This document shows positions 1 through 64,000 of a DNA stretch of 64,000 nucleotides, in pieces; positions within the stretch are counted from its first letter, which is position 1, and each line of letters begins with the position of its first letter. The stretch comes from Dimorphilus gyrociliatus (Eukaryota; Animalia; Annelida): positions 620,001 to 684,000 of the forward strand of contig CAJFCJ010000019.1 in NCBI GenBank assembly GCA_904063045.1, read 5' to 3'. The position numbers and the translations under genes were made by a program. Below the pieces are notes generated by a model that searched no databases, had not been told where the DNA came from, and saw nothing but the letters and a program-made list of their open reading frames with translations.

Positions 1-3000
1 GATAGTTTGGCTCCGGCCTTCAAGCTTGAATGGGAGTCCTGTCGACTGATGTCAAGTGGGACACCATCGCCTAAATGGATTATGTCAGCATTGTCATATT
101 CTTCCGATTTACTATCCGTTCTTTCAACCGCAGCAGTCGCTCTTCCATGTCAACGAATAGCATGAAATTATTCGCTCTAACTAACTATACATAATATATA
201 TATTTTATATAAAATAAATACCCTTTTTCGGCTTTTAGCTCCACTTTAATGGATGTGTTGGGAAAACACTGATCTTCATTTTCGGACGAGGTGTCATAAG
301 ACCCATTATTATCACCATCATTATCACCCTCGCTATCATCATTATCACCATTATCATCATCATCCATATTTAGCTCCTCCTCATTTTTATTTTCTGAATC
401 AGTCTTATTCTTTTCACTGATTCCCAATTCTTCGTCTTCTTCCTCTAGAACTCTTACTTTACGTTCTCCTCTATGCCTTTCAATACAATCGTCATCCAAT
501 TTAAATAAGAACCCGAAACCATAAATAAGATAAGACGGGGGTAAGTAATTTTTTTTCCCTAATGAAATAAGCATAAATAATGAACGTATAGAAAGCTAAC
601 TAAGGACCATACCTCTAATCATGAAAGCCCCAGTTGACAAATATTCCCCTGTAGGAGCTGTTTTAGAAACTTGACTAGGATTCACCCACCAAGCGCTAGT
701 TACTACTTTAGAATCCCAGGCGGCACTCTACAAACAAATAACTTGCTTTAAAATAAATAACAATCGAAAAGGAACAACGTTAAAAAAGAGAAAAATCTCA
801 TTGTACATTGCATATGGCCATTGTACCGGCCTCATTTAAGGTCTTCGGTGGAACCGGCATCTCATTTCCCATATGATTTTTTATAATGACACTACAAGCC
901 CCGTGTAGATCGGCATGCACATAGACATCTTTCGACCGCATATATCTTTTAACTATCATTTCATTTTGCTGAGAGTCTCTGCCGCCTATTACAAGATAAT
1001 TCTCGGAACTAATAAACCAGAGGAACTTCTCAAACCTAATTTACGAGCAAAAGCCAGAAATTATTAATGTCTTAAGAAAAGATATAATAAAATATCGGCA
1101 AAATGTGCATACCAATAAACTTTTCGGGCTTTATTAATAGAGGCTATTTTTGAGGCTTCCTTTAAAGTTTCTTTCGTTTTCTTTTCGGCATTTTTTAAAG
1201 CCTTGGATGAAGCCTCTATAGTCTTTTTTTCTTTTAACGAAGCTTGCCGTTTTTCGTCGTAGTATTTCCTGGCATTGGCAAAAGTAGTTAAACCTAAATC
1301 GATTTCAACTTTTTGAGGTTTCAAGCTGGGATTTTTTTCATAGTCATCCTCATTAAGAGAAGGTTCCCTATTATTAATAATAATAAGAAACCAATATACT
1401 TCAAAATTTAATTAACAATAATGGTCATTTCATCTACTTACGAAAGTAAAAGAGTTATATGATTTCTATCAAGGTTCAGTTGCTTTATTGCTAGTGCGAT
1501 TGTATCTCCTTGTTTTTGCGCTTCTTTCACAAGGCGTTCTATTTCATCCCAAGCAATTTGATTAGCTAATGCGCTTTGAACAATCATAATAGCCTTTTCA
1601 ACTAATTCTAAATTTATCTGAATCAATTCTGCTTTTCTTTGATCAATTTCTTGTGTTTTTTGCAAATTATCTATCCGTTTTTCATGATCTTTTTTAACAT
1701 TGCTCAATTTCTTTAAAGCAGCTTTCTCTTGTTGCAGTGCCTTAATATCTAATTTTTGACTTTCACTTTTTGAGAAGAATTCATCACATGCCTAAATTTT
1801 TAATTAATAAGTATTATGTATTGTATATATAAGATATATATGTCTGAATAATTTATAGAAATAACAACCTTGTCGAAGGAATCAAATTCAATTTGGGAAT
1901 TTTTTTCGTGTTGTTTAAACTTGAATGGATGAAATTCATTATATCTATTCAAAAAGATTACAAAAAAATATATAAAACGCTTTTGATTTGATATATATAT
2001 TAGCAAATATTTAATGAAAAAAAATAGAATTATAAAGGCAAAAGAATTTACGTTATTAATTGATCGTCTCCACCTGTCACTCTTTTTTCAAATTTTTGAG
2101 TAATGTAACCCTATAGGGAGATAGAAATGAAATTATCAAGTTTGCTAAAGATGCAATTGAATATGTCATTTCGATACCTTACACGGTTGACAAGTCTCTC
2201 TAAACAGTTTGTCACATATTCGCAGTGCATCTTGCAATAAAGATGTGTCTGTGTGTGGCAAACAATAAGAATAGTCTTAAAAATATGCCTAGAGCAGGGA
2301 TATTACCATTGAAGGTTTTGCCTATTTTCTGATATGGATCCAATCCGCATTCCAGTAGAGAATGTTCTATTAAAGCCGGCCCATAAACTGATAGATTAGC
2401 ATGAAGATAGATCACTTTGAAAAAGAGAAAAGAATGATAAAAGAAGGAATACCTAATTGAGGTATTAGAACTTTCTTCAGTGGATCTCCTTCTTTACTGT
2501 TAGCTAGAATTTCTGCAATACTGTAAAAAGTTGACATATGAAATTGAAAGCAGAAATCAGTGCATATTTATTGAATACTTTGGGTCAGCACCAGAGCTTT
2601 TAGCAAGATCTATTGGATATTTTTCTCGAACAGCATATTTAACATCTTGACATTCGTCCGTCCTCGGTCTCAGAATATTCATGATTACGTATTCAAAATC
2701 CGTTAGAATAATATTTCCCTAATTGACATACTTAATTGATCAGGCATTTAACTTATTATTAAATTAGTTTACCCTGTCGTATAATTCTAATATAATGTGA
2801 TAGGCGGCTTCACCGGAACCGAACTGCAAATCTATTATTCTATCCAAACCAATTTGTTCTATTACTTCAAGACGCCTGCCTTTCAAGTGTTTACGCAGCT
2901 AGAGATATTACAAAATATGAGCAAAAAAAGAAGGACAAAGACAGATGTAACAAATTTAAATGCAATATATTATTTCTCCTAACTTTTACAGAGAATCCTG

Positions 3001-3374
3001 ACGGCATTGGGTTTTTCGGCCATTCAAATTCTGTACTATGTATCCGAATACCCGATTCAATTAAAATCACTGCTTTAGTGTCCGGCCTGCCATTTAGGAG
3101 TTGAATAACGAATAAGAATAAATATTTTCAAGAAAATTTAAAAAACGCACTTGGCCAATTTAATCAAGTAGATCTTGTGGTCGACATCGTATATGTTGTT
3201 GACTCGTAAACCTATGAATCTATGGATTTATGGGAAATTAATTAAGCTATCTATGGACCGACGAAATAAAAGTAACACGCGGAATATAACAAATTTTACT
3301 TAAATTACAACTTTGTACCTTTGTAATTCTGCTAAAACCGCTCTAATGTCGAGTGTACTGAATCTACTCTTCAT
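1..3374 (-). CDS. NEMF: Nuclear export mediator factor / ribosome quality control subunit NEMF (Rqc2/SDCCAG1), multi-exon, 3' part runs off the window start
   Basis: ATG at 3374: [19 protein letters not shown], then exon [22 protein letters not shown], matching the recalled NEMF N-terminus. Internal exons in the ORF track include [23 protein letters not shown]...KVYW and [17 protein letters not shown] introns. Confidence 0.95.
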
Positions 3375-4141
3375 CTTGAATTTAAAATATCAGTTAAAAT
3401 TGCTTTTTGTTTTTTCAATTTTTAATAATAACTGATTACTTCAAATATACGCCACTACAACATGTTATGAAATAGTATATGCCATCTACCGTACAAATTA
3501 TTATTACAATATCGTTGATAACTTTATGACTCTCTTGTGATCTAATAGTAAAGTAGCTTGAGATAATTTATTGTCATATTTTTATTTATGATTAAAAATA
3601 GGTTAAAACAAACTAGACATTTCTATATTAAACATCTACGACAAATATTCATAAGAAAAAATATATAATGGGAATATAGCTTGTTATACCTCAATGATGA
3701 TACCAAATTTTAATAATTGCTTTTGAGTTACAACTTCAAAAAACACCCACGATCTACTAGATACCTAGTTTCCTTACAAGTGGCAAATTATAGGTAAGAT
3801 TTGTAATGTTACATGTCTGATTAATCACAGCAAATAAGAAATAGAAAAATACTAACCAAAGACGTAGATTTGTGGTAGGAGGAGGTTACAGTTGAGGTTG
3901 GGGGTAAGAGAGTGTGGAAAATCTATATATCTCTTTAATTTTAAAAAGTTAGCTAATTCGATTATTTACTTATTTAATTTTATATTAGGTATTTCAATCA
4001 GTTTAGCTTTTAAGAGGAGAATTTAAGTCATCTAACAATGATTTATCTTCTCTTTGATTTATAATTGGTCTTTACGATATTTAGTAACATTTGAAGGCTT
4101 CTTTCTCTCTTTTTATTCTTTTCTCCTCTCTTATTCATTCA

Positions 4142-4199
4142 CTCTCTCTCCTCTCCATCTCTCTCTCTCTCTCCCCATACGTTCTCACTCTCTTTCATT

Positions 4200-4230
<31 letters not shown>

Positions 4231-4231
4231 C
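4142..4231. repeat. (CT)n-rich microsatellite / pyrimidine tract
   Basis: Directly visible ctctct runs. It explains the spurious ORF 4054..4260. Confidence 0.9.
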
Positions 4232-4914
4232 ACTTAAAAGTGCTTTTGTTAAAATATTAAACTACTAAAAAACATTTCTATGAAATGATAAAGGTAGAAT
4301 GAAATTAAAAGCGTTTTCCTAATAACGAAAAGAGTTGGTTGGCGATTAATGCTAACAAGAATATGATCTATGGAAAATAGGACTACACATGCAAAGATTG
4401 AAGATTTTACAGTATGAATCTATCGAGATGAGAGGATAGCGGAGCGTGTTACGGAGAGAACAAAGAGCAAGGATAAAGATGAAATAGCATAGACAAAAGA
4501 GCACAAAATGGTCATGAATTGCAACTACTTGCGGATTTATTTTTATGATAAACCTTAAATACGTTTTTGGTACCTTTCAGCTAATTAGAAATATATCCCT
4601 AGGTGTTGTAAAACTTTTGATCCGATTCATGTTAGCCCTATATTTGTTGACACTTGACGATTGACATCTTCCGGCAATTACAAATGATATTTAGGAAAGA
4701 AACTTTTTAAAGTACGGAAAATACGCGAATTAATGACAGAGACCGAATAAGAATGGTAAATAGGAAAGCTAAACAAGAACCTAAAAATCAAATTTCATCT
4801 CTTAAGACAACCTTGGCCAAATTTGGTTAAAAGGGAAATAAAATACTAAAGAAGCTATCACTGATTAGCATTGAGAGTTTAATGGTAGATCAACGATGGA
4901 TACGTCCAAGGTAG

Positions 4915-5002
4915 TGACGCTACATAGCGCAACTGCTGACGTCGCTACGACTACAATTCTTTACATTTGCTTCCCTCCCTCGCTAGCTGTCACTTGGCAA
5001 AG
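4915..5002 (+). promoter_or_regulatory. Probable promoter and non-coding first exon of the neuropeptide gene, with CRE-like sites
   Basis: TGACG at 4915 and TGACGTCG at 4937-4944. Strong donor AAG|GTAAGA at 5002/5003, and acceptor TTTACAG at 5890 ten nt before the ATG (intron 5003..5890). Confidence 0.5.
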
Positions 5003-5900
5003 GTAAGATGCTTTCTTGATTAATAATCCTTCTTTTTTTATTATGAAAACTATAAAACTCTTTTTAAAAAATATTTGAATGGTACTTTTCATATATTAAG
5101 GTAATTTCAATAAGAAATATTAAAGTATATCTATATATACTCTATTAGATTTATATATAATATACCTATCTAGAAATTCTTTCAATATTTGCTTTTTATA
5201 CGAATTTAATTAAGCTTTTTCTATTTAAACTAATTAAACGATGAATAAACTTATTATAGAACCTTATATTGTTATTTATATTCGTTTGATTGTACCTCAT
5301 CAATTAATAATTCGAATAAAACGTATTGATTTCAATTATCTTTATTTCTTTATATATAAAAAAAAGACAGAGAACAAATTAATTTAAAAAAATGAAGAAT
5401 ATACAGATACTTTTTATATATTAACGAAATATTTCATAGATGAATATACAACTTATTTAACTAATCTTCCCTTATTTTTGAGGTAAATAGACATTACATA
5501 TTAATGTATAATTTTGTAGATATTGTTTTTACATTGAACATACTACTATTCTAAATAAGAAGGGCGTATTTATCGAATATACATTCTCAATTTCTATTGA
5601 ATAACACAAGCTAAAAATGGATATAGTAGAAATTAAAATTTATATAATTTATGGAAAGAGGTGTACATCTTCTATGATATAATGTAGGCGTCTAAAAAGC
5701 TGCACTCAAACCGAGTCATTTAGCCACATCAAGTATTACTCCAAATTGTGCTAAGAATTCCGTGTTTATTTTACAAAGTCACGTAAACACATTTTTGAAG
5801 ATATATATCTTTCTTCCTTATCTTCTCCTTAGTAAGAATCTAATGGGCATAGCAACAATTGATAATGAAGTCATAATGTTACATTTACAGCTACATCAAC

Positions 5901-6170
5901 ATGAATCGTGTACTGATATTCTTCGCTCTGGCCGTGGCTTGTATTGTTGTTGTGGATAGCATGCCACGTTATAGAGCCGCTGAATTATTTGAACTCTATC
6001 CGGAGTTATATGAAGCTGTATATGGGCCAGCTTTAAATAATGTTAAGAGGCGTTTACACGGAGGTCCTTTACCAGTGGCAACTCGTTTAGCTGGAGGTTT
6101 TGGGAACAAAATCGAAGGTGACCGCAATCAAGCACCAGATTTCAAGGGCATGAGATTTGGCCGAAAATAG
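5901..6170 (+). CDS. Neuropeptide precursor, NKY (neuropeptide KY / sNPF-PrRP-related) type, single amidated peptide ending KGMRF-amide
   Basis: Signal peptide MNRVLIFFALAVACIVVVDS, KRR cleavage site, peptide LHGGPLPVATRLAGGFGNKIEGDRNQAPDFKGMRF, amidation signal G-RK-stop. GGPLPVxTRL...KxMR(Y/F)a resembles annelid NKY as I recall it. AATAAA at 6215. Confidence 0.85.
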   Translation: MNRVLIFFALAVACIVVVDSMPRYRAAELFELYPELYEAVYGPALNNVKRRLHGGPLPVATRLAGGFGNKIEGDRNQAPDFKGMRFGRK

Positions 6171-6391
6171 AGCTATATGTCATTGTTTTAAATAATTATA
6201 ACGAATTATTAATGAATAAACTGATTCTATTAAATTCGTAGAAAAAAAAACTCATTTTTCCATTTAAGTTTTGGCGCCTATCGAATATTGTTCTATTCAG
6301 GGAGACTGTAGATTTAGTAATACGTGGAAAATTATATAATTAGCCGATACCCGATATAAACTGTGATATATCAATAATTTCACAAATAAAA

Positions 6392-6942
6392 ATGACTACC
6401 ATTGTTGGTCAGGTTAGTACAGTTGTTTTTATAAATATGCCAATTAATTTAACTGGATTACTAAAATATGTAGTGAACGATAATAGAGGGAAAAGTGTAA
6501 AGATTTTTTTATTAATAAATTTCACAGATAGAGACAGTCAATGCCACAATCGCAGAATATGAAAATCGACTTGAAAATATAGAAAATAAGTTAAGGTCCA
6601 GAAGAGGTTTGGATGAAAAAAAATGGTACTTTTATAAATATTTACAATAAACCAAAATATTTATTTCAAAAACTGTTGCTAAAATGATGATCTCGTTGAT
6701 TTTTTTTAGTCTTCAGTTAGAAGAGGAAGAAAGCGAGTTGATAAAATTAATTAAATTGAAAAGTGAGTCTTTATAAACACTAAACTCCTCTCCTATGAAA
6801 TTTTACGCTATTAACATAAACAATTTTTCCTGCAGATGATGAACTACGTTGTTTAAGAAAAGAAAACTTTAAATCCTCAATTTTATCTATTAGTGTATTG
6901 ATTGTTTTTGGAACCATATACTGGCTTTATACTACTAGTTAA
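6392..6942 (+). CDS. CCDC167: Coiled-coil domain-containing protein 167 (tail-anchored), 4 exons: 6392-6412, 6528-6625, 6710-6762, 6836-6942
   Basis: Spliced product MTTIVGQIETVNATIAEYENRLENIENKLRSRRGLDEKKCLQLEEEESELIKLIKLKNDELRCLRKENFKSSILSISVLIVFGTIYWLYTTS*. Coiled coil, ELxxLRxEN motif and C-terminal TM as in CCDC167. All junctions are GT-AG and in frame. Not in the ORF track. Confidence 0.8.
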
Positions 6943-8529
6943 TTATTTGGGAGGAGGGAAATAGTATTATAAAATTAATAAATAAAATGTTTATACAGAC
7001 GGTAGATGGCATTCCGTATCCAATTTTAGTAAAAGAATATTTTTTTACTATCGTAGTAAGATTTAAAGACGGATCTTGTATAAACGTGAGAAAATGACGA
7101 TGACTTGTCGAAAATAAAAGTATTTAGCGTGATGATTACAAGCAATGTCGAAAAGATTCCGGAGGGAGAGAATGAAAATGGAAAAATAGATATTCCTGCA
7201 CGAAACGCTTCTATTATGCGGTGACGCTTATAAAGAGTAGCCAGTTGATTATGTGACTATGCATAACTGTGGTTGCCCAATAATTGCTACTGTCAATTTC
7301 GAATCGGTTTCGGTGAATGAGGCTCAACGATGCGACGCCGTAGGTTATAGACCGTATAGGCCTATATTTATATAAGACTATATTTTACGTATTGACTCTG
7401 ACTTGACAAAAGCAAACAGACTTATGACTCTATATATATATAGGCACGCCCCTGTAAATATTTCATAAACTGGGATAAAAGACGATTCGCGCCATAAGTA
7501 ATTTTTACGAGCAAAACAGTCAAATCTGCTGGATGAAATAATTAGACTAATAATTCACGGTAAGAACGCTATATTAGCCAACTGCACTCATTTGGAGAAC
7601 ATTTATTAATGTTACTACATACGATAAGTGTAAATACATATGGTATATAGGATTAAAAAACAACTGTATACAAACTGCATGTATAAATACATTGAAGGAG
7701 AATTTGGGCGCGAACAGAATACAAAAAGTAGAGCAAACTACTGAGAAAACTGGAGGCGAAAGAGTTTTTACACTGATTATGTTTATACAGAGCAGTACAG
7801 CAAAGTTTTGCGGGGCTTGCCGATTTTATAAAACTAGCGCCTATATATACGAGTCTTGTTTTTCTTCAATTTAGACGCCGCCGCAACGAGCGCATATATA
7901 AACGTGGCAGGGCGTCGTTGTCAAAATCGAATTATCTCGCGCTTGACTATAACGAGCTTCGCAGACGCTTCAAGCGTTTCTTTCTTCGCTTGACCTTTTG
8001 ACTGATGGCTGAGTCTTATCGAATATTTTCGGCTATTAGAGAAAAGTAGGGATAGGCTTTTCGTACATTTATTGATAAGTTCAGGTATAAAACATGAAAA
8101 ATATTAGAAAATAGAGCTTTTTAACTGATGAATAAATCGTTTAACTTTCGTTTTTAATACGCCTATATGCACTCATTAAATTCGGCGCGTCTTTTCCAAT
8201 AAAGGGCTGCTGTAGCGCCCCCTGTACCCGTGCCAATAGCTGCACTTTTTGCTATTGCAGACCCGATTGCTGTATAGCGGCGGCCGTATAGCAGATGAAC
8301 GAGATAGCAAGAGCAGGAGTACAACATTTTCTAGCCAGTCTTGCGGCGCATTGATTCGTCATTTATCTTTTTCCATATCTTCCGCTCTGGAGCACTGAAC
8401 CGTCTCGAATTAATCTTCTTCGACGGCGTTTAATTTCGAGGGAGACGCCATCTAACGGACGTTTCTAATATCGGAATCGATCTATAACCAAAGTGGCCCG
8501 GACAGAGCGGCGATGCGACAACGATCAGC

Positions 8530-9762
8530 ATGTATAACAATTCGAAGCCGGAAGTTGTTCCGAAAAAAGTCGTGTCTTTTCCAGTGCCCGATTTATTACC
8601 GGAACGCTCATATGCAACCTACGGCAAGGACTCAGATTTTCCAGCACCACCACCTACCCAACTGGTCATGAATAAAGAAACAGACAGGGATAGCGGAATT
8701 TACGTACAGTTTAGTCCGCCAACAGCGGCAGCGCCAGCCCAAAATACCTCCCAAGTAGATCCTGCCGCCCTGGTGGAGGAGAAAATCCGAAGTGGCCTTC
8801 ACCCTTGCCATCCAGAATTGTTGACCATATTCCTGCAAAATCTACATATGTCAAACTATGTGTCTTTATTCGTTCAGGCAGGCTATGATTTGGCCACCGT
8901 CTCGAAAATGACGCCGGCCGATCTAAGCGCTATCGGAATTCGAAATCCGAGTCACCGGAAGAGGCTTAAGACGGAGATCTCCCGACTTAAGATTCCCGAA
9001 TTACTACCCAATTTTTATCCACCGTCTCTAAGCGTTCTACTGCAACTTCTCTGCCTACCGCATCTGGAACCAGTTCTCAATTCTCACGGCTATAAAACAA
9101 TTTCTAGCTTACTCGAGTTAACTTGGGAAGACCTCGAGGAGGTCGGAGTTACAAAGTTAGGCGAACAGAAGAAGTTAGTAGTGGCCGTCGACAAACTGCG
9201 CAAACTCGATTCCTCGCCTCATTCGACACACAATCAAGCGAATTATCCACCCTCTCCGGACGTCGTTGCTATTCAAGTATCGGAAGCGCCATCTGGTGTC
9301 GAATCAAGCCACAATCGAATTGGTTATTCCGGTTCGTTAACTAGGCGTTCAGTATCGACATTTACGAGCTCGGACGCTTTGATAACTCGCCAAAAAACAC
9401 CTCCTCCTCCGCCCCCCAAAAGGGTAAACAGCGTTAAGGCGTCGGCTTCCCCGTCACTAAAACCAAAGCCAATTTATCCACCAAAGCCGCCATCTCCTGC
9501 TCCAAAGCCGAAAATGACACCTCGAGTCGTTAGCTCATCAACCGATGTTCCTCGGCTAGAGGCGCATAACGCTGCCGTAACAAGGAGGCAGGCATCAGAC
9601 GACAGTACAAGTTCGTCTAATGAGGGATTACATTTCGCCAATGAAGACGTGGGTACAATTAGACAGAAATCGTCTAATCCAAATGTTTTGAATGAACTAG
9701 ATACAATGCTTCAAGGTCTTACAGATGAACTGGATGCAATTTTGAAAAAACAATTCAAGTAG
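8530..9762 (+). CDS. Caskin-like tandem SAM domain scaffold protein, intronless CDS
   Basis: Two SAM domains (FLQNLHMSNYVSLFVQAGYDL...IGIRNPSHRKRL; LLQLLCLPHLEPVLNSHGY...VGVTKLGEQKKL), a proline-rich region, and C-terminal LNELDTMLQGLTDELDAIL resembling the Caskin C-terminal helix. In-frame TAA at 8485 upstream. Confidence 0.8.
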   Translation: MYNNSKPEVVPKKVVSFPVPDLLPERSYATYGKDSDFPAPPPTQLVMNKETDRDSGIYVQFSPPTAAAPAQNTSQVDPAALVEEKIRSGLHPCHPELLTIFLQNLHMSNYVSLFVQAGYDLATVSKMTPADLSAIGIRNPSHRKRLKTEISRLKIPELLPNFYPPSLSVLLQLLCLPHLEPVLNSHGYKTISSLLELTWEDLEEVGVTKLGEQKKLVVAVDKLRKLDSSPHSTHNQANYPPSPDVVAIQVSEAPSGVESSHNRIGYSGSLTRRSVSTFTSSDALITRQKTPPPPPPKRVNSVKASASPSLKPKPIYPPKPPSPAPKPKMTPRVVSSSTDVPRLEAHNAAVTRRQASDDSTSSSNEGLHFANEDVGTIRQKSSNPNVLNELDTMLQGLTDELDAILKKQFK

Positions 9763-9889
9763 TTTTCTTTATAGATGGTGCTTAATTATCTATACAAAGT
9801 GTTTTACTCGCTAATCCTTATATAAATAAAAAAAACCTATGCAAGCTCTGTTTTCGTTATAAAAGAAACAAATTCAACTGTTGTGATTT

Positions 9890-11389
9890 TTAAACTACAC
9901 CTTTCTTCCTGGGGTTCTTCTTAGGTCTATGCACCTCTGCTGAGGTTATTAGAACACGTTTTTCAGAATCTGATTTTTTTACCATGACTGTTCTTCCACC
10001 AGAGCTAGTAAACTCAATAGAAGGTTTAAAATCTTCTTTTAATAAAGAAGCTAATTTGGAATGTTTCTTTTCCTGTTCAATTTTCAAAGAGATTTGTTTT
10101 TTTATAGGTTCTGGCGATGGAATAATAATTTCTTCAGTATCCGAATCACTATCAATTAATACTTCTACTTTCTCTTCAATTTTATTATTCGTATCATCAG
10201 TCTTAGCTTCATTTGATGTAATTTGTCTGTTTTCATCCTCAATCGTGCAAACACTATTAACAACACCCCTACTTTTAGTTGATTGATTGATTTCTTTACT
10301 TGTTTTTGTCGCAAAAATAGGTGGGTTCATTTCGTGTGGTTCAACTTTTTGTTCAGGTAGAAATCTTTCCATATACGTTTTAGCCAACTCGAAATCAAAG
10401 TCAAAACTTTCAGCAAGAAAACCAAATGTAAAATATCTAAATCTTGTTGAAAAGATTAGAAATAAGTAGAACTTTATGTTTGAATTGATACATTGGAACA
10501 TTATGTAGCAAATTTCCAAGTTTTGAAAGTAGTTTGAGTAATTTAGTATGTTATCTTCAAAAAAGCAATTGATATGAAATTTTATTGGAATATTCTCAGT
10601 CCAGACAGCAATTCTGTAACAAAGGAATGGAATCTCTGTAATTAATCTTAAAATTGAGACAATTGCTTGTAGTTTAACACTTCTTCCGTCTTTAAATTCC
10701 TCGGAATTTACTGAAATTAACGAACGGATTGACATAATTTTCACTTGTATAAATAGAGCCGAATTAACGGCTAGAATTAGCAACCATGGTATTAAAACAA
10801 AGATTATAACATAAGCGTATTTGTCGTAATATTGATAGCTCTGCTGATTATGTAGGTCAGTCGTGCATATAACTTCTCTTGATGAACCATCCTTAAAATC
10901 CATAACAACCACCCGAAATTGAAAATAATTTACAAAATGGAATACAACAACTACACCACTCACGGCGAATGCTAATTTAACGGCTTTCTTTACAGTGCTG
11001 TATCTGACGGACTTTTCAGCGTGTAATCCGAACATGTAACCGTCAACAGTTAGGGTGATTATTAAAGCAGACATAACAACTTGCAGACTTTGAGTTATAG
11101 GGAAGGCGTGGGCATAAAAGGTTGGAGATAGTGGAGATCGAGAACTAACTTGAGAATACTCCGAGGAGAGTAGCATTAACATTAGGATTGTATAGACAAT
11201 ATCGGCTAAACTCAAGAAAGTCATATAAACCGATGGAGGACTCTTCATCCGTTTTTGATTAAAGATGATTATCAACATCGAATTGCCTAATAGCCCAAAC
11301 GCAGCCAAACTTGGCATTAAAATACCAAATGCGATATGTTTAGAAGATCCAATTTCTTCTATCTCTCGAGTTTTTTCCGCTAAAGACAT
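9890..11389 (-). CDS. Rhodopsin-class peptide GPCR, FMRFamide/myosuppressin-receptor-like, intronless CDS
   Basis: Seven hydrophobic segments: GLLGN (TM1), LSLAD (TM2), TVDGY in place of DRY, IPWL (TM5), NSNIKFYLF (TM7). Long charged C-tail. First ATG at 11389. Confidence 0.8.
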   Translation of the reverse strand: MSLAEKTREIEEIGSSKHIAFGILMPSLAAFGLLGNSMLIIIFNQKRMKSPPSVYMTFLSLADIVYTILMLMLLSSEYSQVSSRSPLSPTFYAHAFPITQSLQVVMSALIITLTVDGYMFGLHAEKSVRYSTVKKAVKLAFAVSGVVVVFHFVNYFQFRVVVMDFKDGSSREVICTTDLHNQQSYQYYDKYAYVIIFVLIPWLLILAVNSALFIQVKIMSIRSLISVNSEEFKDGRSVKLQAIVSILRLITEIPFLCYRIAVWTENIPIKFHINCFFEDNILNYSNYFQNLEICYIMFQCINSNIKFYLFLIFSTRFRYFTFGFLAESFDFDFELAKTYMERFLPEQKVEPHEMNPPIFATKTSKEINQSTKSRGVVNSVCTIEDENRQITSNEAKTDDTNNKIEEKVEVLIDSDSDTEEIIIPSPEPIKKQISLKIEQEKKHSKLASLLKEDFKPSIEFTSSGGRTVMVKKSDSEKRVLITSAEVHRPKKNPRKKGVV

Positions 11390-12469
11390 TTTTATCTTCA
11401 AATGTAATTTCTTTTCTATTATATCTTTCTTCAATCGTATTCTTTGCTCTGTTTATCCTCTCTCCTAACTTAAAAATACTGAATAAACTGATTCACATTT
11501 TACACTGAATACAACATATGGATATCTGCATAAGTTGAGTCATAAACCCGCATTTTTAATGTTTCATATTGTTTAGACTTTATAAATACTATAAACAATT
11601 GGCTAAAATAGTACGTAAATAATTAATACGATATATTCGTTTTAAGTTGTACAAAATAACATAAAAGTACCAAAACGCAATTAATAAAGGGATTTTTTGT
11701 TTTCTTTTTTTTCTAGAGCTTAAATTGGTATTTTTTCAATAATAACGTGCCTGGCTATAAAATGTGTTCAGATAAGCCTAAATATGATGCATAAATACAT
11801 ACTGTGCACACATATATACAAACGTATATACATATATAAATACAGTGTATATAAATTTACATATACATACAGTATATACAAATAGTATAGGTATAACTAT
11901 AAAATTCACAGAGAAAAAGACTTTATACATGTGTTACATTCCGTCAATAAATAATGAAAGGAAAACCATTTTTATTTTTTTGGTGACTTTTTCTTAAATA
12001 AAAATTGATTTAAAGATTTTTTCTCTCTTTATTTTCTTTCTTTTTTTTTTTGTCGATATAGATCAGCAATGACTGGAAACGATGGTAGAACTGTATTAGA
12101 ATGCAGTCCAAGCACTTTTCCCAAGAGAAGCGTCACTTTCGAATTGATGATGAATCGTAAATAGAATAGAGGAAAATGTATTTTCTTTTTAATGTAGTTT
12201 ATTATTGTTTTAGACGTGTGTATAAAAAGTTACAATCATTACAATCTATTCAAGTCATGTAGCATGATAATTATAATAAATGAAGTATAAAAATAACTTA
12301 GTGAACCGAGAATATTTTGACAGTTGTAAAGAAAAAGAAAACAGTATAATTCTAAAAAACAAATTCTTGTTTAGTTTGTAAAGAGTCTACAGAGTCGATG
12401 AAAACAGACACTTCTTCTATCTGTTTTAATGCCTACTTGGTCTACTCGACGCAACTAAGAGAGAGGAAG

Positions 12470-12474
<5 letters not shown>

Positions 12475-12505
<31 letters not shown>

Positions 12506-12520
12506 TGATAGATAGATAGA
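12475..12520. repeat. (GATA)n tetranucleotide microsatellite
   Basis: About 11 GATA units with one GATT variant, directly visible. Confidence 0.95.
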
Positions 12521-13382
12521 GGAAGAGAAGATCTATATATGTATATAGTCTCTGAATAATCACATAAATGTAATAACGTGGAATAGTAATTGTTTTATAT
12601 AAAAGGTATTTTTTTAAGTTTGGTAATTTATTTAATAAATTTTTTTCAAGTATTAAAAATAAATTTAATCAGTTATTTCGATAATAAATTACAAATACTT
12701 CAAATTGAATTAATTTCTTCTTTAAGTAGTATTTTAATAAATATTTATTATATCATTATTTGAAATCTTTTATAATTTGATGCCATTAGGAACAATCAAT
12801 AATTTTCGCTTCTTTATCAATTTATCTGGGGAATATGAATTTATGATAATAAATTTCCTTGAATATTGGTATACACTGGGGATATTTTAGAGATATTTTA
12901 AATAATTTCAAGGCAACTTAAGTTTTATATAGCGACCTCTAGATTGTAAATTTTAAGTTAATCGAATAAAAATTCATCTTAAAATTTATTATTTTATATA
13001 TAAAATGATTTTTTTGTGCTAGCACATTTTTCTAATGCATTTATGGTGTTTTGATATTATTCTATAAATTGAACGATATAAGACTATTTCTTCAGGATGT
13101 AGGTGGCGATACTGTACATGATTTTCCCAGTTAACAGAAAACATTGAAACCTTTTAGCCGTTAAAAATTTGAAGATAACTCATTTAAAACTGTAAGTTTT
13201 TTGATTTATTAATTATTTTCTAAAGACTTAACATTGTCAACGATTTATTAGTTTTTCACTATTCAAATTAGCAAACAATTCTACATTGAAAATACAGTTG
13301 TTGGTGGCATAAAAAAAATTAAAGAGCGATAATAGCATTCTAAGTAAAAGTTTATTTTTATTTTTCACAGGTGACTCGTAAA

Positions 13383-13711
13383 ATGTCGTCGACATCACAA
13401 AAACATAGAAACTTTGTCGCCGAGCCCATGGGAGAGAAAGAAGTAACTGAATTGGCGGGAATCGGTGAGAAATTTGGTGAAAGACTCAGAGAAAAAGGAT
13501 ATGATACAGTAATACCATGAAATAATTTAAATTGTCTATACTAATCGATTCTTATTTTCAATAGGCCTATACTGTGCTCGGCCAGTTTCTAATAATGAAA
13601 AAGGACGAAGATTGTTTTAAGGAATGGCTGAAAGATACTTGTGGAGCAAACGCAAAATATCAGAATGATTGCTACCAATGCTTGAAAGACTGGTGTGACT
13701 CATTTTTGTAA
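13383..13711 (+). CDS. BANF1: Barrier-to-autointegration factor, 2 coding exons: 13383-13508, 13565-13711 (90 aa)
   Basis: [42 protein letters not shown]|[48 protein letters not shown]. 5'UTR intron acceptor at 13370. Not in the ORF track. Confidence 0.97.
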
Positions 13712-13894
13712 TTGAATAACATACTTATTATATAAAAACCGAAGCACTGGAATTATTCTTTTTTTTTCCTTTTTTTTTAACTAGAATATTATATATTCCA
13801 AATATGTGAATTTTTTGTTAATAACCGATAGATGGAATTGCTACCAGTAAACGTTTGACCTTGACATTTTTACAATCTGTAGTTAGTAGAAGAT

Positions 13895-14641
13895 ATGGAT
13901 TCGTTCAAATTAACGAATTATTTGCGCGGTTGGATGGGAGTTGTAGCTCTCATGTCCTTCGGTAGCACGGTAGCCTGTTTTAAGGACTTGAAAACGTTGC
14001 AAGAAAGATTTTATACAACAAAAACTAGCGACGGTATATAAAAAAAAATCTATAGTACACATTATAACATCTCTTATTACAAATACTAGTCTTATGAAAA
14101 TTTTGATAGGATAAAAGATGTATATGAATATGATCGCTATTCTTTAAAATATTTCTAGTTACTCCTCTAACCGCTCGTTTATTCGGTTCATGGACGTTAT
14201 TAGCCGGCTTTGTTCGTCTCGCTTCCATGTTTTCCATAGAAAACAAAGCGTTTGTATGAATTTGTTATGATAGGCCTACTCCTAATGGAATATATATTTA
14301 TTTTTGTAAAAAATCAGAATATATGGTCTCTCGTACGTAACGTTTTGTTTGGAAGTGAGTCATTTTCTATTGGAGATCTTAATATATAAAACGGCGAACT
14401 TTACAGTAGGAATTGCTGCTCCTTTAGCGGTTTCAGGTTGGTTTATAAATAATAAATTTAAGGCTTATTTTTTTATAGTATAAATTTACATCATTTTGCA
14501 ATTGAAAAAGGTGTCTCATTAATATTCATGACATGTGGATATTTTTTTGTATGGAAGAGGAAAGTAATCGAAGATGTACGACCAAATTCTGTGAATTTTA
14601 TGACTGCTATAAGAAATCCAAGAAGGAAAAAAATAAATTAA
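13895..14641 (+). CDS. ERG28: Ergosterol biosynthesis protein 28 homolog (C14orf1), exons 13895-14033, 14159-14248, 14318-14436, 14511-14641; exon 2 appears 1 nt short
   Basis: MDSFKLTNYLRGWMGVVALMSFGSTVACFKD...; VTPLTARLFGSWTLLAGFVRL; IENKA; IYGLSYVTFCLEVSHFLLEILIYKTANFTVGIAAPLAVSGVSLIFM. These align with recalled human ERG28 (ARTFGIWTLL, IHNKTLY, GHFLSE, GVLAPL). Not in the ORF track. Confidence 0.85.
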
Positions 14642-15036
14642 GAAATAAGAAGATAGATATTGAATAGAAAGTGAAATTTGTTTGTTTCCTTAAATATTTA
14701 TTCTTCTCATCTTCCTCATCTTTCATAGATAAAATAAAAAAATCCTTGTTAAAGTTTTTACACGATACAATCTATTCACATTATATTTGTGTCACAGTAT
14801 CAATTGTCATTCATAAATACTCTTCTAAAACACTTTTAGAGTATTTTTTCCCTATTCTCTCTTCTTTTTGTGTTTTTTTACATTAGCATCAAACATTTAC
14901 AATATTAACCTGTCAAATATAAAGTTATAAAAAGCTTTATTTATCATTTAAATTGTTTAATTGTTTAATTTCGTTTTTTATTTTTTCTCCCTTGTTTGAA
15001 AATGAAATGTAGATTAGAGAGAGTCGGAAGTATGAA

Positions 15037-15417
15037 TCACGTAAGGTCCACTTCTAATTCGTCTGAGTTTAGTAATGTCTTTAAGTAGTATGATAATTTA
15101 TTAGGAAAACTCTTTTTTCTCATATCTCTTTCCTTTTCAACTTGTTCCCTTGTTTCTTGATCCATAGCCATTTTTTCAGGGTCTGCTAACGCTCCTCTCC
15201 GCACTCTCATACGATTGCATTGAAGGGCTGAGCTAAAATATTTATTATCTGTTCGATTTACAAGAGTACAGTCTGAAAAACTCTTCTTCAAGGTATTCCT
15301 AGCATTAATATTGTCTTCTTCCGTTCTCTCTTCTCTTTTCCAACACCATTTCTCGTCAGCTTCATCATTGCTCACAGAATTTTGTAATTTATTCGGAGCT
15401 ATCTTTGACGTTTTCAT
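15037..15417 (-). CDS. Hypothetical 126-aa charged protein, no recognised family
   Basis: ATG-initiated 126-codon ORF in AT-rich flanks with protein-like composition and no overlapping gene. No homology recognised. Confidence 0.45.
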   Translation of the reverse strand: MKTSKIAPNKLQNSVSNDEADEKWCWKREERTEEDNINARNTLKKSFSDCTLVNRTDNKYFSSALQCNRMRVRRGALADPEKMAMDQETREQVEKERDMRKKSFPNKLSYYLKTLLNSDELEVDLT

Positions 15418-16641
15418 GCGTCTCGATGTCAGGAAAATATTAGAATGAGTTGCGTTAGTTCAGGTACCGCCCTCTTTATCAATTACCAACCAATCAGCAG
15501 TTAGTTCTGTTATTTTTATCTTGAAGAGAATAAACGTTTACCGTGAACTGATACGATCGAATTCAACTCGTATCTGGTACTTGGTACCGAGTTGTATTTA
15601 TAGGCAAAAATTCTGTTTATAGAGGTAATAAATCCAAAAATTACTGTCTGGAATTCAGAACTCAGGTAAGTATGTCAGAACGACGGAAAAATTCTCGAAA
15701 AATATAGTCATTAGTAATGAAAAGAAACAAATCAGGAAAAGTGAAATAGGGATTTAAGTTTATAACTATGACTATACCTGTGCGATGAATCGGGTTTCTC
15801 TTTAAATTGATTAGATTCCCTTCAGGTTTGCGTTTTTTCGTGATAAACTTAAAGACTTTAATGACTTTTGAAAGACGCAAATTACATGACATATAATATC
15901 TGAGTAATTTGCAAAAAACGTGCTGATAGTTAATCAATAGAAGTCATCTAAAGACGAACAATTTATGGTAGAGAATAATATTTCAGAGGTGGGTAATCTA
16001 AATTATGCGAAAGAATCACGTGCTTCACTTTCACCCGTACCTAATTTGAAAATATTACTAGGTATTATACTCTGCACTTTCCTTATTAATGCTTGTTCGT
16101 TTCATCTTCGTCCTTTCCTAGTAACCTATTGCTCGTTAAAGATCTGCCTGAAAATTTGCCTTTTCAGATATATTTTATTGATTATCGTGATATATTTATT
16201 TATCGTTTTCCTCTTGACCAATTATAAATAAATTATGACTGTTTATGTTATCAAAATATATGACTATTAGTACTATTACTATTAATTGATTCAACTCTAA
16301 CTATTTGATTTAATAAATGTGGGTACTGTTTTGTTTAAACGCTGTCCTCAAAAGCCTCTATGAACAATATTCTTGTCCGTAAAACAGAGAAGAATGAACA
16401 GGGTTTTCCCGAAGCAGGTACAACGACTTGCACTTATTCTCTTTTGACTATTAGATAAAGATTATTTTTCTTTAATCGAACAAATCCAAGCACCAATAGA
16501 TGGATGAGCGATAAATCAAGGTGTAATTCAACATTTTATTCTAATATCTTCTCTCTTCTACAGTGAAATTAACAAGAAATTTATTCATAAACATTTGAGC
16601 ACAATACGGCGACAATCCGACTTTTTTCATCACATCAGGAA

Positions 16642-19600
16642 TTAAGACGTACTTTGATCCTCTGCAGGTCTTTCAAGTATTTCTTTGGTTTTATTCATGA
16701 CTGAAAAAAAAATATGTAAAGGGGTGAACTTTCCAAAGTCATTGACATTAGAAAAGCTGAGTGTTAGACTACGCGAAATCCGCACTAAAATAAGTACGCT
16801 ACCGAGTTTTCCGTAAGGATAAATGAATTATACAACAGCGTTTCAAAAGAAAATGGTTAAAAATGCTAAAGGGCGTAATTAGTTTACGATATCATGCTTT
16901 AAATGTAATTAATTTCTTCTCTTTTTAATTCATTAACATTGCCATGACCTAAAACACATAAAACGAAAGAAGACTTGGATAAAAAACAGATGAAAAGATT
17001 TAGCGATCCGTCCTATAATTACTCAAAATAGTGTAAATTTCCACTTACCGGCTTCAGGTGAGTCAATACATAACTTTTTATCAACCTGAGCTAACATTTC
17101 ATTTAATTCGTCTTCGAAGTCATCTATTAAGTATCCATAAAGGATTTTATTAGCTCATTAGAATAATCTAGTTTTTTACCTAATGGCCTAATTTTTGAAC
17201 TCAGACTAGTTAAAAATAACATTACCTTTATTGTCGCCGGAATTTGAAATAACTGCTTCTGATGTTCCGTTGAGCAAAGTATGTTGAGTTACGATTTCTT
17301 CCATTAAGTTTTCTATTTTTGAATCTCTTTCAACGGATTGTGACGTATCTGACGTATCAATTGGTTTATCATCTTCTTCAGACATTTCAATCACTTTATC
17401 CGTATACGATGAGCCTTCAGATATATTATTTGCAGGTGTTTGCTTAACGTCTTCTGAGTCCGATAATTCATTTTTATCTTTTGATGAATCAACATCTTTT
17501 GGAATGTTTACTGAATTATCAATACTGTCCGAACAGCCTTTGTTCGTTGTATTATCCTCGTCCGGACGAGGTTCAACTAATAAATGGCTATTGCTTTCAT
17601 CTTTAACCCTATGTACAACAAATTTTTTTGCTGAAGAAGGACTTAAAGTTGGAGAGAGAGTTGTGTTTTCTGTAACAGGTTTTAAGCAGGCGTGTCCATC
17701 GCTAGAGACCATGGGAGACTGAGGAAAATTTTCGGACACTTTTTCCGGTTCTACTTGAGAAGACTGAGGAGGCTCTTCTGCTACAGTTTGCAAACGGCTT
17801 TTTTCTGAATTCCATGTAATCATGTGCTCCTCGGTTACAAAAGCAGGTGATTCTAATTCAGCTGCATTAGGAAGATGAGGTCTAGAAAAATTTAAATGTA
17901 ACTGAGATCTATTTAGCCCTTTTATCTCTGGAATAACTTGTTCCTCTACTACAGTTTGTTCAATTTCTTCTTCTTGTATTTTTTCGGCAGCAAGCTCTTT
18001 CTCTATTCGCTCTTGTTCTTCTTGCTCTTCTCTTTTCTGCTGTAATTCCCTATTGCGTGCCATATAATTACTAATATCATTTAAAAGTCGGCGTTGCTGG
18101 ACAGCATAATCTTTCATTGTTTCACGTTTTGGTTCTCTATCCAAATCAAGTCTAGTAACAGATTGGCTAACTTTTAACGACAATGATAGAGCCATAAGTC
18201 CAGCAGTCTTTATATCGTTTTCTCTCATGTCAATTCGTAATAATTTCTTAGCTTCTGTTACGTACTCGGCTAATGCAATGGCACCTTCACACGAAATTTT
18301 AGCCGCCTGCAATCCAATTCGCAACAAACTACGATTTCTTAGCAAACCATCTTTTAATTGATGAATACCTTCATTTGCAATATTATTGTGCCCAAGATTT
18401 AATGTTTCCAAACAATTACTTAAAATCTGTAAAGGGGTTATAGAAAGGTCACAATGAATAAGTCAAATTACATTTCGATAAAATCTAGTTACCAATGCTC
18501 TAGCAAGAGACGGCATCGATTGGTAAGTAATCTGATTATTCCAAAGAACTAGAGTTAACAAACCCTTTTCAACTGTTTGTTCACATAAACCAGAACAAAT
18601 ATGAATGGTACCAGTATCCTTAAAAGTAATTTTGACATATTACTGTGAAAAAACCCTTTATTTTATGTAATATTTTAACCTACTTGTAAATGATTATTGC
18701 GGAGATCTAACAATTGTAAATGATTGTTATATTTAAGCATATTCCCCAGATGAATCCCATCACTTGGCATTAAACGATTATCAGCCAGAAAAAATTCTTT
18801 TAAAGTCTCGTTCATTTTTATAGCAGCAACTATAAAATAACGTATTGTTTAATATGTCCAACAAGCTTTATTATTAAAACAAGAATAAATTGATGTATTC
18901 TACCTAAAATCATTAATGGCCTTCCTGATAAAGATGAATTTTCCAAGTGTAATGTTGCCAAATGGCAACCCATTCTAATAGTCCTAGCCAAGAATGGTAT
19001 GGATTGTTCATTTAATTGACAATTTCGAGCTTCTAAAGTTTCTAGGCAAGGTGTCTGTATATGCAAATATCAGTATCATTTAATTTTACAACCGTTAGTT
19101 AAATCTAAACAAACCTTTTTTATCATGCGAGAGCACGCTTGCCATCCCCGTGGACCAAGACGGTTGTAAGATATGTTCAAACGCATTGCGGATTCATAGT
19201 ATTCAATCATATCAAAAATTGCAATACCACACTGAGAAAAATTTTATTTTTTTATTATCTGTAGTTTCACTATAAAATAATATCTAACCTCATCCTCAAG
19301 ATGAGATGCTTCCAAATCAAGGGTTCTAAACTGTACTCTTCTCAGAATTTCTTCCAAGGTTTCGCAATGTTTAACATCAATCTTTTCACCCCTTAAACTT
19401 AAAGTTTCATTTCTATCATAAAAATCAGATACGGCCTGTGATGAAAAAAAAAGATAATTTTTTGATATTACTTTGGTAAAAACATGAATTGATACGACCA
19501 TTAGTTGACTCAACAACTTGATTATTGGCTTCACGCCTTGTTTTTCGCAAGCTCTTTTATAAGCTTCAACCAATTCTTCGGTCGAACATCTTTCAGCTAG

Positions 19601-19925
19601 TGATAAGATAGAGTTGAAATTCGTCAAAAAAGTTTGATCAGTGTATAAAACCTGCTGTCCATGGGTTTGGGGCTTCCATATAACCAGAAACGACCCGTTC
19701 ATCTACGGGAAAAGACACTCTCCTTGACTTTTTTTCCGATTTTCCTTCGTTTCTCATAGCGCCTAAGGAATCCTCATCCGTGCTAGAACTATTGTCAGCT
19801 GATGAAAGTGTTTCGGGGTTATTTGAATTATTCTCAACATCTCCAGTGTGTTGCGTAATCGTTATCACGTCATCTGTTGCTTCTAATGCTATCTCAATAT
19901 TTTCATGAGATACAGGGTGGTTCAT
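16642..19925 (-). CDS. PPP1R37: Protein phosphatase 1 regulatory subunit 37 (LRRC68), multi-exon
   Basis: N-terminal RVxF motif (KKSRRVSFP), EAYKRACEKQGVKPI, ribonuclease-inhibitor-type LRRs (LNLGHNNIANEGIHQLKDGLLRNRSLLRIGLQAAKISCEGAIALAE) and an acidic tail. Two extra 3' exons (~17050-17125 DDFEDELNEML; ~16642-16700 VMNKTKE...STS*). Confidence 0.9.
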
Positions 19926-20329
19926 GGTGTGATAATTCTGTTAAGGCTATTTATCGGCTATAAACATCTGCTACTCTCGCCATCTTTGTTATTTGGTTTT
20001 CAATACGCATGCGCGAATAAACCTTTCTAAAAATATGGTATGTATTCCTCTATAAAAATTTCTTTTAAAATATAGACGAACACCTTTGACATGTCTTGAC
20101 AAAAATCAGGTTCCGCTTCCTATTTAACAGTAGGCACAATATAAATGTTAGTAAATTCCTTGAATCAAATAAAACAAACTGCAAAACCATTTAAGCAATC
20201 AGCTATTTCAAAATTTTAATATAGATTATAGAAAATATAAAAGGTTTGAGTGATTGTTTGGTCTAAATATTCCCTTAAACAAATGACTTAATCTACTTTT
20301 TCATTTAGTTTCTGCGGACTATTTAAACG
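19926..20329. promoter_or_regulatory. Bidirectional promoter PPP1R37/VRK with NRF1-like motif
   Basis: Divergent ATGs are 404 nt apart. CGCATGCGC at 20006-20014. Confidence 0.5.
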
Positions 20330-21820
20330 ATGCCTCCGAAAAAGAAAAACGCGGGTGGTTCTAAAGGGGCCCATGCTCTCCCTCCTCCTATTCCTGAAGG
20401 TGAAATCCTTACAGATAACCAGAAAAAACAGTGGAAAGTGGGGAACGCCATTGGATCGGGAGGCTTTGGTTTAATTTATCTAGGTAAGTCTACTTACAAT
20501 TTGACAAGTCTTCAATTAATTTGTTGATAACATTTCAGCAAGTTCCGATATTGAAAAGAAAGTAACTACATCAACAGCTGAATATGTTCTGAAAATTGTA
20601 ATTATGTCAATTGGAATAGTACTATAAATCACTAAAAAATTTATTCATATTTTAGGAGCCTGTTGGAAATGGACCTCTCTTCTGCGAGATTAATTTTTAT
20701 ATTAAAGCAGCAAAGAAAGATATGGGTAAATATCTATATATGATCCTATAGCATAATTTTTAATGTTAATATAATTTAGTCGAATCGTGGAAGAAAAAGA
20801 GAAAGCAATATCATTTGGGCATTCCCATCTATATAGCTTCTGGTCAACACGAAAGGAGCGGTCATAAATACCGGTTTATGATTATGCAAAGATTCTCGAC
20901 AGACTTACAGAAGCTGTTTGAAAAGAATAATAAATCTTTTAAGGAATCAGACTGTTTTTTGATATTTTTACAAGTTGTAAGTTATAGAAAAGCAATTATG
21001 ATGACACTTTATTCACTTTTTGGTATGTCTAAAATATAGTTAGATACTTTGGAATATATACACGAAAAAGGTTATGTTCATGCTGATATAAAAGCCTCAA
21101 ATCTGCTAATTGATATAGATGATGATTCAAAGGTTTGAATATTCTTCAAAAATTTCACGTGTAATTATATCGCATATTGCTTCAGGTTTATTTGGTTGAT
21201 TATGGTTTGGCAACAAGATATCTTTCTAGCAGTAATCATAAACCTTACAAAGAAGATAAACGTAAATGTCATGATGGAACAATCGAATTTACAAGTCTCG
21301 ATGCTCATAGAGGAGCAGGTTTTAAATGAAATTTCATATTTATTTAATTTTTATATCTGTTCCTAACTTGAGTACAGATCCTTCTAGAAGAGGAGACTTG
21401 GAAATACTTATGTATTGTCTTATTCAATGGTTAATTGGAAAGTTACCGTGGGAAGACAAGCTAACGGATAAAGAATATGTAATGAGAAAGAAAAACGAGT
21501 AAGTTTTATATTGACCTCCGTTAAATCTTTTGAATTTGTGTCTTTCAGTTTTATGAAAAATATAGGAAGTTCATTAAAACGAATGTTTGCGGGAAATTCT
21601 TACTTAGGTAAGTAAATTTTTTATTTTTTTTTTAATTACAAGAATATGAAAAGAAGGTTCTTTATTGAACAGACTCATTAGTTGGATTAGTTAACTATAT
21701 CAAAGAACTTGAATACGACGAAAGCCCCGACTATAGCCGATGTAGAAATTATATAGTATCTGCATTAGAAGAAATAGGAGAGGATTCAAACAGTCAATTA
21801 ACTATAACAATGGTAAAACT

Positions 21821-21857
<37 letters not shown>

Positions 21858-22550
21858 TAGATCATTTCTTTACTAAACTTTCATCAATTAGATGCCCCGA
21901 AAGCGTGGGTCTGTTGGTCATTTGTCTGACATTAGTAAAAGACAGAGACAGAAAAGTCCTGATCAAACAACATCCGGTAAAACTAATTACATACTATTTT
22001 CTATATGGTTACAATTCGTTACTTAAGCAGGAACACAAAGAGGACGAAGGGTTTTAAAAAAGGTGGCAGTGGCAGCTAAAGATTCTTCGTCAGAAAGGGA
22101 AATTGAATCTGATATGCCTCAAAAGAAGCCACAGCCTAAAAGACTAAATGAAATTAAGAAATCTGCTATTCAAACGAAAAGGACAAATCATAAACACTTG
22201 CACAAAAGCCTCCTTACAGACGATGATGAAGAAGAAAATGATAATTATGATTCTGAGTCAAGTAGTGAGGAAGAATGGGAAGAGCCTGCCCATAAAAAAG
22301 CAACTAAAAAGCAAATTCTGACAAGAACAAGGTAATTTAAATTCTGTTTAATAAAAATTTATACATATTGTATTATAATATACTTATATTTTGTTTCAGT
22401 AAACAAAAAAAAGGGGATACGGATAAAATTAGTACTTCCTCTAAAAAACAGACTGTGCCGAAAAAAACTGTAAAACGCGTTCAACGACGTAGTACGGCCA
22501 CTCAAACATCCCCTGGTTTAAAGGGCCTCAAAAAAAAGATGAAAAAGTAG
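20330..22550 (+). CDS. VRK1: Vaccinia-related kinase (VRK1/ballchen-like), about 12 exons
   Basis: [80 protein letters not shown]. Basic-acidic-basic C-tail. The invertebrate gene is probably a pro-ortholog of VRK1/VRK2. Confidence 0.95.
21819..21858. repeat. (TA)n microsatellite in a VRK intron
   Basis: Directly visible. Confidence 0.9.
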
Positions 22551-22582
22551 CGTAGAATAGTTGTGTGTAGTTCTATAATATC

Positions 22583-24549
22583 CTATTGGATATTCACAGT
22601 TATCGGCTGTAAGAGAACTCTTTAATTGTGTTATGAAAACAGAATGTAAAAATCGATACCTTTTTACAGAGGCAGCATTTGCCAAATACAAGTTTCATAC
22701 TTTTTCTTGTATCAGGTCTTGTGTAGAGCCACTAATGAAAAAAATTTATACAATAATTTAAACAGAAGCACTGGAAATACGATTTTAATGTAATATATAC
22801 CTTTACAAGACAAGCGCTATGATACGTTTGTTGACACGACTGACAGACCGTATCTGGAATTTTTTCGCTTTCTGGATGATTAAATAATAAACAAATGCCG
22901 CATTCGGGTTGAGAAGAGTCTGGATTTTCGTCACGTTTCTTAAACTTCATCTCGAATATACTTTCCAAGTTAGAAACAAGACTTTCTTCACAGTTCCTTT
23001 TAGAATATTTTTAAGCGTTACATGTGTTTATAGCAGTCTTTTTATATTAATTTGATACCATAAATGAGCGTTTTCGTGTAAAAATTTCTCATATTTCATT
23101 GCATCTGTAGTAAAAAACATTCGAAACAATTTATATGGTTTTCTAAAACGGATTTTTTCTTAATCAGATTCTTTCTATTACCTTTCGTTGGTCCTAAAAA
23201 TTTTAAAGTTGGTAAAGATTGAGGGCATCTAACATCAACAGTAATTGTCATTGAAACACTTTGTTCTAAAAGAAAATACATATAATCCGTTGGTTGAACG
23301 ATAAAGATGCTAATAATATATAATCCTACCTATATATATTTGCCTAAAAGTCTCTTTATATTTAAGAGAAGAATCAGGTTGTATAACCCAAGTTTCCTCT
23401 TCCAGTTCGTCAAATATTTTCCAAAGATATTGATATTTTTTAAGAGATTCCTCAAATTCGTTAAAAATGTCAAGAATTTTGCTTTTCTTAAAAAAAAGAA
23501 TTGATAGTTAAAAACTATAATGTACATATATATATATATTTTTATTGTCTTTACTTCCGGTATCCATTTAAAATCGAATTTCTCCGGAAGCGAACAAATA
23601 ACTATAGGAGCCACTCTTGGATACTATGAACATTTAGCCATTTAGATAATCAAGATAAGATATTCATTTCTAGTTGCGGTTTAATTACCTCGTTGTCTAG
23701 GTTTATTTTAAATAAATGGTTTCTATCAGCTTCGTCAATACCTCTTAAATGTATCTCTTTTAAATCGGCATCGACATATTGAATCCTAGATGGAAAATAA
23801 ATCGAATACAAATCAATAAAAATACTTTTATCTGGCCATTTATCGTGGGGAACGTTGATAGCTTTGATTAATATTCTTCCCGCACAATTTACCGATATTA
23901 ATGCTGTTCTTTTAACCTTTTATGTTTTAGACGCTCGATAAAAATTAGTATAATTTTCAGACGTCTAACATACTAAATCACTTCTCTTTTTTTACTACTA
24001 TTGGACGTACCTATTCCATCCTATTTCTGCCATTTCATCAACTAAACGTTTATAGTTTTTGAAGTGTAGACCGTCTTTAAATGAATTTTGATTTATTACG
24101 GATTTCTATAAAATTGAATAAATGTTTAAAAACAATTTATTTATAGTTAGATGTAAAATTGTACCGATTCATTGTAAAAATGATGGATAATATTGTCCAA
24201 AATGGATTCTTCGTTCAATGACTATAAATATATTAACGGAATATATTTCACTATACTATGAATGATTCGTTATTGAGCTTACTTCTCTGATATTTGACGT
24301 TAATTTCCTTAATTTTATATTATCGCACTTAAACCAGCTTGTTTTATCTAAGTCTGTAGGTTTTTTAAGGTCAATAAATATTTCGTGATCCTAAAGTAAA
24401 AACAACAAAGTATAATCTTTAAAGTTTAGATATCAATAATGACATACATCATATCTAAGATAACCAGCGTATCTTGAAGAATCTTTTTTTAAGCATACTA
24501 TTAAGGGATATTGGTCGGTAAAATTAAGTTCTCCACTTTTAGTATCCAT
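22583..24549 (-). CDS. FANCL: E3 ubiquitin ligase FANCL, multi-exon
   Basis: ATG at 24549 (MDTKSGELNFTDQYPLIVCLKK...YAGYL). DRWD-like VSMTITVDVRCPQSLPTLKFLG. C-terminal RING ECGICLLF...PDTVCQSCQQTYHSACLVK|WLYTRPDTRKSMKLVFGKCCLCKK|PITVNIQ* with stop at 22583. Confidence 0.9.
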
Positions 24550-25008
24550 GTGGGCAATAACCTTTCTAAGAGTTACTTCAAGTCACCAATCCCACCAAAA
24601 ATCCGCCCACGGTTTAATTTACCAGCTCTGTAGCCTATTCGAGATGATGCTGGTAATTATATTTTTTAATTTAAACTCTATCAGAAAAGAGTCGTCTGCT
24701 GTGTAATTTGGTTGGTATCTAAGGTCAAATATGACTAAAAGCTCTCAAACTTGAACAAGGTTATTACAGGGTAAACTTGTTTGATAATGTTGGGTTTTTT
24801 ATCAGATTAGTATAAAATAAAGTATAAAAAATGTCTATAATATTACATTTGATCAAGAATTGCATACAAAACTAATTGAGCAAAAAGATCCAATGTTAAA
24901 AATCAACCAATAAGATTTGAGTTTTGGCCGGAAGGCGCCAAGTTGAGTGCATAAATATTCGATCTACAAAGCCATCAGGCCACTAACGTTTTCGTGAAAA
25001 ACAAAGAA

Positions 25009-27843
25009 ATGTCGAAGCCGCTCTTTTTGAACACCAATGGTGAATTGGAGAATAAAATTAAAGAGCTCAGCTTATTAAAGAGCCCCGAAAGATCAGCTAG
25101 AAAAGAAGTAAAATACCTTGGTGACGATGATGACCACTCTTCGAGAGCTCCTAGGTCAGCTTTTTCACCCTCACCTCGTATGGATGAACTACAACGTTTC
25201 GAGCACAAGCATCAAGTTGTAGCGGAGATGTCTGCAGCCTACAAAAATCTATTGGTTTCCATTGGTGAAGACCCAGGCCGTCAAGGTTTGCTTAAGACAC
25301 CGGACAGAGCAGCCAAAGCTTTCCTCTACTTTACTAGAGGTTACGACGAGAAGATATCAGGTGATTTCTTATATTAAATTCGATTTTGGACTTTTGCCCT
25401 TGTAAGATAAGACAACAGTAACTTCGTAAATACATACTATTGTGTTTTTACTGAACGAAACATGAAAAGTCAGATGCCAATAAGCTGATCAATGTCGTTC
25501 GCATATTTGTCCCGTCTTTTCATTTCCGTCTTTTAGCTAGTAACGCCCACGCTGTGCATAATTGCCACGAAATTGGTAGGTTATATTTAGAAACACGCCG
25601 ATAGGCGGTCAGTGATCGCCCTAATTTTTATTCGACAAATTGTATAAGAATTGAGGCTGACATGGTAACCCGTTGATCACATTTCTTTCACTTTTTATTC
25701 CCCATAAGAGGAAAAGTTGGGAAAAAGTCATGAAATAGTTACAAGTTATAAATAATAACATTTAAAGGGAATTTACAAGAGGAGAAATAAAAAGATAATA
25801 GGAGTATTACTTCTTTTTTTTTCTAATATAAAAAGAATAAAAGATTTCTCAGATTTCTAGTTCATGTATAATAATATTTAATAATTTATCAATGCTCTAA
25901 TTACATTGAAATCCCTGTAATCTTTTATTGAATAATTATGAATGAAGAGTAAAAAACAAGAATATGTTGTTAAAACCGTAGGACTAATTAGACATATGAA
26001 AACTGTGTTTATAGTTTCGTTGGGAGACGAAATGATAGAACCTTACAGTTAATTAAAAGTTGAAAATTTATATTTATTGTTAAAAAGGAAAATTAAAAAG
26101 GTATATATAATGTTAATAAAGTAGCAGGTGCCCTTATGTACTCTTCTTTATGAGTTTCTTCTTTAATATTTCACTTTTTATTCTCTCACTCTCTCTCTAT
26201 CTCTCTCTTTCTATCTTATTATTCTCTAATCGAGTGTTTCTTATTTCATTAAAACTGAATATATATATGTCTTATAGATGTTCTAAACGATGCGATTTTC
26301 GACGAGGATACAGACGAAATGGTTATTGTTAAGAATATTGAAATGTTCTCAATGTGCGAGCATCATCTTGTTCCTTTTATTGGAAAGGTATTTGATCTTT
26401 CGATACATATTTTTCTTTTATTATTACGTACAGCGCCAATATTTATTTAATACTTTTTCTGTATTTAGGTATCAATTGGTTACTTGCCCAATAAAAGAGT
26501 AATAGGCTTAAGTAAATTAGCCAGGTATTTATAATTTCCTATCTTGATTTTCTTTCTTATTTTTGAGAATGAATAAAATTGTTTAATTAATTTAATTATA
26601 CATTGCAGAATTGTGGAGGTGTACAGTAGAAGATTGCAAGGTAAAAATGGAACTTACTTTTATTTGTTTATAATTAATAGATTAAAAAAAAAATTGAGAA
26701 AAGCAAAAAGAATAGAAAAGAGAAAATAACTCATTTTTTTTTAAGTTAAAGGGAAAACTAGTAGGAAACTAATTTCGATATAATCTAAAGAAAAATCTAG
26801 ACTTAAATAATAATAAGGGAAAATACAAATTCCGTTTTAAAATAACTGGAGTTTTTGTACGAGAACGCCGCATATATATCGACGCAAGCCCCAATCGAAT
26901 ATTGCAATAGCATGTTAATGAGGCAGCAATATTCAGCAATACAGTTTCTGTTTGCATGTTTGGACATTTTGGTCGCTATTTCAGTAATACAACATTTTGC
27001 CCGTATGTCGAAATATAAATATAACAATATAGTTGGTATTCTATCAGTTCAAGAACGGCTTTCAAAACAAATTGCTGAAGCGGTTGTTACTGCTGTTCAA
27101 CCATTCGGTGTTGCTGTCAACATTGAGGCAACGTAAGTTCCCAATGCACGTGTAAATTCTCAGAAAAGAGATGATGTTTGCATAGTGTGCATAACAGTAT
27201 ATTAGTTACTTTTTTATATTTTTCTGTAATTATTTATGAACGAATTAGGCCTGTAGCTTTTCAATGTTTTTTTTTATTATTATTGTTATTTTACTGCATT
27301 TTTATCCTTTCTCAATCAAGCTATTCCTTATTTTATTGTTTACCCTTCAATTTTTTTCGCAGTACAAGAACGTCTCACTAAACAAATAGCACTAGCGATT
27401 TTCGAAGCAATAAGTCCTGCAGGTGTCGCTGTTGTTTGCGAAGCTTCGTGAGTGTACTAAAAAAAAGCATATTTCTTTTTTTACATATATTCCTTTTGTT
27501 TCCTTATATATGTATATGTAGATATAGAATTAGCATGCACAGACTATCTTTCATATTAATTTTATAGAGTATGCAGTATGTTTATCCATATACTGCACTT
27601 ATAGATTAGCAATTGAAGAGTTTAACAGGACATTAAAAAGCTTAAATGCATCATGCATTGATAATTTGTACAGCTTTATATTCAATATTCAATTGCCTAT
27701 TTTCCTCTCCAATTAGGCATATGTGCATGGTGATGAGAGGCGTGCAGAAAATTAATAGTAGGACCATAACGAGCACAATGTTAGGCGTCTTCAGGGAAGA
27801 TCCCAAGACTAGAGAGGAATTTTTAACCTTGATTAAAGAATAA
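25009..27843 (+). CDS. GCH1: GTP cyclohydrolase 1; exons 25009-25360, 26278-26387, 26469-26524, 26609-26640, [27048-27132 OR 27363-27447], 27717-27843
   Basis: [65 protein letters not shown]. Internal exon sizes 110/56/32/85/127 match the vertebrate GCH1 structure as I recall it. Confidence 0.98.
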
Positions 27844-28471
27844 AACTCTTTGTTTGGTGATGGAATTCTTAAATACTCATATTCACGGAAAAGGGTATTT
27901 TATCCACATTTAAGGAAACAATTAAGTCCTGTTCAAATGGATATTAATGGAACAATTAAGGAACATTCATTTAATCTTATATTTTGTTTGAAAAAAAAAG
28001 TTTTTGCAGGCAAATCATGTAAATGTTGTTTACTAATTTTTCTGTAAATTTTAAGAAAAACCTGGGTAAAATTCAAATGAAAAATAGAATGAAGATGAAA
28101 AATGGCGAAAATGGGAATAATTTATTAAGTATAAATTAAATTTTCAACCACGACTAACCACTTGAAGAGAATAACAAGAAGCAATAATGAAATCAAGTTT
28201 ATCCTAATTTTCCTCTAATGATCATTTAATGTTGCCCTGCAAAAAATATATGTAGTAAGGTATTGTTTGTTTTGTTCTTGTCTTCCAAAAAATTATATAT
28301 GACAATTATGCTGATATTGTAATTTTACTTTGTATGAATAATCAATACACAATTGGTGCAGATTAATGAAAAATTATACCTATATATGCAACTGAGGAAC
28401 GAGAGAGTGGGAGAGACCTTCCGTTATTAATTCTATGAATAATTAATTTCCTTAAAGTTACGAGTAAAACA

Positions 28472-28479
28472 TGACGTCA
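28472..28479. promoter_or_regulatory. Perfect CRE (TGACGTCA) about 390 nt upstream of the micro-exon gene ATG
   Basis: Sequence match, plus a YY1-like AAAATGGCG near 28100. An 8-mer match alone is weak evidence. Confidence 0.3.
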
Positions 28480-28864
28480 ATTGTACTTTTTGAAAAGGTA
28501 TAGAAATAGTTATTAGCCCTAATATATTACTTATTAACGACTGTTTAAATTTATGAAAACAATATAAATAAATTCTGTTTATTATTGTGAATGGGAGAAG
28601 ATAAAACAACCTTATTCTGTCACTTTTCTTCCTTCTTCTCCTTCACCTTGTCCTTCTTCTTTTCCTTTTCCATCTTCTTTCCATCTTCTTTCCCTCCTTC
28701 AACTTGTTTCTCATTCTTTCTGTTCTCTTTATAATTCAGTATCGCTCTTGAAAATAGAAGCTAGCCTTTTGGGAGAGGCAAGTAGGAAGAGCAAATTAAA
28801 GGAAATTTCCAACTGTAAATCACTTTAATGAAATAATTGGAAACTTATAATCAATCTTCGTTTA

Positions 28865-30257
28865 ATGATAAATGAACAAATGAGTGATAATTCAGAACTT
28901 TCGGATATTATAAATATTGAAACTGTAAGATATTTCAAAATAAAACAATTAAAATCATACTATTGACCTTTTATATAAAAATAAAAAGCCAAGACAAGAT
29001 CCTCCTTATGCACTAGTAAGTTTTATAAGGATTCTTTTCTAAGACTTTATAAGACTTTATGTCAAATTTAATAATCTATTTTAATTATAAAATATAACCA
29101 TTTACAGAGGACAAGAACATCAATTGGAATTCCATTGAAAAATTCAGTAAGTTACAAGACAAGAATAAAACTAGTATTATAAATAATACGTAAATGTTAA
29201 TTAACTTTTAAACTTAATTATTAATTGACACATTCTAATAGATAAGCCTTTTTTAATTACATTTGCTAAATGTCTTAATTCTTAAAAGAAAAGTAGAGAA
29301 TTTGTTGTTTGCCGCTTCTCATTCGTGGGTAGAGGTTACTTTCTGTATATATATATATATATATATATATGCAGTATATTGTTTAATTAATTCTGAAAAT
29401 ACGTATAATATATTAATGTTCACTTTCTATCTTCTTAAGGGAAAAACTTCAACAAAAGACACTCAGGTCAGGGAACTTTTATAGTTTGTTTCCTTCTATA
29501 TTTTATGTATAGTGTGAATGCAGTTGTTCTCTAAACTAAGCTACTATTTTATCTTTCTCTTTCTTATCTATATTGTTAGCGACGACGTTCTGTGATGATT
29601 AGGAAAAGAGTTGAAGGTGAAGGAGCGAAATCACCCACTTTTGTATACATTAAAATAGCTTATTACCTATAATGATCATTTAGTAATGAGAAAATTTTTT
29701 TCTTCCTCCCTATAAAAGGTTGAACCAGCTAAGAGACGAGTAATCAATACTTTATTAATTATTTCATTTTATTTACATTTTTCTTTTTAAGTTGTTTTGA
29801 TCGACTTTTGGCTCAATATTTTTTTACTATTAAAAAAATTATATACTCTTATAGTTTTGTTCTAAATTTAATTCTTTTTCTATTCTTCTCTCTATCTATA
29901 TCTGTTTTAAACTTATTTCCCTTCTACTACAGCGTCGAACCTCTCTTAACCAATTTTCGGATGATGAAAATGTAATTTCTTAATTTTAATCATATTTTTA
30001 TAAATTCTTGTTCTCTTTGATTTTGATAATCTATAATTTTTTTCTTCTTTGCAGAGCCTCTCGCAGTCACTTCAAGTAAAGAGACTAACTTCTGTTAGTG
30101 TAAGGGAAAATAATTGAGGTTCTTAGAAAATTATACTAAACGTAATTCTGCTTTCTCTCCCTTTATCGTCAATAACAGGCACATGATCAAGTTGATAATA
30201 GGGCGGCCTTTGAATCGTCAACTGATCAAATGATAGACAATGTAAAGTATATATATG

Positions 30258-30288
<31 letters not shown>

Positions 30289-31033
30289 GACGCGCATACA
30301 AATAAATTTTAGTTCTTTTGTTCTAATATTATTGCTAACTTATTCCCTTAGGTAACAAATAAAAAGAAATCGCCTCTTCATAGGGTGAACTTTTATTATT
30401 AAAAAACTAAAGAAAGACGTTTTTTACTAACTAATTTTTGTTCTTCGATAGCTGAAGGAAGTCTTGAATTTTTCACCTAGTGAACCGATTAAATCGCTCG
30501 TAAGTAATTAGTAATCGATTTCGAGATATAGCTCACCCAGTTGAATTTAATAGGCTGACAATAATTCAGGAACGAGTAACAATAAAAAAACAATAGGTGG
30601 GAAACAAGACTACGCAACGCCACCATCAAATAGAAGCGTTAAATGGTTAGACTTGAATAAATATTAATAAAAATTTCTCTATAAACACTTGATTAAAAGA
30701 CTACTGCAAAGTGTTGATCAGAGATAGAAAGAATGAATTCAGTGATTATCTCTGGAGAGAGAAGTGGAGGAATATTTTATGTTTTTTTTTTCATCCTTTG
30801 AAATTAAAAGTTAATAAAAAAGAGTGTTTTACAGGATCAAGCGGGTTGACAGTGAATTATATAAAATAAATTTAGTTCGTTTCACATATTAGTTTATTGT
30901 GTTTTTTTTCACTTTTTATGATTAAATTATATTTAATGTAAACAGGGACTTTGGGATAGATATAAAGTAGCAAATAGACAATATAATGCCTTACTAGCCC
31001 AGAGAGTAAATATTTTAACACGCCATTTTTTTC

Positions 31034-31064
<31 letters not shown>

Positions 31065-32795
31065 CTAGTAGATGTGCTATGAAAATGATTTAATAATAAA
31101 ATTTTTCATTAGCCATGTGATAGATGTAGACTGAAGAAAAAATACGAGGTTAGTATAACAAATATTATATTTCATGACATATTATGACTGTATAAGGGTA
31201 AACAATATTATTTTTATACTATAGGAGGAAGGGATGATGGTTGATGTAAGAATTAGAAAAAAAAATAACAAATAAGCCTCGTTTATGTAAAAAAAAAAAC
31301 TACTCCTTTATTGTCTATCATTATTTTTCCTTCCAACCTCACGCCTCTTTCTTTGCTTTACCCCATCTCTCTTTGCTTGTTTTGTCTCTTTCTCTCGCTC
31401 TGTATATGTTCCTTTGTAACATTATATAAATATATATATCTATATATATATATGATATATATGTACATTTAATTTTATCTCTTTCTCATACATACCGTCA
31501 ATCCTGTTTTCTTACTACAAATCGCAGAATTTAGAATTGGAAATTGACGTTAGTATACTCCGTTTGTTTCGTTTTAAATTGATGTAGATGTTTTGAATAA
31601 ATAGCTTCTTTTTTTCTTTTCTCCAACCCTACAATATATACATATATATATTATAATTAAATAATACAGAAACTAAAGGAAGCGGAAGAAGTACGTTTAC
31701 AAATTATATTTCTTTTTTTTTGTGTTTATTAAGCTATTACAATAAAAAAAAGATTCTACAAAGCTGCTTTTTAATGGGAATGATGCTAATTTGTTTTTAT
31801 TATATTAAAGTAGAAAAAACATAGAAAATTGAATTAATTTCGTTCATATAGTCTAAGATAAATTAGTATAAGTAATTTATATATACTTGGCTAGTATTCT
31901 TTCGTCTTATATATTTTATTTTATTTATTTTAAAGGCTGAAGAAACTAGGAAAGAAAGTCTTCATGTTGAAATATACGTGAGCTAGTTGAATTTTGATAA
32001 ATCGTTAAAATAGACTGTGAAACCAATAGCAATTGTCACGAAGAAAAAGTGTTTTAAAAAGGAGGGTAATTAATAAGAAAAAGGTTAAATATTTCAAATA
32101 AGTCTCTTTTTTATTTCTTGTTTGTAAATGAAAGAACAGTATAGTTAAGATAAAGGTTTAGTAAATTGCTCTATTTCCGTAATTTACTCTTAAAACTAAG
32201 TAATTGTAATAGAATTTTAGAAGGTAATGAATTAGGAGATGATCCTCTCAAACTAAACTAACTATAAGTACGTTTTGTTTATTACATAGGAGATGGATAA
32301 TCAGGAAAATGAGATATGCGGAATGAATAAATCTTGTATGGAATGTGAAGAAGTTATAAGTCGATACGAAAAGGTAAGTTTCCTTAATCTTAAAGATGAC
32401 AAAAAGTGACATTTTATGAAGAGATGTTTCTTTTTAAAGGATATAAAAGAAGCTCAAAAGGTAATCATTGTCTAAGTATTTCTTATGACTTATACTTTTA
32501 TTATGGATAAAGATTAAGGGGATTTTTTTATCTCTTTATTTTGCCTTTTTCACATTTCTTTCTTATACTTAGAGAATGAATGATGAGCTTATTTATGCAA
32601 ATGAGGTGAGTTAGGGTAAACGAAGGGTGAATTTTTATAATAAAAAAGATGTTTATAAAAATAGAAACATTTGTACTAATATTTTCCTTTAATATCTCTT
32701 TTTTTATACTAAATGAAAATAAGGAAAAGAGTCGAATAAAGAAAGAGTTATTAGCAGTCCTACATGACAGTTTGAATCAACTTGGCCGAAGATAA
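28865..32795 (+). CDS. Cryptic ~23-exon micro-exon gene encoding a ~301-aa protein with a basic, disordered N-half and a coiled-coil C-half; no recognised family
   Basis: Exons: 28865-28924, 29108-29146, 29440-29466, 29580-29642, 29719-29739, 29933-29971, 30055-30075, 30179-30241, 30352-30384, 30452-30499, 30554-30596, 30835-30851, 30946-31005, 31113-31148, 31225-31245, 31528-31548, 31670-31690, 31936-31977, 32135-32155, 32290-32373, 32440-32460, 32573-32605, 32724-32795. Each internal exon is flanked by AG and GT, and they join into a stop-free 906-nt frame. Confidence 0.7.
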
Positions 32796-33679
32796 TGACC
32801 TCTTTCCTTAACCTTTTAATTCTAAATCTCTTTCCTGGAAATGCGCAAATTTTAGAAAAGATAGACCGAACAAAATAGGGATAAAAGAGATTTAAATCGT
32901 TTTAAAGTATTAATATATTTCTTTTTAACACAAATGTATAATACTTAGTATTTACATACAAATATATATTATATACATATAAAAACGGATTAAAATTGTG
33001 TGAATAATTCTGTCTCGCCATTTCTTCTTTCTTTCTACCTATCTATTTATAAGTATTCGTGCAATGATGTATTTATACCTTTCATGTTCGTTTTTATTGC
33101 CTCTGATATCTTACTTTAAGTACTATGCTTCTTCTCTAATCTATTCATATTTCAAAATTTGATTAGATTTATTTAAAACCTATAATGGCTCAGTGTTTTT
33201 TCTTGTTTTTTTTTGTCAATTATTCTATTTGAAATAACGTGATATATATTTATATACAATGGGAAAAAACAAAAAAAAGCTCTTACTAATATTTAGATTT
33301 ATTTAGGCTTAATTTTCTTGTTTTTTAATATTTGTATAAACTCTTGATTTATTTTGGATAATTTGTTAATATCATGTTGAGTTTATTATATGTTCTTTAT
33401 GAGTGAAATTTTTAAAAAGGATGAATTAATTAAACTTTTGTTAATGATGTATTTGTAAGTTGTAATCGAACACTGTTCGAAAAACGTAGTGTCCATATGA
33501 GCATACTCTCACGTGAATATTGATAAATATTGGTCAAGACATATATTGGAATCTTTGAAGTATAGAGTGTAAATATTACAATTAACAGCATCGATAAAAC
33601 AACATTGATTTATGTTGTAAGTGCATTTTTAACAACTTACGATTCTTACACTTGAAGTAGTGTTTATTTTAAAACAAAA

Positions 33680-35530
33680 ATGAGCGATAATGAAAGACAT
33701 AAAAAATGTGAAGTGTGCAATGAGAAACAATCTAAATATACTTGTCCAAAGTGTTCTGTTCGTACATGCTCATTAGAATGCGTAAAACAGCATAAAAAAG
33801 CTGTAGACTGTGATGGAAAAAGAGATAAAACTGCATACTTATCCCTGGATAAATTTAACGATAACGTTCTTTACAGCGGTAGGTTTTCTTTTTATCATGA
33901 TACATAATTTTATAAGGGTAAGACATTAGCCTTCATATTTTCACATAATATTTTCAGATTATTACTTTCTGGAAGACGTTAATAGAGCTGTAGAAAATTC
34001 TGAAAGGGGCCCAAGGCACTCGAATCGCCTAAAGCTTCCGGAAAAAGTATTTATCTATCGCGCTGTCAAGCCACTGTTTTAATAATTTCATTTCTACATT
34101 AACAGCGTGAAAGACTGTGCAAAAATGCGAAAAAGATAGGAGTCACTTTAGAATTTTTACCAAAGGGTATGGCAAAAAATAGAAGAAACAAGTCTTTTTA
34201 TAACAACGAGTAATATCATTTTTGTTCTCTATTTCTCTTTATATTCCATCATCTAGTGATTTATTATAATTATTTATCCAAGATGAAAAAAAATTCCATT
34301 ACTTGTAGATACTAAAATATTTTATACCAGAGGAATGGGATAACTTAATTTCATCGTACTTTTCTTAATTATACACCATTTTTGAATCATTATTTAATTA
34401 TGGTAATTAGGAGATAACTTTATAGTTTATCATAGTATCCCGTATCCCCGGGAAAAAGAAATGTTTTATCTTTCACCATTCCTTTTTCTATCTAAAGCTT
34501 CCTTCAATAGTGTAATTCATTTCTTATAACAGACAAAAGCAAATAATATGGACGATTGAGTGGCGTCTGCCTGAGATATCCGTGAAATCAATTTGTGATG
34601 GGTAATTATATTTAGAGAATAATGTAGTGAATAAAATTATTAAAAAAAAAAAGAATTTTCTCTTTTTTTCTCTCTTCTTTCTTTTTCCATTCCTTATAAT
34701 CCGTACTGTATATTTTTAGATTTATGGGAGATACTAAACTCAAAGAAGCTTTTACTAATTTTACATCCGAAAGAAATCCCGTTATCAAACACAAAATAGA
34801 GGAATTAACAAACAAATCAGATTATAAGGGAATTTTTTTCGTCTTATTTAGAGCTGAAAAATCCAACGGAAACAGGTAAGGATCCAGTTAATAACCCTTT
34901 ATATTTATTGTGTACTTTCTATAAACGTTGATGACAAATGCTCGTCACTCTTGTTTCTAATCTCGAATGCTGGTATAACGAGACCAGCTGTGAATTACCC
35001 TGCGAGTGTTGTACAAGCTGAAGAAAATCTAATGCTACTAACCTTTTACTTGTTGTTACATACGTCTAAATAATTGTCAGTGTAACATGAATATAAAGGA
35101 AAACTGATGAAAAATTACTAAACCTTTTCGTTCCTTATTTTTCGTTTCCAGAAAATAATTGCAATTAATTTTTTATCTTTAAAATGCTATTCTATTACCC
35201 GCTTGACTAAAACACTTTCTATTTATTATAACAGATATTATTCGTTAGATCTGAATAAGAGTATATGTGAGAATTTGCGAGGAAAAACAGTAATCGAATA
35301 TCCCTGTTTTATCTTGGTTACCAGCAAATCACTCGACGAATATAAATTATTAAATAGAATATCCGTTGCAGGTAAACGAAAAAATAACCTTATATTTATT
35401 GTAAAAACACCGAAAGACTGCTTTCTTTTTGTATCTTATTTTAGACGTTCTGAAAGACGAAAAAGAAGAAGGTGAAGTAACGGAAAGCGAAGAAGAATTG
35501 GGCTTTGTTATTTCCGACGAAGATTTATAA
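33680..35530 (+). CDS. ZNHIT6: Box C/D snoRNA biogenesis protein 1 (zinc finger HIT domain 6), 7 exons
   Basis: zf-HIT CEVCNEKQSKYTCPKCSVRTCSLECVKQHK..CDGKRDKT, then DYYFLEDV, LEFLPKGMAKNRRNKS, IIWTIEW, YSLDLNKSICENLRGKTVIEYP. Acidic last exon ends at 35530. Confidence 0.93.
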
Positions 35531-35857
35531 TTAAGCAATGAGAGACTAGTGAATACAAAAAATAACTTTTCTCTTTGTTTTTCCCATGATTTTTTATAAT
35601 TTGTATTTTTCTCCTTTTCTTTTCTTAAAAGAACAAAAGAGAAAATTAAAACAGTTTCATCTTTTTGTATATCTTAATAGAATGTATAAAATAAAAACCA
35701 CACATACAATCACAGTACCAGTTTATTTTCATTTTTACGTGCTTTCTTCATGATTCTTATTTGGGTTGAGCACCATAATGTCAACGGAGAGTTAGGTCTT
35801 TTGACTGCAGATTTTGAGTCTAAATGAGATCTAGAAGATTTCTCATTTTTTATTTAC

Positions 35858-38800
35858 TTAACAATAAGATTCCAGGTACACTTCTGCTTGTAAAGTTTCC
35901 GATTTACCATTTGCAGTGGGAGTAATAGCCTTCATTTGAGCTATCTGCTCTTGCCGCATTTCAAGTTTGCTATTTAATTCCGTCAAGCGGGCTTCCCTCT
36001 GAAATGAAAAAGGATAGTCAATACCGTAGGCCTATGATAAGAGCAAAAGCCGATACCTCAGCAATTTCCGTCTTGAGCAATTCGTTCTCTTCGATTAAAC
36101 GTTTGTTCTTTTCTTCGTCTTCCCTGCTCGTACTAGCAGGGGTTAACGCGGCGCTTTCAAGACCATCTCGGGGATGCCTAATTACGTCGAGAACTTTTGG
36201 TAGAAATACAAGCGCCATCGACAACAGGCAAGAGAGTAGAATAGCCGCTGCAACGAACGCGAAGCTGGCATCATGCTGGGATCCAATTATCAATGTCACC
36301 GGAGCCGTTATTATACACAAAACCTGTTCAAGGAATTTAATATTAGAGATAAGAATATACAAAACAACCGAGTTGGTGAAAATTAACACTTACCACAACG
36401 TTGTAAATACTCATGGCTACAAATCTGGAATCGTTAACGTACTTGGCTTTAACACTCCTCGTTTCGTAGGCTAACAGCAGACCAAAAAGGAGGAGTATTC
36501 CTTTATAACCAAAAATTACACCTAACCATGTATTGCGCATTTTGCAATCGCAGTGTTCTAATTGTGGAAGAATTTGAATATCGAGATGAGTATTAGCAGG
36601 AGTTTCATGAGGGAAGAGCTCCAGTTTTCTAGCAAGAGGGTCGACCGCTTGCCAAATGGTTAATATAGCAACGTCAATGGCCACAAATATCCCAAGAACT
36701 GCATAAAATTCGCATTCTCTTACTTGCCTAATATTCTTTTTTCGCCTTGTCGTAACTCGATAAATGGTCCATACTTTAGAAAACATGGAACCATAGGCAA
36801 GGGTAAAGCCAATTGTAAGTAACCAAGATCTTACATGGCATATTTTAACGAAAACCTTTGCATCAACAAATCTTCCATCTAATCCATGCAGGATAATCGT
36901 TAATAAACAAACTATACAACCGACTAGCATAGTGCTGTTAATTTGAGGTTGAGACATTCGGATACTTTTCCTTCTTTTATAAGCCCAGTTAAATATTAGC
37001 AGTCCAACCGCTGTTATTACACCAATGACAGATAGTAAGCACATAGTTATAAATAAGACTTTATTGACGACCCGTAATTCTTCAACTATTATAGTCTTAT
37101 CCTGTGGTACTTTTCCACCAAGCCACTTTTCTATGCCGTACCACGTCAGGTTATCGGAAGCAATATCGTAAAGGCCTATCCTCGTATAATTTCCCTCTAT
37201 AAATTGTTCGATTTGCGTCCAAGCTATTCTATCACCTTCCGAATTAAATGCCACTCGACCCTACATTGAATACGAGGAAAACCTTTAAATTTATTTATGT
37301 TTATAAAATAAACCTCTATTATTAACTATAATTGCGTGTTTATACATAATACATATAACACTTTTATAGCATTAAAACTGATACAATTTTAAAACTTACA
37401 GATAGACCAATAAAGTTAGTTGAATTCATAGCGGCGTATATTTCGTCCATAATCTTCTTATTCGAATAGGTAAAGTCTTCCAGAGAACGATTTTTTAATG
37501 ATAGTCTGTAAAAAGAGAGAAACAATTACTGAATTATTAATAAAAGGCTGTGTTGATAGCGAAGTAAAAGTAACTGTATATTTGCTATTATACTTTCAAG
37601 TTTGTTTAATTATAAGCTGTCTGCCTTGTGGTAGAGGATGTAGGAAGACAGCTGCCTAGGATTTGACGATTAATGCTTAATCTAGCCACCTAATGTTTTT
37701 TATATAAATGATGAAAATATTATTAATACACTTGTGAATATTTATATATATATATATACTATATATACTCTGCATATAGATTAAAATATACAGTGTAAAC
37801 ATACAACAAATAGATCCTAGGAATGTACAATATACTATTCTTATGTAGTGTATATTCTTGTAAATATAATGTTTATATACAACTATTTACTAAATATACA
37901 TAAATTCATGTGTTGTATATAGGATATTTACATATATATATAATCTGTATATGATATATCTTTATATATCGCATAAAATGCCTTTATAGATTAATATATA
38001 TTTATATATACATATATAAATGAGGAAGGGGTGAAGGGCGCTGAAGAAATATTCCCCTATTTTGTTTAACAGGTCACGCAATGGAAAATAATCGGTTCAT
38101 TGTTCGCGCTATTACGTGACTGAAACGTAATTATCTAACCGATTTTGAGTTTGGTTTAGGGCCAGAGCAAGAGCCCAAACTGCATCGTAGGCTAGCGGAG
38201 CTTCTACATAGCCAGTAACAGAGAATGGATTACTGCTGATATTAACGATTTTCTCTGCCATCATATCCATAAATTTATTCGACGTTAATCCTGATATAGT
38301 GGCAACGTCATCTTGACTCCTCATTAATCCTTCTGTTGTAAAATGCCCTTCTAAAGCTTCCCTCATCTGATCGACAGTACAATTAATATTCTCATCTTTT
38401 TCAGCGTACCAATTATCTGGATACCATCCTATAATAAACCACACGTATTTGGGTCCGTAAACTTTTTGCTTGTAAACCTATACGGGAGAAGAAGGATTAA
38501 TCATATCGTATAATTTTCTCTAGTAGTCTGGTGAGACATCTCAGAGTTTATAGATGTGGCTTACCTCGCAAAAAACTCTTCGAGCAATAGTCTCATAAAA
38601 TAATCCTACAATAATTCTGGCATCTTGCCTCTTCAAATTTCTAACTGCGTTTGCTGGATCTGTGAGGAAGCTTGTTCGTACTGCAATTTCTATTCCTGCA
38701 TGCTTGACCCTTTCTTCTAAATCCTCGATAGTCTTTTTTATGATAAAAACAATGATAATAATAATAGCAATGACGCTAATAAAAACAATAATTGTTGTTT

Positions 38801-41800
38801 CTACTAAAAGAGGCTTAAGAGTGAAAAAACATACTAACCGATGTAAAAACTCCTTGAGTCTCTTGGATCGTAGCGATACGAGTCCATTTAAACTTCTTAA
38901 ACAATCTTAGCCTTGTAGGATTATGTAGTGTAGCGGACGGATGCGTTCGAAAGAAAGTCGGAAATCGATTTCTGTTCGACAAGGCAGGTGAACTCGAGCC
39001 GTACGAGAGCTGTGAAGGGAAATTGAAAAAGATTGCGGCCGACTTAATTATTTAATTTTCTAATCACGGCGAACATTTTTTCAAACGTCGATACGCCGGC
39101 GACGCACGACGGCGCTATTTGCCATCGAATCGATCCTTATCGACCAGCTCTACGGTTTTTCGCTTTCGCTCAGAGGCAAACAGGCGAAAGTGAAGAAAAA
39201 ATATTGGTTTGTGTATTGTTGCATATACTGACCACTATCAGATTCCACATTTTAGCCGCTTGACCGACAAATGACGATACAACGCTACATCCAGGTCCTA
39301 ATAGCATTATCTTTGTGGGTTTCTGATATAATAGCTCGTAGAGTACGTTCATTCCTAATCCAGGCTTACACTGTCAAAAGAATTTAATAATTCAATTAAA
39401 CGATAATCGGTGAAACATATTGCAGTAGAATCCTTCGAATACGTTATATATATAAACGCATGTGAACTAATCAAATTAATTAGAAGGGAATCAAGCGCTC
39501 GACTTACAGTCAATATGCGAATTTATAAAGCTTGCCATGTCAACGCCTGATATATGGTTTCTTTTCGCAGGAAAAAACATTATAATCCGAAAACCGATTC
39601 AATAACGCAGTCCTAAACCCCCAACGGCAATTTTTGGTCATTTTTTACCAAAAAGAATCTTACAGTCGTCAAAGAAAAGAGAAATTTTAGATAAAAAAAA
39701 GTCTCTATATATAAAAGGAGACTCCTCTAATGTCATTATTCTTATAAAATACATACATTCACGCAATATAGAGCTTTATATATATGCATACAATATATAA
39801 AGAGTATATATATATATATTATAGATTGCTACTGCACATGTGCAATTTATTGTGTAATATACACAAGACAACTCCTCTTTATGATTTCGTCTATACTTGA
39901 ATACACGAATAGGATTACGCTATAAAAACTACATGTATCTCGTATTATATATGCGCCTTATATCCTAAATGCAGAGATATATATATAAACGACGCCCATG
40001 ACGTTTCATATGATTGATAAAGGCGGCCGTTTATGGCTTCAATGACTTTTAGCTTTTTCAGTATAAGAATTCTTCTCTAAGCATATCAGACTGCAATAAA
40101 GTAAAGCAAAAAAGAGCGTGTAGAACGCCCGCTATAGACCGACAAACTGCAGTACTGCACATTGCAGATTGGCTCGTTTCGTTTCATGTATACCGATTCA
40201 GTAGTACAAAGACCTTGCAATTATCGAGGTTTTGCGGTAGCCGCGTTGGAACGTACATAATCTGCAATGACGCCTTGTCAGTTGCAACGAAAGATATTCG
40301 TATGAAGAGACCGATTTGGTCTGACATGTTTTTCTCTCCCATCACTCATCCATCTCTGATAAATTGTCAAAACTCCCAAAATATATATATACCATTTACT
40401 ATGCATATAGAGTAATATATGAATAAACATGTACAGTTAAAAACGAAAAAGCAATATTTGATTGCTATCAAGATTAAGAAATGCAGTTTACGTCTAAATG
40501 TATATACAGTACACTTGATACGCTTTGATTTAACAAGTCTCTTTAATGTCTATACTTGATAAAACTATTTATTTTCCCCTTTCTTTTATTCAACTGTCGT
40601 AGGAATAACATAGACGTGTTTAAGATATATACCTCAATCGGTGTCTTTATATAGGCTGTATTATATGAATATATTGTAAATAAATGTATTACGTATAGAC
40701 AATGTACACGTTGTGTATCTGGTATAAAGTACAGTCTTATTCAACGTTAATATATTGTATATAAAGAAAAATTTTTCGAATATTTATATGATTTGTTTAG
40801 GGACTCCGGGCGGCAGAGAAAGGCTCAAATGTTCATCTGTCATGGGAATCGCATACCAACTTCGGCTTATCTCACCGTATTCCATCAGCACGCGAGCGTT
40901 TTTACATTCTCTTTCATCCGCTTTATTCCAACAGTTTTTTTTTTGAAGATGCGCCCCTCATCTTCCTATGAATCGACATTCTAAATTTCTATCTAAAGAG
41001 GCATCATTAATTATCTTAGATAAAGAGCTGGAAAGAATTTCCCTGCTTGTTTCAAGTATTTTTGGCATAAAAGTAGCAAAGCAGTCGACAGAAAGAAAAA
41101 TAAGGTCTTGTCTTTTACTCAGAATCATCCAAGTTAAAACATTTTCAGGTATATTTAATTATGACGAAGTTAAGCGATGCGATTTTACAGTCGACCGGAA
41201 TCACGAAGGGTTCCACACAACAAACATAATTCATCATATATAAAACCAAATAATGCGTTTATACGTGTCGGGCATGCGTGATATGGAAGTAACTACGTGA
41301 CAGCGCATCGCTTGATAGGATCAAGTCCTAGTCGCAAAAAAGCGTTCAGAAGACGATGAACGGTCGGTAATTAAATGGAATTCTATTTTATCTAACGATT
41401 GGTATTCTTTTTCGGGCCGTTATTTTCTGTCTGCTGTTGGTTTGGGAAGGAGTGAATTTTCTCATTTACAACAGCACCAGGTGTGTAATAATCCTTGAAA
41501 AAATTAAGCCGACAGCGTTTTCGATTAGAAAAAGTGTGTGGATATAATACGTGCGTCGTTTCCATAGCAACGAAATCTTTTCGCGCCGAAACGAGATTGA
41601 CAGGCGGACTATTGCCTAAGCGACCCCAGTAGTCGATATATAGTTTCCTTCTCTTCGAAATCCTATGCAAATTTTATGCGTCACGACCGCTCGCTAGCGA
41701 TTAACTCAGACAATGTTACAGCTAATAAATGGACGGTGTAAAACCAGAAAATTGACCTACATAAGACGATCAGCGTTTAAAAGGTCAAGTTGGTATGGGC

Positions 41801-42265
41801 GTTGTTAATTTTTCAAGTAATCGATTGCTTTTGTTGGAATTGTTTCAAAGGATATGAATAGACAATAATTATGTGAGCGTTTAGCAACGCCCCATCTTTT
41901 CATCAGTCATACTTTTTCTTAAGCAATCGATTGCCATAGAGCCTTACCTGACTATCGTTGGCTACCATCTCCAATCTATAACCCGGTAGAATGTCCTCTC
42001 TTTTATTTACGTGTTCCAAAGCCATTTCAACAGCCGGTTTACAGCCTTTACCACCACCCCAACCGCCAGTCATCGGAAATATACCGCCTGAATCGAATAA
42101 AATGATAAAAGTGCGTATTTCAGTTTCGATCAATCGCAATATTTGCCAACCTATAAACAACGGGACGTCCTCTTCCGTCGTTACAATACTGTTGAAATTA
42201 CGTAAAAGGAACGTCAGCAATAGGAATCGACCAAACTTCTTTCCGTTCAATTCGATGCCGAGCAT
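35858..42265 (-). CDS. GABBR1: GABA-B receptor subunit 1 (class C GPCR), sushi-less; 3' end uncertain
   Basis: Signal peptide, then [71 protein letters not shown], a 7TM with [24 protein letters not shown], and a C-terminal coiled coil. The GABA-contacting residues typical of the R1 subunit are present. Confidence 0.95.
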
Positions 42266-42425
42266 AGTGCTAGTATCTTACAACTGTTATCCTTTCGTTG
42301 TTTTTCTTTTCATGTTTGTTAATCTCTAACTCCTCTCTCTTTCAGACACTTGGCTAACACGCGCTTCGCGAACGCTCGCCGTTTTCTAAACTCTGACTAG
42401 AGAGCGCCGCTTGCTCCTCTTTCAG

Positions 42426-42433
42426 TGACGTCA
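42426..42433. promoter_or_regulatory. Perfect CRE (TGACGTCA) about 160 nt upstream of the GABBR1 ATG
   Basis: Sequence match in a GC-richer proximal region. Confidence 0.4.
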
Positions 42434-43146
42434 TTGAGAAAATACCCTCTAGAGCTTTCGTTAAAAGTGGAAAGAACAGTAGGCCTATTGCAATTGCTTG
42501 GGAACTCCCTCTTACTTTCGCCTTTTTTCCCCTCTTTTCCCCCCTCTTTTCCACTTACTCTTTCCCCTACTCTTTCATTATTTACGAGCGCCATCTATCG
42601 ACAAAATTGGAAGCGTTTAACCGTATTTGTTAAAAAAAAAATAATGGCCTATACATTCATATTAGGTACTCTTAATGTGACGCGTGCCTTTAATACAAAA
42701 CACTGATATAATATACTGAAGAGGTGAATCTATTACATTTCGTAACCTATTCTTTATAATCTGGCCAACACGGTCTTAAATCAACAAATTCTATTTTGTT
42801 TTGCGCCGTGTGCATGAGAGAGTGAGTGAGAAAGAGGGAATAAGAGTGAAAGAGAGGAGATGTAGTGAGAAGGAGAGTTGTATATTTGTGTATAATATAG
42901 TTATAGTGAAGGCTTAACCTGTTCATCTATTAACCTGTATAAACTTTACAATATGATTTTGGGAGGCCGTCTTTATCACTATATTGGTCGTTTCCTCTGA
43001 CCTATTAAGAAGATTGTTTTTCATTGTGATTATAGCTATACCAATTTAGATACATGTTCAGTTTATATTTAGATTATACTTGCTCGGTTCCGGATAAGAA
43101 TATAGTTCTAGAGATATCGGTCGCACCTGAATAAAGAGTTACTACT

Positions 43147-45028
43147 ATGAGCGCAAACAATGAACGAGATGCAACTGAGCTGAAGAAAATTCTCCACGAG
43201 CAAAATGGTGAAAATGAAAATGAAAAAATAATAATTGATGGAACTACTACAACTGAAAATCAACTACCAAAGAACAGATCGAATAGACGGAAGGAAAGAA
43301 ATAAATTCAGAAAATATTGTATCTGGTTCTGGATATTAGTAATCATTTGTCTGATCTTAGCTCTCCTTTTATACTTTTTCGTGTTTAGGAGGAAAATATC
43401 AGATTATAAAGGTAAACCATTTGTAATAGTAATACAAGAGAAGATTTAATGTTTTATACTTCCTCTTTTAATTGAATGTTTTTTTTTCAGACCCTGTAGT
43501 ATTAATCCCTCCGATAGGATGGATAAAAGGAAGAACGTGTCTGCCACAAAATTTAAATATCTATTTTAGAAAACAAAATAACTTAATTAAACCTCTAACA
43601 AAGGATGCTATTGATGAATCCAATACGAACTATTTTTTATTTCGACACGATGATGATTATCATTGCTGGCCTAATCTTAATAATTCCTTTGTAAATCAAT
43701 CTTGGTCATTAGGTAACGATTATAGGTTGGGAATTCGCTTATCGGACGGATGTGATTTTTATGATTTTAGTGAGTCGAGAGCGTACAGTATAGGCCGAAA
43801 ACTCTCCACTCATCTAAACTATGTACAATTAATGCAAAGTGGGAAAGTATGTAAGAGCAAGCTAAAGCGAGGAATAGCTAAAAGCTTATACAAAGGAATA
43901 GAAGAGTCTAAGAGGGAAACAATCTTCCATTCGCCCTTTTCTTTTGGTCTGAAAGAGGCAAAGCGATCATCGGATATTTTTACTATAGCATCCGAAAGCC
44001 TAATGAATAATTTAGAAGATGAAAAAAAATTATACGCCCTGCTGGATAATTTCTATTTTAATTTTAAAGGAGATTTTAAACCGGGATTTTTCCCCTATGC
44101 CGGAAGTTTATCGACAGATGAATTCCAGTTTGTTAATTGGTGTTATATGAAAGCACCGTTGTTTTTTAATCAACCTTCGGGTAAATATGCCGAAAAAGAT
44201 ATTGAAACTATATTTAAGTTATTTTCAAAGCATAAAAAACTAGTTGTTAACTATCATCAGAATAATGAAACAAAGCCATTTACATTAAGTAAGAAAATTC
44301 AAATTAAAGATCATCGAAGCTTCCGCTCAAGATATTATAGTGTTGTATCCGTATCTGATGAAGATAAATCAAAGGAAGGATACTGGTCTACCTTTAAAAC
44401 AGTTGATCATGAGAAATATATATTTTTTTGGCTTGGAGATAATAGCATGTGCTTATCAGACTCCAATTCTTTTCTAGCTATAAGAGAATGTGGCGTAAAA
44501 GAAGCAGTTCTCCAGCACTTTGCCTATAGAAATCGACGCCTATATTTAAAAAACTCTATGGTTTGTATACCAAACTATCCCTTTATGCGAGCGACAATTG
44601 TCAATAAGGAGGAAAGAGGCTGTAGTACAGAAGTATTTATTAAAAAAAATGGGAATAATGTTGCTATTGTTAATAAATACGGATTTAAACTGAGAGCTAG
44701 TATGCCAGATGTGTATATTCTTCATGCTTCATTATCAGATTCGCAATTTATTTTGGCGTTCAATAATTTGCATTCTGAAAAGCCTCATTGGCAAAAGTTG
44801 GATTATAAGAATATCCATGAAATGCAACAAGGTCGGAATTATGAAGTGGTTTGCTCTGATGGTAATCCGAGGCGTACCTACGAAAATGGAAGAATTTCAG
44901 AGGAAATCAGAATAAATGTTCCAGAGAAAGGTACCGAATATTGCTTTGTGACTGACAAAGGAGCAGTTGCCGTAAATTCCGATTATGGAGAATTTCTCGA
45001 ATATGACAATTCTTATGAACAAATTTAA
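43147..45028 (+). CDS. Orphan type II membrane protein (~600 aa), exons 43147-43411 and 43491-45028, with a possible ricin-B-like lectin repeat
   Basis: Basic cytosolic N-tail, TM YCIWFWILVIICLILALLLYFFVF, phase-1 intron AAG|GTAAAC...TTTCAG|A, and a 512-codon luminal exon containing MCLSDSNSFLAIRECGVKEAVLQHFAYRNRRLYLKNSMVCI. Confidence 0.75.
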
Positions 45029-46497
45029 AATAAAAACAAATATAAAGAACAGATATTTTTACTATGTACCAGTTTCTTCTTATATTTACATACACTACAC
45101 ATAGGCCTATTAGTTGCCCTTCAACTTGCTCCATTTAATCAAAATTGATTTTATTAGAAGAGCAGAGAGAGCTTAAAATACTGAAATGCTTAAGCAGAAA
45201 AACTAACTGTTTGTTGAGAGTACAATTAATTTGTATACTAATTAGAAATTTGTGTATAAGTTGATGGTGCAACGATGGCGTGAGAGCGGGAGAACCAATC
45301 AGCTGAGCGAATGTAGCGCATGCGCGAAATTTGCGAATTCAGCCTACGATGGATTGATAACTCAGCCTATCTTTCTAAAGAATTCAGAAACTACCAGTCT
45401 GTTTCTACGTTTCAGACTAAATAGAACGCTAATTGTCAAGGTAAAGACCCTGTTTTCGTCGAATTCGACTGTTGGGTTTACCTGCCTTCTGATAGATTTA
45501 GCGTTTTATCGAAAATTTCAAGATAATCAATCCAGATAAGACTGACTGATAGCTTGGAATTTTTTCTGGTTCTCAGCACACTAGCAGGTCGCAGATTGAA
45601 CAGAATCTTCACAATTTTTTAAGGTAAATTTAATAATGATGATTTTATGTTTTGGTTAATTTCTCTATGGTTATTTTGTGCTCAATTCTCTTAATTTGGT
45701 ACTCAATACTATAATATATGCAAGAAAAACACAGGTTGATGGATCTTCAATGGCGCTCCTAATTTCAGTATTAAAAGTAGGATAATACTTTTGTACTTGA
45801 AGCTAATACTTGAACGTTAATTTTAACAAAACGTTTATAAACTATTTAAAAAAATCATCAAATTCTACATAAACAACGCCTAGGATGACTGTTTTCAAAG
45901 AATCCAGCGTTTGACGGCCAAACAACAGGCCATAAACATGCTATATATGCCATAGGTTTTTTATAAGACCGATCCCCTCTCTCTCTGTTTTGCTCTAAAA
46001 TAATCTATATTTATGTATATTTACCTATTATTAATTTCTATTGGGGTACTTATTATTTAATAAATATTACTGTATATAGACCATACCTTTTCATATACAT
46101 GTAAAGTATATATATATATACAAAATAAACAAATATCTATATATTAATATGTATATAAACAGTTTTTTCTAATAACCCTATGTATATATAGCATATTATG
46201 AAAATGTATTGTTGATAGTCAAAGATATAGAATTTATATTGGCAACGATTGTTGCTTCGAAATGGCGCATGACTTTGTAGCTATTTTAATACTGTTAACA
46301 ATATTTCAGGGTATCGATTTAGGTCAAAAAGATCAGATTATCGATTAAATGAATACTAATAGTTTCAAAGTTACTTTATTCTTTGTTCAAAAGAGATATT
46401 TATTATATAGGGAAAATACAAACTTTTATGAGCTTTCTATTTTTTTATCCCATTTTTTATTTGCAGTTGGAAGTTGTATAAGGATTAAAAGAGTAAA

Positions 46498-46935
46498 ATG
46501 CCTACTGCCTTTATTGAACGTAATTTAGACTTGAATGAAAATAAACATGGGAATATGATAATTGAAAATGAAAAATCTTCTATTAGATCCTGCCCTCAGA
46601 GAAATGACTCAGAGCATGATTCACACACAGAATATTTATTAGAAGATGAAAAAATTGGTGGTAATTGCTTGGGTTATAAATTAACAGGGTGCAACGCACC
46701 AGTAGCTGACTTGAAGATAAAGACTAAAATCGAAACAACACTGATCGTCATTCTATTTGGCTTCATAACCGCCCTAGTTCTTAGTATCATCATTATTTAC
46801 CTTTACTCAACATACAGCTTAATGATGGCTTTAGCAAAAACATTCTACACAATGTGGAAAGATTCATTAAATTTAAATTTACAAGTCGTTCTTGATCAAC
46901 TTGATTTGCCGTTCAAAATACCTGAAGTCCATTGA
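46498..46935 (+). CDS. Hypothetical 145-aa single-pass membrane protein with an upstream non-coding exon (donor ~45623, acceptor ~46466)
   Basis: ATG ORF with hydrophobic TLIVILFGFITALVLSIIIIYLY. Acceptor TTTATTTGCAG about 30 nt upstream. NRF1-like GCGCATGCGC at 45316-45325. Confidence 0.55.
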   Translation: MPTAFIERNLDLNENKHGNMIIENEKSSIRSCPQRNDSEHDSHTEYLLEDEKIGGNCLGYKLTGCNAPVADLKIKTKIETTLIVILFGFITALVLSIIIIYLYSTYSLMMALAKTFYTMWKDSLNLNLQVVLDQLDLPFKIPEVH

Positions 46936-47079
46936 TATACGTAGAGAAAACTAAACAACAACAAAGACAAAGTCCATTTAATTTTTGTCATCAATGCAAA
47001 TGTAAAATTTTTATTTATTTATTAAAAAAAAATCGGAAAACTGCAGTATTTTTGCTATGGATATATTTTTTTCTTCATT

Positions 47080-48424
47080 TTATAATATTAATACAAGAAT
47101 TTTAGCTGACGTTGGTTTTACGGTCTCTTTAATATGATTAGTATAACTACCTAAATTTTGACGTCTATAGGCATCTCTTACCTTTAAACTAGTATCTTCT
47201 GTAACATCTGGTAACATGCCCCAGTCTAGTTGAATATTGGCGGAAGTATTACCCCTGTTTAGCAGCAAGGCCACACGCCTCTTGTCTGATAATGGACCGG
47301 TATAGATTTCTTGCATTCCATTCTCGGAACGCCAAACTAGTCTTGCCGCCTCCGATCGGTCCTGATTGATTGCTATCAATTCATCATGGGTGATGAGATT
47401 TTTGACTTCTGACGTCATATATCGAATGTCATTGCCGAGAATTAAAGGAGCTTTAAAGACACACCATAGCCCGAAATGCCCTACGTATTGATCCATCGTC
47501 ATACCACCGTTTCCGACTTCTAACATATCTAAATCGTTCCAAAACCCTGGCCTAGAATAACGCCACAATTCATCTCTGTTATAAATGTCAATCAAACCCA
47601 AAACAGATTCCCAGTTATCTCTTATATCCTGCCCCACTCTTCTCATATTCGACACGGCACTTGCCATTTCCGGTCCACAGGAAGCTTTAACACTATGAAC
47701 AATTGGTCGACTTGTCGACGAAATGGCCTCAAACATTGCCTTATAAGTTTCGCAAGTCGTTTCGTTCGAAAGATTACAGTCGTCGTTTTTTAAGTAATCG
47801 ATATTCCATTTAGCGTAAGTCTCCGCGTCCTTTCTTTCATATCCAAAGGAGCCTGGCCGACCTTGACACGTACGATAACCAGTGTCGGTGTATAAACCAA
47901 ATTTTAAAGCTTTTCCATGAGCGTATAATGACAAGTAATCAAGGGATTGGCTTCTTCGCGAGCCGGGAAACTTATGTGGATCAGGTATAATGATACCCTC
48001 AGCAGTACGATTTATTTGCCAACAATCTGTAATTGGAAAATGAACTAGTTTCGAAGACACACGTGGAATCTACTTAGCAAAACTATTTCTAAAATAGAAA
48101 AAGGGAAAGAACCATCTAGATTTACGTAAGAGTATCCAGCCTCCCTTAAGCCTTTATGAACGAAAGCTTCAATCACTTCCTTTACTACCTGTTCATTAAG
48201 TCCTTCGCAACTAAAGTAATTCCAAGAATTCCAGCCCATTGGCGGAGTTGGAGCAACTTGTACTCCTTTATATAAAAAAAATAAATAGATAATTAAGAAC
48301 AATAAATAGAGGAAGAAACGAAACGATCGAATTTTCAGTTTCGTTAAACATTCCAACTCATTAAAAAATTACCATACGCCAACTGCAAAAAAGAAATCGA
48401 TAGGAATAAGGCAAAAAACAGCAT
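47080..48424 (-). CDS. Secreted GH27 alpha-galactosidase (melibiase), 3 exons
   Basis: Signal MLFFALFLSISFLQLAYG, TPPMGWNSWNYF, YVNLD|DCW, LKFGLYTDTG, IDYLKNDDC (nucleophile), RVGQDIRDNW (acid/base), WNDLDMLEVGNGGMT, and a C-terminal beta-sandwich. Confidence 0.95.
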
Positions 48425-50411
48425 TTGTTTCGATCGTAGAAATTGCCGAGAGGATAAAAGGCAAATTATTTCGAATTGAATTAAATAGAGTAGTCAACAC
48501 CTGACCGTTTTCACGGTATAGAGAATAATTGCTCAAACAATTGTCTGGCGCTATTAATTAATTTATATATTCCGTAAAACGACTCTTAACCAATTACCTT
48601 TTACTTAAAAAAACAAAGCATTCAGGTAACAATATGTACAATGTGCTATATATAAACAATATTTTTGTGTATAGGTTTTTTTGAGTATTTTTGGAGAAAA
48701 CATCTGTTTTTCAACATTGCCTAGTTAAAAATTTCCATTTTTAGAAAGGAAAAGATCGCTTTGTTTTGTTGAGTTTTATGCTCATTTTCCAGTACAGGAA
48801 TTGCTACTATATGCCTGGTTGCTACGTGAATATCATATGCTTCTTTTGTCTATATTTCTCTTTTAGATAAGTGAAAAACCCTTTCGTACTTTTTCTTTGT
48901 AATATATAGTTTCTTTCATAAGATGGTTCTTCAGAATCTTTCCCTGTTCTTTAAATAAACCTAAATTCTTTACCTTGATCTTAATCACTTTCGTCATATT
49001 TCCCACCTAGTTTTCTTACTTTCATATCTCCGTTTATATATGCAGTGACATTTGCACAGTGGCATCGTTCTTTCCTTCTTCCAGCTGAGTAAAATGCCAT
49101 ATTTGGAGAGGCCTTATTAAAATTATTTAGACTAGAGAGTGCCTTAATTACCCTTATTTCTACAAAGTTGGATAAATTTATTCCATTTTAGTTAATTAGC
49201 CGAAATTCCCATGATAATATCTTCTAAAATATCCTAATATCAAAAGAGATTCACCTTTTTCCAATTTATTCCTTGATGGGAAGAAAATAATCATCTATAC
49301 GAGCAATATCGTTCATCGGCGGGTCAAAGGTTAATTCTGGTAAAATCAGGAGAAAAAACAGGCACTTGTTGATTTCCAAGCAAAATTTTCTATTTTTGGG
49401 TTAGGAATGCTAAAAAATTTTTAGATAAGATAACATTTAAGGAACGATAAACTAACCTCTAACCAGGCAAAGAAACATACATTAGGGGGAATACTTCAAT
49501 CCAATATAAACCTTAGTTAGAAAATATAGCCAGGTATATATATATGCTAAAAACCAAAACATAGTATACTAAATATTTATAAATCATAGGTTAGAAAAAT
49601 AGCTTCAAAGATCTACAGACGCTTTAGCTTTATTTAAATTAATCGCTAATCATTAATCTCCTTATGGTCAAGTATAAACTATTTCTTGTTTTTTTCAATA
49701 TTCAATTAACAAACTTCTTCTTTTATACTTTTGCAATTAAGAGAATTTTAATTATTTCTTTCACTCTGTTCATTTCTTTCTATCTTCTTCTTTATCGTTT
49801 ACATCTTTTTATCTCTCATTGTAGATGGAAAAATACAAAAGTATTTTCTTTTTTTATATATTTAAGAAAAGGGAAAAAAAAACAAGTTTGTACTCTTTCA
49901 ATCTTCTTCTTTTTCTACTTCCATTTCTAAGTAACGTCGAAATTCAACAGAAAAACTATCTTATGAAAGGAGATAATGGTATAGAAAGAAAGAAAAGGTT
50001 TCCGTAGTCTATAGTTTCATCTTCTTGTTTAATATTTATAGCAAAACAATTTAATGACCTTTTTGGAAGCATTAAATAGTTTAAATGAAGGTTTAATGAA
50101 CCGTAGATAAATAAGTACTGCTTTCCAGAAAAGTCCTTAATTCTTTTATCAATATTTATTGATTAGAATCCTTTTTTGTATTTATAAACGAAAGTTTTAT
50201 TCCTTAAAATATATGTATATGTAAAATATATATAAAGTACATAATCTATGTATAGAAAGGTAAAAACTATATGAAAAAAAATAGAACATAACTCTAAAAA
50301 ACATGTAAAAATAGTTTTTCTTTTTGTTTCTTACGGTATAGCACAAAAGATGGGTAGATGCGTTCCTTTATTGCAGAACATGATAAAATTAGTTTGACCT
50401 CTATTTGTCAT

Positions 50412-50954
50412 TTATATCGCTTTGTATTGGTTCCAGACACTAATTGAAGAAAAAAATAGATTTTTAATTCACTCTAAAAATATAATTTCCGACATTTAAG
50501 GGTCCTTACGAATTAATATAGCGTTCATCTTTTGAATGAGTCTCTATTAGAGTTTTCACAATTGGTGGTGGGTCTAAATTATGTTTTTCTGCTCTTTGCC
50601 ACCTTTCTAATCGGGTTGTACCTGCGTTATTTTGATATTAGACTTAATTTTTTTTTCAACATAGAAAATGTTTCAAGTTTTTGTTAGCTAGTTGTTTAAC
50701 CTATGCATGGACCGTAATTACAGTCTAAGTCAAAATCCCTTAAAATTTTCTCATCTTTTTCCCAGGTACCTCTAGCTGTTGAGTATACAATGCAAGTTAT
50801 TTCAAATTATACAAAATGTGTATGCTAGTAAACAACCTGCTGAAATGACTCTTGGTCTGTTATCATCTGATTTCACTTTCTCAGCTTTAACATTCTGACT
50901 TCTATTATTCTTTTTTTTTTTAGAGAAATGAGAACTTATCGTAGAATTAGACAT
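50412..50954 (-). CDS. POLD4: DNA polymerase delta subunit 4 (p12/Cdm1), exons 50837-50954, 50701-50775, 50510-50621, 50412-50439 (110 aa)
   Basis: Spliced MSNSTISSHFSKKKK...ILRDFDLDCNYGPCIGTTRLERWQRAEKHNLDPPPIVKTLIETHSKDERYINSVWNQYKAI* carries the LRxFDL...YGPC.G.TRL.RW.RA..L.PP signature and an N-terminal PIP-like motif. The correct model is not in the ORF track. Confidence 0.92.
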
Positions 50955-51142
50955 TTCGCTATGTGTTTTTAACTCCGATTGGAATAAATGGGAAAAATTT
51001 TCTGATGAGATAGCAGAGTTGTTTTTCTTTTCGCAATACCTTCTATTTATCCAATGATTGACCTTTTTACATAGCAAAATTGCCCAATCAGGTGCAATAA
51101 CAAGCTTATACCAGTTTTCTGGGCCACGTCAACGAAGTAATC

Positions 51143-52910
51143 ATGGCGGGTAAACCAACTACGATTATTCCACAAATCGCTATTGCACTCTTTTTTGGAG
51201 CCATACTTTTCTTTGCATTTCTGATTTATCATGCATGTACAAGGGAAAATCCAAGAAGAAAAACAAACAAGAGTAAAAATTAATTTTCAATTTATATCCT
51301 GAAAAGTAAATTGAGCGATATTTTATCAATTAATACTTTTCAGAAGAAAACGATAAAGAAGTCAAAGAAGAGAAGAAAGGCAAAGACAAACGCCAAAAAC
51401 AAAAACCTATTACATCTAAAGTCACAAAGAGTTCATTCACTCACAAATATTTAGCATGCCACCTGAAAATGCACACAGGAAGGGTTACCGGCTTCGATTG
51501 GAGTTTCAATGAAAAGTTAGTGGCAACAACCGGTGATGATCGAAGCATTGGCTTATGGATTCTTCAAGGCGTTCGAGATGAGGATAATAAACAACCTCTC
51601 AAATCCATAAAGGTCAATGTTGAATTAGATGACGCTGTAAAAATCCGATTCTATCCGGACGATAAGTCAGTGTCCTTTCGAATCAGCGAATCTAATTTTT
51701 TCGTAAATGAACATTTTATTTCCAGGGCATTTTTCGTGAATTTGTACAATGACAATTCCATTCGAGGCTTTAAAATTACTAAAAAGGATAAAGGATCCTA
51801 TACAGCTACTGCTGCCCTGGATTTCAAAACAGTAAGTCACTTCCTGTGAATTGAATAATTTTTTATTGTTAGCGCTTGTATTTGAAAAAAGGGCCATGAA
51901 GGTGAAATAACAGATATGGGTATTTCATCTAATGGAAAGTTCCTCTTTACCTCGGACAACGGTACAAATATCAGAGTTTGGGCTCCAAAAGGTTAAAGAA
52001 ACTTCTAAAATATGAATTTTTACACTTTCTATCGTTATTGAAATTCGAATTTAGGAGAATTACTTGAATCTATTGATTCAAAACAAATTAAGAATAATCA
52101 CACGGCTGTATCAACATGTGGAAGATTTATTGCTACATGCGGATTTACACCGGATGTAAAGGTTTGGGAAGTTGTCTTTACAAAAAATGGCGAATTTCAA
52201 CAGGTTGTAAGAGCCTTTGAGTTAAAGGGACATAGAGCTGCTGTTTACAATTTCAGCTTTTCTGCTGGAACGGAAAGGTTAGTTCTATTAGAAATATTGC
52301 GTCTATTGCCAAAATATTTGCTTTTCTTTTCCTTTTATTAAAGGATGGCCACAGTGTCAAAGGATGGTACGTGGAGATTATGGGATACGAATGGTAAAAT
52401 GATTGATTATCATTTCATATCTAATGTAATATAACTTCTTAATTGTTTTTTTTAGTTGATTATAAGCAACAACAGGATCCCTACTTGCTACAAACTAGAG
52501 AACTTGATGGAATTACTTTTTCCTCTCGAATAGCCTTAACACCCGATGGTCTAACTGTAGCCATTACAAGAGGTGGTTCTATATCAATTTTCTCCGCCAA
52601 AAACGGAGAATTACTCGAAGAGATACGAGATATCTTTGCCGGTGATATTACAGAGATCTCATTTTCTCGAGATGGTATGTTTCTGGGAGCATGCGGAGAT
52701 CGCGTCCTCTCTCTATTTCATAATATTCCTGGTGTTCGAGCTAAAATAAAAGACTTTGAAGAACTAAACAAAAAAGCAACCGGTGCCTTGGCTGAGAGGC
52801 TAAGAAAACAAATTAAAGAATGCTCGTAAGTTGTTAATAAATAGAAGCCTTATTCTCTAAAAAACGTTTTCATTAATTGTTTCAGGAAAAAGTTAGAAAA
52901 ATATGAGTAA
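51143..52910 (+). CDS. TBL2: Transducin beta-like protein 2 (ER-anchored WD40 protein)
   Basis: N-terminal TM (IAIALFFGAILFFAFLIY), FTHKYLACHLKMHTGRVTGFDWS, CGRFIATCGFTPDVKVWEV, RAFELKGHRAAVY, MATVSKDGTWRLWDT, YKQQQDPYLL, and a C-terminal coiled coil. Confidence 0.93.
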
Positions 52911-53224
52911 CTTTGGACAGTCAGGAAATTGATAGTTGTTAACTGATTATTAAAATGTTTGTTTATTATATGATAATAGTTCAGCCAGTTGAATGCACCT
53001 TAATTTTGATATAACTTAGTAAATAATTAATACAAATGAACGCCAGGTGACTGTTGAGATATCTCTTATAAATGCTACATTAACGAACAATGAATATTTT
53101 ATAAAAAAGACCGAAAACCCGAATAAATTATTAATTTAACATTATAGTATATGTACAATATAGTTTTTATAGTCTAGATTGATTTCAAATTTTGCAGTAG
53201 TCAATTAGGGAATGAGAACTAATC

Positions 53225-56200
53225 TTATAACAGAGTCGGCAATTTCAAGGCAGGGAGAACGGTATCAACACAGTTTACCCATATATTAGCGCAAGATGAG
53301 TGATAGGCGCGCGAACCGTATACAAGTTTAGGCTCATCACCCGCTTGAACATCCAACAGGCAGACTCCGCACGATCGTTGGGCTACTTCAGAATCGCAAT
53401 CCACAGAGGATGGTGATAAAACGTGTTCTGACATATCCAATTTATCAGCTTGTGGCTGAAAAAAAGAAACATCTTTTTATGTAGAACGAAGGAAAGTAGT
53501 TTTTTTTTATACCATCACGTCTGTATGAGCAATCATCGAGGTCAATTTCGCCCACGACATTTCCGTGTCATTTACGCACTCGTTCAATCTATTATCTTGC
53601 AAAGCTGTGGTATTATAAATTTCTTTAATGTAATTTAAATGTCATTAATTTACATATTATGAAATTCCTGTAAAACTTACTCATTGATCTTATGGCCACA
53701 ATTATACGACGAACAACTCGATAGGCCTCAATAACATCTAAATTATAAGACATCAAGGATATTACTTTATATGTAACTTGAATTTTCTTACCAAGGATAT
53801 AGTTGTAGCCAGAACTTGAGGAGAGCACTTCTGTAAGCACGGTTTCATCGCAAGAAGATAGAATATTACATGCTGTAATTAGAACTTCATTGGCAGCTTT
53901 GATACAGTCCATCCATTTTTCTGAATGAGAATTCTCTTTCTAGACGATTGAAGAGTTTTCCATTAACTAAATCTTTTTTATAATCTATAGCAACTAACCT
54001 CTTCAATTGGAGATTTTCTAAGGTCACGATATCTATCAGCAACAGGGGAGACGTCTTCTTGTAAAACATCTTGTGCACTTCTTGACTTTGGTATAGAGTC
54101 CATTTGCACTTAAGAATAAGACGACACTAATAAATCGTTCAAAAGAAACAATTTTTTTATTACATACCAGTCGATGATTGATGGAGAGCTTCAGATGTAG
54201 CCGAATGCTTTATTTCCAAACTTGAGACGCTTTTTGTATCACTAGGTTTGGACGTTGGTAAATCTAAACTTGAAACGCTTTGAGCATCTTGTATTCGATC
54301 AGACGATTTTAGAGCATTTCCTGTTGTTTTTTTCTTACTTTTTTCATTATACATGCTTGATCCGGCATTATGAGCATCATCTAAACCGCAGTCTTCATCT
54401 AAGTCGTAGAAAGTGGTGGGATTTGAATAAAATTCTTCATCGTTATCTCCATCAACATAGTCATTCATCTCGGGCGGAGTTGTATCATAAGGGTTTAATC
54501 CGGTGCCTATGACAACGGGCTTTTCATTATTTTTGCTAAAGAACAAGTTAGACTTTTTAATGTCTATTTCCTCTCTGGGCTTAGACTTCGCAGAAGGTAA
54601 ACCAATACCATCACTCCAGTCTTCACTATTTGCTGATGAAACTGCTCCACTATCGCTGTGACTTGACATAGAAAACATATCACTAGAACCACTGAAACTT
54701 CGACTTGTATCATTTGTAACAGTATCTGATGCACTGCTTGTTGATTTCATATTGTTATCGGGACAAACATAGGTGGACTCACTAATTAGAGACTTTATTT
54801 TATCCAAAGATTGCACTTTAGAGTTAGAATCAATAGGTGGCACGGAACAAAAGTCATTGAACTCTTCAGTGTCATCCATTATTTCTTTATTGTTTAAATT
54901 ATCAGTTTTTTTCCCAGAGGTGGAACTTTTAAAGGTTGGTAACTCACGGCTGTCGTTTGATATATCTTGAGGTAAAGAAGGAAAATTAGCAAAGTTAGTA
55001 TTGATGTTAGCAGGTGCTGCTTGAAAATCAGCGAAATCATCGCTTATAGGTTGACTTTGAAGATTTTCAGAAACATCAGTCACACTTGTCTGAACCAAAT
55101 CTGTATCAATTACTCCGTTATTGTCTTTTTGAACCTGATTTACCGTTGATTGACCCAAGTTGGGTAAGGGTGGGTCATTATATCTTAATAAATCGTTTAG
55201 GGAAGTAACCGAAATGTTATTTTGAACAATAGCTATAAGAGCCAAGATAGCGAATAATTCTGCTTTGTTTAACTGACCAGCAGTTTCCCTATTACATAAA
55301 TCCCATAAATATCCTAAAATTTCTCGGGGCAACCCCGATCGCAAAAGAATGCCATATACTAAATCAGTAGATATAAAACCATTCCTGTTGAAACAAGAAC
55401 TATGTTATGAATTTATATTCAGAATGTATTGTGTATAACTTACAAGGTGGAAGCTTCTAATACTTGATAATAAACTTCTGGTACTTGAACTTTTCCGTTC
55501 AGCCAGGGAATCACCTCATACACATCAACTTCTAAATTGGCTTTTTCTTGAGAAACTACTGATGACGTTGCTGTGGATAATGAATTATCAGAAGTTTGCT
55601 CTTGATTTATTTGTTGAGCGGCTTGTTGTTGTAGTTGATGGCGTGACTGTGGCTGTTGCTGAGGCAATTGCTGCTGTGGTAGTTGTTGGCGGGATGTTTG
55701 ATGTTGTAGCTGTTGCTGTGAAAGTTGATGGTGCGGTAATTGCTGCTGTAATTGTCGTTGTTGCAAGTATTGTTGAGGCAATTGCTGCTGCGGATTTTGT
55801 TGCAATTGTGGTTGGATTTGGGGTTGTGGCTGGTATGTTGATATTTGTTGTGGATTTCCTGTAATGTCAGTCATTGATGGCATAATAATTATAATTAATA
55901 ATTTTTCTATAATACTTACCGGGAGCAGTAAAAATACCACTTAAGTCTTGCTCAAGCCCTGTCCATGCTCTAGATTTAGTGCTTTGTTGATAAGTTTTTA
56001 CATTCTGAACTTTCGGTTGAACTTGTTTAAGAGATTGAGACTTGTTAAAAGTTTTTGCTTTTCCTTGATCGCTTAGATTTGAACAAGATATCATCATCGA
56101 CATGAGATCTTGCTCTGAATCGTACGAAAAGATTTGTTTTTGCATTTTTCAAAATTGGTTGTTGTATAGCTAACCTTTATTTGCAGGAGGTATGTTTGCG

Positions 56201-56909
56201 TTCAAACCAGTAGTATTGTTCGTTACTGCGGGAGTGGGAGTTGGGAGAGCAGTGCTTTGTGTTGGTACTTGAATAAATTCCCCAAAACCATCATCCTCAA
56301 TTGCTGGATAGATAAAAGGTGGATTATTAATATTAACGCTAAAATTTTATTATATCTCACTAGGAGTCTTCAATTGACTAGCAGGAATGTTCTTGGAATT
56401 ATCAGAGGGAGTCTTTTTTGTAGTTTCTGGTCCCAATATATTCTTAATAAGATGATCAGCAGATACATTGCTTTTAAAACCCACAGAAGAAAATTGCATT
56501 AGTCTTTTCTTTTGGTCCTCGAATTTTTTTAGTTTCATTTGCTTTTCGAATTCCTCTTTATTTAATTTCTGCTCATGTTGACTTGGATTTGCTTTCGGCC
56601 TTGTTTGAATGCTGTAAAGAGATAAATTTATAAAAAGTTAGTGATATTTGTGATAAAGTTGTAATGCCTGTAAAAATTATTACTTATACGGAGGAGGTGG
56701 AACGTTCCTTGAGTGATATGGCCTTTGAATAACTTGAGGTGTATACATGACTTGATACATAGGCATACTCTGAACTCCGGGTGCAAATTGCCTATAGGGT
56801 TGGTGTTGCTGAACCATATTCACTGAAATTTTACGAGTTTATGAATTGATATAAAAATTAATAAGCATATACCATTAGGTTGTCTTGTATTAGGAGCTTG
56901 GTAATTCAT
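53225..56909 (-). CDS. SYNRG: Synergin gamma (AP-1 gamma-ear binding EH-domain protein)
   Basis: Q/P-rich N-terminus, KFEDQKKRLMQFSS, EH-like SGLPREILGYLWDLCNRETAGQLNKAELFAILALIA, FGEF/DDFADF motifs, and C-terminal CGVCLLDV...AYHSSCANIWVNCVD..LP. Confidence 0.9.
55610..55840 (-). repeat. Glutamine-rich coding repeat (QQLPQQ-type) inside SYNRG
   Basis: Degenerate CAR codon runs. These produce the antisense shadow ORF 55562..55864. Confidence 0.85.
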
Positions 56910-57206
56910 GTTCAATCACCTTTCTTTAGTATCTACAACTAATAGCAAATGATAAATAATATTGCATAATTTGATTTTTGATACGCGATTTATATTTGTT
57001 CTTTTTAGTCACAAGATGGGAAGGAAATGAAATTGATAATAGCAATTCTCACTTTTAATCACTTTTCATGGAATGACAAAAGAATAAATCAGGAATTTTC
57101 AAATGGAAAGTTCTAACAGCTCTCTCTATACACGCTGATTGCTTGTTGCTATCTTATATAAAAAGAAGAACAGTTAGAAATACTATTACAGACTTTCTTT
57201 TGGGGT

Positions 57207-57232
57207 CGCCATTTTGAATACAATCACGTGAC
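57207..57232. promoter_or_regulatory. YY1-like (CGCCATTTT) and E-box/CLEAR-like (TCACGTGAC) motifs in the SYNRG/RAE1 divergent promoter
   Basis: Motifs at 57207-57215 and 57224-57232 lie between ATGs 726 nt apart. Confidence 0.45.
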
Positions 57233-57635
57233 CCGCAGGTTAGCATGGATGGTATTCCGATTTTATTCTGATTAAGGAACATGTGGCTATAAACTAGGAA
57301 AGCGGATCAAGTAACCGAAAAAATTCAATCGATTTCATTCTATAGAAGGAGTAAAATAAAAAGTTGTCTCGTTAATCTCTAAAACTGAATGAAATTCGTA
57401 GAAATGTAGAAATTCCAATATTAATATTTCTTAAATGTAAAATCTTTATAAATATAGAAAAAATAAGTTTCATAAAGGAATATTTTGATTTTGTCCCCTC
57501 CAGTAGCCGATTAAAGCGATTATTAAATTTATGCATACTTCCGATTAATCGGTTAAAATCGTATTAATTCGATATACGTTTCCGTCAAAATCCTGAAACA
57601 AGCAGCCGGTGCTTTTTCCGGATCTTTGTAATAAT

Positions 57636-59321
57636 ATGTTTGGCGCGACAACAAATTTCGGCTCAGCAGGATTTGGAGGTTCCCAAGTGAATTATAATCC
57701 AATGAAGGACATTGAATGCGTTAATCCGCCAAATGATTCCATATCATCGATTGCTTTCAGCCCTGCTACAATTCCTAAGATTTACCTAATCTCGGGTTCT
57801 TGGGATAACAAGGTATTTTTACATTTTTGTCCGAAGATTGAAAGATGTAAAGGCTTTATTACTTCGCCCAAAAAAAATTAACAGTATTTTTTTCCATTTT
57901 GTAATTGAGAGAAAATATTATTGAATGACAAAATGTAACGTGAATATAATACTAAAGCATATATGAAAAATGCACGTAATTTCCAATTTTGGCAACAACA
58001 GATAAGATGCTGGGAAGTTCAACAATCTGGTCAAACAACAGGCATGGCTGAAGAATCCCATCAAAAGCCTGTTTTGGACGTATGCTGGAGTGATGTAAGA
58101 TAAATAAGCTTGTTAACACAATACAAGATTATAAAAATTTTATTTATAGGATGGAACAAAAGTGTTTTCTGGAAGCTGTGATAAAACAGCCAAAATGTGG
58201 GACTTGAATAGCAATCAAACGATACAAGTAGCTCAGCACGATGCTCCTGTTAAGCACGTTCGATGGGTAAAAGCTCCTAATTATTCGTGCCTGATGACCG
58301 CGTCTTGGGATAAAACACTCAAAGTAAATTTCATTTACTAAGCTGACTAAAATGAAATAACTATGCATAGGATTTTTTTCTTTTCTCATCTTTGTAAAAC
58401 TTGTTTTTCAGTTTTGGGACACAAGGTCACCTAATCCTATGTTAAGTATTCAATTACCTGAGAGAAGTTATTGCGCTGACGTTGTAAGTAAATTAGTAGA
58501 ATTAAACTTTAGATCAAGTGTATATAGCTACGTAAAATTTGTAGATGTATCCCATGGCTGTGGTTGGAACAGCGGCTCGACAAGTAATTATCTATCAATT
58601 GGAAAACCAACCATCAGAATTTAAGAGAATTGAATCACCGTTAAAATATCAAGTAAGTATATTATACTGAATTGTGAATAGTGCCAGTCATAATCATTAA
58701 TTCTCATTCACGTCTTGTTTTACAGAGCCGTTGTGTTAGAATATTTAAGGATAAGAAAACAAACCAACCAACTGGATTTGCATTAGGAAGCATTGAAGGA
58801 CGTGTTGCAATTCAGTACATCAACCCTACGAATCCAAAGGATAATTTTACTTTTAAATGTCATCGTAGTAACGGGGCAACAAACCAAGGTTCTCAAGATA
58901 TTTTTGCAGTAAGAAACAAATTATTATAAACCAATAATTACAAATACTATTGATTACCTTTAATATTTTTGTTTGTCAGGTAAATAACATTGATTTTCAT
59001 CCGGAACATAATACACTAGCTACTGTAGGATCAGATGGTAAATTTAGCTTTTGGGACAAAGATGCTCGAACAAAATTAAAAACTTCGGAAGCTATGGACC
59101 AGCCAATATCATGCTGCGCTTTTAATGGACAAGGGAATATTTTTGCTTATGCAAGTAGCTATGACTGGTCAAAGGTTTGTTTAGGGGTTTCTAGCATAAT
59201 TTGTATTGACTGCCAACTTTTTTAACAGGGTCACGAAGGTTATGATCCAAACAAGATGAAACCTCATATATTCCTCAGGGCATGCTACGATGAATTAAAA
59301 CCCAGCCAACCTAAAAAATAA
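57636..59321 (+). CDS. RAE1: mRNA export factor RAE1 (Gle2), WD40, multi-exon
   Basis: [100 protein letters not shown]. Confidence 0.97.
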
Positions 59322-59950
59322 CTTGATCGTAACGTCTGCAACACTATCAAACTTGTATAAAAAAAAGATATTTTTATTGATAAGAAACAAACTATATTCG
59401 ATATAATATATATTGCATATGAACTCATTTTTATAACTGTTTGCACATATTTTGTTTTTGTCAAAATGAGTTTTTAAAACAAAACACTCTTTCAAGTGAT
59501 ATATATACTTAAAGATACTACTTCAGTTCTCTTTTTTGTCCTAAATTTAAAAAGCACAACTAACTTCAACCTTGCAATCTGATTTATTCATTATCTCATC
59601 GTATTGTAAAGAAACTAAGTCTGGATCAGTTTAATTAATATAAATATCACGTTCAACAAATATAGATGTTATATTAAATTTAATAATAAAGATTGAATTG
59701 AAGTTCCTTACGCACAAATTTCCAATAATTTTACTGTGGAAAATGGTAGAAATAGAGAATTTTGCCAGCCGCATGTTCTTTACATTTTTTGGTTACTGTA
59801 TTTAATTGTCAAAATCAAAAACATACAGATTGTTGCTTAGTTTGAAGTTTACAATTATAATTTCAAATTCTTCTTTGTAATTGAATATGTTACGATCTAT
59901 TTGGTAACAAAGATTTGCTTTAGAAATTTTATGGACGATAATATAGTAAA

Positions 59951-62616
59951 ATGTCAAGGGCTTTGATAATTCTTAAAAATTCAAACCTTTTACAACAACT
60001 TAGCTATACAACTTGTTTAAAACACCTAAGAAATGAAAAGATTATACTGCAAAGAACTCAACCATGTCTTAATTTTCACTCAACGTCTCAAGTTCAAGTA
60101 GCAAGTAAAAAGCATAGCAAGAAGAAAATTGTTTGTATTTCATTGTCAACATTTAGCTAATCTATAATAAAAACGTTCTAGGTAAAGCCTGTAATCTTTA
60201 AACCGAAAAAGACAGTAATTGAAATTCGACATGATATGACTGTTGAGAATATTGCAAGTTCATGTAATAGAACTACCGGTAGTGTATAACCCAAAAGTGA
60301 TATGTATCTTAAATAATGGATTTATTTTTATTTTTAAGATCAAGTATTTGAAGCGCTCGAAATGATTCCTGACTCGCAGGAATATGAAGATGAGCATTCT
60401 GGTATGATTTCATAGCAAAAATTCTAAAACTTTTCATTTTAGTTTCAATTTAAATCTTTGTTAGTTGTTTCATATGGTGATATTCAAAAAATTATTGGAA
60501 AATTTGGCTTTAGATGGAAATTGGAAGAGAAAAAAGTTCAAAAGGAGAAAGAGAATAAAGATGTAGTAAAACAGCCACTACCAGATCTTTCGGCAATGAA
60601 ATCAAGACCACCTGTTGTTACAATAATGGGTCATGTTGACCATGGGAAGACAACACTCCTGGATTCTCTTAGGCATAGTCATGTAGTCGACCAAGAATTT
60701 GGTGGAATCACTCAACATATTGGAGCTTTTTCTGGTTAGTTTTATTTTTATTATTGCATACAACACTGTAGTTTATTCAACTTTTATATAAGATGTTTCA
60801 AACTATAGTTAAGACGCCGACTGGTCAAAACATAACTTTTCTCGATACGCCGGGCCATGCTGCTTTCTCTGCCATGAGAGCACGAGGAGCAAATGTTACA
60901 GATATTGTTATTCTTGTTGTCGCTGCTGATGATGGAGTTATGAAGCAAACAGAACAATCAATAGAATTTACAAATCAAGCAAACGGTATAAAAAATTTAT
61001 CAGACGAAATCAAATAGTAAAAAGTAAAACTTTTCTTTTATAATAGTTCCAGTTATTGTTGCCATAAATAAAATGGATAAACCAGAAGCAAATGCGGTAA
61101 TTTAAAAATAAATTATTATTCATTCTTATTTAAGAAATTTTCATATTTCTTTATATAAACTAGGAAGTAGTTAAAAACGGTTTATTGAAGTGTGGTATAC
61201 AAGTTGAGGACCTTGGAGGTGATGTACAGTCTATTCCAGTCTCTGCCTTGAAAGGCACTGGGCTGAATGAACTCCTAGATGCGGTTTTAGTATTATCAGA
61301 AATTTTAGAATTGAAGGCTGACTATAATGGATTAGTTGAAGCTAGCGTTATTGAATCTAAGACCCATCCGGGAAGAGGGTAAATAGAATTCTTGATAGTA
61401 TTACAAGTTGGTTAAGTCGATTACATTCTTTAGGAAATTATCTACGGCTCTAATTGATAGAGGAACTCTAAAAAAAGGAGATGTCCTTGTAGCGGGTACG
61501 GCTTGGTGCAAGGTTCGTGGAATGTTTAATGATCAAGGACGCCCCATTTCCAAAGCAGAACCAGGATCTGCTGTTGAAATAATAGGTTGGAGAGAACTTC
61601 CACACGCGGGCGATACTATACTTCAGGTGAAAAATGAGGTTAGTTGATGAGAAACTATAGATTTATTCAAACGATTGGAAAATTAACCAAAAAATTTATT
61701 CAGAAAAGGGCTCACGAGGTAATACAGTTCCGAAAATCTCTAAAAGAGGATGAAAAAGCTTTAGAAGATGCGAGAATTATTCATGAAAAAATGGAGCAAC
61801 ATCGAAAAGATTATCATGATAAATTAGAGGCCAAAAGGTCTGCAGGTAGAAGAGTAGGAGCTATTTATAAGAAAGAAAGGCGAAAGGAAACAGAGACTGA
61901 ATCTAGTGGACCCGAGCTTGCAGTCGTCATAAAGGGGGATGTTGACGGATCTGTTGAGGCACTACTAGATGCTCTGGACACCTACCAATCTGATCAATGT
62001 CGACTACATATTATTCATTATGGGGTTGGACCAATAACAGAACATGACGTTGAATTAGCAAAGTCGTTCAACGGTAATTAATGATAAAATAAAAAGAAAG
62101 GACAAGCACTAAGACTTTAATTTCTTTTTTGTTTCAGGAGTTATTTACGGCTTTAATGTCGATTGTGTTGGTTCTGCTCAATCTTTAGCGAATTCTTCCA
62201 AAGTCGATGTTGAACGTCATAATATAATTTACAAGTTACTGGATAATATTCGAGATCGACTTTCGAAAAAGCTCCCTCTAATCGATCGGGAAGAAATAGT
62301 TGGCCAAGCCACGGTGCTAGAATTATTTCGTATAAACGAAGGGAAAAAGAAAATTCCGGTTGCCGGAAGTCGATGTACAAAAGGAACTTTACAAAGGAAG
62401 CTCAATTTTCGCCTAATAAGGAATGAAGACCTTTTATTAGAAGGACCTGTTCATTCGTTAAGGCACTTTAAAAACGAAGTTGAAAGTATAAAAACGGATG
62501 TTGAATGTGGAATCAGGTTTGAAGACTTTTTTATTGAACCTCAGCCTGGCGATGACATTATATGCTATAAAGTTGTACAAGGAGAGCAAAAATTAGATTG
62601 GTATTTAGATTTTTAA
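59951..62616 (+). CDS. MTIF2: Mitochondrial translation initiation factor IF-2
   Basis: Basic presequence, [64 protein letters not shown]-terminal [19 protein letters not shown]. Confidence 0.97.
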
Positions 62617-62657
62617 ATGGAAATATATTTCAATAATTCAGTTTGATAAGTTAGCAA

Positions 62658-64000
62658 TTATTTTTTAACGACTGATGACCCATTTGTTGTAATACCTCGC
62701 GCTTTCTGAGCAAACATTAAGCTGGCCTTCGTTTCGCTGATATTCTCAATATTTGGTGCAACGTTAACAATCAAGGCCGTTTTTGAGTTACCGCCTAAAC
62801 ACTCCTTAAGAACAAATGTTAATCTAGAGTTTCTATAGGGAACATGAGAATTTTTCCCTCTTAGTGCATAAATTACATCACCAAGGCAAGTTAAAGAGTA
62901 GTTAATGGCAATGGCTTCTCTGATTCGGTCGTTCTCTTTACCCTCCGATTGGGAAGTGAGACGCTCTGAACCAGCAAGATCAACAAGATATAATACACCT
63001 TTCGATGTTAAATTTGAAAATTTGTTCTTTCCTTCAACTGTAATCGTAAGTATTTGATGCGACCTTGACGAAGCTTCGTTCATAAGAGTAGAAGCCACAG
63101 CTCGTTTACTTTTTCCTTTAGTAAATATCTAAAAAAAGATTTCCAGCTAGAATTTCTTTTTAAGTAAGTAGAACTGCAAGAAAGTTATTAACCTCATTAA
63201 TATCATCTACCGTGGTCACTTTTATGATTGTCATGTCAGGTAAATAGACGCCATCTTCCGGATCATACTTTGCGGTCAGTAACACAGTCTTGTCTGACAG
63301 TAAATCTCTTACTCTATCATTATAGATTTCAAATGCAGATACCGTTAATTGGTATGTCCAATCTGATTGTCTCTCTTTAATTTCTTTTAATAATTTACTT
63401 AGGGATCTCGTACTTAGACCAGGATCTTCCGTAGGTCCGTCCATCGTAAAAGTCTTTCCAGCTGATGTTTGTCCATAAGCCATAATACAGACATTTTGAC
63501 CATCAACGCAGGATATTATTAGCGGTTGTATTTCGTTAAAGATTTCCTCCTGGGATGAATTTGGATTAAATACTCTATCTAAATCAAACTTTGACAACGA
63601 ATCTCCCTTTTTAACCTTGTTTTTTTAAAAAAGAAACATGTTATCTTATATTGATCGTAAGGGAATTATAGATTACTATAATTTGAGTATCATCATGAGG
63701 ATTTGACTGTACACAAATTGTACCCGATTCTCTCTTTTCCTTTGCTAATTGCGGTCGAATTCTGCAATAAACTCGTATTCTGCCCTTAAGATCAATTATT
63801 TCGTTGTAATATCTCTTTCGTCGAGCTATCTCAGCCTGATAATCCTTTAAAAGTGTGTTATAGTTTCTGTTATTTCTAATCTCATTTAGTTCCTATAAAA
63901 ACCAATATATCTTGAGTAATTACATGCCGACGCATATTTTTAATAAACTTACTATTTTTAATCTATTCGCCTCCTCCTTTAATTGCATAGTTTCATTAGT
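62658..64000 (-). CDS. C-terminal motor kinesin-14 (KIFC3-like), 5' part outside the window
   Basis: Neck RRKRYYNEIIDLKGRIRVYCRIRP, FDLDRVF, AYGQTSAGKTFTM, EIYND, NEASSRSH, LVDLAGSER, HVPYRNSRLTFVLKECLGGNSKT. The motor lies at the C-terminus. Confidence 0.93.

Follow-up and report, generated by a model that had tools for sequence, protein, structure and literature searches.

The window analysed here, that is, the whole stretch of 64,000 nucleotides taken from contig CAJFCJ010000019.1 of Dimorphilus gyrociliatus, is AT-rich animal DNA, and its forward strand carries the gene of GTP cyclohydrolase 1 (GCH1), whose exon 5 is present in two copies, 5a and 5b. The gene was compared with the orthologous gene of a related lineage, which lies on an 18 kb Logan contig from run SRR23372229 (hereafter L001). 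RNA evidence was taken from three public runs covering the stretch (X1, X2 and X3), all in the form of assembled contigs, and nearly all of the information comes from one sample. The features of the gene are as follows:

25009–27843, forward strand: GCH1 coding region, from sequence reading, with a product of 253 amino acids with either exon 5
25009–25360, forward strand: exon 1, from sequence reading, with joints in RNA contigs
26278–26387, forward strand: exon 2, from sequence reading, with joints in RNA contigs
26469–26524, forward strand: exon 3, from sequence reading, with joints in RNA contigs
26609–26640, forward strand: exon 4, 32 nt, the upstream partner common to 5a and 5b, with the joint from 26640 to 27363 in X3 contigs
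26871–27047, forward strand: conserved intron block directly upstream of 5a, 82–94% identical to L001 in 50-nt windows, a candidate splicing control region
27048–27132, forward strand: exon 5a, the alternative copy, with intact AG/GT and frame and a match to Pfam PF01227; no spliced RNA found in the contigs
27133–27362, forward strand: intron between 5a and 5b, 230 nt, with the first ~140 nt and the last ~40 nt conserved relative to L001
27363–27447, forward strand: exon 5b, the copy in all spliced RNA seen, with the joints 4-5b and 5b-6 in X3
27717–27843, forward strand: exon 6, the shared downstream partner, with the His-x-Cys zinc site and the C-terminal helix, from sequence reading and RNA joints

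The 5b form (P0326) scores 251 bits against PF01227 over the whole protein (cutoff 27), and its product is that of the public model DgyrCDS11428. The open frame of exon 1 is 100% identical to another public protein, DgyrCDS11425, a product of 212 amino acids in which translation continues past the exon 4 donor into the intron, exons 5 and 6 being absent. The catalytic Cys-Glu-His-His, the guanine-binding Glu after Gln and the His-x-Cys are all present in the spliced products, whichever cassette is used. In the neighbourhood of the gene, FANCL adjoins GCH1 in Capitella (L006, 1–1227) and in Lingula (L013, 1–398), to be compared with 20330–24549 in the window; this FANCL–GCH1 neighbourhood is conserved across lophotrochozoans.

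The first-pass annotation of this DNA had described two tandem exon 5 copies of 85 nt each, in the same phase, with intact splice sites and 230 nt apart, and the description was confirmed in full; spliced translation also returned the two peptides exactly as they had been given. Both copies are preceded by AG, and they are followed by GTAAGT (5a) and GTGAGT (5b). They share 49 of 85 bases and 18 of 29 residues, the other 11 residues being different, and alignment between the copies is lost in their intron flanks. Since both match PF01227 at the same profile positions, 109–139 (24.3 bits for 5a, 27.3 bits for 5b), their likeness reflects real homology and not chance. Adjacency, length, phase, homology and splice sites are all those of a tandem-duplicated exon pair. 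Splicing as 4-5a-6 or as 4-5b-6 gives an open frame of 253 amino acids. When both cassettes are included, a TAA is reached six codons into 5b, and when both are skipped, a TGA is reached five codons into exon 6, which are the early stops to be expected from the frame shift that had been proposed for both cases. Because 85 is no multiple of three, the enzyme is encoded only by messages with exactly one cassette.

In L001, where the protein of exon 1 is 91% identical to that of D. gyrociliatus, both cassettes are present with intact frame and splice sites, and their peptides are identical to those of D. gyrociliatus. Between the two lineages, pS reaches 0.71 in exons 1–4, that is, saturation, and 0.51 in exon 6, and an ordinary intron is 32–68% identical in 50-nt windows, typically ~50%, with many indels. 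Exon 5a differs from its L001 counterpart at 5 of 85 bases (pS 0.22) and exon 5b at 4 of 85 (pS 0.18), all of these being synonymous changes at third positions. Five random changes in 5a would all be synonymous with a probability of about 1e-3, and at an intron-like mismatch rate of 0.3 a stretch of 85 nt would show no more than five differences with a probability of about 4e-8. Moreover, relative to the constitutive exons, synonymous changes are reduced 3- to 4-fold in both cassettes (Fisher p 1e-4 and 2e-5). The per-exon check proposed in the first-pass annotation thus gave no non-synonymous change in either exon, with five synonymous ones in 5a and four in 5b. Neutral decay of 5a in related species, which the same annotation had named as the outcome that would speak against it, was not seen; the opposite, purifying selection, was found. 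As estimated from one related lineage and five substitutions in 5a, both copies are evidently kept by selection, with 5a under strong purifying selection. Between 5a and 5b themselves, pS is 0.78 (saturated) and pN is 0.29, from which it follows that the duplication is far older than the split between D. gyrociliatus and L001 and that the copy stayed coding.

The intron sequence around 5a is conserved as well: about 180 nt upstream of 5a, the first ~140 nt after it and the last ~40 nt before 5b are 80–94% identical to L001, and the intron after 5b is ~50% identical. In L001, the intron between 5a and 5b is 507 nt long owing to a large insertion in its middle, and its ends are conserved. A coding extension of 5a into the upstream open frame (26846–27047) was considered and is ruled out by 1-nt indels relative to L001, which mark the block 26871–27047 as non-coding. 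Taken together, strong constraint on the protein, few synonymous changes and conserved sequence on either side form the pattern classically seen in regulated alternative exons. Elsewhere in the gene, intron 1 contains an island of 260 nt (25476–25735; L001 ~9661–9920) that is non-coding and ~96% identical between the lineages, which exceeds the exons. Rfam gave no match for it, its folding is unexceptional on both strands, and it may be an enhancer.

As for the RNA, run X3 shows no difference from the window and contains every GCH1 splice joint except those of 5a, and on these grounds X3 is taken to be RNA of the same strain. In X3, exon 4 is joined straight to 5b, with 5a skipped, at a depth of ~1695, and 5b is joined to exon 6 at a depth of ~2085. 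In X2, a coral metatranscriptome, one contig has the 5b-6 joint, and in it 5b is preceded by the exon 4 tail as a loose end. None of the joints 4-5a, 5a-6, 5a-5b or 4-6 direct occurs in the assembled RNA contigs, which drop rare variants; the missing 5a joints therefore mean that 5a is minor or absent in this sample, and not that it is never used. The genome authors' public annotation of D. gyrociliatus, which is based on transcripts, lists the 5b form and a form that retains intron 4 but no 5a form, and the 90% cluster of the D. gyrociliatus GCH1 protein holds only the 5b form and a truncated form. For the proposed comparison of the joints 4-5a-6 and 4-5b-6, the assembled contigs provide both 5b joints, at the depths given, and no joint for 5a. 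The either/or use proposed for the duplicated pair is forced by the frame; at the level of transcripts, contigs and annotation show 5b only. X1 and X2, RNA from an invertebrate and a coral metagenome, respectively, contain near-identical pieces of the D. gyrociliatus GCH1 transcript, which indicates that D. gyrociliatus is present, as a guest, in samples from corals or aquaria.

The intron that carries 5a also appears unspliced. An X3 contig that starts in exon 4, crosses 5a and reaches 5b (26611–27390) is colinear with the genome and has a depth of 204, whereas depth is 7–30 in intron 1 and zero in the middle of the intron after 5b (bin 27483–27603). Retention of the 5a-carrying intron thus stands at ~10% of exon depth, compared with 0–2% for the other introns, so that it is retained in roughly a tenth of the messages. 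DgyrCDS11425 is the same intron-4-retaining form as that seen in the RNA. The retention of the 5a intron fits slow, regulated splicing. The retention region 26641–26730 may itself represent a regulated "detained" intron or encode a dominant-negative product.

With regard to how one cassette is chosen over the other, the first-pass annotation had held that steric exclusion is not the mechanism, and this is borne out by the spacing, which is 230 nt in D. gyrociliatus and 507 nt in L001. U12-type sites are ruled out likewise. Pairing of a docking site with selectors was rejected too: the sole 12-nt match to the 5a donor (26649–26660) is missing from L001, and no conserved competing long-range RNA pairing emerged in either lineage, whether from RNAalifold, from a search for inverted repeats or from duplex folding. 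A 9-bp hairpin at 26897–26934, within the conserved block upstream of 5a (−12.1 kcal/mol, z −2.4), is modestly unusual; the hairpin over the 5a donor (−8.5 kcal/mol, z −0.9) is conserved and folds no better than shuffled sequence. No Rfam family matches the conserved GCH1 introns. The pyrimidine tract of 5b has 16 of 20 pyrimidines versus 11 of 20 for 5a, and the better tract of 5b fits its role as the default exon. In summary, the filter formed by the frame and the stop codons is the only evident mechanism of exclusivity.

On the protein side, 113 GCH1 proteins of other animals and fungi, giving 105 distinct exon 5 peptides, were used as the comparison set, and human numbering was obtained by alignment to solved structures. 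All 16 of the positions that are invariant or nearly so among the 105 peptides are kept in 5a (Gln, Glu, Arg, Leu, Lys, Gln, Ile, Ala, Ala, Ala, Pro, Gly, Val, Val, Glu and Ala), and the Gln-Glu-Arg-Leu motif is retained in both cassettes. At human position 186, 5a has Ser where 99% carry Thr, and its Thr 195, Phe 200 and Asn 205 (human numbering) are found in none of the 105 other peptides. Closeness to other GCH1 sequences favours 5b in 77 of the 105, 5a in 14, and neither in the remaining 14, which are ties; identity to exon 5 of Capitella is 22 of 29 residues for each cassette. The view of 5b as ancestral-like and 5a as diverged is therefore upheld only as a tendency across the comparison set.

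In the AlphaFold model of the Capitella orthologue, exon 5 forms a helix (206–221) and a strand (225–234) with pLDDT of ~88–97, which we take to be the second helix and the third strand of the T-fold. By alignment, exon 5 corresponds to human residues 181–209, E183 included. This Glu is the guanine-recognition residue of the human enzyme (PMC7750480), which supports the earlier placing of the Gln-Glu-Arg-Leu motif in the GTP-binding core. It has also been reported that the 20-stranded barrel of the human enzyme, to which the exon 5 strand belongs, changes its radius on BH4 inhibition (PMC7750480). Speculatively, and judging from its residues and the modelled structure, the 5a enzyme may differ from the 5b enzyme in assembly, stability or allosteric behaviour. 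The contrasts in kinetics, feedback or place of use that the first-pass annotation had suggested are likewise speculative.

On these observations, 5a is very probably a functional coding exon, to judge by its conservation, and a second version of the GCH1 enzyme is a likely prediction. The explanation to which we give a good, though by no means overwhelming, chance is that 5b serves as the default and that 5a is a coding alternative of rare or local use, both exons being descended from an old duplication. Exon 5 would have been duplicated in tandem in the lineage of Dimorphilus, giving two interchangeable 85-nt cassettes, each of which codes for a helix and a strand of the catalytic T-fold, immediately behind the guanine-recognising Glu and immediately ahead of the His-x-Cys zinc site. 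Messages with both cassettes or with neither would run into an early stop and presumably be degraded. 5b, with its stronger pyrimidine tract, would be used by default, and 5a would be used rarely, or in certain cells or stages or in the dwarf male, under the putative control of the conserved intron sequence around it. The predicted 5a enzyme would keep all the invariant residues, be changed at 11 of 29 positions relative to the 5b enzyme and carry three residues that are new to GCH1, among them an Asn in the barrel strand.

An unlikely alternative is that 5a is a non-coding regulatory exon of the "poison" or decoy kind, through which messages with premature stops tune GCH1 output, its conservation being at the RNA level only. 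Such a role would suit the stop that follows six codons after the inclusion of both cassettes, the ~10% retention of the 5a intron, which is annotated as a truncated form, and the nucleotide-level constraint on both exons and their flanks. Nevertheless, if codon position were irrelevant, five of five changes in 5a would hardly fall on synonymous third positions (P ~1e-3 to 4e-3), every invariant GCH1 residue is kept in 5a despite saturated divergence from 5b, and the 5a-5b joint is absent from the RNA contigs. Less probable again is the reading in which 5a is no exon at all and its conservation comes from an overlapping element, for instance an enhancer in the DNA or a separate transcript arising in the intron. 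The gene does hold conserved non-coding DNA, as the even better conserved island of intron 1 demonstrates, and the colinear RNA contig across 26611–27390 could be such a transcript. However, the conservation peak coincides with exon 5a and its splice sites, the substitutions track the codon pattern of the GCH1 frame, Rfam gives no match, and the colinear contig spans exon 4 into 5b, as is expected of unspliced pre-mRNA. That 5a is an unused relic of the duplication in neutral drift is highly improbable: the lack of spliced RNA with 5a in the contigs and the single exon 5 of other lophotrochozoans would agree with it, but 5a is 94% identical to L001, against ~50% for the intron and saturation at synonymous sites, both lineages have it with intact frame and splice sites, and the combination of constraint, low synonymous rate and conserved flanks contradicts a decaying relic.

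Returning to 5a as a coding alternative, a further step can be proposed only tentatively and is rather doubtful. One gene may provide two core subunits of the homodecamer, and the 5a subunit, with its Asn in the barrel strand and its Phe in the preceding loop, might in particular cells alter the packing of the barrel and hence BH4 feedback or cooperativity, either alone or in decamers mixed with 5b.

GCH1 is the rate-limiting enzyme for the synthesis of tetrahydrobiopterin, and hence for that of dopamine, serotonin, nitric oxide and pterin pigments, and it is known to be regulated by partner proteins and by splice forms that truncate it. If the reading of 5a as a used coding exon is true, a helix-strand swap inside the catalytic fold, maintained by selection on both sides of a deep split, would tune GCH1 in a different manner and would also be a natural experiment on the β-barrel that relays the allosteric signal in the human enzyme. 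If the two-subunit reading is also true, pterin and monoamine synthesis could be controlled in a cell-specific manner without a gene duplicate. The public model set, for its part, is short of one probable form and contains a truncated one.

As regards its distribution, a single exon 5 is found in Capitella teleta, Owenia fusiformis, Lingula anatina, Lineus longissimus and Liolophura sinensis, and also in two further compact genomes. The search of other lophotrochozoan GCH1 loci for the duplication, which had been suggested beforehand, thus came out negative, five of five having one exon 5, and the pair is accordingly read as lineage-specific. No 5a-like exon occurs among the 113 GCH1 proteins (105 distinct exon 5 peptides), and a degenerate 5a pattern had no match in the JGI metagenomes. 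A possible closer relative, P0003 (L005), has only exon 1 within 10 kb and is uninformative. By these sequence searches, the 5a/5b pair is known only from D. gyrociliatus and the lineage of L001. A literature search found no paper on either/or exons in GCH1. Among molluscs, predicted isoforms of Dreissena (P0260/P0065) and Gigantopelta (P0261/P0107) have 4–5 residues inserted exactly at the exon 5/6 or 4/5 junction; such insertions, attributable to alternative splice sites, indicate that the borders of exon 5 vary elsewhere too. The GCH1 entries of Ascaris (P0021) and Polyodon (P0022) were considered as alternative exons and set aside, being exact internal repeats of the exon 2–4 region and probably artefacts.

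Among known systems, human GCH1 has six exons (structures 1FB1, 6Z80 and 7ALA), and its residues 181–209 are those to which the exon 5 discussed here aligns. Human and D. gyrociliatus GCH1 correspond in their 32-nt exon 4 and in the exon 5/6 boundaries. Vertebrate GCH1 has one exon 5, and its known splice variants truncate the C-terminus and are not known to swap a core segment. A closer parallel is found in Branchiostoma belcheri, where the isoforms X1 and X2 predicted in RefSeq (P0087/P0265), of 269 amino acids each, likewise differ only in one internal core exon, and the tandem exon copies (L016, 4143–4262 and 4746–4874) lie ~490 nt apart. The duplicated exon there, however, is the equivalent of exon 2, that is, the zinc exon with Cys-Glu-His-His, whereas exon 5 of amphioxus is single, and this predicted pair is an event independent of the Dimorphilus pair. 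In a wider sense, mutually exclusive exons that arose by tandem duplication are a well-known class in arthropod and vertebrate genes. The Dimorphilus pair differs from that class in that RNA use of 5a is unseen in the contigs and that no docking site and selector, U2/U12 incompatibility or steric limit was found; with it, the pair shares adjacency, length, phase, homology, intact splice sites, frame incompatibility, conserved flanks and a low synonymous rate.

What the first reader, a model, noticed from the sequence alone, without database searches (positions are those of the whole stretch)
28865..32795. Hidden micro-exon gene in an apparently empty 4-kb gap between GCH1 and ZNHIT6
Seen: the ORF track shows essentially nothing here. 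About 23 short purine-rich islands (17-84 nt) are bounded by AG and GT splice signals, mostly with a pyrimidine tract upstream, and join into one stop-free 906-nt frame from ATG 28865 to TAA 32795. Product: MINEQMSDNSELSDIINIET RTRTSIGIPLKNS GKTSTKDTQ RRRSVMIRKRVEGEGAKSPTF VEPAKRR RRTSLNQFSDDEN SLSQSLQ AHDQVDNRAAFESSTDQMIDN VTNKKKSPLHR LKEVLNFSPSEPIKSL ADNNSGTSNNKKTIG SSGLT GLWDRYKVANRQYNALLAQR PCDRCRLKKKYE EEGMMVD NLELEID KLKEAEE AEETRKESLHVEIY NSIVKIK EMDNQENEICGMNKSCMECEEVISRYEK DIKEAQK RMNDELIYANE EKSRIKKELLAVLHDSLNQLGRR. All junctions but one (30596/30835) are phase 0, so almost any exon can be skipped without a frameshift. Established: Schistosoma micro-exon genes use symmetric tiny exons to generate variant proteins. 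Inference: this is an unannotated, possibly lineage-specific combinatorial micro-exon gene. The NLS-like basic runs, SP sites and upstream perfect CRE hint at a nuclear or germline role. Caveat: exons were picked by eye, and 30554-30851 is ambiguous.
Basis: partly seen in the sequence, partly recalled or inferred. Interest (0 to 1): 0.9.

Follow-up and report, generated by a model that had tools for sequence, protein, structure and literature searches.

The report
Real micro-exon gene, partly mismodelled
The "empty" gap between GCH1 and ZNHIT6 holds a real, transcribed and spliced gene made of many tiny exons, encoding an orphan disordered-plus-coiled-coil protein.

Summary
The exon chain is in the sequence exactly as described. 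Its length alone is not beyond chance: phase-0 AG..GT chains in dinucleotide shuffles average 721 nt, maximum 1278.

RNA makes most of it real. Five junctions are contradicted:
- Exon 19 is really 32030-32083, not 32135-32155.
- Exon 11 runs to 30645 and joins directly to 31113, so exons 12 and 13 have no RNA.

Exons 1-5 have no RNA support but look coding by codon usage (+42 bits).

The 30645>31113 join puts the N-terminal Ser/Lys/Arg-rich half and the 135-aa coiled-coil half in different frames. The 906-nt ORF is therefore unsupported.

Fifteen of 16 RNA-supported exons are multiples of 3, and 8 are multiples of 21, one or more heptads.

The product has no signal peptide, no seen exon-skipping isoforms, and no homologue in Pfam, PDB or the 5.8-billion-protein collection. 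It is an orphan small-exon gene, not a MEG.

The scan had already noted the heptad exons on this stretch (s1-080702) and a similar gene elsewhere in this genome (s1-080730).

The parts
28865..28924 (+). No RNA support; probable but unverified 5' coding exon.
   Evidence: Zero depth in X1. Codon-usage LLR +7.8 bits in frame, against -30 and -26.
29108..29146 (+).
   Evidence: Zero depth in X1. LLR 0.49 per codon, 96th percentile of decoys.
29440..29466 (+).
   Evidence: Zero depth in X1. LLR 0.55 per codon.
29580..29642 (+).
   Evidence: Covered only by an unspliced contig, 29490-29692, depth 3.8. LLR +14.7 bits, GC 0.44.
29719..29739 (+).
   Evidence: Zero depth in X1. LLR 1.17 per codon.
29933..29971 (+). 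Exon 6. Donor confirmed by RNA; acceptor not seen.
   Evidence: Joint 29971>30055, GT..AG, depth 23.
30055..30075 (+). Exon 7 (21 nt). Acceptor confirmed.
   Evidence: Joint 29971>30055.
30179..30241 (+). Exon 8 (63 nt). Covered, but its junctions are not among the 15 joints shown.
   Evidence: Depth bin 30140-30339 fits exon 8 plus contig 30116-30221.
30352..30384 (+). Exon 9 (33 nt). Donor confirmed.
   Evidence: Joint 30384>30452.
30452..30499 (+). Exon 10 (48 nt). Both ends confirmed.
   Evidence: Joints 30384>30452 and 30499>30554.
30554..30645 (+). Its last three bases, ATG 30643-30645, open the downstream coiled-coil frame.
   Evidence: Joint 30645>31113, GT..AG, depth 15.1. The contig across 30499>30554 runs past 30596 without a branch. 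Frames.
30835..30851 (+). Not supported as an exon.
   Evidence: Lies inside an unspliced contig, 30616-30862. No joint at 30596, 30835 or 30851 among those shown.
30946..31005 (+). No RNA; possible cassette exon.
   Evidence: Zero depth, since bin 30940-31139 is explained by exon 14 alone. LLR +8.2 bits, 86th percentile of decoys. All top-scoring in-frame bridges use it.
31113..31148 (+). Exon 14 (36 nt). Both ends confirmed. The upstream frame stops here after 8 codons.
   Evidence: Joints 30645>31113 and 31148>31225. Translation.
31225..31245 (+). Exon 15 (21 nt, one heptad).
   Evidence: Joints 31148>31225 and 31245>31528. Also an intron-retaining contig, 31223-31377.
31528..31548 (+). Exon 16 (21 nt).
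   Evidence: Joints 31245>31528 and 31548>31670, depth 28.5.
31670..31690 (+). Exon 17 (21 nt).
   Evidence: Joint 31548>31670. The same contig goes on to exon 18.
31936..31977 (+). Exon 18 (42 nt).
   Evidence: Joint 31977>32030. Acceptor inferred from contig continuity and zero depth over 31740-31935.
32030..32083 (+). True exon 19' (54 nt, a basic 18-residue stretch).
   Evidence: Joints 31977>32030 and 32083>32290, GT..AG, depth 28.5. Open in the coiled-coil frame.
32135..32155 (+). Rejected.
   Evidence: No depth, and skipped by joint 32083>32290. Codon LLR -1.6 bits, decoy-like.
32290..32373 (+). Exon 20 (84 nt, four heptads).
   Evidence: Joints 32083>32290 and 32373>32440.
32440..32460 (+). 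Exon 21 (21 nt).
   Evidence: Joints 32373>32440 and 32460>32573.
32573..32605 (+). Exon 22 (33 nt).
   Evidence: Joints 32460>32573 and 32605>32724.
32724..33036 (+). Last exon: coding to the TAA at 32793-32795, then about 240 nt of 3' UTR.
   Evidence: Contig 32722-33036. ATTAAA at 32989.
28360..28432 (-). Antisense spliced transcript, downstream exon.
   Evidence: Joint 28432/28611 with CT..AC ends, which is GT..AG on the minus strand; depth 18.3.
28611..28812 (-). Antisense transcript, middle exon. Overlaps the presumed promoter and 5' UTR of the + gene.
   Evidence: Contig piece 28611-28812 with CT..AC joints on both sides. Canonical minus-strand splice sites and no long ORF.
30432..30458 (-). 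Antisense transcript, upstream exon. At least 27 nt seen; it may run up to about 30862.
   Evidence: Joint 28812/30432, CT..AC. Extra depth over introns 9-10 and contig 30616-30862 fit a longer exon (inference).
28472..28479 (.). No evidence of function.
   Evidence: It lies in the antisense transcript's intron, 386 nt upstream of ATG 28865.

Best explanation
This is an ordinary spliceosomal, protein-coding gene on the + strand of the annelid assembly GCA_904063045.1. Window position p equals CAJFCJ010000019.1 position 620000+p. They are separated by 52-467-nt GT..AG introns that are almost all phase 0, and the transcript ends near 33036.

It encodes two modules. One is a Ser/Lys/Arg/Asn-rich, probably disordered N-terminal part with basic NLS-like runs (exons 1-11'). 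The other is a roughly 135-residue heptad-repeat coiled coil with a basic insert (exons 14-23). Exon borders in the coiled coil fall on heptad borders.

In the only RNA data available, the two modules are joined 30645>31113, which puts them in different frames. The upstream frame stops 8 codons into exon 14. The coiled-coil frame opens with the ATG formed by the last three bases of exon 11'.

I take the locus to make a nuclear, dimerising scaffold-type protein. I take the seen isoform to be either a truncating or switch isoform, with an unseen 3n+1-nt bridge (for example through 30835-30844/30874 and 30946-31005) giving the fused protein.

Shown: transcription, splice sites, frames, codon bias and lack of homologues. 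Inferred: the 5' exons, the in-frame isoform, the disorder, coiled-coil dimer and nuclear role.
For: - Run X1 behaves as RNA. The GCH1 intron 27448-27716 is spliced out at depth 2085 with no intron depth.
- Twelve + strand GT..AG joints lie inside the locus, at depth 15-28.
- All donors are GT and all acceptors AG.
- Frames are open across RNA-defined exons: 98 codons (p = 0.0125) and 134 codons (0 of 2000 shuffles).
- Codon-usage LLR is +61 and +64 bits in those frames, against -16/-90 and -58/-60 in the others.
- Fifteen of 16 exons are multiples of 3 (p = 8e-7), and 8 are multiples of 21 (p = 4e-4). A single heptad register runs through most of the C-terminal part.
- Only weak coiled-coil-type Pfam matches appear, Leu_zip at 17 bits and Tropomyosin at 14 bits, both below cut-off.
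- No Rfam family lies in the introns.
- D. gyrociliatus is reported to lack operons and trans-splicing (PMC7854359).
Against: - Exons 1, 2, 3 and 5 have zero depth in X1, although downstream exons reach 15-28.
- No in-frame link between the two halves was seen. 9791 hypothetical in-frame bridges exist, so none is compelling.
- Unspliced contigs have about the same depth as spliced ones at several introns.
- An antisense spliced transcript overlaps the 5' half, and contigs carry no strand.
- The purine richness of the upstream exons could reflect splicing enhancers rather than coding.
- Only one RNA data set, held as contigs, could be laid. Five joints were not displayed.
- The function is inferred from composition only.
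Confidence: 0.75

Rival explanations
1. The frame break is the native state. The locus makes two separate proteins. One is a roughly 175-aa disordered basic protein that ends in the retained intron after 30645 or 8 codons into exon 14. The other is a 135-aa coiled-coil protein started at ATG 30643-30645, from transcripts with an internal start site.
For: - The direct join 30645>31113 is the only link seen, and a stop (TAA 30640-30642) immediately precedes that ATG.
- No other ATG lies in the 170 nt of exons 9-11' upstream of it.
- An unspliced contig, 30616-30862, holds a stop after 7 codons, and six AATAAA/ATTAAA signals lie in 30656-30870.
- Depth roughly doubles from exon 15 onward, 28.5 against 15.1.
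Against: - No internal start site is shown.
- The ATG has a weak context (T at -3).
- Contig depths are poor measures of expression.
- The unspliced contig may belong to the antisense transcript.
- Operons are reported absent in this species (PMC7854359).
Confidence: 0.25
2. One reading: a schistosome-like micro-exon gene whose symmetric exons are skipped in combinations to produce a family of variant proteins.
For: - Exons are tiny and symmetric: 15 of 16 are multiples of 3, and nearly all introns are phase 0.
- The gene has no homologues.
- Notes of this scan report other repeat-per-exon genes in this genome.
Against: - No exon-skipping joint is among the 15 shown.
- A single contig runs through exons 15-20 without a branch.
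- No signal peptide: maximum Kyte-Doolittle(9) is 0.59.
- MEGs are secreted, schistosome-specific, and most of their exons are 15 nt (bioRxiv 10.1101/2023.06.21.545858).
- A follow-up on a sister case (s1-080230) also found no skipping.
Confidence: 0.07
3. A spliced non-coding RNA locus (sense plus antisense) whose open frames are by-products of purine-rich splicing enhancers.
For: - No homologue in any library.
- The seen mRNA has no single long ORF.
- There is an antisense spliced partner without an ORF.
- Intron retention is high.
Against: - The 134-codon open run across ten RNA-defined exons was never reached in 2000 shuffles.
- Codon bias is frame-specific.
- Hydrophobic residues keep a heptad pattern.
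- Exon lengths being multiples of 3 (p = 8e-7) has no reason in a non-coding RNA.
Confidence: 0.05
4. No gene: a chance chain of AG..GT-bounded open segments in AT-rich DNA.
For: Shuffled sequence gives phase-0 chains of 721 +/- 241 nt, so 906 nt is not exceptional. One reader exon was indeed a decoy.
Against: Spliced RNA contigs match nine junctions to the base.
Confidence: 0.01

Closest known systems
Schistosoma micro-exon genes (MEGs)
   Same: Many consecutive very short exons whose lengths are multiples of three. The exons are symmetric, automatic ORF scans miss the gene, and there are no relatives outside the lineage.
   Different: - MEG products carry an N-terminal signal peptide and are secreted. 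Here there is none.
- MEG isoform families arise by skipping central exons. None is seen here.
- MEG exons are mostly 15 nt with introns up to 5 kb. Here exons are 21-92 nt and introns 52-467 nt.
- There is no sequence similarity, and MEGs are specific to Schistosomatidae (10.1101/2023.06.21.545858).
Fibrillar collagen genes with 54-nt (and 45/108-nt) exons
   Same: Exon length is a whole number of structural repeats, and introns sit in phase 0 at repeat borders. That is textbook knowledge, not tested here.
   Different: The repeat here is the 7-residue coiled-coil heptad (21, 42, 63 and 84-nt exons), not Gly-X-Y. No sequence similarity between exon units was found that would show tandem exon duplication.
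The 33-nt-exon orphan gene of the same genome (scan note s1-080230) and the 20-exon heptad gene (s1-080730)
   Same: Same genome. Small phase-0 exons each carry one structural repeat. The first is an orphan for which a follow-up found no evidence of exon shuffling.
   Different: Those are different loci whose sequences I could not read. Whether they are paralogues of this gene is untested. This gene's exons are not sequence repeats of each other.
Pfam PF15294 Leu_zip and PF00261 Tropomyosin
   Same: Weak local resemblance over the coiled-coil part (17.3 and 14.2 bits).
   Different: Both are far below the curated cut-offs (28.2 and 38.6 bits). This is generic coiled-coil similarity, not membership.

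Membership tests
Schistosoma-type micro-exon gene (MEG) | Most internal exons very short (3-81 nt) and multiples of three (symmetric) | tested here: met
   RNA-supported exons are 21-92 nt. Fifteen of 16 are multiples of 3, and 14 of 15 RNA-supported introns are phase 0.
Schistosoma-type micro-exon gene (MEG) | N-terminal signal peptide; secreted product | tested here: not met
   There is no hydrophobic stretch at either candidate N-terminus: maximum Kyte-Doolittle(9) is 0.59 and 0.52. This is a crude test, not SignalP.
Schistosoma-type micro-exon gene (MEG) | Protein variants made by skipping central exons | tested here: inconclusive
   One RNA run, held as contigs that drop rare variants. 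No skipping joint is among the 15 shown, and one contig runs through exons 15-20. Five joints were not displayed.
Schistosoma-type micro-exon gene (MEG) | Sequence relationship to the schistosome MEG families | tested here: not met
   No hit at all for either half in the 5.8-billion-protein collection or Pfam.
Coiled-coil protein (structural class, not a family) | Continuous heptad pattern of hydrophobic a/d positions over tens of residues | tested here: met
   My own windowed a/d scoring gives one register over about 90 residues. Pfam gives only weak coiled-coil hits.
snoRNA/miRNA host gene | Introns carry known small RNA genes | tested here: not met
   Rfam finds only sub-threshold matches on (TA)n microsatellites.
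Operon / bicistronic trans-spliced unit | Spliced-leader addition between cistrons | not testable with these tools
   No reads could be inspected, only contigs. The genome paper reports no operons or spliced leaders in this species (PMC7854359).

The most novel reading that the evidence does not exclude
The coiled coil is built as a register-keeping kit. Introns sit at the same heptad position (exons of 21, 21, 21, 42 / 84, 21 nt), so whole heptads can be added, lost or skipped without breaking the helix register. A single 3n+1-nt bridge at the only asymmetric site decides whether the disordered N-terminal module is fused to the coiled coil. If the other repeat-per-exon genes noted in this genome share this design, a miniature annelid would have its own class of modular micro-exon genes for intracellular structural proteins, distinct from schistosome MEGs.
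Probability: 0.15. Interest if true: 0.6.

Novelty: new variant of a known kind. Interest (0 to 1): 0.35.

Why it matters
Practically, it adds a probably unannotated expressed gene, and an antisense transcript, to a well-used compact annelid genome. It also corrects the exon model.

As a method check, an eye-built chain of AG..GT islands was about three-quarters right. But its length was no better than shuffled DNA, and one of its exons was a decoy. RNA and codon bias, not chain length, must carry such calls.

Biologically, the exon lengths in whole heptads and the frame break at the only asymmetric junction are unusual. If they recur in the other repeat-per-exon genes of this genome, they would bear on how introns and repeat proteins co-evolve. 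On present evidence this is a curiosity rather than a new mechanism.

Tried and rejected
- **Reaching the public annotation of the locus.** The assembly and its gene calls are in the collection (anchored on the single-exon GPCR at 9893-11389), but a locus reaches only 10 kb. Neighbours within 10 kb are multi-exon, so their exact proteins have no reference. A representative search with ZNHIT6 exon 1 did not return the window's own protein. Neither did a profile search seeded with that exon. Annotation status therefore rests only on the blank searches. Those calls cover products of 74-236 and 96-306 aa; a 312-aa model would be missed.
- **Per-exon Pfam scan.** Nothing found.
- **Scan of metagenome contigs for the spliced 20/21 junction.** Nothing found.
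- **Tandem exon duplication.** No repeats apart from (TA)n.
- **Assembly indel in the A7 run of exon 11' as the cause of the frame break.** Rejected. X1 contigs match the genome without gaps, and the downstream frame has stops just before its ATG.
- **A hidden 10-nt micro-exon inside the 30645>31113 joint.** Unlikely. The two sides overlap by one letter ('both' = 1), and no inserted letters are listed for X1. The tool does mark 'between: not known'.
This came from memory only. Pfam gives nothing, so I dropped it.
- **Structure prediction of the spliced coiled-coil ORF.** The 301-aa reader protein was never sent to any tool because it has no reference.
- **Loose ends of X1 contigs at 29780, 31634 and 33044.** They match nothing in the window. 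I left them as unexplained; they are probably repeats or chimeric contigs.
Full report
**What is there.** The window is AT-rich animal DNA, with GC 0.26-0.27 around the finding. GCH1 ends at 27843, and X1 contigs carry its 3' UTR to at least 28289. ZNHIT6 starts at 33680. Each exon is preceded by AG and followed by GT, and together they make 906 nt without a stop. All junctions but 30596/30835 are phase 0. A look-up of the single-exon GPCR at 9893-11389 places the window on NCBI assembly GCA_904063045.1, contig CAJFCJ010000019.1, at position 620000 + window position. An earlier scan note (s1-080230) names the species as the miniature annelid Dimorphilus gyrociliatus. I did not verify the name with a tool, but the genome paper (PMC7854359) describes a matching compact genome.

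**Is the chain more than chance?** On length alone it is not. A dynamic programme takes any AG as acceptor and any GT as donor, with exons of 15-90 nt, introns of 50-300 nt and phase 0 only. It finds chains of 721 +/- 241 nt (maximum 1278) in 100 dinucleotide shuffles of the region, and 1386 nt in the real sequence.

**RNA evidence.** Only one read-laying run was allowed. I laid four runs on 27340-33339.
- Run X1 (2017, organism A, Logan contigs) behaves as RNA. The GCH1 intron 27448-27716 is removed at depth 2085, and the intron itself has no depth.
- Inside the finding, X1 shows twelve + strand GT..AG joints at depth 15-28.
- Junction 31690/31936 follows from one contig (depth 28.5) that holds the joints on both sides, and from zero depth over 31740-31935.
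- The last exon runs to about 33036.
- The three metatranscriptome runs (coral and marine) hold only GCH1's last exon and 3' UTR from a relative (90-99% alike; the 3' UTR contig about 93%), plus low-complexity matches.

- After exon 18 the RNA goes 31977>32030 and 32083>32290. The real exon 19' is therefore 32030-32083 (54 nt, basic, open in frame).
- Exon 11 does not end at 30596. The contig across 30499>30554 runs past that point, and the exon ends at 30645 (92 nt) and joins straight to 31113. Exon 12 lies only inside an unspliced contig, 30616-30862.
- Exons 1, 2, 3 and 5 have zero depth. Exon 4 is covered only by an unspliced contig of depth 3.8. The tool warns that a hole proves nothing, so these exons are unverified rather than refuted.

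**Reading frames.** With the RNA-defined exons, the mRNA carries two long frames.
- The downstream frame is closed by TAA 30640-30642. It opens with ATG 30643-30645, the last three bases of exon 11', and runs 135 codons to TAA 32793-32795.
- An assembly indel cannot explain this, because the contigs match the genome and the downstream frame has stops just upstream of its ATG.

Both frames look coding.
- Open runs of that length occur in 1.25% of dinucleotide shuffles for the upstream part and in 0 of 2000 for the downstream part.
- A codon-usage log-likelihood was trained on ten long coding ORFs of the window (about 3,300 codons) against this gene's introns. It gives +61 bits (other frames -16, -90) and +64 bits (other frames -58, -60).
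Stop-free AG..GT decoys from the introns average -0.17 per codon.
- I therefore rate exons 1-5 as probably real (about 0.65) and exon 13 as open (+8 bits, 86th percentile of decoys).
- Between exon 11 and exon 14 there are 9791 possible in-frame GT-AG bridges. The best-scoring ones use the confirmed donor 30645, a 10- or 40-nt exon starting at 30835, and exon 13. None has RNA support.

**Exon architecture.** Fifteen of the 16 RNA-supported exons are multiples of three (binomial p = 8e-7). Eight of them are multiples of 21 (p = 4e-4 given multiples of three). In the C-terminal part the lengths are 36, 21, 21, 21, 42, 54, 84, 21, 33 and 72 nt. A simple a/d scoring finds one heptad register over about 90 residues. 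Exons 15-19' start at one heptad position, and after the 18-residue exon, exons 20-23 start at another. The exon units are not sequence repeats of each other; only (TA)n microsatellites repeat.

**What the product is.**
- Neither half has a Pfam family. The coiled-coil ORF gets only sub-threshold Leu_zip, Tropomyosin, MuF_C and Churchill matches, and the N-terminal composite gets none.
- Neither half finds a protein in the 5.8-billion collection within the length windows searched, 74-236 aa and 96-306 aa. Neither finds a PDB chain.
- That collection holds this assembly's gene calls. The gene is therefore probably unannotated or annotated in a very different form. A model of about 312 aa would have escaped both searches.
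- There is no signal-peptide-like hydrophobic stretch and no known RNA family in the introns.
- From composition, the N-terminal part is Ser/Lys/Arg/Asn-rich with basic runs, and the C-terminal part is a coiled coil with a basic 18-residue insert. A nuclear, dimerising scaffold role is my inference, not a result.

**Comparison with MEGs.** Schistosome MEGs are defined by symmetric exons of 3-81 nt (mostly 15 nt), an N-terminal signal peptide, secretion, isoform families made by skipping central exons, and restriction to Schistosomatidae (bioRxiv 10.1101/2023.06.21.545858). This gene shares only the first feature. The signal peptide and sequence kinship were tested and not met, and skipping was not seen. 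It resembles a MEG in gene anatomy but is not a member. The analogy with collagen's repeat-length exons fits the heptad-length exons better.

**Other transcripts at the locus.** One X1 contig (depth 18.3) joins 28360-28432, 28611-28812 and 30432-30458 through CT..AC gaps, which are canonical introns on the minus strand. The splice sites are good and there is no long ORF. This is a spliced antisense RNA. It may also account for part of the 'unspliced' depth over 30432-30862. Other unspliced contigs (30116-30221, and 31223-31377, which starts in exon 14) show real intron retention on the sense strand. GCH1 next door shows none.

**Verdict.** The single-ORF model, two to three exons and the combinatorial MEG reading are not supported. 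The open questions are the 5' end, how or whether the two coding halves are joined in frame, and whether heptad-phased exons are a recurrent design in this genome.

Noticed in passing
window 28360-28432, 28611-28812, 30432-30458 (minus strand): A spliced antisense transcript with canonical minus-strand introns and no long ORF. It is convergent with the GCH1 3' end and overlaps the 5' half and presumed promoter of the + gene.
   Followed up: partly
window 26611-26638, 27050-27133, 27361-27447, 27717-27843: GCH1 has two alternative copies of one exon (5a at 27050-27133, 5b at 27361-27447). In X1, the letters before 27361 are those of 26611-26638, so exon 4 joins 5b and skips 5a, and 5b joins the last exon (27447>27717, depth 2085). 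This supports mutually exclusive use, as scan note s1-081178 proposed.
   Followed up: partly
window 27717-28303: Coral and marine metatranscriptomes (X2-X4) hold GCH1's last exon and 3' UTR from a relative (90-99% alike; the 3' UTR contig about 93%). A close relative of this worm lives in those samples. GCH1 is very highly expressed in X1 (depth over 2000).
   Followed up: no
window 29344-29372, 30244-30295, 31024-31072, 31430-31460, 31634-31650: (TA)n microsatellites sit in at least five introns of the gene. Rfam reports them as sub-threshold mir-297 and mir-1277 matches, which are artefacts.
   Followed up: yes
window 29780 (also 31634 and 33044): X1 contigs fit the window from these points but continue with 185-255 letters found nowhere in the 64-kb window. 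The depth in bin 29740-29939 (88) is several times that of the gene. This may be an intronic repeat expressed from elsewhere, or chimeric contigs.
   Followed up: partly
window 30352-30645: Exons 9, 10 and 11' contain no ATG in any frame for 170 nt before the ATG that ends exon 11'. Roughly 3-4 would be expected from composition, by my rough estimate.
   Followed up: no
L001 (window about 1-21400): The public annotation of this contig includes small single-exon products without a Pfam family: 126 aa at window 15037-15417 and 89 aa at 5901-6170. The pipeline does keep short orphan ORFs.
   Followed up: no

Follow-up and report, generated by a model that had tools for sequence, protein, structure and literature searches.

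The window analysed here, a stretch of 64,000 nucleotides of Dimorphilus gyrociliatus DNA, on balance probably holds a real, expressed, protein-coding micro-exon gene. An exact protein look-up assigned the window to contig CAJFCJ010000019.1 of assembly GCA_904063045.1, which PMC10212961 lists under this species. Judged from its sequence, the 135-residue product of the downstream half is well supported as a predicted coiled coil. In the RNA contigs of run X1, its exons of 21n nt (whole multiples of 21) are joined constitutively up to an 84-nt exon, and close to the C-terminus the RNA can include or omit an in-frame cassette of 21 + 33 nt (18 residues). For transcript evidence, spliced contigs from this single public run were used, 17 of which aligned to the window, each at an identity of at least 99%. 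As assembled contigs, these drop rare isoforms and carry no usable quantities, and their joints show presence, not absence; all joint counts given below rest on the 15 joints listed for X1. Thirteen of the 15 are plus-strand GT..AG joints, and when contig cut offsets were applied to the alignment of X1 contigs with the window sequence, all introns proved to be GT..AG. Four joints (31245>31528, 31548>31670, 31977>32030, and 32083>32290) have an identical depth of 28.5 and were therefore taken as belonging to a single contig. In the contig linking the 21-, 21-, 21-, 42-, 54-, and 84-nt exons, all of these are joined, in order.

The RNA-supported open reading frame runs on the plus strand from ATG 30643 to a stop at 32795 and encodes 135 aa. 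Its 135 codons remain open over 11 exons, an outcome with a chance of about 2e-6 at the exon base composition; on this ground a non-coding transcript was ruled out. The GC content of the exons of this half is 0.33, compared with 0.24 for the introns. The frame opens in a 92-nt exon (30554–30645; joints 30499>30554 and 30645>31113, with three-frame translation of the spliced RNA), which lies in the RNA between a 48-nt exon (30452–30499) and a 36-nt exon and whose length is not a multiple of three. The 3′ end of this exon reads TAA ATG, the ATG being the one at 30643. The 36-nt exon, PCDRCRLKKKYE (31113–31148; joints 30645>31113 and 31148>31225), marks the beginning of the heptad pattern and includes a CxxC motif. 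Three 21-nt exons follow, each with its first residue at heptad position c: EEGMMVD (31225–31245; joints 31148>31225 and 31245>31528), NLELEID (31528–31548; joints 31245>31528 and 31548>31670), and KLKEAEE (31670–31690; joint 31548>31670). For the last of these, a GTACGT donor was read from the sequence at 31691, and the joint to 31936 was deduced from the following joint, one side of which has 41 letters. The 42-nt exon, AEETRKESLHVEIY, spans two heptads (31936–31977), also from position c; its 3′ border is given by the listed joint 31977>32030, and its 5′ border would follow from the 41 letters to the left of that joint plus one ambiguous G.

The next exon, QLSRRKSVLKRRVINKKK, is 54 nt long and contains a basic cluster (32030–32083; joints 31977>32030 and 32083>32290). 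Since it runs from heptad position c to f, the exon borders downstream of it are shifted by four heptad positions. The 84-nt exon (32290–32373; joints 32083>32290, 32373>32440, and 32373>32724) has the longest coding part, with four heptads and 28 aa; it starts at position g and contains a C-x5-C-x2-C motif. The optional 54-nt cassette is formed by a 21-nt exon, DIKEAQK (32440–32460; joints 32373>32440 and 32460>32573), and a 33-nt exon, RMNDELIYANE, of 11 residues (32573–32605; joints 32460>32573 and 32605>32724). The last coding exon (32724–32795), assigned from the contig at 32722–33000 and its translation, holds 23 codons plus TAA, and the 3′ UTR of the X1 contig reaches at least 33000. 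The RNA-confirmed internal exons of this half measure 21–84 nt, every one a multiple of three. The preliminary description had given seven consecutive exons of 21, 21, 21, 42, 21, 84, and 21 nt. Six of these (21, 21, 21, 42, 84, and 21 nt) stand, in phase 0 and between GT..AG introns, whereas the fifth is 54 nt long; a 21-nt exon at this place would need the GTTTTA donor at 32051, which is used by none of the listed joints. The peptide V-D-N-L-E-L-E-I-D-K-L-K-E-A-E-E had been read correctly.

The 135-aa product was examined for heptad periodicity. Within a single register, 25 of 39 a and d positions carry hydrophobic residues, where 20,000 shuffles gave 17.3 ± 1.4 (p = 5e-5); this upholds the claim that the segment is heptad-patterned and shows the pattern to be significant and unbroken. 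Periodicity peaks were seen at 7/2 (p = 0.017) and 7/3 (p = 0.001), and no peak was seen at 3.6 in this ORF. The a row (RYVIEKIKVMICIIMAIVQ) is mostly I/V and the d row (MLELLELLLKQMCYAEEEDR) mostly L; 45% of the 135 residues are D/E/K/R, with 1 Pro and 3 Gly. A continuous register covers residues ~8 to ~105 and is followed by a 4-position register change in the last ~30 residues. These sequence statistics, with I/V at a and L at d as the signature, suggest a parallel two-stranded coiled coil of about 100 residues, which at 0.148 nm per residue would form a rod about 15 nm long.

Exon lengths were compared by a binomial test with an expectation of 1/7 for 21n exons among exons of 3n length. 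Lengths of 21n are found for six of the nine internal exons in the coiled-coil half confirmed by RNA (P = 4.8e-4) and for 9 of 19 internal exons in the whole model (P = 5.8e-4). An earlier count of 11 in 23 exons is replaced by these figures. The rod is made of ten phase-0 exons, and because six of them are exact 21-nt multiples, intron positions recur at fixed heptad positions. As to whether borders fall at one constant position, five successive exons have their start at c and three at g, and the exons of 36, 54, and 33 nt depart from the rule. One exon to one heptad cannot be kept as a gene-wide rule, the 54- and 33-nt rod exons being no heptad multiples. Three further 21n exons (63, 21, and 63 nt, among 11 model exons) lie in the non-heptad upstream half, so that the enrichment cannot be shown to be confined to the coiled coil. 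We read the 21n pattern as a probable constraint on, or by-product of, the way in which a heptad-periodic sequence arose and was maintained: exons gained, lost, or fused within a coiled coil would be tolerated mainly if frame and register were preserved, and the 21n lengths would then be no regulated device for setting length.

Upstream of the 92-nt exon, eleven exons (45, 27, 39, 27, 63, 21, 39, 45, 63, 33, and 48 nt) were modelled on the plus strand between 28880 and 30499, with RNA joints for part of them. All are in phase 0 and of 3n length, and they would encode a Ser/Arg/Lys-rich, non-heptad region; their GC content is 0.38, compared with 0.22 for the introns. RNA supports the borders at 29971, 30055, 30384, 30452, and 30499 only, and X1 gave no cover for the exons 5′ of 29933. 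Antisense spliced RNA was also observed in X1: a minus-strand exon at 28611–28812 is bounded by CT..AC joints (28432>28611 and 28812>30432), and its intron at 28813–30431, with minus-strand sites GTTAGT...TTTACAG, spans the first ten model exons. The initial model had further included a 60-nt phase-0 exon on the plus strand, GLWDRYKVANRQYNALLAQR (30946–31005), with a GC content of 0.37 against 0.14 in its flanks. X1 depth is 0 in the bin covering it (30864–31017), and the RNA uses the 92-nt exon at 30554–30645 instead. As the length of the latter is not 3n, the upstream half and the coiled-coil ORF are in different frames in the observed RNA, and the coiled-coil protein would start at ATG 30643, barring an unseen form that skips the 92-nt exon and fuses both halves. 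The full spliced protein would have 135 or about 284–304 residues.

That the locus comprises two translation units, an upstream disordered basic protein ending in the 36-nt exon (31113–31148) and a separate 135-aa coiled-coil product from ATG 30643, is a somewhat doubtful reading. It would account for joints 30499>30554 and 30645>31113, through which the 92-nt exon causes a frameshift that ends the upstream ORF at a TGA eight codons into the 36-nt exon, and for the in-frame TAA that precedes the ATG opening the downstream ORF; the frame-keeping 60-nt exon, moreover, is without RNA cover. Against this, a transcript spliced straight from 30499 to 31113, or one including the 60-nt exon, would keep a single frame and may exist, two joints lying beyond the 15 listed, and phase 0 of all exons on either side is what a single gene would be expected to have. 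The context of ATG 30643 is also weak (T at −3), and a 135-aa protein of this sequence is absent from a set of 5.8 billion proteins. An ordinary phase-0 micro-exon gene, with an excess of 21n exons that is a coincidence spotted post hoc, was considered unlikely. Such a coincidence would fit the occurrence of 21n exons in the non-heptad upstream half, the two rod exons that are not 21n, and the look-elsewhere effect of a scan over the whole genome (1317 windows). It fits poorly with a P of ~5e-4 for six of nine exons and with the coincidence of the 21, 21, 21, 42 run with an independently significant heptad pattern, and genes this rich in micro-exons are few, so that only a modest correction for multiple looks is called for.

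The preliminary description had further proposed a ruler, in which the 21n exons are regulated cassettes and splicing tunes the rod in graded steps of ~1 nm, one heptad shorter for each skip. The underlying arithmetic was confirmed: removal of each 21n exon preserves the frame and leaves the best global register unchanged, register 3 being kept on loss of any 21-, 42-, or 84-nt exon with 0.58–0.66 of a/d positions hydrophobic. Exon skipping also does happen in the gene, and introns next to the micro-exons are longer (median 118 nt) than the genome median of 66 nt (PMC7854359), which leaves room for regulatory elements. In the 15 listed joints, however, a 21n exon is never left out on its own, and the exons follow one another in order. 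The sole listed skip, by joint 32373>32724, removes 21 + 33 = 54 nt, or 18 residues, which is two heptads plus four residues and no heptad multiple; no other alternative joint is among those listed for the X1 contigs. Depth at this skipping joint was 11.5, compared with 16.6 at the inclusion joints, in contigs that give presence rather than amount. The 50 nt ahead of each of the four 21-nt exons contain no UGC (TGC) motif, and no binding partner or structure is known that would require a spacing to be measured. A ruler is therefore very unlikely. A collagen-like origin, in which tandem copies arose from one original 21-nt heptad exon and were later fused by intron loss into the 42- and 84-nt exons, was likewise judged improbable. 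A single unit divides the lengths 21, 42, and 84 nt (and 63 nt upstream) evenly, phase 0 throughout would permit such growth, and the fibrillar collagen gene with its 54-bp unit is a precedent (PMC4450265). Yet when the exon-plus-intron units were compared by repeat and tandem-repeat searches, only (TA)n and low-complexity tracts matched, and the heptad peptides are alike in their a/d pattern only. This leaves recent exon duplication unsupported, and a recent tandem duplication of exon-intron units was rejected. An ancient duplication predicts orthologues, and a limited search with an 81-aa piece of the rod found none, no homologue being present among the 45–142-aa proteins of the 5.8-billion set.

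Searches for known families were carried out with the same 81-aa rod piece, for which no PDB match was found. Two Pfam candidates fell below their cut-offs: Churchill, at 15.7 bits against 25, was treated as cysteine-pattern noise, and Leu_zip, at 13.5 bits against 28.2, as coiled-coil noise. The Geminin family, suggested by a weak motif resemblance, was rejected, as an 80-aa piece over the motif gave no Pfam match at E values up to 10 and the coiled-coil piece gave none either. A snoRNA or miRNA host gene as the cause of the longer introns was also rejected, an Rfam scan of 28000–33600 having returned sub-threshold TA-repeat matches only.

Several described systems resemble the gene in part. 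In the titin PEVK region and in nebulin, one exon corresponds to one repeat, exons measure 75–105 nt, and extensive regulated in-frame skipping gives filament length isoforms; here the exons are of 21 nt and the only skip is a 54-nt cassette at the rod end. Bilaterian neural micro-exons (3–27 nt) are isolated, tissue-regulated cassettes that depend on SRRM4/eMIC and have a UGC close to the 3′ splice site. The size of the four 21-nt exons is within this range, and they preserve the frame, but micro-exons make up most of the D. gyrociliatus gene and are joined constitutively in the X1 contigs, and the SRRM4 type was ruled out by the lack of the upstream UGC motif. Fibrillar collagen exons are in phase 0 and are whole multiples of a structural repeat, with a 54-bp unit, which keeps their borders at one position of the repeat (PMC4450265). 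The present gene, too, encodes what is predicted to be a rod-forming protein from phase-0 exons, in part repeat multiples with recurring border positions. It differs in that the repeat is the heptad of an alpha-helical coiled coil and not Gly-X-Y, the unit is 21 and not 54 nt, the rule is kept in six of nine exons, and the product is small (135 to ~300 aa) with no sign of secretion. Schistosome micro-exon genes (MEGs) encode secreted proteins of parasitic trematodes mostly in very short symmetric 3n exons (3–81 bp), with in-frame skipping and long introns of up to 5 kb (PMC10526429). Coding mostly in short symmetric exons is shared by the annelid gene, with the 92-nt exon as the exception and with partial RNA support for the upstream part. 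In contrast, D. gyrociliatus is free-living, the introns measure 52–467 nt, and the product is heptad-periodic. A hydrophobic signal core was also sought: the best 10-residue Kyte–Doolittle window in the first 40 residues reached 0.37 in the long model and 0.61 in the 135-aa ORF, and, no N-terminal hydrophobic segment being present, a schistosome-type MEG was ruled out.

Genes with repeat-matched exons, such as those for collagen, titin, and nebulin, are textbook cases of modular protein growth and of filament length set by splicing. No alpha-helical heptad counterpart of these genes was found in full-text searches of the literature. The gene packs ~20 introns into ~0.9 kb of coding sequence in a species known for intron loss, with a median intron of 66 nt (PMC7854359), and is thus an outlier in its own genome. 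That it represents a small class of D. gyrociliatus genes in which one micro-exon corresponds to one period, here of 7 residues, of an alpha-helical fibre, with in-frame skipping giving isoforms of different rod length or register, is quite improbable; if true, the class would constitute an undescribed, splicing-level tuning of coiled-coil geometry. Should exons of 21n (and 33n) nt cluster genome-wide in helical-repeat genes, D. gyrociliatus would offer a clean natural experiment in how protein periodicity constrains exon-intron structure.

The structure of the plus-strand micro-exon gene was drawn from two sources: a model read from sequence, in which very short phase-0 exons, each flanked by AG and GT, are chained from 28880 to 32795, and a single public RNA run (X1) stored as assembled contigs. 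All 17 of 17 X1 contigs aligned to the window at ≥99% identity with GT..AG joints, for which reason the run was treated as RNA; once cut offsets were applied, 13 of 13 plus-strand introns were canonical. X1 joints delimit 21-nt exons at 31225–31245, 31528–31548, 31670–31690 and 32440–32460, an 84-nt exon at 32290–32373, a 33-nt exon at 32573–32605 and a terminal exon starting at 32724, all on the plus strand. For the 42-nt exon (31936–31977, plus strand), a joint fixes the 3′ end; the 5′ end follows indirectly, from the 41 letters lying left of joint 31977>32030 and a further ambiguous G. Joints 31977>32030 and 32083>32290 bound a plus-strand exon at 32030–32083 that codes QLSRRKSVLKRRVINKKK. 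The preliminary description had listed seven exons of 21, 21, 21, 42, 21, 84 and 21 nt at 31225–32460; six of these lengths are backed by RNA, but the fifth exon measures 54 nt, and the series reads 21, 21, 21, 42, 54, 84 and 21 nt.

Within the introns, one RNA contig (31223–31377, depth 14.3) reads through the first 21-nt exon into the following 282-nt intron, an intron retention beside a micro-exon; the same intron carries a pyrimidine-rich tract of ∼120 nt (31290–31410). (TA)n microsatellites occur in five different introns (29346–29370, 30248–30288, 31039–31064, 31423–31462 and 31634–31655). No known small RNAs were found hosted in the introns, and Rfam matches to mir-297 and mir-1277 (29338–29381, 30247–30305) are sub-threshold and lie on (TA)n repeats.

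In the upstream half, RNA confirmed the borders 29971>30055, 30384>30452 and 30499>30554 among model exons 7–11, with zero X1 cover over the region of model exons 1–4 (28862–29477). GC content is 0.38 in model exons versus 0.22 in introns, and the resulting GC islands at every model exon would fit real exons; the same script returned 22 open AG..GT pseudo-exons in introns, and exons called by eye therefore need caution. A 92-nt exon (30554–30645) is used in the RNA. Because it shifts the frame, the upstream ORF terminates 8 codons into the 36-nt exon at 31113–31148, and the ATG of the downstream ORF is formed by the final three bases of the 92-nt exon, directly after an in-frame TAA. On this reading, the X1 transcripts would yield the coiled coil as a separate product of 135 aa. 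A fused protein of ∼284–304 aa would require joint 30499>31113 or a 60-nt phase-0 candidate exon (30946–31005; GC 0.37 versus 0.14 in its flanks, depth 0 in X1), neither of which appears among the X1 joints listed (15, with two more outside the listing). The 92- and 60-nt exons may be alternatives whose choice determines whether a single protein contains both the coiled coil and the upstream region. The 5′ half of the gene is also overlapped by a spliced antisense RNA (minus strand, 28432–30862) with CT..AC joints 28432>28611 and 28812>30432; its introns span 28433–28610 and 28813–30431, its exon at 28611–28812 holds just a short Lys/Arg-rich ORF, and unspliced contiguous cover at 30432–30862 may be its first exon.

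The ORF backed by RNA opens with the ATG at 30643 and closes with the TAA at 32795, and an open frame of 135 codons over 11 exons would arise by chance at ∼2e-6 at exon composition. As the preliminary description had it, the encoded segment is heptad-patterned: hydrophobic residues occupy 25 of the 39 a/d positions of a single global register, compared with 17.3 ± 1.4 for the best register of shuffles (20,000 shuffles; p = 5e-5). In a sliding 28-residue window, this register holds from the N terminus to about residue 93 and shifts 3 positions over the final ∼30 residues. Peaks in hydrophobic periodicity fall at 7/2 (p = 0.017) and 7/3 (p = 0.001), with none at 3.6. Position a is chiefly I/V, d is chiefly L, and e and g are largely charged; D/E/K/R make up 45% of the ORF, which has 1 Pro and 3 Gly. 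By established coiled-coil rules, such a pattern would fit a parallel dimer of ∼100 residues and ∼15 nm. A coiled coil is well supported by these sequence statistics, on which the call rests. The longest exon codes just 28 residues.

Exon lengths that are whole multiples of 21 nt (21n) make up six of the nine internal exons of this rod, where chance would give 1/7 of lengths divisible by three (P = 4.8e-4), and 9 of 19 in the whole model (P = 5.8e-4), in a test that is post hoc and made in a genome read whole. The count reported previously, 11 of 23 exons, is replaced by these figures, and one exon per heptad describes a tendency but no rule, given the 54- and 33-nt exons. Three 21n exons (63, 21 and 63 nt) belong to the upstream half, which lacks the heptad pattern. 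Chance is unlikely to have produced the 21n pattern, which falls together with a heptad signal that is significant in its own right. In the global register, the exons from 31225, 31528, 31670, 31936 and 32030 begin at position c, those from 32290, 32440 and 32573 at g and the last at d; this regularity and the length pattern are one and the same observation. Recent tandem duplication is not supported as the origin, the exon–intron units having no similarity beyond (TA)n tracts, and AG/G proto-splice insertion was not obvious in the 21-21-21-42 run, whose exons end GAT, GAC, GAA and TAC. The origin we favor is a structural filter on exon changes inside a heptad helix, whereby phase-0 gain, loss or fusion of exons would be tolerated chiefly if the register were kept. 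Such a filter would leave 21n lengths and a few compensated exceptions.

This arithmetic is shared with the proposal that splicing tunes rod length as a molecular ruler, but would operate across evolutionary time instead of through regulation. One heptad spans ∼1 nm, and computed deletion of any 21-, 42- or 84-nt exon does leave the best register as it was. Joints 31245>31528, 31548>31670, 31977>32030 and 32083>32290 have the same depth, 28.5, taken to mean that one contig joins those exons in order. Among the 15 joints listed for the X1 contigs, none skips a lone 21n exon. The sole alternative event among them, joint 32373>32724 (depth 11.5 versus 16.6 for the inclusion joints), omits the 21- and 33-nt exons together, which amounts to 54 nt, 18 residues or two heptads plus four. 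The global a/d fraction of the shortened form (0.647) is as good as that of the full form (0.641) because the best register of the last exon is itself offset by the same amount, and the retained fraction is a weak observation. Assembled contigs give neither proof of absence nor reliable proportions, and rare or stage-specific skipping may occur; in the data available, the ruler is without support.

An 81-aa piece of the rod had no match among proteins of 45–142 aa in a 5.8-billion protein set, no Pfam family above threshold and no sequence match in PDB. A suspected likeness to geminin was ruled out, an 80-aa upstream piece having no Pfam match. No signal-peptide-like segment was found. Basic clusters occur upstream (KRRRR) and in the rod (RRKSVLKRRVINKKK); together with RRxS-type motifs, they may point to an adaptor that is nuclear and phosphorylated.

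The window is AT-rich (27–37% GC) with dense genes, and the micro-exon gene is flanked by genes for GTP cyclohydrolase I (∼25000–27845, plus strand) and a zinc-finger HIT protein (33680–35530, plus strand). One exon of the former exists in two similar copies (27050–27134 and 27364–27449), which look like mutually exclusive alternatives. The sole GC-rich stretch (8001–10000, 44% GC) holds an intron-less gene at 8530–9762 that the public assembly annotates and whose 410-aa product (ORF 8530–9759) has SAM domains. An exact search with this ORF led to NCBI assembly GCA_904063045.1, contig CAJFCJ010000019.1 (618530–639762, flanks included), an assembly given as Dimorphilus gyrociliatus in PMC10212961. 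The genome of this miniature annelid spans 73.8 Mb; its introns have a median length of 66 nt and have undergone net loss, and trans-splicing was not evident (PMC7854359).

A full-text literature search found no precedent for heptad-sized exons in coiled-coil genes. SRRM4-type micro-exons have a UGC motif that is absent here. Titin PEVK and nebulin have an exon-per-repeat design that the micro-exon gene resembles. The same likeness extends to fibrillar collagen genes, built on a 54-bp unit (PMC4450265). Schistosome micro-exon genes (PMC10526429) also have short symmetric exons, but their secretion and long introns are absent from the Dimorphilus gene. Overall, the original observation stands up for the most part and is unlikely to be a product of chance.
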